A stretch of 64,000 nt of DNA from Chrysomallon squamiferum (Eukaryota; Animalia; Mollusca): assembly GCA_012295275.1 (NCBI GenBank), contig CM022671.1, positions 28,706,001 to 28,770,000 of the forward strand, read 5' to 3'. Under the pieces are notes generated by a model. The model was not told the origin of the DNA. It saw only the letters and a program-made list of their open reading frames with translations, and made no database searches. Positions 1-64,000 of this stretch are shown here, in pieces (positions within the stretch are counted from its first letter, which is position 1; every line of letters begins with the position of its first letter). The translations under genes were made by a program, and so were the position numbers.

Positions 1-1595
1 AATCACCAGTTGTACACAATTAAAATAACATTACAGCTGTAAATAACAATAACAAAAACTATTTCCTCTCACACACTCAGTCACACTCATTCACACTCAC
101 ATGCATGCATACTTATTTATTTGGAATATTCATATATATTTACAATATTTTATAGTATTAATTCTTTTATCCATTTCCATGATTTATCTATATTGATTAT
201 TTGTAGCTTTCCAAAGGATATTTGAAAATAAGTATGTCATCTTTTAGTTCTAGGAAAATATTGTTCTTAACATATTTGTTAATAAAAATTGAAAGTTTGT
301 TTTGAATACGATATTGATTTAGAATGATTTTAAAGCACTGATACATATAATTTCTAAAAAAATGTATTATATTGATATTTGTTCCTTTCATTTGAGCTAT
401 TACACGCCTTTTGAACACTGTTATTCTATAAATTGAAAGAATAATATTAATAAATTCTATTGTACTATTTTCAATTTTGAGGTAACATCCAAATATTAAT
501 AATCTTTTTAATTGTTCTAGAGAAAACCCTGTTTTCTTAAATATATAAATACATATTTCATGAAAGATTGATATTAATTCCTTCAATTCTTCACAATACA
601 AAAATAAATGGCACAAATCTTCATCATCCTTCAAACACACTGGACATACACTAGATGAGATTTTGCCATATTTATATAATTTGTTATATGTATATATTAT
701 ATGATGAACTATTCTAAAATCTAAGTCTATAAATTCAGTAAATTTATCACTATAGTGTATCCATTTCCAAACTGGTCTCCAGAATATATTAAAACCAAGC
801 TCATTCCATTTTTCTTCACAAGTTGGTGCTTTAAAGTTTTTAAAATTAAAATAGAATAAATTATTTTAACTGTAAATTTACTGACATTTATCATTTCATT
901 ATTCTGAAACAAAAATAAATCTTTATTAGAAGTTAATTTTTTAGCATTTCTGTTAATAGAACTTTTCCATTCATCTGGAAGTGATTTCTTAATAACATTG
1001 TAAGCTATATAAATTTGGTTTTTGGATAATTCTGGAGATTTTTCATGAATAATTTCTACAATAGCTGTAAAAGGAAGAAAACCTGGTATTACTTCATAAG
1101 CAATATCAGCCACTTTGACTATTCCACTTTTTATAAAAGAACTAAATAATAATAATTTGTTTTTATATTTGATGAATGGATTTTGAAAAAGTGGCTGAGA
1201 CAATATTTCATCTGTATCAAGTGGGAAATTACGTTCTCCATTATTAACATAGTCCCAAGCTGATAACATTTCAGCATAAAAGGGATTGATAACTTTTAAA
1301 GCTTCTTTACTGTATACTATTTTAAAAATGTCATAATTTAGATTCATATTCATATATTTTTCAAGAAATATTGACATTGTATATTTCCACACATTTTTAA
1401 AATTATTATCAAAATATTTCTTTAACATTTTTATTCGAAAAGCCATTTTCTTTAATGAAATATCTTGAATATTTAGTCCACCCGACATTTTATTTCCAAT
1501 TATTGTTGAATATTTTATTAAAGATGTTTTCCCTTCCCACATAAATTTACAAAATAATTTATGAATTTCATTTTCTACCCAATTTGGTACACTAA
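1..1595 (-). mobile_element. 5'-truncated non-LTR retrotransposon (L1/Tx1-like LINE): ORF2 C-terminal part plus 3' UTR running off the window's left edge
   Basis: ORFs 727-1599 and 197-640 join through a 1-nt frameshift in the A-run at ~837-845 (second frame reads NFKAPTCEEKW...DFRIVHHII...CPVCLKDDEDLCHLFLYC). Contains post-RT motifs FCKFMW and GGLNI, a QPLFQNPFI motif and the C-terminal CCHC zinc knuckle typical of L1/Tx1 ORF2. Stop at 197. Homology to host tRNA-flank DNA starts abruptly at 1593. Confidence 0.85.
197..1595 (-). pseudogene. Frameshifted, 5'-truncated LINE ORF2 (RT C-terminus plus CCHC zinc-binding domain)
   Basis: Translated motifs as for the LINE; no endonuclease or core YADD RT motif is present in the window; single frameshift near 840. 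Confidence 0.8.
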
Positions 1596-1845
1596 CCATC
1601 TAATGTTTCAGTGAAAGCCTTAAATACCTTTAGCTTAACCAGGCAGCCGTCTAGAACGCACACGTAAGAGGGGTGCATTACTGGCCTTTAAGGGTCACAG
1701 TTTTGTATAACCATGAATATATAAAAAAAAACATATATATCGGTAATTGTTCATTGTTCATAATAGTTAAAGAGAGTAAATCGTTAGTTCTAAACCAGTT
1801 TATTATTTTCAACAATAACAGTATTGTTAAACTGAAATCAAGATT
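1593..1845. repeat. Paralogous copy of the 5' flank of tRNA-Val(CAC) (matches 2906-3130)
   Basis: taaccatctaatgtttca...cctttagcttaaccag...gcattactg..cctttaagggtca...aaccagtttatta..ttcaaca.taacagtattgttaaa aligns colinearly with 2906-3130. Confidence 0.9.
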
Positions 1846-2446
1846 GGTTATGTTTGCACCTTAAAGCCTTATGCTAGTTATGGTGCTGTTAAAATTAATA
1901 TATCAGTTTTCAAGTTTTGTGCTTTCTTATTTCATTTTTTTTATTTATTTACCGTTTTGATTTTGATTTTAATTTAATTTGTTTAATTAATTAATTTATT
2001 AATTTATTTTTATTTCATTTTTATTTCATTTTTTATTATTATTATTTTTTCCGGAGCATGAGATGTCACATCAATCACAAGCAGCAATGAATTTTTGTAA
2101 TTATTTAGTATATTAACACATGATTTTTTTAAATTTACACAATATCCTTTTAATAAGTAACTGTTCAGTAATGTATTTTAAAATGGAATTATGTGTGAAA
2201 TAAATGTTAAAAATATATTATTGGATAACGAAAAAATAACAACAGATAGAACCGTTTAATAATAATAATAATAATAATAAAAATCTAATTAAAATAATAT
2301 TCTTAGAAGATACATATTATTATTTGTTTTTCTTATTAAAATTGGATTTTACTCGAATAATTATTTCAGCGAGCTTTTAAAACTCATATTAACTTGAAAC
2401 AGTATAATTCGTTAGTGCAACCATCTAAAAATATTAACAAAATTAA

Positions 2447-2519
2447 AGGTTCCGGCGAGGCTCGAACTCGCGACTTTCTGCGTGTAAAGCAGACGTGATA
2501 ACCACTACACCACGAAACC
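2447..2519 (-). tRNA. tRNA-Val (anticodon TAC)
   Basis: Revcomp GGTTTCG TG GTG TAGTGGTTAT CAC G TCTGC TT-TAC-AC GCAGA AAGTC GCGAG TTCGAGC CTCGC CGGAACC T gives a full cloverleaf with A and B boxes; TTTT terminator just downstream. Confidence 0.93.
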
Positions 2520-2824
2520 TACATGTTAAATACAGATATATGATGACAACGTAGTGTTTTTCTAATCTCTCTCACTGTCTTTCTGTCTGTCTCTCTATCT
2601 TCATAATTTCGAACAAGACGAGATTAATCATCATTTAAAAACACTATTAGTTTATAATATCCAATAGCAATGCAGTAAGTTGTCATTGATTGAAGAAATG
2701 TCATCTCATGTTTCTGTGTGTAATCATAAACAAAGCACAAGGTCAGAACGTTAATGTATATTTATTTCTATAACCTTAATAAATATATATAATAAAAAGA
2801 ATAAAAAGGGAAAAAAAGAAAAAA

Positions 2825-2897
2825 AGGTTCCGGCGAGGCTCGAACTCGCGACCTTCTGCGTGTGAAGCAGACGTGATAACCACTACACCACGAAACC
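2825..2897 (-). tRNA. tRNA-Val (anticodon CAC)
   Basis: Same cloverleaf with loop TT-CAC-AC; immediately followed by a T-run (Pol III terminator). Confidence 0.95.
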
Positions 2898-3210
2898 GCT
2901 TTAAATAACCATCTAATGTTTCATTGAAAGCCTTATATACCTTTAGCTTAACCAGTCTAGGACGCACGCGTAATAGGGTTGCATTACTGACCTTTAAGGG
3001 TCAAAGTATATTAAAAGAAACGTATACCAGTAATAGTTCATTGTTCTTAATAGTTTAAAAAGAGTTAATTGTTAATTCAAAACCAGTTTATTATCTTCAA
3101 CACTAACAGTATTGTTAAAGTGAAATCTAGATTTTTATTTTGATAACTTTTCTTAAAACTGGAAACAGTAGAATACGTTAGTATTACAAACAAAATATTA
3201 GCAAAACTAA

Positions 3211-3283
3211 AGGTTTCGGCGAGGCTCGAACTCGCGACCTTCTGCGTGTAAAGCAGACGTGATAACCACTACACCACGAAACC
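3211..3283 (-). tRNA. tRNA-Val (anticodon TAC)
   Basis: Full cloverleaf, loop TT-TAC-AC, perfect acceptor GGTTTCG/CGAAACC; TTTT downstream. Confidence 0.95.
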
Positions 3284-3333
3284 TACATATAAACGTGTGT
3301 AAAATGTAGATCTATGACGACAACATTGTTTTT

Positions 3334-3409
<76 letters not shown>

Positions 3410-3646
3410 AAATATTAGACTGGAAACATTGCTGCATTTCTTTTTTGAGTGAGAGAGAGACAAATAGAAAATCGGAAAAAAACACCACCCACTCACATCA
3501 AGATGGATTTATCGATAATACAGAAACTTTTATTTTAATATGATTAAAATTCGATAAAACGATATTGGTTTTGTTTTCTGGAGGATTTTTTTTTTCTTTG
3601 TTGTTTCATGCTATATACATGTTCATGCGATAAAAAAAAAAAAACT

Positions 3647-3732
<86 letters not shown>

Positions 3733-3997
3733 GAACAAGACGTGATGTCGACCATAAAATTAATATTAGTTTATAGTATCCAATGTCAATACAGTAAGTT
3801 TTTGTCAATTCATTTATTAATTTTATTATTTAAATTCCTAACGAATTAAATTACATCATTCAATAACATGTAAATTAAATATTGTTTCATAATATCTTAT
3901 TTCATAAAAATCACTTTTTAAGCATGTCAAGTTAATAAATATTAGTTTATAAACTATTTTAAAATGAGTTGTTGTACCATATTCATGATACTGTTAT

Positions 3998-4026
3998 GGT
4001 CGCGAGTTCGAGCCTTGCCAAAATCT
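3998..4026 (+). pseudogene. 3' fragment of a tRNA-Val gene (variable loop, T-arm, acceptor 3' strand)
   Basis: ggtcgcgagttcgagccttgccaaaatct matches the 3' ~29 nt of the neighbouring tRNA-Val genes and is followed by a TTTT terminator; 5' half absent. Confidence 0.75.
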
Positions 4027-4191
4027 TGATTTTCTTTCTTGTTCTTTTTCTTCTATTAATTTGTGGCTACTGAAGGAAAAAAAAAAAATCATATGATGAC
4101 ACACCTGATATCAAACTGTTAATATTCGTAATAGTTTTATCAAACTTGAAGTGTCGAATTATCACATATTTAGTGAAATATGATTATAATC

Positions 4192-4264
4192 GGTTTCGTG
4201 GAGTAATGGTTATCATGTCTGCTGAACACGCAGAAAGTCATGAGTTCAAGCCTCGCCGGAATCT
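4192..4264 (+). pseudogene. Degenerate tRNA-Val(AAC) pseudogene
   Basis: Full-length homolog with U33>G (TG-AAC-AC), D-stem GAG/CAT, T-stem ATGAG/CTCGC mismatch and T-loop TTCAAGC. Its 5' flank (4060-4190) is paralogous to the flank of the intact AAC gene (5175-5304). Confidence 0.85.
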
Positions 4265-4269
4265 TAATG

Positions 4270-4303
<34 letters not shown>

Positions 4304-4629
4304 GTTATTATTTATTCATTTATTTTGTTTTGAAAGTCAGAGACAGACAGACAGAAAATAAGGAAAAAAAAAAAAAAAAAAGCCCCCCCACAAGATGGAT
4401 TCATCCATAACATAGAAACGTTTATTTCAATTCAATTAAAATTCCATAAAACGAAACTAGTTTTGTTTGTTTTAGTTTTTTTTTTTTTTTTTTGGTTGTT
4501 GTTGCTGTTTTATGGTATGTACAGTTAGTTATCTAGTAATTTATTCATTTATTTACTTAATCCTTTATTTTAATCTTTCGTATTAGAAAGAAAGAAATAT
4601 AAATAAAGCAATGATAATTGATGGCCTGG

Positions 4630-4810
4630 TAAAATTCATACCTTCTAGACAAAATGTCGATACCTTCTCGATAAAATTCCATACCTTCTAGATAAAATTT
4701 CCATACCTTCTAGATAAAATTCCCTTACCTTCTACATCAAATTCATATATCTTCTAAATAAAAGTCATATCTTTAAAGTAAATGTCATGTATTGTTGATA
4801 AAATTCGGGG
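4630..4810. repeat. ~21-22 bp minisatellite (ATAAAATTCCATACCTTCTAG consensus), about 8 degenerate units
   Basis: Visible tandem units; bracketed by a ~35 bp direct repeat at ~4555-4590 and ~4891-4926. Confidence 0.8.
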
Positions 4811-5304
4811 AAAAGTACTTTGTAGATAAAATATAATCACACTTTCCTGTTAAAAATTCATATTTTCTAGAAGGATTTATCAGTGAGCTTACTTAATCAT
4901 TTATTTTAATTTTTCGTATCAGAAAGCATATATATATATTTAAATTAATTAATTAATTAATTTATTAATTTATGTTACTAAGTAGTAGCAAGTTAACAAA
5001 TGTTAATATTACAGTACAGATATTTTGCATTCAAAGTGTTTAAAATAATTTTTCTATACATTCACGTTTTCACTTTATTTTATGTTTCTATTCTTTTCTT
5101 TTCTTTACTTATTTATTTATTTATTTATTTTATATATTTTTATTATTGTTATTATTATCTTATTTTTGTTGTTGAGTGGCTATAGAAGGCGGAAAACAAA
5201 ATCATATAATGAGGTACCTGATAACTATCTGTTAATATTCGTAATAATTTTATCAAACCAAAAATGTCGTATTACCATATATGTAATAAAATACGCTGTA
5301 TGTA

Positions 5305-5377
5305 GGTTTCGTGGTGTAGTGGTTATCACGTCTGCTTAACACGCAGAAGGTCGCGAGTTCGAGCCTCGCCGAAACCT
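5305..5377 (+). tRNA. tRNA-Val (anticodon AAC)
   Basis: GGTTTCGTGGTGTAGTGGTTATCACGTCTGCTTAACACGCAGAAGGTCGCGAGTTCGAGCCTCGCCGAAACCT; perfect cloverleaf, long T-run downstream. Confidence 0.95.
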
Positions 5378-6050
5378 CTGTGTTGTTTTTTTTTTTTTAA
5401 AAGAACTAACTTCTAAAATTTGTTAACGTCTTCGGCATGCCTAAATAACTTTAATACTATAAAAAATACTTTGTCGAAATATATATGCATTGTTTTTATC
5501 TTATTTTTTAAAATATATTTAATAATGGGGGGAAGAAAGATGCACACACACACACACAAACACACAAACACACATACACACACGCATACACACACACGCA
5601 CACCAACATACATATATTAGCATAAATAAAACGTTAAAGCAAATATGATCTTTATTTATTAAAAATATGCAGGTGTAACAGTATTTGCCAAGCATCTAAT
5701 AAATATAATAATGTATTTATATTTTTAATGAAACAAATCTTAAGGTACGAAAACACAACGAATGATTCGGCGTAACTGTGTTAATGTTAGTCTAATGTGT
5801 AATGTTCATATACCTTCTTGTTCTTTTTTAATTAGCAAAAATAAACCAATCAACAAGAAGAGAAAAACGAGAACACGAACGAACGAACGAACGAACAGAC
5901 TAACAAACAATAAATGAATAAAGAAATAAAGAAATAAACAGAATAGAATAGAATAAAACGAGTATCAGAATAAACAACGGATATCGTCAACATCTTAAAA
6001 ATATAAATTCGTGGCTTTTTTGTTTTGTTTTTTAATTTGTTTCTATCGTG

Positions 6051-6135
<85 letters not shown>

Positions 6136-6790
6136 TATTGGTTCAAACTTTTTGTATTATATTCTATTCTATAACAAATCAAGCGTTCCTTTGAGAACCA
6201 TGTAAAAACGTATTGTTAACAGATTAAGTTTTTAGATTTTTGTTCTCCCGAGTAATTTGTGTAAATTCGACTAAATAAGTTTTAAATGTTAGAAAAATTC
6301 ATATCGATAACAAACAAATAATAAATAAATAAATCCTTCATGAACAAAATATGAATAATATAAGACAATTACTTGTCATATATATGTATGACAAGTATTT
6401 TTATTTTTTATTTTTATTATTATTTTTATTTTTTTTATATATATATATATATACTCTAAATATTTAGTATTCTTCATTAACCTCAGTCAATAAAATACAC
6501 ACGCTCGCGCGCACATACACATTATAGTTATTTTTAATATATAAAAATATCAAAGTACGGAATACACAAATAGCTATGTTACTTTTAAAACACGCAGTCG
6601 GTCCAGTTCGCATTTCTCGATAGCAGTAATCGTTTAGCAACTACTACTTTGACAGCTGAAGCGGACAGTGATGGATTTAAACATAAAAATTAAATTAAAT
6701 GAAGCATATAATTTTCGAACGATCATTAATAAATGTAAATTAATTTTGTCTTTAAATTTAATAATATTTAATATATTTATATTTTTGTAA

Positions 6791-6832
6791 TCTCACGAGA
6801 AGATGCCAACATGACTAAAAGTAAGATGGCCG
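6791..6832 (+). promoter_or_regulatory. Putative GOSR1 core promoter motifs: TCTCACGAGA (TCTCGCGAGA-like) and YY1-like AAGATGGCCG overlapping the start codon
   Basis: Motif match only; both are typical of metazoan housekeeping promoters. Confidence 0.35.
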
Positions 6833-7665
6833 ACATGGGGAACCTGTGGGAAGGTAAACAGAGTAGTTTCTAATGTTCCCGATAATGGCTTCATTTATAA
6901 TACTGGGTTTCGCAGTAGCTTATATTTCAGTCACATTTAACGAAATGAATATAACACAATTTCTGTTTTTGGATGCTGAAGCAACATATTAATGTTTACA
7001 GGAATGACAGATCGTATTATGAAGGATTTAGGATTATTTATAAAAACCAAAACTGCAGTGTGCAAGAAATGACTTGCAGTTTATTGAGCTTATTAAAAAT
7101 CATAATGACAGTTTAAGCTTTATAGACTCAAACATATGACCAGTTTAAATCCAACAAAATACTTTCATAACTTAAAGATCAACATCTGCTTTAGTGATCT
7201 ACGGTTGGCCACTACCATCGTCACTGACACATCGTTACCTTTCAAGATTTCGTTTTAAATTAAAGCAAATGTGTACAAATTGTTATCAACAAGTAACATT
7301 TTATTTGGATGATGAAACCTATACATATAAAATTATTTTGAAAATAGTTGCAGTTAATGAGTTGTACAGTTTACTAGATTCTTCTCTCTGGTTATTTTTC
7401 AATAAATAATAATAAAAGTAATAAATCCTTTTTATTTTTCAGATTTACGGAAACAGGCCCGACAGCTAGAAAATGAAATTGATCTCAAACTGGTTTCATT
7501 TAGCAAACTTGGTACCAGTTATTCCTCACAAAGAGACTTTGACAGGTAAAAATTTGGAGACGTTTTAATTTGTGTCGGAGACAATTTATTACTAACCTTT
7601 TGAAATTATTTTAAAACTGAACAAAATATTACAGTTAAATGAAATTACATTCATGCTTTGTGTTA

Positions 7666-7736
<71 letters not shown>

Positions 7737-8485
7737 AAATAATAACAGTAGTTATTAAGATATATGTGAAAACAAAACAAAACAAGCACTCATCCCACAA
7801 AAAACAATTTATTAAAGAAAGAATAAATTGTTATATTTAATGATAGGCTTAATACTTTTTCAAAATCTTAAGTATAGATAATGGGAGAGAAAATTTGCAG
7901 CCATCTTGCTGTGAACTACTTTTTTTCAGTTGCAGCAATTGGTCTTTTATATCCCTTTCCCTTAGACATCAAAGTGTATACGACACGTTTTGAAAATGCA
8001 GTTCAGGACACTTCCTAGGATAGGAAATAGCCCAGTAGGGCACTAAAAAGGATTGTGAATCCTTAAAAATTTGCTCAGTTAAACAAATTTACTTCCATTA
8101 ACCGATGCCCATGGTTATATGAAAATATGACTTTGTAAAAATTCTGTCATTTTACTTAAAGATAAAGAATCATTTAAAAAGCAAAATGGTTTCCTTATAG
8201 AGTGACTTTATATTCTTGCTTTTAAGAATATTTTCTTCATTTTCGTTTTAAACAGTGCAACACTTGGAGAAAAAAGGTAATAATTTAAATATCCAATCAG
8301 TCATCAGCAAACCTTTCCTTTAAAAGGAATTTTGGTGTATATTGTTATTGGTTTTTTGTTAAAGAAAAACATTTAACGCAAATCAATTTTTGTTTTTTTA
8401 TTAATATTGTTATTGTTATTATTCTTATTCTTATTCTTATTCTTATTCTTATTCTTATTCTTATTCTTATTAATATTAATATTAA

Positions 8486-8530
<45 letters not shown>

Positions 8531-9026
8531 ATATATGCATTTTATTGCTGCTTTTTTTTCTATTTTTAATATAATTAATAAATTTATATTTATTGTCAGA
8601 CTGAAAAGAAATAAAAAATGTGTTTGTTATACATGTAGTACTTATATACTAGGGTATATAAAAGTAATACATTTTAAAGCAGTAATGTTATAATTTTTAA
8701 GATAAATCAAAAAAATTTACCTTTTCTTGTTATCAAATGCAAAGTTCTACAAAAAAATATTAAACAAAGGAAAAGAAAAGATTAATAATATTTAGACATT
8801 TATAGCTTAAATATAAATATATATATATATATATATTTTTAAAGTAATTATATTCTTTTTATTTTTATCTTTTTCTGGTCTAGTAATTAATAAATATTTA
8901 TATTATTATTTATGCATTTATATGCATTTTGGTTGATGTTCTTTATGAAATACAGTTGCATGTACCATATAATGCATGTACTTTTTATTGTTTTAAATTT
9001 TTAAAATATAATTTCTCTCTCTCTGT

Positions 9027-9058
<32 letters not shown>

Positions 9059-10245
9059 CCGGTTAATTGAAGTCCTCCTTTTCTCCTATAAGCTCAATCA
9101 TTGTTTTTTCTATCAGCTTTCTTCAATTTTCAGTCATCACAAAACCATTTTCATGTCATTTATGCAAAACTATTAAACAGAATTCTTGCCAAACATTTTT
9201 CTCCAAATAATTGTGTGTAAGTGTGTGTAAAGTTACATTTACCAAAAATTTGTCCATGTTTCAATTATTTTACATCAGTTAGTGTATATATATTAAATTG
9301 TGTTATAAACATTGCTTGTTACTTAATAAGTTATACATTCTGACATTTTGGTAATAACCATTGTAACTGTATATTTAACATTTCAGAAAATTATATTAAT
9401 GATGTTCTTTAAGCTATTAGAACTTATCATTCTTTTATCATGCCATACTTGTACAAAAAGATATAGATACATATACACACACAGACACATATATGAATGA
9501 ATGACATTCAGTGTTTTGTGTTTGTATATATATTGCTAAGCAAATTGATGTTTTTTAATAAGTGCATGTTGTCTGCTTATAATTAATAGAAAAAAGTCTA
9601 AAAATATATATATATATATATATCTGACTGTAAGATATTTATTTTTATTCTCTGTTATAATAATGTTCTGTTGTTGTTTTGGTGATATAGTCAGTGCAGC
9701 TGTATGGTGACTGGTGTTTTCCTGTTATAATTTGTATTGTTTTTAACCTTAAATTTCTGATATTATTTTGAATTGAATTTTAGTGAATATCAGATTTCTT
9801 TTAAATTCCTGTGTTACAAATATTATGTAAATCTAATTGTATTATATAAATAAAGCAGAACAATTGTTTTTACACCATAAACATTAATAAATGAAATTGG
9901 CAAATTTTTATTATTATTTTAATTTTTATTTTTTTTTTTTTTTTTTTCTCCTCTTGGGGTCTGCGAAAAAGGAATAAAATTGGATTTAAAAAAAAGAGAA
10001 AATAATGCATATTAAGGGGTTACAGCCAAAATGTCTAAAACAATTTTTGTTTTGCTTAAAATTTCTCATATATAAATAATCAAATAAATATTAAGTTTAA
10101 GTGCTACTTTTAAAACAGATGACAGTTTTAATTAATTACAAAATTCTCTGTGTGTAACATTGACAGGATGACATTTCTTCTATACCAACAGTCAGAGCAA
10201 CAAAAACAGTAAAATACCAGACTTAAATTTTATTATCTAACACTT

Positions 10246-10279
<34 letters not shown>

Positions 10280-13200
10280 TGACACAGTCACACAAACAGG
10301 ATTTGTTATAAATGATGAGCAAAATATACTTTCACAGCATTCATATATACAGTAGTTCTATCATTTACTCATACAAAACAAGTAACTGTTAGCTAAGGTC
10401 TGCATATAGAATTTTTTTGTATTTATCTAGTAATGAGAGAACAGATAATAATACTGTATATACTTGTGTATAAGTCGAATTTTTGGGAGACTATATTAAG
10501 GTAATATTTTGGGGGTTGACTTATACATAGGTAATGCTTTTGTAGCTGTTGCTGAAGAGTCGCCATTTTGACTATTTTTTGCTACGGGATGCATCTTTCA
10601 GCTTTTCAAAAATATAATTTTATCATTATAAAAATTTTGAAAAATTAAATAACAAAACCAAATATGAATGTAAAACATGATATTCTTCCATTTAATGACA
10701 TAAAAATACATTTTAAAGCGAGAAAACCGTCATTACAGCGTTATGCCTTACGGCGTCTTGCAATGATCTAGGAATGCAGACTTCTCTGCCAAATTGCACT
10801 AAATATCGGTCCTAATTTCATAAACAAAACTCACTTGTGTAATTGTAAAGAATTTGGTGAAATAATATTGCAATCGTGAAATCATAGAACGACTAAATAT
10901 AACAGTAAGTTAGGTCTCCATGTTAGACCTCTTACATTAAAGAGATACTATTTATGATACATTTAGGCTATAGCTCGTGTAACACATGCATTTACGTTAT
11001 TATGGTATGTTCGTGCAAGTTATGTTACAGTAGGCGTACAATGTAGGCCTTCGTGGCACTGTCACACTGGTCTAAAAATAGTGACGGTGCCTGGAGTCTA
11101 CAGTCGACTTATACACAAGTAATACCTAAAATGACGCAATTTTTTGTCTTAAAATACACATCGACTTATACATAAGGTCGCCTTGTACACAAGTATATAC
11201 GGTAATAATATATTATAAACTGTTAGCTAAGGTCTGCATATAGAATTTTTTTGTAATGAGAGAACAGATAATAATAATAATATATTATTGATGTAGTTTT
11301 GTTTTTCAGTGACACAGCGCCTCTTATTAACAAATCCAGTAGTGAACACATGTTCGATACAATGGCTATGGAGATAAAGCAGTTGCTGGCAAAAGTAAGT
11401 TACTTTGATTAATATTAAGCTGTTAAGTATAATTAATCATCTGTTTTTGAAAAGTGATAACCACTGTGAAAACAACATAAACGTCATACTTTTCTTAATC
11501 GTTTGCTTTGCAGTCACTGAACGAATGCAAAATCTTTTTCAAAAACTATTTTTATTTACATCATTATTGTAATTCCATTTTTTTCTTCTGTTTGTTTTCA
11601 TAGTTTAATCTTGAGATAATTTTTAATTTTTAATTTTATTTTTTTTTTTCACATTTTTTTACATTCAAAAAAAAAAAGAAGAAAATTTATAATCTAATTT
11701 TCATGAAACTGAACATAGTTATCATGAACAAGTTGGTTTCTGATTTTTTTTTTTACCAGATATTTGAAATTATGTCTACATACAATACATTAAAAGGAAA
11801 TATTTTTGATTCTAGTTGACGGCTATTAATGACAGAATGGTAGAGTACACACAGACAGTCAGTATGAACTCACCTGCTCTGCTACACACTCTACAGCGAC
11901 ACAGAGACATCCTGCAGGACTACACACACGAATTCCAGAAGACCGAGGCAAACATCATGTTTATTAGAGAAAGAGAAGATTTACTGGGATCTGTGCACAG
12001 AGATATTAAGTATGTGAAGAGAAAGATGATATTTAAAATACACATGTTGTTGTTTTTTTGAGTAGTTATACCATTTCTTTCTCTATAAACATAATTTGTA
12101 TGTACGACAACTGCGGATTGCACTGTATTTATTTTAAAGTTTAATTATTTAATTATCATACAATTACGTGTTTAAGGTTACACGTGTCTTTATTGTTCTG
12201 TCTGAAACTTTAATCTGTTTTTTATTTTATTTTTATAATTTAGATGTTCTGTATTTAAAAACAGTTTTTGAAATGAAAATAGAATAATAAACATTGACAG
12301 AGTAATTTTACATACCTCAGAATCTGCGCTTAAAATTCTATTTGTTTTTGTTCTTTTCTGACATTTCATGCAGCTATGGAAAGTAAAATATATTTTTACA
12401 GTTTTCGTTTAATTTTATTCACTCATTTGCACACACACACATTCATTTCTTTTTTAGTCTTACACATTAGTTATTATTATTTTTTAATATAATGTTTTTC
12501 TCTATAATTCTTTAATGGATTTATTTACTTCTCTAGTGCCTATAAAAATTCTTCAGGTCTAAATAGAAGAACAGATTTATATTTAAAAGAAAATGAACAC
12601 ATAAGAAAGTAAGTATTTGATATATATATATATGTCCACAGTGACATTCTATATTACAGTAACAGAGCTACAGCCAAACTCTGTTCCAAAATAAATTTAA
12701 ATGTAATTTATTATTACAGTGTAGTGTTTGAAAATCTGTTGCATTTGTTTTGTTGGAATTTATGGATAATTAATATATATAATTAATATATCTTCATCCT
12801 TTTGTGTTTTACAAGACTGATATTTTATAGATATATATTAATTACTATTTTGTATTTCAGTTCAGAAAGGATGATAGATGAACAGATAAGGTGAGTTATG
12901 TATATTTATTACCAGTATGCTGAGTTGAGTTGTAGCCTACAGACGATGTGCATTTATTATTAAATAACATTTTGTACACTTGTTAGTGACTCTTTCATTC
13001 TTTGCTGATAATAAAGGAAAATAAATAATATAACAATAGTGTGTGGCATTTTCAGTGTCTTTTGAGTGCAGCATTCTTGTGTAACATAGGATCATCATAC
13101 AGGAAAATAGCATTGTGAATATTTTTAAAATTTGCACTGCATTTTAGTTATAATATTTTCTCCTTCCCCCACTGGAGAAATTCCTGAGACAATTTACGTT

Positions 13201-14261
13201 GTATTATATGTTATGTAATGTTTGTAATGTGTTGTTTTGTTTTTCAGTATTGCAATAGCCACAAAAGAAAACTTACAGTCTCAGAAATCTGTGCTCGGAA
13301 CAATTACACAGAAAATGACTACCTTAGGAAGTATCCTTTTTACTATTCACATGGGATCTAGCATAGAAAAATAAGTAATGAATATCTGAATATCAAGAAT
13401 GGAATCGTAGACACAATTTTAAACTTGCATTATAAGTGACAGAATGTGCTAATCAGTGTCATCATATATTACAGAATCTGAAATAATTAGTGTGATCAGG
13501 TAATAATTGTATGAAAGAGGAGACACAAGGTACTGCCAAACTGAGGGCTCCTTTTTGTGATCAGCAGTAAGGAATCTTTCATCCGCTTTTTCCTGTAGAA
13601 AAGCACACAGTAAGGTCTTTCATAAATCCTTGATATGTAGTAAGTACTTGAGTGAATTCTCAAGAAAGAGCCATAGTAATAATAATAGTTTGTGAGGTCT
13701 GAATGGGTTCTTTCTCAGTCATATGTTAATGATTTGCAGCATTAATGAAAATCCCATTCATGCCAGGGCTATGTGGCAGATGTATGAAAGTCTGTGATTT
13801 ATATTTTAGTAGTAAAAGTGTATGACAAAAGAACCCTCGGCAACTGACAGGTAAAAACTGCCCAAGAACTTGAGAAGTGATAGCACCAGGCATTTACTTC
13901 TCAGAGAGTATCATTACACAAGAACATTTCCTAATAATCATTACAATGTTTAATAAATTATGAAAATACGTTAATAAAGATAATTGTAAACAACCAGTAT
14001 TGTTTCAGGCTCATGCAGTAAATAGATAGCGGTTTGTATTTTATTCAGTCCATTTTACACACTCGTATCTTACTGTAGGTAATCATGTTACCCAAAGTTT
14101 AAATGAATTAGTTTAATTTTCCGTAACCTATTTCAGACAGATTTCCAGTGCTCAACAATTTAATGCAGAGAATAAACATTCGCAAGAGGAGGGACACCAT
14201 AATACTTGCACTTGTTATAGCTGTTTGCATCATTCTCTTGATACTCTATGCTTTCCACTGA
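6826..14261 (+). CDS. GOSR1: Golgi SNAP receptor complex member 1 (GOS28), 239 aa, 8 coding exons
   Basis: Exons 6826-6853, 7443-7545, 11310-11394, 11816-12009, 12537-12608, 12861-12890, 13248-13330, 14137-14261; all GT-AG and phase-consistent (720 nt). Protein MADMGNLWEDLRKQARQLENEIDLKLVSFSKLG...HTLQRHRDILQDYTHEF...LYLKENEHIRNSER...NRFPVLNNLMQRINIRKRRDTIILALVIAVCIILLILYAFH has the C-terminal TM anchor. An in-frame ATG at 6811 is an alternative start. Confidence 0.96.
7885..8060 (-). mobile_element. Degenerate tRNA-derived SINE fragment in GOSR1 intron 2
   Basis: cagcaattggtctttt (7933) resembles the revcomp of aaaagatcccttgctg (19566); shares further blocks with the copies at 13520-13640 and 37800-37925. 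Confidence 0.55.
10454..11202. mobile_element. Non-autonomous Tc1/mariner-superfamily (pogo/Tc2-like) DNA element, 749 bp, TA target duplication
   Basis: TA|CTGTATATACTTGTGTATAAGTCG ... CGCCTTGTACACAAGTATATACGG|TA inverted termini; internal subterminal GACTTATAC repeats at ~10518, ~11106 and ~11163. Confidence 0.85.
13331..14136 (+). other. U12-type (minor spliceosome) GT-AG intron, last intron of GOSR1
   Basis: 5' splice site GTATCCTTTT; branch-site-like TTTTCCGTAAC at 14117-14127 with its last A 10 nt before the AG; splicing restores TLGNRFP. Confidence 0.88.
13520..13640 (-). mobile_element. Degenerate SINE fragment (same family as 7885-8060 and 19495-19650)
   Basis: gagggctccttttt...cagcagtaaggaatctttc matches the revcomp of the family core. 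Confidence 0.5.
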
Positions 14262-16066
14262 CAGCTGTGTGTGTTAGTGATCATGTTATGTATAAAGAGT
14301 GTGAGTAAAATGTTTCAGAAAAGCCAGATGACTTTAGTGTGTTGTTTAATAACATAGGGGTGAAAGTTACTGTTTTGTTTTCTGTGATTTGAAAACCAGA
14401 AAAAAAGAAAAAAGAAAATGGACAGTGAGAAAGATGAATTAGAAAATACGGTACTGTGAATGAATTAAATTATGTATATCCTTATAGATAGTGTGTATCA
14501 TATGTTATTTCCTGTTCCAACCATTTTGCTCTGTGATGGGCTTGTTGTGGGCTGTGCCATGTGCCTGGAGTATCACACATGGTATATTAAATGTAATATT
14601 TCAAAGAATAACACAATTTTGGGGAAAAATTAAAGTTTTAGGACTGTTTCTCTTCTTTTCCAACCATTTTGCTCTATGATTGGCTTGTTATGGAGCATTC
14701 TGGTATTTCAAGCATATTCTGATCCAGGCTTACTGAAAATAATTCAGGTGTAGACTTTCTATTGCATGGAATATATGGAACAGAATCTCAATTGTTGCAG
14801 TAAAACATGAAATTAGTTGTTCAGTATTAATGAAATTTTCTAATTCAAGGACAAAGTGTTTTAACAGTTTGATGGTGGGAATGATTGCAGTAATTTTGTA
14901 TTTATTGTTTTTTATTTACACTTAAAGAAAACTGTCAGTTATATTATGAAATGTAGATATTGTTAAAGAAAGTGATTTAAAAAATAATAATAATAATAAC
15001 CAATTTAATGATTTTTAGGTGGAACTAAATCATTGATGTTAGTGCCAGAGATGTCCAGTTACTATTCATCAATTGTAAAATGCAAGATATTTTAAATCTT
15101 ACAGAGGTAAACATGTATAATGATAACATGCTAATAATAGTTGTTAATAAAAAAACTGGCAGGGGGAGGGATGATTTTTCAAACTGTATTTACACAAAAG
15201 CCTATCTGTAATTTCAACTCCACCCATCTTTGTCCTGTATGGAGACAGTTGTCTCTCCCAAGAACACACCTGTCAAAAAATAATTACATACCTGAATTTT
15301 CCCAGCGTCATTTGATACAGACTGTTACAGCAATGGTTACATGTTTATCACAGCTTTTAAAAAATAAAATGTAACCTAACACATTTTCACATGGAAATAA
15401 ATCTTTTTTTTCTCAGTAAATATATGTAAGTTAAGTAATTATTATCATTTCATTTCTCTCTGTCTGTCTGTCTGTCTCTCTTTGCATGTCAGAATTTCTG
15501 ACAGATTGAATATATTTTTAGCATTGGGATGCACTTGCATTGGTTGTCATATAATTCAGTAATAATCTTGCATGTTTTCTTAGTCACTAGGAAAACCAGA
15601 CATGATAGATTTGAAAACTGCAGTCTATATTAACATTGTGATATTCTAAACTTCAGGACTTGTACTAGTGATATATATAAATGAATATTAGTAAAATTTT
15701 AACGTACTTCTTACAGAAAAAGAACTGGGTAGCAGAAATGTCTTCTTATAAATCCTTTTTTTTTTTATCTGGACAGGTCACTGAAATTTTGTTGTTTTCT
15801 ACAAGTTGGTTGATCACATAAAAGTAATGTATTATTTTTGTGAATTAATCTTACATTACAGTTCATAATTTTCATACAAGTCATTTGAACATTTTGCACT
15901 GTACTAATAATATCTAGCACTAGTTTTATTGTTATTTTATTAGTGAAACATTAATTATTAATTTAAGAAATTATAATTATTTTTCAATCACATTGGTACT
16001 TGGTGAAATTAATACAAATTCTGCACAAGGAATTTTATCAGTTGGGGTTTTTGATGTTTTAGTTTG

Positions 16067-16114
<48 letters not shown>

Positions 16115-17911
16115 GTGGTTAAAATATGGTTAATTTGATGTTTGACATAAAGAAAAATTAGATTTTTAATGATCTTGATGAATATTCATAAACATTTTAC
16201 CTATTTTTATTTCTCCTTATATTTATTTATTTATAAGTAGCTGCATTCAAAATTTTATGACGTCTGAATACATGAATATGACGAGAACATTTTTAAATTG
16301 TTTCAAATCACTTTAAGTATTTGTTACTGTTGGCAGAATAACCTACATACATTTTTATCTACATCAAAATAATTATTTTATTTATAGCAACCAATATTGG
16401 ATAATAATAAGCATGCATGAATGGCGACCAACATTTTAAATATTGATTGGGAAATTTTAATTTTTTAAAAATAGATTTAAATAAGCATATTACCTAGTAA
16501 ATTCGTGATAGTTAGCTTAAGAAAGATTTATTCAGTGTTTTCTCAATTTTTTAATGTTCTTATTTATTGTTAATTAAAAAAATAAAATTATAATAATAAA
16601 TAAATAATGCATCCATGCACTTTATTATTAGGAAACATTGGTTGCTGTTAAGAATTAAAACAAACAATTTAATGTATACATAGTATATTTATACAGTCTG
16701 TTTATATTTATTTTCTTCGGTTGTGATAATGGTTGAATGATTGACAAGCTATTCAAGTTAACCAAGGGATAAATTTACACATTGGTGAATAGTATTGATA
16801 AAAATGATGGGATCTTTTGTTTTTAAAATTCCATTTTATTATCAGATTTTTATCAAGTTTGATTTCTGTATTTGTAATCCTGCATATAAAATTGGGAATT
16901 ACTGTTGCCATACTGGCTTTTTATGTAACAGTTGTACCAAACTGATGCAGTCACAGTTTTATTAAATGTTATATAAATACATGACTTAAACAGAAAGTAA
17001 ATAAATAAAAATAAATTTATGAATCTTCTATAACCCAAAATGAAGAAATTAGTTGTCTGCTCAGTATTTTCTGTGATTATAAATATTCAAACAAAGAATA
17101 TTTACTTTATTCAAGAAAAGTATATAAAATAACAGAAAGTATAAAAAATGTTAAAAAAATTAAATAAAAAATTGCTTATATATTATAAAACTTTTTGACA
17201 TTTACAGAAGCAGGAAACGTTAATAATCTGTTTAATAATTAATTTGCATGTTCTGTATGAGCTGGAAAAAAAATCACATTCATTGGTGGTCATTGTTATA
17301 AATTGTTCTGTAAATAATTACTGATGTTTATTTATCAGTTTAATTTTATGTTTATTGTTTCTGATCATGTCAGAAATTGGGACTGTACATATCTTTTTGG
17401 TGTATTCTCTATCTACCTGTACATAAATGGTATATAAATTATTTTATATAAACATGGTGTTGTTGTTTTTGTAAGAAAATATAATTATTAAAATATATTT
17501 ATGTATTAGGAAAACATAAGTAATTGGTGACTTTTTTAAGAATAAAATTAAATTTTGTAAAATTCATCAGCGAAAGATTAATAGTTTTAAGAAAAACCTT
17601 CATACATAGATAGACCATTTTTTTCAGTTCCGATTTTGGTTTCTTTTTACATGGCTACATAACCGATGTAAATTTTCTGGATGTTAAAATGTTGCCAAAA
17701 AATGGCTAATACTTGAATTTTTATTCTTTCTGACTAAATATTGTCTTGTGTTTCTGGGAACATTGGTGCTGTCACAATTTTATAGCATGTTGAGAAAAAA
17801 GGTTATATAAAAATACCACATGGTTTGCCTTAAATGATACATACTTGTAGATTAAACCATGTTTGCTACATTCCTTTGTTAACACATCAGATTTGAATGT
17901 TAGTGTTTATT

Positions 17912-20132
<2,221 letters not shown>

Positions 20133-21641
20133 TTAAATCTAGACTTTCACAAAAGTAATTTTTATATCTGCATTTTCTACGATTTTATTATTTTATCGCA
20201 AGTGCAAGATTGGGAAAATAATAAGTGAAAAAGCTGACACATTTATGTTTTGACTGTGGAGTTAAAAATCATTTCCCTTTCAGTTTCATCGTTATCGTTA
20301 GAGTCCCACATTCTGAAACCTATTACACTGTTCTTACTACTTACCTCCCTTGAGTTATTGGGGCGAGTAGAAAGGTAAAAAAAAAAAAAAATGTAATCAT
20401 AATAATGATAATAATAATAAAGCAGAGAACAAAAATAAAATAAAAATAACTGACGCTATAATATCCAGCTTGTGTAATCAGAAACGGCCAGTGCATTGAT
20501 GATGGGTTTAAGAAGGGAGTTAATCCATACAGCCCTGCCCAGAATTGCAAACGAACTGAAACCAATGACAGTCGTGTATATTTTGCGGCCTGATGTATGT
20601 TATTTTCTATGGTGCATTGAATGTTCGAAAATAATTATTTACATTATGTTAAAAAAAAAATTAAAAAAATTAAAAAAAAAAAAAATTAAAAACAAATGTC
20701 GATACAAGCAAAAACAACAACTACAGCAACAACAGTCGTCAGCGAACGTAATACAGTCGCACCATGTAACCACAACAGTTGTGTATAATAAATTACTAGG
20801 AGAAAAAAAAGAAAAAAAAAGAAAATAAGAAAGAAAAGTAAGAAAAAAAAAAAAAAACCTTATGTAAGCACCCCTATCGATATTCAGCATAAATTTACTA
20901 TTTATTGCACAAACACTTTATATGTCAAGTAATTTGTGCAAATGTAAACATCGCTGTTTAAATTTATTGCTTGTTTTATTGGACTGATTATGTTAATGTA
21001 TAAATATGGCTACACGTGTAAAAGAGAAAAACATTTCAACTCGTCACAAAATGACAGGATAATTAATTTTTTGAAAGTGTTGTCTTGAAATAAAGTGGTC
21101 GAACTATAATTTTTTTTTCTTTAAAGTTCTTTTTCTTCTTGTTTATCTACTTATATATATATATAATCTAAAGCATTCATTAATCCACTAACAGGAAAGA
21201 AAATTTAAAATAATAACAACACTAATAATAATGATAACATCAACAACAACAGATAGATAGATGGATAGATAGATAGATTCTTTTTTCCATTTCAGAATTA
21301 CGTTAAGATAATCTGTGACTTCCAGTGAAGAATATTCCCAGTTTTATTTATAATTTTATCATAAACTTGTGGATATACGGGATATTTGAATTATAAAGAA
21401 TGTAATAAACTTTTAATTTCGATAATTATAACACAAAGTTATAGCTTAGTGACACGTCGAATAAATACACTTTAATTCATGGTTGTGTCCATATTATGAT
21501 TAGTCCATATTATAGTAATGAAAGTAGTAGTAGTAATAGTAGTAGTAATAGTAACAGTAATAATACATACATACTTGGAAAAGTAAAAAACTAAACATCA
21601 GCATTAAATCTAAAGCTCTCATGAATCCACTAACATAGGAA

Positions 21642-21696
<55 letters not shown>

Positions 21697-22116
21697 CAAA
21701 ATAAAATTACATATAATTATATAAAATAAAACAAATAATAATGTAAATAAATAAATAAAACAAAAACAATCAAACAAAACAAAAATTAGTTAATTTACTG
21801 CATACTTTTTGCAGTAAATTAACTCTTTTTTTTGTTCAACTAATGAAAACTACACTATAAACATCTGCTGTTTGTTACAAGCGGTATGCAGAGGTACATT
21901 ATTCCAACAGTGGTATCGTTTACAGGTACATCTTATGAGATACACAATGATACATACCACAGTGTTTGATGAACAGATAATGACACGGGTTTAAATCCGA
22001 AACGACCCCAGGGCCATCCGATTGGATTCGATACTAAGCCGATATCGAATTACATATACGAATTTCTACTTAACGCTTATAGTCACCATATAAGGTATAA
22101 GTCCATTTTGAGGGAT

Positions 22117-22197
<81 letters not shown>

Positions 22198-22590
22198 AGG
22201 TGGAAAATGAGGTGGAATATCTAGGGATGGTATACGTGGGAACACACAGACAGCCACACAAACGCACACACACATACACAAACTTCTTTTTTTTTAATGA
22301 ATAATTTTAAATAACGATTCATGCAAGGGTCAAATCCAAAAAGTTGTTGAAAGATTATAATTTCTGCAATATGATAGGGATTTCACTTTAATTTTAATAA
22401 TAATAATAACAACAACAACAACAACAACAACAACAATAATAATAATAATTATGAAATCAGTTGAATAATAAGGAAAGGTTTGCAACAGGTGCAACAACAA
22501 CGACAAAAATACACATAAAACTTAACCATGTCCATAGGTTCATAAAGGATTTTATTTCACTTTATTTTTTAATTTTTAAAAATGTTTATT

Positions 22591-22670
<80 letters not shown>

Positions 22671-22844
22671 TAATTAATTAATTTAAAGCATTTATTTATT
22701 TATTTATTTATTTTAGAGGTTTAGACATGTACATTAGTACTAGTTCAGTCAGTTGACTAGCCACTGTGTTTCGGGGCAAACATACACTCTTAATACGTCA
22801 GTGCCTGGGCCAAAGTCCTTCACGTAGCAAAATGTATTCTATCA

Positions 22845-22900
22845 TTCCATTGGATAACAGCTCTCAGTCACTGCCTCTATTTAAGTAACAAACCAATAGC
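22845..22900 (+). promoter_or_regulatory. Putative carbonic anhydrase promoter (ATTGG and CCAAT boxes, TATTTAA)
   Basis: Motifs ~310-360 bp upstream of the ATG at 23207; motif match only. Confidence 0.3.
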
Positions 22901-23206
22901 CGCATCCTACAGTCGTTTGTTCAAAACAAACTATTAGAGAAGTTATTATGTAAATAACAATATTATAATAGACACACATTTTTCACAGGATAAACTGAAA
23001 CATTCTGTTGTATAGGAAATATACACAACCGTAAGACTAAACAAAAAACGTAAAGAAAGAAAGAAAGAAAGAAAGAAAAAGAAGAAGAAGAAGAAGCAAG
23101 AGGAGAAGAAGAAGAAAAGTTATAGGAGTAAATTAAAGAAGATAACGAAAAAAAGAAGAAGAAGAAAAAGGAAGAGAATAACGCAGAGTTGACTAGATCT
23201 AACACA

Positions 23207-29404
<6,198 letters not shown>

Positions 29405-29526
29405 AAAATGAGTGAGCTGACCGTTCCTAATTGCGTAGTAATAGTATTAACAATGCTAAACAGACAAGAACAACAAATATGAATTAATTTTATTTTCAAT
29501 CAATCTGTATAAACCATATCACACAA

Positions 29527-29562
<36 letters not shown>

Positions 29563-29795
29563 CGGGACATATTAGCAATATTTTTTGTCATATAGCTGGT
29601 TTAGGACACACACAAACACACACACAGATTCTACTAACATTATTGTTCATTTCAGTAGAGTAGTATTTTGCTGTTTTGTTAAGCAATGGCTATATATTAT
29701 CCTGATATAAACTATATGGAAAATGAATGTGATTAATATAATTACAGGTGTTTCTGGTTTTCTTTTCCCTGTTTTTCCTTTTATTATTTTTTTAA

Positions 29796-30030
<235 letters not shown>

Positions 30031-31007
30031 GATTCTATACAAAGTAACGTTTTGCTCTCAGACAAGGTCCTAGATCACCGTCACAGGTCAGTAGGTATGA
30101 AGTCACGTTTGTATATTCTGTGTGTATTTCTGGAATTTATAAAATACACCTTTCATATTTTATGTCCATTTATACATTTTTATCTTCCTCAGTCTTGTTT
30201 TTTGTGCGTCATCAAATGATGCAATGACGAAGCGCTTTTTTTGTTTTTCATCTGAATAATAATAATAATAATAATAACAACAACAACAACAACAATAACA
30301 ATAACAAAAATAAAAATAGAAATGATAATAATAATAACAATAATACTGATACTTATTATGATGATGACGATGATAATGATAATATCATGACGATGACGAT
30401 AATAATAATAATAATATTGATTATGATGATGATATCAACTTCATCTTCAGTAATAATTAGAACTAAGACGAAAACTAATCAAACGATAAAAATAGAAAAG
30501 AAAAAAGCGAACAAACAAACAAATAAATAAATAAACAAAGAAACAACCAATGAATAAACAAACAAATAAAAACAAACACACAAACAAACAAACAAACAAA
30601 CAATAAATAAATAAATAAACAAACAAACAATAAATAAATAATATAGTCAAAATACTGTGTTAGACGGTTACGCTGCTGGTGTAGAACAGAGTAATAGAAT
30701 ACAGAACTGTTGACTGTTAACACGATACAAAACTGCAACGTAAAAACTATCTTTATTTTTTTAATAATTTATACCTTAGCGACTTCGAAGAAAAAATATC
30801 CCTTCGCTTTGACTGTAGCTCTTCTAGATAAATATCTTTCTTTCAAAATATTATTCTGTGTATCTGTAATTTATGTTTCCAGCAGATTGTCATCCGGTAT
30901 AAATTACACACGAGCTTTCTTTGCAGCGATGAATTGATTCTTCCTCTTAAACAATTCTTGTTTTTTTTTAGAAAAAAAAAAAAAAAAAAAAAAAAATTGA
31001 TTGATTG

Positions 31008-31044
<37 letters not shown>

Positions 31045-31799
31045 TTTTTTTTTTTTTTTTTTGAAAAAAAAAGAAACAAGCTGGTTTTGTTAATATTTCA
31101 GCAGCGATTGTTGCAGTGACTTAACATTAGGAGTTATTCCTCTTCTTTTATTTTACGTTCGTTATTTCATGCAGATACGTAAAGAATGATTCTCAATGAC
31201 TTTGTGCAATCAAAATAAATAAATAAATAATAAATAAATAAATAAACTTCTGACTGCATGTTAGTTCCTATTCCAGTCACTGCTCCTCGATTGACATACT
31301 TAACGTTTAAGCAGGCCAAGGTTCGAGATGACGAAATAAAAGTGTACCGGTTACACTAACTTCTGACCTGTTTGGACTTGGAACCTGTAAAAGCTTCTTT
31401 AAACAGAGAGGGCCATTAGTGTTGTAAATAACTCCATAAAAAAAATATATTATAAAAAAAAGAACAAAAAAAAAAAAGCTGAATCATGGAGACATTTGAT
31501 GGATGGATGGATGTGAGACATCAGTAGATTCAAGAGAGATATATTTATATAATCCACGGTGAATGAGTATCAAGTGTACCGTGACGAACAAAGTGTAGTT
31601 AAATAATGTCTCGTCTTTCTTATTATTATGTAAAACTATTTCACCTTCTAGCAGTCTGCCTCTCCGTTTGTCACTTAATTTCTCTGTGTTTATGTGTGTA
31701 TATATATGTGCATGTATGTACGTCTGTATGTATGGATCTATGTATCTGTGTATGTATATTTAGGATTTGAATATTCTGTGTCTTATGTACGTCTGAATA

Positions 31800-31950
31800 G
31801 ACTCTGTACATAGACAATATTCGGGAACGCACTGGCGCAGGAGGACAAAGTCCAATCACGACCTCACAAACCCGTCAGATGCCGCTGACAAGACTCGAAC
31901 GTATGGCGCCCATTCGCCCGGATTCATAATGCGGATGACGTTACCGTTCG
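31800..31950 (-). mobile_element. Probable tRNA-derived SINE fragment
   Basis: Minus strand has a B-box-like GTTCGAGTC followed by tcctcctgcgccagtgcgttcccga; GC-rich patch abutting a (GTAT)n microsatellite. Confidence 0.35.
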
Positions 31951-31954
31951 TTCG

Positions 31955-32285
31955 TATGTATGTCTGTATGTCTGTATGTATGTATGTATGTCTGTATGTA
32001 TGTCTGTATGTCTGTATGTATGTATGTATGTCTGTATGTATGTCTGTATGTCTGTATGTATGTCTGTATGTCTGTATGTATGTATGTATGTATGTATGTA
32101 TGTATCTGTATGTATGTCTGTATGTATGTCTGTATGTATGTATGTATGTATGTATGTATGTAGGTAATATGTATGTATGTATGTATGTATGTATGCATGC
32201 ATGTATTTATGTATATCTGTATGTATGTATTTATGCATGTGTGTATGTATGTATGTGTATGCATACACACACACACACACACACG
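31955..32285. repeat. (GTAT/GTCT)n and (CA)n compound microsatellite
   Basis: Direct observation. Confidence 0.9.
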
Positions 32286-32834
32286 CGCGCAGTCATATAT
32301 ATTGATGATAGTACTTCAGTGTGCACCATGGCTGTATGTGTGTTATTTTTGCGAGATGTAAAATTTATTCAGAAACATAAAGATGGACAGATGGAAAGAA
32401 AAAGAAATCTGGGATACAAACAAAATATATATAGACATGAAAAGATGCAGAGATCGATGGACAGTCAGCCGTTTATACTGTTTCAGTTACTCTCACACAC
32501 TGTTTACTAATTTCATGAATAAATAAAGAAGACATTTCCCACTATAAATAAAAAATATTTTATATTTTCTGAAACTGTTCATTTGATGAAGACAGATCTA
32601 AAAGGTTGATATTACGAATGTCATAAATCTATATTAAGAAAAGGCATGATTCGAAATCAGCTTACTATCTAATGTTAATCCTATCCAAACCCATACTGTG
32701 GACCTAACTCTGATACTAACCTCAGATCTAACCGTGTCCCTAACCCTAACACTAAAACTATCGATAACCTGAATATATTCTTACTTTAACATTAACCTTA
32801 AAACTAACACACAAGCGAACACATAGTCTCTCTG

Positions 32835-32875
<41 letters not shown>

Positions 32876-32973
32876 CTCACGCATTCTCTCTCTCATAATT
32901 ATATCAGCGAGCTTTTAAAACTGATATTAACTGGAAACAGTTCAATTCGTTAGAAACATAATTATATCATCTA

Positions 32974-33011
32974 GTGTAAAGCAGACGTGATAACCACTAC
33001 ACCACGAAACT
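32974..33011 (-). pseudogene. 5' half of tRNA-Val(TAC) within a displaced copy of the cluster unit (~32895-33070)
   Basis: gtgtaaagcagacgtgataaccactacaccacgaaac is identical to the 5' half of the TAC genes; both flanks match the flanks of the genes at 2447 and 3211; T-arm and acceptor 3' strand are deleted. Confidence 0.85.
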
Positions 33012-33061
33012 TACATGTAAATATCTGTAAAATGTAGATCTATGACAACATTGTTTTTTTC

Positions 33062-33136
<75 letters not shown>

Positions 33137-34630
33137 TCCCTCTCACACACACACACACACACACACACTAGGCTTTCTCAAAAGGGGAATAACTTCTGAA
33201 TGAATATTTTAAATTGCAGTTACGTATCTTATTCTTAATATTATATGAATAAGAAAAATAATGAGGCTCTGTATGTATTTTTTGAAAGAAAAATATATAT
33301 TGTTTTATCATTATAATAATAATAAATAATAATAAATTAATAAATTAACTAATTAATTAATAAAATAAAGTAAAATAAGACAGGGAAAAAACAAAAGAAC
33401 AAGGGTTAAGTTTTATCTATTACTTTAACAAAATTTTAAACGAAAAAAAAAAAAATCAGACAAAAAAGAAGAAAAAACAAAACAAAATTAATGACTACTA
33501 ATTCTATTTTAAATCACAGATTTGATTTACTTGTAAGGAATTACAAAAATCCAGCACGAATAAATAACAAATTTATTTCTTAAAGTAAAAAAAAAAAAAA
33601 AAAAAAAAAACCTATTCACAGATTTAACAACATTGTTTTTCTTTTCCCGAACTTTGATGACCAAGACATTTCAGAAGACGAAGAAACAATTTACCGAGCA
33701 AGTTCCTTGTAATAAATTGTCAAACCATCAGTTACCAAAAATAAATACGTCTGCTACTTTAACCCGCGTCAAACACTTTAATTCCTTTATTACTACGTAT
33801 TACTACGTCACTTGTCATTAGCAAGGATTAAAGTAAAATATGATAGACACATTAAGATCCGCAGACTCCAAAAGAAAATTTCAGTCAGTTGTTACAATCG
33901 GTTATTCCATCAGAATTGCTCTTTGTTGCTTCCTGAAGTTTAAGAACTGACAGAGCATGAAAGAGGCGCTAACAGTTTGTGTTAATGTTCTCTTAATAAG
34001 ACCTGAATGCTGGTCCTAAACGTGTTCAGATCTGTCCGAGATTTTCGTGAACATTTGTCTTGTTTTCTGAGTTTATGTTTAAGAGATATAGAAAGTTTAG
34101 AAATTGCGACATCCTTCCAAGAAGCTTCTGGTCCTGTTTTTTTTTTTTTGTTGTTATCGTTTGTTTTGTGTTGTTGTTTTGTGGTTTTTTTTTTTTTTGG
34201 GGGTTGACACAGATTAGTAATCATGATATTTTTTTCCGTTTGCTCAGATTTCTGTAGATATGTCCAAATTTTCAAAACAGTTCTTCAAGCAGATTAATAA
34301 CTTTAAAAACGTTATTTTGTTTTTCTGACCATCAGCAAATGTCTGTGTTTTACTCTGTTAAAACATGTTGTTTTTTACCAGCAAAAAACTTCACTGACCA
34401 CAGCCATGTTCACGAAATGTTGAGATTAATAAATGTTGAAGAAAAGATAAATTTAGTTTAGTAAATAAACATTAAAAAAAAAAAATATATAGAAACGTCA
34501 GTCTAGAAAATAAATATATAGATAAAAAATGCATTAATTATAATGCAGCGACTATAGCAGCAGTTAAAAAAAAAAAAAAAATATTTAAATTAAAAAAAAA
34601 AAAAAAAAAACAACAACAACAACACACAAT

Positions 34631-37011
34631 CTACTCAAAATACACCGCATGAACGTTAACGACAACGACGAGGGTTTTATTGCGGTACGTGCAGGTAGCG
34701 AACGAGTCCGTTTCCGGATCCCACACGCATCTGCTCGCTATCCGCGTTCCTTGTCCAAGGTTCTCCATGATGACCACGTGACACACAAGCTTATATCTTG
34801 GGAAATCCATCGCTTTCACGCGAGATTTAATCACGGTAGACAACTCGGTACTCAGATGGCGACACTTTTCCGGGTCATAGCTGACGCTGTCTAACTTGGC
34901 CTCCAGAAGGTGCATCACGCACTTCTCGACTTTTTCACTCAAAAACTTTTTGTCCGGCTTCGTTTTGTACGTGTTTTCAGTTTTAACCGGCACGCGCTTC
35001 TCCTCCTTCTTGGAGCTGTTTCTCTTGGCTATGCGGTGCCAGGCGTGCGTTGCTGCGACGAACTTGAATATCGACATCCCCCTGGTCGTCGTTGCGTGAG
35101 AATTGCTCGAATCGCCGTCGCTTCTGAAGCTGGACAGACGACTTCGTTTTCTGACGAGGGGAGCATGTTCCTTGTTTTGTGCAGGTTCTTTAGAGGGTGC
35201 AGGTTCTTTAGAGGGAGCAGGTTCTGTAGAGGGCTGTTAGAAAAAATATAAATAAATAAATAAATAAATAAAAACTAACTAACTAACTGACAGCTAACTA
35301 ACTAACTAAATAAATAAAACTAACTAACTAACTAACTGACAGCTAACTAACTAACTAAATAAATAAATAAAACTAACTAACTGACAGCTAACTAACTAAC
35401 TAAATAAATAATATTAATAAAGATTATGGATGGTCAGTTCTGGTCGTTACATGATTTCGAGAGATTCTTGTAGTGTACAAGAACTCGATATTTAAACAAA
35501 ACGGTTTATAATAATTAATAAATTATTTTAGCTAGGTTATTATCTGTTTGTTTGTTATTATCCGAGAAGGATTTCAAGTAAATAACACTTTTTTTTGGTA
35601 ATGGAAAAGATTATTTTCGTTATCTCGAAAATTGCCGAAGGCCGCGAGATCAAAATCTTGTAACTATTGATTAGTCACCGTCTATTATTTTTATTTTGTT
35701 GTATGTATGTATGTATGTGTGTACATTTGTTTATTTATGTATTTATAACCCTGTAGATTACCTGGTGTCGTGAGAAAAGGATTTAACATGAACAAAGAAG
35801 AAAAAAAAAAAACATCCTTCAAAATCCTTCAAAATCCTTCATATTTGGTAATGAAATTTATGGAAATAAAATTCCATGGTTAAAAATGAATAAATAAGCA
35901 ACAAAATTTAAACAACAACAAGTACTACACTACCATAAAATAATAAATAAATAAAATAATTAAAATAAAAAATTCTGATTAAAAAAATTATACATGTATT
36001 TATATATTTACGATGCAGTGAACAACAGTATTGTCTTTACACGTTTAGGTAACATACTGCATACATATTTATTTATCTTAATTAAAAACAGAAACAACTG
36101 AACTAGCTAATTATGTGTGAAATACCAGATATTTACTAGCCATTAAAACAGACTTAAATATACATACATATATATCCCACAGAAAATAAATAAACATAAA
36201 CGTATACAAACCCAATACAAACAGCTATTCAAACACACATACAAACATACAATATATACATAAACAAACACGTGCGTGCCCGCACGCACGCCCACACACA
36301 CATACACACACCAACGTACATACATGGACTCATACAAGTATACGTACACAAATACACACAATACACAAACTAAAGTAAAAAATCGGTGTAGAAAACAACA
36401 AATTTTAAAAGTATCTTACCTTCAAATAAGCCATGTCGTGATAAAATAACAAGTTTACCTGCCTGCCGAAAGTGTATCGTTTGAATCTCGCATTTTCTTT
36501 TATTATTAATTTCAAGTCCACTTGAAATGAACGTAGAGCATGCCCGAGTTTAGTGCACACTGCATTACTGAAGCAGTCTTTGTTCATTAACACAGAGTGA
36601 CAGTTTTATTGTGCGACAAATCCCTTCTCTTTAATACGTTATTGTTTGGCGTTTTTTTTTGCCCCTATGTTTTTAACCAGTTCGGTTGAAGCTTTACACG
36701 AGAATGCATATATAATTGTGTATGTTTTGAACGTCAAAGTTAGGTAAAATTTAAAAAAAATAAAATTAAAAAAAATATTCAAAGGTAATACAAAATCGAT
36801 TTTTATAATGTTCTAATTTATTTCTTTTCTAGACCTATACATACATAAACACATAGGTTCATGTATAAATACATACATACATACATATATATATATATAG
36901 TTGTCTATGTACGTACATATATAAATATATACATATATATGTAAATACAAAGCTACATACATACATTCACAAATACAGGGGACATAAAGATACATATCTG
37001 TTAATATATGT

Positions 37012-37064
<53 letters not shown>

Positions 37065-37243
37065 AGATATGCCATAATCCAGTAAAGAACTCTGATTTAC
37101 GTGTTGCTGGTAATAAAAGGAAAAAACACCTCTTTTTCGTGTTTGTTCGACGTCATGGTTGTTGGCAGCGGCGCCTTCAAGGTAGGATGAATGTTGTCGT
37201 GTTGATGCAGTGCGTGCATCGTCAGTTTGTCCGTCGTCTCCAT
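34631..37243 (-). CDS. Tctex1 domain-containing dynein light chain (TCTEX1D1/DYNLT5-like)
   Basis: Terminal exon 35233-34631 (acceptor ttttctaacag, phase 0) encodes [18 protein letters not shown]...ENTYKTKP...[82 protein letters not shown]. Phase-0 upstream exon candidates are 37243-37130 ([16 protein letters not shown]...HEKE) and 36434-36420 (MAYLK). The 5' structure is uncertain; the Tctex1 domain is confident. Confidence 0.85.
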
Positions 37244-37396
37244 CCTTGATGTTCAAAATCGAATCAGAATAATTTTTAACATCAGTCTGGCAATAAAGAT
37301 ATAAAAATTTAATTAAATAAATATAGGACGGTTTGTGTATGTGTTTGTCAGTATATATGTAGATGGATAGATAGATAGAAAGATAGATAGACAAAG

Positions 37397-37505
<109 letters not shown>

Positions 37506-37799
37506 TATAGATAGATAGATAGAGTCATAGATTTGAGTTATGCGAACCTCATGCACATTTTATAGAAAATTTCAAATCTTCAAATCGCCAATGAATAATA
37601 AAAAGTGTTTATAAATTAAGAAAGCATGTAGGTAAATATTACTGCTACTACTGCTACTATTACTACTACTACTACCACTAGTACTACTACTAATAATAAT
37701 AAGAATCATAATAAATTTTGAATAAATATGTGTAAAGCATTATCTAATTCTGAGGACACTTAGATTATTAGATCGATACTACTCAGTACATTCTTTTGG

Positions 37800-37925
37800 T
37801 TGTTACTCATTCCAACCAGTGCCTCATACGGGATTATAAAAGTCACCTCTGGGAAGGTATATATAAATTACAATTTACCGCTAATCAATATGAGTAGCCT
37901 TTGAGGTGACGTTAATTTTTTTTTT
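37800..37925 (+). mobile_element. Degenerate SINE fragment
   Basis: ttccaaccagtgcctc...tgggaaggtatatataaa...gctaatcaatatgagtagccttt is colinear with the revcomp of 7900-8030. Confidence 0.5.
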
Positions 37926-39563
37926 CTCTCTCTCTCTTTCTTTTTCTAATCTGTCGTCAGGTTTTTTTGTTTGTTTGTTTGTTTGTTCATTGTTTTGTTT
38001 TTTGAGTAAAAAAAAAAATTAAAAAAGAAAATAGAAAAGTAACACTTTGGAGATTTAAAAACCCATTAATAACACTGAAAAATATCATTCGACGAATAAA
38101 GAACTGATTTATTTCTAAAGTAAATGTATTAAATTTCTTTTGCAAATACAGATTTGTTAGTTCTTTCTTCTTTTTTTTTTTTCTTTTTCTTTTTATATTT
38201 TTTTAATAATAAAAAAAAGTTTATTAATGTTTTATTTCATAATACTTTTTATATATATATAAATATCCTTAAAATTTATCAATATAAATTTTCTTGGTCT
38301 TTTGTGTACAATCATATTATAATTTATTTGAAATTTAATGATTAAGTGGCGAATGGTAAACAAAATTTAAATTAGCTATTTCAGCTTCTAACAGCAAAAT
38401 GGAATATTCATCCCGTAGAATGTAAGAGTGTTGTGTCGTTATTGGAAACCATTAACTGACTCATCGGAATAAGATAGTCACATACTTTATCTACAGTTTG
38501 ATTCTCTTCAAAACGTATAACCTCACATTTTTATTATTATTATTATTTTATTTTATTTTTTTTTTTATTTTTTTTTTTTTCAATTAATTTTTCAATCCGT
38601 AAATCTCAGGCTTTGTTAATGAATTAAAATAGAATATAACCCATTTAGATTATATGTATTTAGATTATATGTATTTAGGGGTTTTTAAAAAAAAAAAAAA
38701 AATTATTTTATGTTTATTTTACAGTTTGACTTAAATAATCGAAAATTATAAATGTATCATTTCAGAAGAGTTTCTGGTTCGAAAAACTGATAAAATTTAT
38801 TACAATAAAATAAAGAAAATGGAGTCAAAAGAAACACTAATTCTAGTTAAATAAAATCACTGAAAACAAAACACGCAGACAGATATACGTACATACATAC
38901 ACACACACACCCACCCATCATACATATATACATACATAAACATACACATAAGTACTTTCATAAACACACACATACACATTTACACACACAAACATACATT
39001 CATCCGTTGATTATTATGTACAAAGAAACATAAAGATATATAAAATTAAAATTATGTTATTTTCAGATATATCTTTTGATCACGCCATAACATACTTAAA
39101 ATCCACTTGTACAGTAGAACAAATTCTCCTGTTTCAAATGTACTTAAGTTGATGACGCGAACAAACATTAACCACTGATCTTTTTGATATCCCACTCATC
39201 TCGTAACTAGTATTTAGACACTATCAGGATTATGTTTTTCTAAGTTCATATGCATACTTTTTATTTTTTTTATTTTTCTTTAAAAAAAAAAAAAAAAAAA
39301 TGACATACAGCGCCAGATAACCATAAAACGCATGCATTTTTAATTTTAAATTATTTCTTAATCACACGACACGAGAATTTTCGCAAATATTATAACGTAA
39401 TAAAATGTTTAGGATTTATGAATGTATAATGTAATGAATAGTTAATTCAGATTATATGGTATGAGCAAATCTTTAGTATATTTTACCGTTATAATAATAC
39501 ATGGAATCATGTTTAAAATTTAGATTCAAATGTAATTGTTGATTTAGATTATGCTGAAGGACA

Positions 39564-39594
<31 letters not shown>

Positions 39595-39681
39595 TGTATT
39601 TATAAATAGTGTCATTAGTATATTTCATCAGATCCAGTAGAAAACGCGAATAGGCAAAACCCTAAGCGCTAATTGCTATTG

Positions 39682-39722
<41 letters not shown>

Positions 39723-40274
39723 TAAAAACCAACCAAAAAAACCTTAAAAAACAACAACAAAAAACAAAAACAGTAACAAGAAGAAATGAACCAATTTTAG
39801 CAAGATGTAAACTGGACTTCAAGATTTAGAGTTGACTCGACATTCTGTGTGTGTATTTGCAGATATATACTTCTGTACGTGTATAATAAGTGTTAAAAAA
39901 ACAACAACAAACAACTGAAGGTATTAATCATTTCATAGCTTCCTGTTTGATTAAAAAGTCTTCCATATCAGAAAGCACGATCTATTCAGCTGAGTTTTTA
40001 CACGTATTTAAACTCGCACATTCATCTGCTCGAACGACACGTTACAGGTGTGAGATAGAATGAGAGCGAGCGCGAGCTGCATTGTTGCACACAAATGACA
40101 ACACTCAGTGCTTTCTTGCGAGTGCTAGTTTACAGCAGGTATATTCATCCTGCTTATTACAGGTCAGGCCGGTATTATTTACATAGGTAAACATGCATAA
40201 AATCAACAGTTGAAGTTTTGTCCACTTTTAAAATAAACCACTCGGGTTTTTAATCAGGCATCAGTTCATCACGT

Positions 40275-40910
40275 AATAATTGTTGGGTTTAGGATTTAAT
40301 GCCCGATGGAATCGTTATAACATGTCATACTGTATGAACAAGCCTTTAGTATATTTCATCGTAATATTATTTATTATGATAATAACAGTGATTAGAATTT
40401 AATCCAAATGGAATCGTTAACTTATATCATACTGCATGAACAATCCTTTAGTATATCTCAGGATTATAATAATAATTGTGTTTAGAATTTTATCCCAAAT
40501 GGAATCGTAAATTCAGATTTCACTATAGGAAGAAACCTTTAGTGTAATTCACCTTTATAATAACAGTAATGTTTAGGATTTGATCCCAGATGAAATCTTT
40601 AATTCAGATTATTCTGCATGTAGAAACGTTTAGTGTATTTCATCATTATAATTAACAGTTATGTTTAGAATTTGGCCCCAGATGGAATCGTTAATATAAT
40701 TATACTGTATGAAGAAACCTTTAGTGTATTTTACCATTACAATAACAGTTATGTTTAGAATTTAATCGCAAGTGAAATCGTTAATTCAGATTATACAGTA
40801 TGAAGAAACCTTTGGCATATTTCACCGTTACAGTAACAACAGTTATTTTTAGAATTTTGTCCCGAATGGAATCGTTAATTCAGATTATGCCGTGTGAAGA
40901 AACCTTTGGC
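40275..40910. repeat. ~91 bp minisatellite, about 7 copies, with older degenerate copies at ~39405-39630
   Basis: Unit gatggaatcgttaattcagattatactgtatgaagaaacctttagtgtatttcacc...aataacagttatgtttagaattt recurs at ~40305, 40407, 40498, 40589, 40681, 40771 and 40864. Confidence 0.9.
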
Positions 40911-41129
40911 AGCTTTGTTAAAGCTTTTATTCCTATCACGAGCTGGGCGTGAATATCAGATAGAAGAGTTACGTCACTCGAGTAAACAGTGTAATGTAGA
41001 TTTAATATTTACTTTGTACCTTCAAATGTTGTATTTTAATAACTTTCTCGTGTTCTCCAATGTAGATATTTAAAAAAAAAAAAGAATTCATGACGATCGA
41101 AAGGATAACAACGCTGACGATGATAGCGG

Positions 41130-42304
<1,175 letters not shown>

Positions 42305-42735
42305 CAAAAGAAAGAGTTTTCTATTGTCACAAATGGTTTAACATAATCCATTACATTAGAAATATCTTACACACAAAGAGTACGAAGTAATTACATCCCA
42401 GCTACAAAGCGAAAGCTAGGTATAATAAATCGATATATGAAAAAAAACAAAAAAACAACAACACGTAGTTTTTTAGTGAGTTTCTCCCACAGTTGGCAAT
42501 AACAGTCTAATCATTTATAGTCGATATCCGTCTCTTTTTTTATTTCTTCTCTCTACGGATGTGATAACTACTTTGTTAATTGTCAATTCCACGAAAAGCG
42601 CGCCATTTTGTTTAAACTTGTTTCGCGCCGAATAAGTGTGATATCGAATTACCGAAGGAAAAAAAAATATATATCACGGTTATATATCCCAAGTTTGTCA
42701 GTGGTTTATAATTTTCTTTAAACTGCACTAAGTGG

Positions 42736-42791
<56 letters not shown>

Positions 42792-43089
42792 TATTTTAAT
42801 TTATGTTATGTTGTTTTATTTTGATTTTATTTTAATTGTGCGATGTACTTAACTCAAAATCACGTTTGTCTAAGAAAGCAAATGTAAAAGATGTCTTGCT
42901 GTTGATGAAAAATAAGAGAATAACTTATCTGGAATCGAAGAGTTAAGTAATTAATTTCTTTTATCTTTTGATGAAATATTCTGGAATTTAAAATTACTCG
43001 TAAATGTAGGACGAAAAAGAATTCTTGCTGTAAGTAAAAAGAGTATCATGTATTATCAGATTTGAGTTTAAAACAAAGAGGTTTATAGC

Positions 43090-43630
43090 TGTTTTACAAT
43101 GATGAAGCAGAGCTGAATTAAACACTCGGAATAAATTAAATCTTGAGCAAGACAAAAGCATAACACATGCTGTAGAATAATAATTCAAAGTAACGTAGTT
43201 ATTTACAGAACCGACAACTGAATAAAAGATGTTGATGATTATAATGTTTTAACAATAATGCAGGATTTAAAAATAATTGTTGCTGCAAGATAAAAGTATA
43301 ACCCATGTTGTACGCTTAATTATTTATAAATAATTTATCCGTTTGCAGAAATTATAACTGAATGAAAGATGTTGATGATCGTAATATTATTACAATAATG
43401 TCGGATACAAAATAATTCTTGTTTTAGACTAAAAACATAACACATGTTGTACGCTTAATTTTCAGAAATGATAATTGAATGAAAAGGAATAACTATAGTA
43501 ATATTAATGTTGTAATATCACATAATTATTTAACGTTTATTTATCAGTTAAAGAAGTCTGTGGACAGCAATATTATAACAATAACCGTTGAATGTAAAAA
43601 AAAACTCATGTTGCAGACTAAAAGCATTCG
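43090..43630. repeat. Degenerate ~120-140 bp tandem repeat, about 3-4 copies
   Basis: cagaa...aactgaat.aaagatgttgatgat...acaataatg...taa.ccatgttgtacgcttaatt recurs at ~43205 and ~43345, with partial copies on both sides. Confidence 0.75.
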
Positions 43631-44472
43631 TTATGTCATAAACAATTTAATACAAACACAAGCAATTATCTATCTTTTGATACTAATTTTAAAAATGCCC
43701 GAGCAGGTTCTGCTAGTGTGAAAAAAGAAATCTTGCAGCACGTTAAAAGTAAAATATTTGCGCGCAGACAAAAGTCATATATCTGAAATTAAAAGAACCC
43801 TTGCTGCGTAGCAAAAGGTTAATTATGTTTTACAATTACAGTCGTCTTGACAGGGTGCAATTCGGATAAATAGCTACAAGGTTAATTTCAGGGTTGTTTT
43901 GTGGGTTTTTTTGGGGGGGTGTCTTCTTTTGTTGTTGTTCTTGTTGTTTTTTGTATTTTCTTATTAAAGTCTTCAGCGAAAAAAAAAAATGAAATCTGTG
44001 AGAACCAATATAAAACGAAACGAAAGAAAAAAAAGAAGAAAAAATTAAAGACAGAAGAAAAGAAAAGAGAATTTAAAGAAAAGAAACATGTTTAAACATG
44101 TAAATAGTAGGATATTTATCAAAATTAAACAAGTAAAAATAAAAATAAATAAATAAATAACAACTACAACAATAATAATGTTAATAAACAATACAAAACA
44201 ATAAAATAATTTAAAAAAAAATTATTATATAAAAACAAAAATAAATTTTAAAAAGTATAAATCTCGGTATTTATTTATTTGTTTGTTTGTTTGCTTGCTT
44301 TTTTTTTATTTGTCTGTGTGTTTTTCTTTCTTTTCGTTCTTTATTGCTTATACAATCAAAATTAGACTTAGAAAATCTTCACTAATACTCGATATATATA
44401 AGAAGATTAGAAAAACAGAAGCAGATGGTAACGACAAACACGGGGAGGCATGCAGTCAGAAATTTACACACA

Positions 44473-44504
<32 letters not shown>

Positions 44505-45422
44505 TACATACATACATACACATATATATATATAAAAGGAAGACATTAAGGGCGACAGTCGGACATAGAAACAGACAGACAGCCAAAACAATTTGAAGGA
44601 AGCAATCAACACAAATACACAAAGAAGAAATGGATTTCTCATAAACATTTCCTGTAAATATCATTACTAATAGATTACATTACAAAACCTCAGTGAAGTA
44701 TTAAAATGCCTACAAGCCAGGTAGATTTTGTAACTTTACAACGTACTTAAACGAACACTTTTACATGTAATGAGGCTGTTTCAAAGATACTTCAGCGTAT
44801 TTGTCAACAACATAACTACGACAGCGTTCTGGGACATTATTAACTAATACTAGGATCGGTTTGATTATTTTGTTATTGACGTTGTTGGAAGTGATAATGC
44901 TGTAGTTTTCATGAGCTTGTTTATGTGTAAGAATACATAAAATGTGTAAATATTACTTAGCTTGATTATATACTTACTTGTTTCAACAAATTCGTATTCC
45001 GAAATGATGCGTACGTATATTTATGTATGTTTATATGAATGTTTGTATATATGTATATAAGTATGTAATTATTATGTGTGTGTGAATGTATGTAGGTGTG
45101 TATGTATGTGTATGTGTGTGTGTGTTTCTATGTTATATTATATTATATGTTATATTATATTATATTATATTATATTATTTTATATTATATTATATTATAT
45201 TATATTATATTATATTATATTATATTATATTAACAACTAACACTTTCACTCATTTCTACTCTAGAGAACGCTGCGTTTATTATCTGGAAACTTTATATCT
45301 CAACCATTAATTGTCAATTTACCTAATTTGTAACGACTGACCAGTCTTATCACTGGCTTGACCCTTCGATGACCCTTGGACCACTCTCGAAATTACGAAG
45401 CTCACACATACACCCACCCCCC

Positions 45423-45464
<42 letters not shown>

Positions 45465-46330
45465 TATACATATACACACATGTATATGTATATGTATATG
45501 ATGTATGAATTTCAAGTTGCAAGCAAATACACGAAATGAAAAAGAAAAATATGACCAGTAAAGACAGCAATCTCAATGTCTTTCCCATTAGTAATGATCA
45601 TAGAAATCTTTCCCAATCTTCTGTCTATCAGCCTATCTGTCCACTGTTATAACCAGGAAGGCCAAATGAACTAAATACCCAAACTGCTCAATCTGCCGAT
45701 CCCCAGCTCCACGAAGCACCAATGGCCACTGTCCGCGAATTCGCCAAACTCAAGAAACTCCCAGAAATCTTCATCCTTTGTTTTTACCGAAATCTGAATG
45801 TTCGTTTGTAGCGGTCTGATAACTGTTTTTCAGGAAAGCTGTTTATTATTCATCATCACAGTTAGTAAACTACATATACGTCTTTCGCAATTGATTTATT
45901 CATTACCGCGTTAAATTGTGCGTTGCACTGATTTGACTAATGTTACTCGTGACCGTAATAAATAACAAACATCATGTATTGTAAACTGAACACAGGTAAC
46001 CATGTAGACTGCAGTGAAGTGTAGTTTTGTCGTGATACGTCTGACGTTTATTAAGAAATATTTGCATACACTGAGAATCGGTTTTATGTAAAATATTTGT
46101 CGTATGTGTGCCTTAATGTGCATTTGTGACTTGTATAATCTTTTTGTGTTTGTATTGATCTGTCTATCTATCTCTCTATCTATCTGTCTGTCTGTCTGTC
46201 TGGTTTCTCTCTCTCTCTCCCTTTCTCCCTCCCTCTCTCTCTCCCTCTCCCTCCCTCCCTCCCTCCCTCCCTCCCTCCCTCTCTCTCTCCCTCTCCCTCC
46301 CTCCCTCCCTCCCTCCCTCCCTCCCTCCCT

Positions 46331-46448
<118 letters not shown>

Positions 46449-46890
46449 ATCTCTCTCTCTCTCCGCATTCCAAGAAGACTAATAAAAAAACCAGTCTTAA
46501 TTATTTATCTGAATACTACAGTTATCAAAGCCTGTTCATTTACAGAAACAGCGTTGCCATGGATCATTGTTTTTCTCACTCTCGTTTATCAGTGTATTGT
46601 ATTGCATCTGTCATTTCATATCTCAAGTACTGTAATGTATTGTACTGTATTCAAAACACTGCTTTGAAAACTATACTGTATAACACAGTGTTGTACGTAT
46701 TATATTGGATTGTATCATATTGTACTGCATTATATTTTACTGTATCATATTGTATCGTATTATATTGTACATATTTTATTACATTTGAAATATACAGTGT
46801 TATTTATAATAATTTTATAAACTGATTATTATGATATAAAAGATAATAATAATGATAAACATGACGATGATGACGATGATAATGGTAACA

Positions 46891-46923
<33 letters not shown>

Positions 46924-47039
46924 GTTAATTTTCATAATAATAAATATAATGATAATGATGATGATGATGGTAATAATAATAACAACAAATAGCAACAACT
47001 ACGACAACAATGACAACAACAAGAATAACAAACACTTAC

Positions 47040-47620
47040 CTTTAATCACCGATCTTTCTCTCAGCTGTAATGCTATATACGACAACCACAAACTGCAAGT
47101 ATCGATGTCTGACGCCAAACTCTTGTGATAAAAATAACAAAACCGGGGGACACTAGAAATACCGCGGTTTATCTCGACGTCCGCCGATACGACAAAGCGT
47201 CACAAGTGACAGACAAACCAAGCAAAGCCATCTAATCGCGAAAACAAGAGATACGACCGACCCGTGTTAACATTGGTTTCCTTTACCTTCTGACCAAATG
47301 AAACCGTGATGTCGAAGATGTAGCAGAACAGAGGGTAAGTATTACAGAGGAGAGAGGGGGGGGTGGGAAGGCTGGGACATGATTTAAGAATCGTTGAAAA
47401 TATGTTTTTTAAAGGCGCTCTGACGCCCAAGGCACATTCGGACGGAAACTATTTAGTGAAGCAGATAAACTGCGACAAAGGGTTTTCTGAAAGTGTATTA
47501 ATTTCGCGATCCATTAACGAACGAAAAGGAACAAGTCCTGCTGTTTCGAGGGTTGAAGCTCTGGCGGTGCTACGAGCGTCTGTTGCTTGGCAACGGCAGC
47601 GTTTGAGAAACACCGTGACC
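47040..47620. promoter_or_regulatory. CpG-rich putative promoter/first-exon region with RFX X-box GTTGCTTGGCAAC (47582-47594)
   Basis: Local CpG enrichment, palindromic X-box, minus-strand donor AAG/GTAAGTG at 47040/47039, plus-strand donor-like GG/GTAAGT at ~47335. Confidence 0.4.
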
Positions 47621-47808
47621 TTGACTTCTTAAAATTAATACAGGTGTTCTAATTAGATGTCACATTTTGAAACTCTCTGTCTAAGTCTGTTGATTTAAGA
47701 TTTTAAAACTCTCTGTCTGTCTGTCACATAAACCCTACTCAGGCTTTTTCTTGTTTTTTCCCATTCCAGGCAGTGCTCCGTAAGAGATTAACAAAGCTTT
47801 GGCAATTA

Positions 47809-47873
<65 letters not shown>

Positions 47874-48504
47874 TATTATTATTATCGTAATGATGACAAT
47901 AATAATAATAATAATCTATCATCATCATCATCATCATCATCAGTGTTATCATGGTCTTTATTATCACCGTCGTCATCATCATTATTATTTTTTAAAAAGC
48001 TAGAATCTTTATACATTATAAATACATGTGAATTAATTCTCTACATTTCACGAACCTGCAGCTGCTTGACAGAAGCTATAACCGAAATTATAATAATATA
48101 GATTACATAAATGGAGTGCCTTGATTTTGACCTTTTTTTCTTCATTTTTCTGGCAACAGCCCATCAAGATACGAACAACAAAGGAACAAAAAGTAATAAA
48201 CATACAATATAAAATAAATAAATAAAAGCTCTGATATAATTAGCAGCTATAAACTCTGCAACAAAGCCTACCTTTAATTTATTTTTTTTTTTTTTTTTTT
48301 TTTTTTTTTCTTTTTTTTCAAACGTAACATTAGCATTATTTATGCATTGTGAGAAAGAAGAACTTCAAACACTCTGTTATAGTTAGTTCTAAACACGACA
48401 CGTTAGAAGTGTCTGTTTTAAAATTAAAACTGGAAAGTCATTTGTATCATGCTTTGTGTCTCAAAGCAGAGGTAAATCGATAGAATTAAATGATTATATT
48501 AATG

Positions 48505-48532
48505 TTAAAACAACAACAACAACAGCTTCTAT

Positions 48533-48567
<35 letters not shown>

Positions 48568-49450
48568 TTAGTACTACTGCTACAACTTAAACTACAACAA
48601 CAAGTACTACCGTTAGTGCTGCTATTAATACAGCTACCACTACTACTACAACAACAACAACTGCTTCTATTACTACTACTACTACTACTATTAGTACTAC
48701 TGCTACAACTTCAACTACAACAACAAGTATTACTGTTAGTACTGCTATTAATACAGCTATCACTACTACAACAACAAGTACTACTACAGGTACTGCTATT
48801 AATACTACGACTACTACGACTACAACAACAACACGTACTACTACTAGTACTGCTATTAATACTAGTACTACAACTACTACTACTGCTACTACTATAACTA
48901 CAACAAGTACTACTACTAGTACTTATTTAATTATACTACTACAACTATTAGTACTACTACAAGCCTAGTGCTGCTACTATTGCAGTACAATTATTACGAC
49001 TGCAGTAGTAAAATAGGAAAGCATTTAAGAAAGTGGATGTTATATTATTAAACGAATTCTTCATGTAGTTGTAATAGTAGTAATAGTAGTAGTAGTAGTA
49101 GTAATAAAAATAACTGAAATAATAGTAGTTTTAGTAGCAGTAGTAAAAATAACTGTAGTAATAATAGTTCTCATAGCAGTAGTAGTAACTGTTTGTAAAA
49201 GTAGTGGTAATAGTAGTACTGTAGTAGTAGTACATGTGGATGTTGTTGCACTAGTAGTAATGCTGATAGCTGTAATAGTGGTATTAATATTAGTAGCAGT
49301 AGTAGTTGTTATAGTAGTAGTAAAAGTAGTGGTAGCAACTGTAGTAGTAATAGTTGTAGCAGTAGTAGTAAAAGTAATGGTAAATGTTGTTACTAATGTT
49401 GATGTTCTATTTGTAGAAGTAATATTAATATTACTCATAATTATACAGTA
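48505..49450. repeat. (CTA/CAA)n-rich block followed by (TAG/TAA)n-rich block
   Basis: Direct observation; degenerate trinucleotide repeats in opposite orientation. Confidence 0.85.
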
Positions 49451-50358
49451 GTTTATATAATAGTATTAAAATTCTTACTAATTCTACTAATGCTAATCTT
49501 TGAATCAGTTATTGAAGGAGGTCTTCAGGGATTTGTAGTCTTATAATTATTACTTACATAATATCAGTGATAGTCTATTACCACCGGTCACCTTTGTGGT
49601 TGGGGGAAGAAGTCAAGGGAGATTACTCAAATCAATCTACCGAAATATTCTGTACTGAGTTATCTCTATTCATTTGGGAAAAATAACACCATAAAAGTGC
49701 GTTTATATGTTGAAATAAATAAATAAATATTTATCACTAAGAATTTATCATATATATGTATACATAAACACATATATATGGGTATGGTAGTTTGTACCTA
49801 AGATCAGTTACTCAGAAAAAAATTGTTTTCAAAACGTAGATCAAAGGTTCAAGCAGGTCTTTTAAAATTTATTTCTAAAACAGTATCAAGTTCGTGCTCC
49901 TTAATATAAAGAACCGATTCATATTTTATGACTTTTTTGTTGTTGTTGTTCTTCTTCTTCTCTATGCTTTAATTGGATGTATTCATCTAAAGATGGGTGG
50001 TTGCGTGAACGACATTCATCGTAATAACACTGTGAATATTTTACGAGGTGCTCTGATTATTACAGAGTTACTCACGAGTGCAGGTGATGCTGATAACAGT
50101 TCGAAGTAGTTCCGGCGACATTTTGTAATAAAAGAGAAAATGCACGCCTGTCGTGGGCCAGTAGTGTAAGAGCCTGGTCTTATTTTCTCCAGTTTTAGTG
50201 TTAATGTGTATGTATTTATGTGCGATTGTATTTGTGTTTGTGTATATATTAGTATATGTGTAAATATGTGTATATATGTGTATATATCTGAATGTGTGCG
50301 TATATGTACCTATGTGCAGTTATGTTTGTCTTTGTGTATGTATTTGTATATGTGTAAA

Positions 50359-50411
<53 letters not shown>

Positions 50412-50939
50412 CTGAATGTGTGCATATATGTACCTATGTGCTATTATGTTTGTGTTTGTGTATATATTTGTATACATGTAAATATGTGTATATATCCATG
50501 TATTTCTGTATGTGTGCATATATATTTCTGTGTGATTATGTTTGTGTTTGTCTGTATATTAGTATATGTCTAAGTATATGTGTGTATGTATGTCTCTCTC
50601 TGTGTGTCGATACTTGTATCTAAGTGCGGTTATGTATGTGTCTGTGTATATATCTGTGAATATGTGAGTATAGGTATGTATTTGTGTGCATATACATATG
50701 AATAAAAGACATACGAATTCACACTCATATATTGATGTTGGTGTATATGTGTCAGGGTGTCTGTCCCTGCAGATACAGAAACTCCCACAAACATTATACT
50801 CTATCAGTATGTGCATAAATGCACACACAATTACATACACTGAAACGTATGCACACGCATGCACACATAAATAAAAAAATATTACGTACGTACATACATA
50901 CATATGCACAAAGGCACTTACTATATATATATATACACA

Positions 50940-51183
50940 TACATATAGATATATTGTTTTATGTGCGTGCATGCGTGCGTACGTGTATGTGTGTATATAT
51001 CTTTTGTGCGTATGCGTGTGCATATGTATGTGTGTGTGTAATAGTTATAAGAAAGAGGAGGTAGTATTTTTCAGTACGTCAGTGGTTGTAGCCAGTTTCG
51101 GGGTTCGATCTCCAGCCACGCTGAGGTTAATAACTTGACCCGTTCTCCTGTTGTGAAGAAATGTGAAACCTGCGAGTTAATTA
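50940..51183 (+). repeat. ~245 bp dispersed duplicate (copy 1 of 2; copy 2 at 62655-62902) containing a B-box-like GGTTCGATCTCC
   Basis: Near-identical sequence from ttttatgt.cgtgcatgcgtgcgtacgtg to gaaacctgcgagttaatta. Confidence 0.9.
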
Positions 51184-51437
51184 AATATTGTCTAAACGGC
51201 AGACACAGCCGGCCTTCCAGCGGAAATAAACATAAAATATTAACACGTGGCAGACATGCGTAATCTGCCCATTGATTGAGCAGTAAGTGTGTTAATATTT
51301 CAACCTTAAAGGGCAAAGCCAAAAAAAAGAAAGAAAAGAAAATGACGCACGAAAAGAAAAGTTGTGTCTCAGTTTGTGTTTTTGTTTAGTGTAAGCCTGT
51401 TCTTATTTATATGTGCGTGTGTTTATATGTGTATCGT

Positions 51438-51474
<37 letters not shown>

Positions 51475-51696
51475 GTATGTTTTTGGTTATGTGTGTATGC
51501 TAAATATGTATATATAAATGTATATGTGTAAATGTGTGTTTACATATGTGTATGGTGTGTGTATATGTATGTGTATTTTGTGGATGTATGTGTTTATATA
51601 TAAATGTACGTATATGTGTGTAAATCTAAGTGGGTATTTTTTGTAACTGTATGTACATTTTCTGTATGTGTGTGTGTGTGTATAGAGAGAGAGATC

Positions 51697-51838
<142 letters not shown>

Positions 51839-51963
51839 CAGTGAGAGAAAATTTAAATCGTATATCATATGAATACAACCAACAAAACTACAACAGCATG
51901 CATAAAATCATTAAATCCTTTTGGTTTCATTTTCTACCACGTAAATTATTATTTTCTTTTTTT

Positions 51964-52001
<38 letters not shown>

Positions 52002-52391
52002 TAATTTTGTTTCTAATTTTTATCAAAATAATTGGAGAAAAAAAAAAAATTAAAAAAATTAAAACACAAATAAGATTTCGTTGTGATTAACCAATCCAAT
52101 CTTTCACAACCACAGAAAACGTGTAATTAGAAGGATCTGTTTGATATAGATTCCATTTCTTTCTCTTTTTTCCCTTCATCGATTGAAGAAGGATGGGGAC
52201 AGGTCACGAAACAAGAAAATAAGTTAGAAAAAAACACCACACTGCCGACTGATCCTGCGTTTACATGTGTTTTTAGCTGATTAATTACTTCTCTGATTTA
52301 ATTTTGTTATAAAGAAGAAGGAGGAGGAGGAGAAGAAGAAGAAGAAGAAGAAGAAGAAGAAGAAGAAGAAGAAGAAGAAGAAGAAGAAGAA

Positions 52392-52430
<39 letters not shown>

Positions 52431-52708
52431 ATATTATTTTGAAAATATTATGTACATCTTTCAGTATTCCTCAATGAAGGTTGATTACTGCTTGAGAAAA
52501 TAAATAATGTAATTCATTCTTGAAATGGTTTTGGAGAGAGAAAAATAGGGGTTAGAGAGAGATTATTATTATTATTTATCGAACATGATGATGGTGATGG
52601 TGTTGATGATGCTCCAGGCGTAGTTATGTTATTGATATGTCCATTTATGACTGTTCGATTTGTAAACTGTTCATTGTATTCCTTGATAACTCACAGCTTA
52701 AAATAATT

Positions 52709-52798
<90 letters not shown>

Positions 52799-53183
52799 CG
52801 TCGAATAAGGTAACACAGATTGAGAACGAGAGAGAAATTATTCCGTTAGAATAAATTTCTTGCACTGCGGATTTTTAGATTCAAACCTTTAACTGTGTAT
52901 AATATTTTGCTATTATCATTTCCTAGAAACGCCAGAGAAGTAGCTACCTTTTTTTTCTAGCACGTTATGAAATGTGTTTAGAACTGCCAGTAGTTATCAG
53001 TGTATTGTTTGTTTTAGATATAGATAGACAAGGCCAAACACGTGCCTGCACCTGGGTTCTGATAAATATTTCCTGCCGCGAGAAACAAAGTAAAGTATGG
53101 TATCAGTTTAACAAAAGACCAGTAATACATTGGGAGATCGAGTTATTATGAAGAAAGAAAATAAAATAAAAACACGTATTCAA

Positions 53184-53294
<111 letters not shown>

Positions 53295-53339
53295 AAGAGA
53301 GAGAGAGACAGAACTTTGATAGGTAGGTAGGTAGGTAGG

Positions 53340-53375
<36 letters not shown>

Positions 53376-53381
53376 ATGAAT

Positions 53382-53511
<130 letters not shown>

Positions 53512-54436
53512 GAGGGGGTGAGTTAAACCAAACCAAATATCCATTGGTTTCGTTCTATTTGTTATTTATTTTATTTTGTTTTATTTTATTTTACTTTACC
53601 TTTTATTAAACAAAATATATATAATCTGAGCTGTAATTTGATCGATCCTCTCTTGCATATTTCATAGTTCATTTCCTACTATTTCTCTCTCTGTATGTCT
53701 GTCTGTCTGTCTGTCTGTATCTCTATCCGTCTCTCTCTGATAAAACATCTCTATCTGCTGATCTCTAAGATTGGCCAGTTGTGTCAGTACAGCGAATCTC
53801 AGATCATCAGTATATCCGACAGTCATTACAATACCTAATAAAGGTTAATATTAAAATATATCAATGTATCGTTAAGCACTCACTCATTCATTTATTTGTT
53901 CATTTATTGATTCGTTCCTATTATAACAAATTGTCCATGTACACCTATTATTTTTCTGTGACGTTCTTTTTTTTCCCTCAAGGAAATGATTTTCATTTAT
54001 TTTTTAATAAATCTAGTGAGCGGCGGAAATGATTAAGGAGCGTCCTGCATCTGCAATCCACACCGAGTTGTCTAATCTTGCTCTGATATATCACTTCTAG
54101 GGTAAAGGTAATTCGCGTAATTAAAATAACGGTTTTTCAGGCCAACCTTGTTTATTTTATTTCTGGCAGGGTTCCGTTTTGAAATACGTATGTAATGGTA
54201 TGAGGCTGTGTAAATGTAGCCGTCTGTGTCAGTTTAATAAAAATGGTAATCGTTGTTGTAGCAGGTTAGTGATAGCAATGAAGATGGCCATGATAGCAGC
54301 AGTACTGTTTGGAGAAATTGCTAGCAACTGGAGCAGTGGTTGCAGATGTTCGTCTAAGTAAAGATAAGTAGAAACAGTTCGATTAGTGTATAACCTCTGT
54401 AATAATAATAAAAAATAAGAAAAATAAGAAAAATCA

Positions 54437-54509
54437 AGGTTTCGGCGAGGCTCGAACTCGCGACCTTCTGCGTGTTAAGCAGACGTGATAACCACTACAC
54501 CACGAAACC
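54437..54509 (-). tRNA. tRNA-Val (anticodon AAC)
   Basis: Revcomp is identical to the 5305-5377 gene; TTTTT terminator follows. Confidence 0.95.
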
Positions 54510-54557
54510 TGCTAAATTAATATCGTGTAAAAAATAAATAAAATACAAATAATATTA

Positions 54558-54892
54558 CAAGTACCGGACCAATTATCCGTCGTCCTGAAATCTGGAAAGA
54601 CCAGAAAACCGGAAGTTTCATTCCCGACACTATTTTCATAGTTCGCGCTGGTGTTGACCTCATCAGACCGGAACTACGCTTTCAAGCCGCGAGGCGTTCA
54701 TTCACTCGCCGCATTGTTTACATGTCGAGTCGCCACAGTTGAGTATCGTCAATTTTCTTTATGTTTTTAATTTTAAAATGTTTATGCCGAATTTTTTACG
54801 TATTTAGATGTCTTGGTACAAGAAAACCGGAAAATCCAGAAATCCGGAATGATTTAGACTCCAAGGAGCCCGGATAATTGGTCCGGTACCTG
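54558..54892. mobile_element. Tigger-like MITE, 335 bp, TA target duplication
   Basis: TA|CAAGTACCGGACCAATTATCCG ... CGGATAATTGGTCCGGTACCTG|TA (21/22 TIR match); subterminal AAA(A/T)CCGGAA repeats. Confidence 0.88.
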
Positions 54893-55241
54893 TATAACAG
54901 TCACGTTAACAGGCGAATTAAAGTGAAGAAAGAAAAGTTTTATTTAATAAAGTAATGAACACATTTTAACTTACTGTTACGTAGTGCCACGGCAAAACAT
55001 CACACAGATATTCAGAAAGAAAACCCAAGAAAAATGTAGATAATTTCGAATAACACCTAAATACCTTTATATGCGGCTTCTCATTGGGTCACTGGTTGGA
55101 ACGGGATATCGTACTGTGAATGGTCTCAGGATTCTGCCTGGATCTATGAAAGTTCAATGACAATTAATAATCTGTTTACAGAAAGCAAAAATTCTGATTG
55201 TTGAAAACACCTTTTCTAATATGAATTATTAAATCTCACTA

Positions 55242-55279
<38 letters not shown>

Positions 55280-56551
55280 CAAGAACATTTTCATCTCTAC
55301 ACACATGGACTAACGCACGCATACCCACAAATATAAAAAAAAAAAATTAAGATTTGTCTCCCTTCCACAATTCAAGATGGCTACACTAATCATAATTATC
55401 GCGTGGGAGTTTCAAAATACGAAACAGCAACTACTGGTAAGATAGAAAACAAAATATTTATTTACAGAAAACTGTTCATTTCCAGACCTCAAAACTGGCC
55501 TCTCTTCAACAAATTATCTTAGTAAACACACAGGGAGACAGACAGATAGATCGATATGCTAAACGCTAAACCGAGTAAGTAAAAGTTATCACAAAGTTCA
55601 AATCGCCGATCTAGGAAAAGGCCAACATCGTCGGCTTCGCTCTGTCTTTGACAGACATTTTTATGATGATTTCTTGGATGTGGCGAGATATTTTTCGCTC
55701 TATTTTTCGTCAATAAAAAAAAAAAAAAAAAATTAATCAATAGCAACTTTTAACGGAGTATTAAATTGCCCGTTTTACTGTTTGCTCAAAACACCAGTGG
55801 ATTGATTTATTTCGTGTAATGTCAATATCAGTCACAAGCGTTAATTTCATATCCGAGCGCGGAGCCGTTTGTCACTCGGCAGTTTGACAACACTTAGCAA
55901 AAACTGACATGCAAAAGTAATTTTCGAAACTCCTATTTAAAAAAGATAAATCCGTGCTTAAAATTGATTTTTTTTTTTTTTTTTTTTTTTTTCTCGCTTT
56001 ATTGACAGGAAAATTAATGTGAAATGCATTGGTTAAGTAGAGGCTAATTTCACAAATATTTTCGCAAAGAAAAAGATGAAAGAAAAAACAGAAAAAAAAA
56101 AAGAATACGAAAAATGAACAAAGAATAGTAGTGGAAAATGAAACCATAAAGACATACGTGATTTTCAGACATGAACTGGTTGTGATGATGTAATGATGTT
56201 TATGAAGTAAAGTTGTTTTTTTTTACAAACTTCTGGTTGGTTTCATTTAGTAAACTCCACCAGATTAATCAAAATAAATGTCAAACTCTTCAATAACTAA
56301 CTAATAACTAACTAAACTAACTACCTAACTATTTAACTAAAGAAAGAAAGAAAAGAGTTATAATAAAATCATACGTATTTAGAAATACAGTACAATAAAT
56401 AAATACTGGATAGGTTAAAAAAAAAAAAAATTAACTGGGTTTAGATTAAATTAAATTAATATGTTATGTAAGAAAATAAACAAATAAATATAACATAACA
56501 AGGACAATATTATTATTATTATTATTATCATCATCATCATCATCATCATCA

Positions 56552-56626
<75 letters not shown>

Positions 56627-56906
56627 GGACTACATCTAATTAAACAGGAGTGGTTCAGGCAGTTATTAATTATCAGTAATAATTTATATTACAATAAGAT
56701 GACATTTAATTATCTCACTGGAAAAACATTAATGGACCGGAAATGATGTGATTTTGTTTCTAATTAATGGCGGAAAACAGAAGAAGAAGATGACGAAGAA
56801 GATAAAAGAGAAAACGAAGAAAAAAATGAGACTGAAGAAAACAAGCAATACAAGAACTGTTTTCATATTAAGAAGATTTATTTATTTATTTATTTATTTA
56901 CTTTAA

Positions 56907-56959
<53 letters not shown>

Positions 56960-57284
56960 TCACTTATTTATTTAATTTACGTCTTAAAATCTTTGTGTCT
57001 CGTTTTCATTATGAGAACAATGGATTAATGCATTTTTTTTATCGGTCTAAATTTCAGGCGGTAAGAATTTCCCAGACTTTCTCTGTAAAAATCAGTCAGA
57101 TAGGACAGTTCTTGTTACTCCCCTTACCTTTTTTATCTCCAGTTCCAGATTTGTCACACTTAGACAAATAATTCGTATAATCATTGTAAAAAGTAAAACT
57201 GTGCTGGGTGGCTCTTCTTCAGCTGAACCGGATCGAACCGGTTACATGCAGCACGCCAGGCATATTAGTTCTCTTAATTTTTAT

Positions 57285-57452
57285 ATTATATATTACATTA
57301 TATTACATTATAGTATAGTATAGTATAGCATAATACAGTATAGTATAGTATAGTATAGTACAGTACAGTACAGTACAGTACAGTACAGTACAGTACAGTA
57401 TAGAATAGTATAGAATAGTATAGTATAATATAGTGTAGTATAGTATAGTACA
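57285..57452. repeat. (TATAG)n/(TACAG)n pentanucleotide microsatellite
   Basis: Direct observation. Confidence 0.9.
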
Positions 57453-57802
57453 GATAGTATTTATTTATTTAATTATTTTTATTATTATTATTATCTTTTA
57501 AAGTTTTATTTCAAACTGAAAGCCGCTCAGTTTAACAACAAAAACTGAAAAATGGATTTCTCCCATTCTCTTCAATTTTTTTTTTTTTTTTTTTGTTTCT
57601 TCTTCTGACTTTCTCAATCACTGAAACTGATCCCCAGAAGAAATTTCCATTGCATGCCAGCGCAAAATTACCGTTAACGTGTAAATTTCAGATTCTGATC
57701 AAATGAAATCATTTACGCTGAACGTAAGGAAATCGAAGACATTGAGCTAAAAAAAACCGTCACTCTGGCTGGAAAGACATCTGTTTGACACATGCGCATG
57801 CG

Positions 57803-57842
<40 letters not shown>

Positions 57843-58730
57843 CACGGTTGACTATCCTAAATCAAAGAAAGATGAAAATATGGATATTTGAAAAGAAATT
57901 GAAACGGGGATAAATCGACGGAGTCGAAACGAACAACAGAGCTAATGAACGTATTGTTTATAGTTCTGATACTGTAACAGATGTTACGACTCGAGAGAAA
58001 TGGAACGAGCCATAAACGTTATCGAGAGGTTTCAATATTGGAGCTGGTCATATAACTGTAGTTGAGTTTTGCCAAGCATTTTTTTTTATCAAGAAACATA
58101 AATGCCATGTAATAAGCGTGACAGATGATATCTGAGGATGTAATAAATGTTTGTAGAAGGTTAAGAAGATTGTCTAGATAAATTATTATGGGTTTTTTTG
58201 CGTGATGATGGGATATATTTAATTTATGTGTAATATTTGTGATTGAATTAGTGTTTAAATAAATGAATGAATAAATGACCGTATTAATGACTGATTGAAA
58301 GACTGACCGAATGAATGAATGAATAAATGATTGACTGAGAGACTGAATGAATGGCTCACTGAATGAATATATGAATTAATTAATCATAATTAATGGATGT
58401 TTATTATTAATGTGGTTTTCACATAACGAACTGTGATACTTTTTCACGTTTAGCCATAGAGTTTATTTTATATATATATATATTATATATATATATGTAT
58501 TTGTTGGGTTTTTTCACTTTTCACGACAGAAGTTGGTTGGAATGGGAAATTAAATGAATGAAAATTCCAAGACGAACATGATGATTTGACTAAGAAACAT
58601 AACAATGAAAAAAACATTAACAATTAATACTTGAGCTGGGGATATAAAATAACATACATGGTCTAGTTTAGCTTATGTCAACAGTGGTGATGAAAAGTCA
58701 CTTCACAGCCGAGATCGCGATGGGCGTTAC

Positions 58731-58763
<33 letters not shown>

Positions 58764-58951
58764 GGGATGTAAGGTTGATTATATAATAAATAATATTAAT
58801 GTGTGTTTAATTACTGATTATAGTAAAGGCATGACTATGATGATTCAGCCAGAAAAAGAAGAATAAAAACGAATGAAGAATAAGAAGAAAGAAAGATATG
58901 TAAAACATTTCATTATAAAGTGTTTCTTTTTTTAAAGAAGATAAGAAAATC

Positions 58952-59059
<108 letters not shown>

Positions 59060-59808
59060 CTGAAAAAGCAGAGTAAAAGAAAGACAGACAGAAGGAGAGA
59101 GTGAAAGAGAAAGGGAGTCTGAGGAAGGGAGAGAGAGAGAGTATGAGTTAGAGAGAAAGAAAAAGTATTCGAAGAACCAATAATATCGAAAAACCAAAAA
59201 AAAAGGAAAAGAAATAAAAATTACAACAAAAACAACAAAAAAATCCCCAAACAGCCCAGATCACAAAAAAACAAAACGAAACAAAGAGTTAATGAAGTTC
59301 TATGAACACTCTCAGCTTATGTTTTACAACCCTTTTGGCACTCACGTGCTACTTTTTCAATAACGGTACAGAACAACAAGAGAAAACGGCACTTAGCCAG
59401 GTATTACAGACCAAACACACGAAATGTACACGAATAACACTGAATTCTGCACACCAAGACAACAGTGCTTATAGTGCTATCTTTCCGCGTAATAACGTAA
59501 TGCACTTTGTTACTCGTCGATTTTTTTTTTTCCCAGCAAAGCCGCAATTTAGATATTACGCCTCTAAACATTTTGTTGCTTTCTTAGCGAGTGAGAAAAT
59601 TACTGCGTGTTACATAGTTCAGCTTGTTTTCATAGGATAATGTTATTAACCTAAAACATCTGAAGTGGTGAGCTTTTTTTTTATATATATAAATATATCA
59701 CAAATACTGTTATTAATCTTGTTTAGCTTCGAGGGATATTTAAAGGTAATGAATGTGTTTGCGCTTAAAGAAAGAAAAGTTGAGGCTAAGACGAAAGAGA
59801 AATTAAGA

Positions 59809-59910
<102 letters not shown>

Positions 59911-60214
59911 TAGAAATATATCAAATCATATTTGAATGGGAGAGAAAAAAAATTTAAAAAAAAAGAAATAAAAATAAAAAAGAAAAAAAGTGAATCAGAA
60001 AAACATAAAATTAAAAACGAAAAAGAAAAAAAGAGAAAAAAACAACAAAAAAAGATAGAAAATAAACCCGAAAAGAATTAAGAAAAAAAAAAAAAAAACG
60101 GAAAACGAAATCCGATAAAAAAAATTGAAAAAAAAAAGAAAAAAAAAGAGGCAAATCATTTAAAACATTACGTGTTTATTTTACGGCCAAAGTCAACGAC
60201 GAAGTGTTGAGATG

Positions 60215-60549
60215 CCAGTTTATAAGTACCAACACAACCACCAGGCGCTCTCTAACTCTCAGAAAGAAGAAATCAATTTCTGTTCTACGTCACTGCAAGT
60301 TTTCCTTCTTTTCAGTCGGAGGCTCTTCTAACGCCCGCTCATTCATTCGTGAGTTTCCGCGCGCTGTACTCCTGTGTGCACAGACGGCTACAGCGAGAAA
60401 GAGGCGCGACTCTGGAGTTGCAAAAACAAAACTACGTCTGACGTGAAATGACCGCGTTGTCAGGATGGTAGCTCGCGACTGCAGGACGTTACAAGTGAAC
60501 TGTACGCAGATGGAAACTGAAATTGAGTGGAGAGCATTTTTCAATCGAG
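60215..60549 (+). promoter_or_regulatory. CpG-rich putative promoter/first exon of an unidentified plus-strand gene
   Basis: TTTATAAG at ~60219, CpG-rich 60240-60510, strong donor GAG/GTAAGT at 60549/60550; possible short frame from ATG 60465 (MVARDCRTLQVNCTQMETEIEWRAFFNR). Confidence 0.4.
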
Positions 60550-60824
60550 GTAAGTGCAAATTTCTTTAGCGTGACTTTGTCAGTGTTTGTTTTTAAATGT
60601 ATTTAGGGTGAGGAAAATGTGATCGATATCAACGATTTCCTAACGAAATGTAGGAAATGTGTGATTGTGGAATATATATATATATATATATATATCAAAA
60701 GTTAAGGGGAAAATCCATAATTTCGATATTAAAAAAAGGGATGTAGAGGCCAAATGACTGTGATGGGTATAGCTTTCAAGTCTAAACAATTAAATTAGCT
60801 GGTATATGAAATAAATGAATAAAT

Positions 60825-60966
<142 letters not shown>

Positions 60967-61171
60967 GTCAGACAGACAGACAGACAGACAGACAGACAGC
61001 ATTAATCCAGTCATTAATAAAATTAAAAATTTAATAAAATGAAATAAAATAAATAACACTAACACTGATAAGAAGAAAAGTAGCAACAAAAACAACAACA
61101 ACAGCAACAGTAATACTAATAGTTATAATAATAATAATAACAATAATAATAACAACAATAATAATAAGAAT

Positions 61172-61219
<48 letters not shown>

Positions 61220-62481
61220 CGGACAAAAGAAAATACGAAAAACATGGGCTTACTAATATAATCACAGACCCTACTTCTAATACTCCTGGGCAAGTGCTAA
61301 ATCGTATCGTTACGTACGTAATCATATACGACTGGTTTGTGCCGTTGTTTTATTCCGTGGTTAATTGTACGCATGGGCTGGAGGGAAGCCGAGGGGATTC
61401 ACAAAACAGATCTGTAAGAAAAATCAATAAGTCTTAGATTTGGGTGGAATCCTTTTTGTTAGCAAAGCGGATTTCTTGTTAATTGTAAAGTCTCCGGAGA
61501 CGCGGTAAGTAATGTCCGAGAAAAAGCTATCACTTTATACGAAATGAATTTCTTCACGTGGATCGATCTGTACGAGACATCCCGCTTTTTGCTGATGTGT
61601 GGGTAAAACAGCTGCCTCCAATGAGTGTGCGTGCGTGCGTGAGTGAGTGAGTGAGTGAGTGGGTGTATGTATGTGTATGTGTGTGAGCTGTGTGTGTTAT
61701 GTGAATGTCCGTATGGGTATGTGCATGTGCTTATAGACATGCGTGAATGTATGTATGGATGGATGTATGTATGTATATATGTATGTATGTATGCATGGAT
61801 GTATGTATGTATGTGTGTAGGTAGGTAGGTAGGTAGGTAGGTAGGTAGGTAGGTAGGTAGGTAGGTAGGTAGGTAGGTAGGTAGGTAGGTAGGTAGGAAG
61901 GTAGGTAGGTAGGCAGGTAGGTAGGTAGATAAGAATTTGTATGTTTTTATGTATGAATGAATGTATATGTGAATATATGTGTGTCTATATCTCTGTGTGA
62001 GTGTGTGTGTGCGTGTGTGTGTGTTGTTTCTTTAAATGTATACATACATGTGTATATGTCGGTGAAATGAAACAAAAATTCATTGTCTGATTAATCTATA
62101 AAAACATTACTCAAGGTCATACACACAGCTATATATGTGTGTGTGTATGTGTGTGTGTGTGTTCATGCACAAAAATACACCCACGCATGTATCATTTCAC
62201 TTTCAGCAATAACAATTCAAAATAACAGGTGTCTGTTTCTGTTAACTTTGTGTTACTATTTTACGGCTGTGTTTTATGTATTCATATCAGCTGTCATCTT
62301 CTAGCTTTGAACCTTGCAGTTTAAAATAGAATACATGCTGAAAAGCTTAGTAATTTTAAACTCCGTAAGAAAAAGAAATAAGAAAAACATACATACGTAC
62401 AATGACTTTGTATATATATATATGTACGTACATATGTATGTATGTATGTTTTTAATATTTATTTATAGATAGTTAGACAGG

Positions 62482-62517
<36 letters not shown>

Positions 62518-62554
62518 GATATCTATCTATACATACACACAAACATACACACAC

Positions 62555-62902
<348 letters not shown>

Positions 62903-64000
62903 GATATATATATATACCATGAGTAACAGGACCAATCCTTTTTAACTGGGTTTTTCCCGTTCTTTGTATATGACAGATCCCTGCTCCATAATATTATCCG
63001 TAAGTTCACAATAACCTTTATATACATATATATATTTTCACACAATCATTACAAAACATTGTGAGCAATACCTTTCAGAGTGTAAACCAAAAAAAAAGTA
63101 GTTACTTTCTGCCTGTAATAACAAGTAATATAAAATTATGTTTAAAGTGTTAATTCACTTATACCGTAGTTTTATAGAAGTAACGGCAATTAACTCGCCA
63201 TAATTTCTACCGTTCAACGCAGAGCCTTGACCTAAACGTCTATCGTTATCCTGCGATCTGTTGTTTGTTTCTGAGAGTGGAACGTAAAGGTGTGCGAGGG
63301 ATAGGGCAACGTGCGTCAACACGTGAAAGGTATATCGTTTAGTGTGGTTAACGGCAGAGTTTCTATCAATGACTGAGTTTCTCGAGCACTGTTAGAAAGG
63401 TTGCGTTTAGTTGTAAAGGTTTAATGTGATTATATTTCTACGCTGTTGTCTGTTGTTTTGTTGGGAGATTTTTGTGGGGGGTTTTGGGGGAGAGGTTGTT
63501 TGTTTATTTGTTGTTATGGGTTTGTTTGTTTGGTGCTTTTTTTAAGTTTCTTTTTCAGGGTGTTTTTTTTTTTGTTTGTTTGTTTTTTTAAATTTATTTT
63601 TGTTTATTTTATTTTATTTTATTTTTTTTTTTTTGCACATGTAAATACGATTTTCATTATTATTTAACCAAGCTTTTTAAAGACACATCAACGTCATCGA
63701 CATCGTCATCTTTATCATCACGATATCTATTTAAAATTCTACAGACTTAATTTAATTCAAGTTGTACGTGTGTTTTTGTACTCGAATATAAACCTTCACT
63801 CCTTTCATAAATATTTGTGAACCACTAATAAACTAGAGAACTTTTCACCACCAAAGCTGTTACAAACATCAATAGACGTGTTTGTAAGACAGAAAATAAA
63901 CAGATCTATAGGTAAACTAACACGTAATTACGTGCAGTATGAAACAAAATGTGTATATGACTATTGATGGTGATAATAACTTGTTGTTTTCATAGCAGAA

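Follow-up and report, generated by a model that had tools for sequence, protein, structure and literature searches.

A LINE of the L1/Tx1 type in Chrysomallon squamiferum with a probable insertion site inside tRNA-Val genes, at the D-loop's 3′ edge

Results

The stretch analysed here, called the window, comprises 64,000 nucleotides from the mollusc Chrysomallon squamiferum (assembly GCA_012295275.1, contig CM022671.1, positions 28,706,001 to 28,770,000 of the forward strand). It is AT-rich animal DNA with numerous microsatellites. Positions 1–1591 hold, on the minus strand, the 3′ 1.6 kb of a LINE that we assign to the L1/Tx1 type; this copy is truncated at its 5′ end at 1591, and its tail lies to the left of the window. 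ARAGORN and Rfam each call five tRNA-Val genes in the window, four of them within the first 5.4 kb: tRNA-Val(TAC) at 2447–2519, tRNA-Val(CAC) at 2825–2897 and tRNA-Val(TAC) at 3211–3283 on the minus strand, and tRNA-Val(AAC) at 5305–5377 on the plus strand. All four are empty targets, and the CAC gene also served as our reference unit. Self-BLAST of the window adds decayed and partial tRNA-Val copies. A 3′ fragment and a decayed copy lie on the plus strand at 3998–4061 and 4192–4265, and a third, partial tRNA-Val(TAC) unit at 32895–33132, 30 kb from the cluster, has a gene that stops at about +37.

Elsewhere in the window, a single-frame gene at 34631–35236 encodes a Tctex-1 domain (PF03645, E = 8e-31); its protein has its best match in Gigantopelta aegis (75% across 74% of the query length), followed by Haliotis, which fits a gastropod host. 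A short frame at 27772–28236 looks like the DNA-binding N-terminus of a Tigger/pogo transposase. The stretch at 54556–54894 is a ∼340 bp element with 24 bp inverted ends and, by eye, TA at both borders; it looks like a miniature DNA transposon and sits 46 bp upstream of a tRNA-Val(AAC) gene at 54437–54509.

The minus-strand frames at 727–1599 and 197–865 correspond to the C-terminal part of the LINE ORF2, as judged from the open reading frame list, Pfam and alignment. The first frame covers the region after the RT domain (836–1590, 59–64% identity to 13 rows of the clade described below). Searched alone against Pfam, frame 727–1599 gave no match; in full-length LINE proteins its counterpart is the C-terminal part of ORF2, at 60–63% identity. 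The second (197–865) carries a CCHC zinc-binding motif and the stop codon, and matches zf-RVT weakly (E = 4e-4), short of the Pfam cut-off. An earlier note on this DNA, made from the letters alone, had called the copy young, with one frameshift and no in-frame stop over ∼1.4 kb, and this holds: there are no in-frame stops over ∼1.39 kb, and the frameshift near 836 belongs to the window copy only, being absent from the other copies in all four sequencing runs that we compared. In runs X1 and X5 the incomplete 3′ untranslated region (1–196) is covered as deeply as the remainder of the LINE, and a contig from the RNA run (627 long, 613 aligned) extends 14 letters past window position 1. By eye, the last 18 nt of the 3′ untranslated region resemble the target. 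Past 1591 the other LINE copies run on as ordinary ORF2 sequence in 4/4 runs, so 1591 is the point of 5′ truncation. The LINE end had been placed at about 1593, which is right to within two bases; the exact end is 1591, and the single base at 1592 belongs neither to the LINE nor to the paralogous flank beyond it.

Four of 14 listed public sequencing runs were compared with window positions 1–1900. LINE contigs show 0–4 differences over 239–837 nt from the window LINE, and the depth over the LINE exceeds that over the unique flank (484 versus 27 in X1; 2807 versus 78–98 in X5); depth is not copy number, and the ratios suggest tens of LINE copies. Such close matches, and the large excess of depth over the LINE, indicate that the family amplified recently. 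In the RNA run X8 there is coverage of the LINE but none of the flank, although such libraries can contain DNA.

To place the family we used a quick tree of 50 rows, from which three loci (L003, L004 and L026) were left out as having no alignable stretch. The window protein falls with L008, a sister copy described below, in one clade of 14 rows (SH-aLRT 99) with six subfamilies. The window holds only the C-terminal part of ORF2, and the endonuclease and RT are predicted in a full-length relative, P0002, on which assignment to the L1 group (L1/Tx1) is based. P0002 matches PF03372, PF00078 and PF13966 above cut-off, with an N-terminal apurinic-type endonuclease, an RT and a C-terminal CCHC motif, and its best match of solved structure is human LINE-1 ORF2p (E = 5e-88, versus 2e-15 for R2). 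Two L1-group traits are also seen, namely a poly(A) tail (in L008) and variable 5′ truncation (at 1591, at 707 and within the L008 ORF1). The ORF1 of another clade member, L006, matches PF00098, the CCHC zinc knuckle, above cut-off. Such a knuckle in ORF1, rather than Transposase_22, is consistent with Tx1 (PMC5203782) and so with putative Tx1 membership here, as a trait not exclusive to Tx1 and with a tree that holds unnamed relatives only. The named relatives, at ∼40–43% identity, come from Mytilus, Patella and Solemya. For Crassostrea gigas, PMC10294476 mentions 14 L1-Tx1 entries. Endonuclease domains from four subfamilies are 62–75% identical. Different subfamilies occur on contigs of equal length, as clusters 2, 3 and 4 do at 88,385 bp; this names no target but suggests that several subfamilies may use common landing regions.

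At the 5′ junction the LINE gives way to a flank (1593–1845) that aligns with 2906–3133, the module upstream of the tRNA-Val(CAC) gene, at 203/254 positions (80%, E = 3e-66 in self-BLAST); both are on the minus strand. This bears out the earlier reading of the flank as a ∼240 bp paralog of 2906–3130. The self-BLAST and tRNA calls also confirm that the paralog starts at −9 of the CAC gene, since 2906 is position −9 relative to the mature 5′ end at 2897. The units at 1593–2681 and 2906–3800 have the same order of module, trailer, tRNA-Val(TAC) and upstream region, the first with ∼500 extra bases; because both keep this order, the LINE occupies the place of a CAC gene. The LINE was said to lie on the same strand as the tRNA, and it does (LINE and CAC gene are both on the minus strand), as do the two further insertions described below. 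We find it very unlikely indeed that this junction is an assembly artefact in which a collapsed LINE repeat was joined to the flank of a tRNA cluster. The element is multi-copy and sits at the very start of the window, and no contig bridges 1591/1593 among the pieces listed, as such an artefact would have it; against this, the window copy has its own fixed differences from the majority of copies, and the flank up to 1900 is present in the DNA run X1. Even an artefact here would leave the evidence from the other two insertions standing.

The second placed 5′ junction comes from run X6, as one contig in 1/4 runs. Up to 707 (minus strand) it is LINE; then come the first 21 nt of a tRNA-Val gene, oriented as the LINE is, and after them a different upstream flank. 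The next three bases of the tRNA are the same as the first three of the LINE, a 3 nt microhomology that places the joint somewhere from +21 to +24. Of the adjoining LINE contigs, one stops at 707 and the next begins at 678; such a 30-letter overlap is what a branch in a 31-mer graph should give, and the summed depth would leave ∼7 for the X6 branch. With this break and depth, an origin from one chimeric read is unlikely. Among the loose ends listed, only this one enters a tRNA.

The third junction is a complete insertion of a sister family. A scan of prokaryote assemblies confirmed 3/60 pattern matches, all host-type LINE DNA, and one of these, L008 (contig CBDCGX010000035.1), is 97% identical to P0002 and has 62–63% protein identity to the window LINE (69% over 1397 bp of DNA). 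This copy sits at one edge of a tandem array of 498 bp units with a tRNA-Asp(GTC) gene apiece and splits one of the genes. The 5′ side reads tRNA-Asp +1 to +10 and then the end of ORF1; the 3′ side reads poly(A) and then tRNA-Asp from +22 onward, with A21 ambiguous against the tail. About 11 target nucleotides were deleted and there is no duplication. The alignment of tRNA-Val with tRNA-Asp is gap-free through the D-loop, and the X6 junction and the 3′ junction of L008 therefore mark the same nucleotide. L008 probably comes from another host species than the window, as its contig has no repeats in common with the window and no protein in the searches or tree rows is more than 64% identical to the window LINE protein. 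At 3768–4266 of L008 there is also a decayed fragment from this LINE clade, with 68% identity to the neighbouring copy and ∼640 bp upstream of a tRNA-Asp gene; this piece, away from the nearest tRNA, counts against tRNA targeting.

As read in L024 (G001:C35:1-18800), the tRNA-Asp array has at least 34 tRNA-Asp(GTC) genes in its 498 bp units. Three of the 34 units carry the same 343 bp SINE-like insert at one spacer position with a 12 nt duplication; these three longer units had been considered as LINE ends and were rejected, being SINE insertions. L024, L006 and L007 are animal-type DNA inside a bacterial MAG. No tRNA was found in L006 or L007, but their contigs do not reach the ends of the element. 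G001–G003 hold no copy of the window subfamily or of its tRNA-Val unit. Screening 401 + 401 prokaryote genomes for contaminating host DNA yielded no further locus with flanking sequence, and one piece of 616 bp only. None of 172 pattern matches in viral contigs was confirmed. Metagenome contigs gave five distant loci from 40 matches; in these five, ARAGORN found no whole tRNA and Rfam nothing convincing, and the split tRNA-Asn gene of L003 and L004 (see below) showed up only when the ends were read.

Discussion

The case for targeting consists of three junctions: two 5′ junctions of the window family and the complete insertion of the sister family. Taken together they make it probable, on comparison of these sequences, that insertion is sequence-specific: the family enters tRNA-Val genes after A21, at the D-loop's 3′ edge, and points the same way as the gene. 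The hexamer TGGTTA ends both tRNA-Val junctions, at +16 to +21 in X6 and at −14 to −9 in the window. In the intact CAC gene the D-loop hexamer lies at 2877–2882 on the minus strand, and the insertion point would be just after it; the look-alike at the window junction lies at 1593–1598, also on the minus strand, and the junction is one base after this TGGTTA, the same hexamer that precedes the X6 junction. As TGGTTA is locally common (three in the 258 bp flank versus 38 in 128,000 positions), the coincidence of hexamers reaches only p ≃ 0.02–0.05.

Two readings of the window copy follow. We lean towards an insertion at +21/+22 with loss of ∼30 nt (−8 to +21) between the two copies of TGGTTA. 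Direct insertion at the look-alike, leaving the gene whole, is the less likely alternative, and the intact tRNA-Val that the earlier note predicted after the LINE tail, which goes with it, is no longer favoured. Both readings of the −9 edge are ones of sequence recognition and not of distance from the transcription start.

In that note the LINE targets tRNA genes and integrates close to the Pol III start, ∼9 bp upstream, in the manner of Ty3 and TRE5. X6 (tRNA-Val +21) and L008 (a split tRNA-Asp gene) support the first half of this proposal and give no support to the second, as these junctions lie inside the gene at +21/+22 and L008 has lost target bases instead of duplicating them. Guidance by the Pol III machinery to ∼9 bp upstream of intact tRNA genes, as for Ty3 or TRE5-A, would account for the window junction at −9/−8 of the CAC gene position and for its orientation. 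It is nonetheless very improbable: the X6 copy is joined at +21 to +24, the tail of L008 is followed by +22, and the −9 edge coincides with a look-alike that is found within 300 nt upstream in only 1/7 tRNA-Val copies examined, that of the CAC gene.

Absence of any targeting is improbable too. Here the window junction would be a chance insertion, or else a deletion that stops where an old miniature DNA transposon ends, and X6 would be a chimera of a tRNA fragment and a LINE. The flank module is a low-copy repeat with variants elsewhere and has weak, imperfect inverted ends (score 22, reached by 15/3168 random windows and 45/1703 pairs of the same spacing), and a 13 nt inverted pair is present at 85% in the second copy of the flank. 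Human tRNA/LINE-1 chimeras do exist, although they are mostly antisense tRNA halves of 30–40 nt (PMC13174262), whereas X6 holds 21 nt in the sense orientation. A chimera would also not explain why the joint matches to the base the 3′ end in the sister family, nor chance why 2/2 placed 5′ junctions are at tRNA-Val gene positions. With sequence-specific LINEs defined by >20% of flanks in one target (the Kojima criterion; PMC4494074), the sample at hand is these two junctions and the one sister insertion.

LINEs integrate by target-primed reverse transcription. For the preferred insertion after A21, the apurinic-type endonuclease of ORF2 would nick at the D-loop motif AGTGGT(G/T)A, and reverse transcription would start at this nick and copy the poly(A) tail. 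The 5′ end would then be joined through microhomology or with target bases lost, as would often happen (11 nt in the Asp copy), and little or nothing would be duplicated. The ∼30 nt loss in the window copy might reflect a second-strand cut at the look-alike or later slippage. The choice of target by LINEs is described as set mainly by the endonuclease (PMC4494074), and the subfamilies of this clade likely differ in the tRNA isotype that they use, as far as sequence comparison can indicate.

Several known systems are similar in part. Mutsu, a Tx1-clade LINE of zebrafish, disrupts 5S rRNA genes ∼20 nt from the 5′ end and has subfamily-specific targets (PMC5340908). Like the window family it is a two-ORF LINE with a sequence-specific site ∼20 nt into a Pol III gene, but its target is 5S rDNA and its host a fish, and we compare the two by target habit and not by kinship. 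Dewa, also from zebrafish, is target-specific for multicopy tRNA loci, yet it inserts in the spacer of tRNA-Leu arrays (PMC3706591), whereas the insertions placed here interrupt the tRNA-Val and tRNA-Asp genes themselves. Keno, Kibi, Koshi and Tx1-Mar are target-specific Tx1-clade LINEs in U2 genes, microsatellites or transposons (PMC4494074); these are multicopy targets, as here, but are not tRNA genes in that account. TRE5-A of Dictyostelium is, in the same sense, a tRNA-associated non-LTR element, guided by TFIIIB/TFIIIC to ∼50 bp upstream (PMC3159450, PMC3706591) with no fixed base inside the gene in these descriptions; a set upstream distance with an intact gene, as in Ty3 and TRE5-A, is not what is seen in X6 or in the split gene of L008.

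Insertion inside tRNA genes in gene orientation is described for LIN15_SM (planarian, tRNA-Arg), LIN25_SM (tRNA-Glu) and NeSL-1_TV (tRNA-Pro) (PMC4640811). For LIN15_SM the tRNA-Arg sequence picks up again at +24 on the 3′ side, a difference of two bases from the site here. The three elements are relatives of the NeSL clade, with its restriction-like endonuclease, in contrast to the apurinic-type enzyme of P0002, and the likeness is one of convergent target and not of membership. Dada DNA transposons comprise families specialised by tRNA isotype, including Val and Asp, with sites mostly at the A box and anticodon (PMC8869645); they differ in having a DDE transposase, duplications of 6–7 bp, an A-box site at nucleotides 8–13 and, for Dada-tV, a site in the anticodon arm. 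A literature search, with Repbase and Dfam outside its scope, found no L1/Tx1-type LINE inside tRNA genes. As internal tRNA targets are already published for unrelated LINEs and for Dada transposons, the window family adds to a known strategy and is not a new principle.

Sequence-specific LINEs underlie RNA-templated gene-insertion tools, and target choice by apurinic-type endonucleases is much less understood than that of R2. Tentatively, the clade may be a mollusc-wide L1/Tx1-type radiation that cuts tRNA genes after A21, with at least six close subfamilies, each using another isotype, and endonucleases that differ by only 25–40%. If this is true, the radiation would be a ready-made series from which to learn how target sequence is encoded in an apurinic-type endonuclease. 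With subfamilies that share one insertion position but differ in tRNA gene, target switching could be tested directly by domain swaps, and the family would be one more way in which mollusc tRNA clusters lose genes.

Two observations concern the loci left out of the tree. In L003 (84–119 and 5667–5685) and at the 3′ end of L004, both metagenome contigs of freshwater type, a tRNA-Asn-type gene is interrupted in its anticodon loop by a distant two-ORF LINE (24–25% identity to P0002), which lies in gene orientation with nearly blunt joints. The 3′ junctions of the two are at the same base, with the tRNA-Asn identity read by eye; this is apparently a second, independent tRNA-internal target for an apurinic-type LINE. 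In L026 (G001:C55, minus strand) a direct repeat of ∼150 bp (∼1958–2110 and 4997–5150) surrounds a distant 5′-truncated LINE with poly(A), which is unusually long for a target-site duplication.
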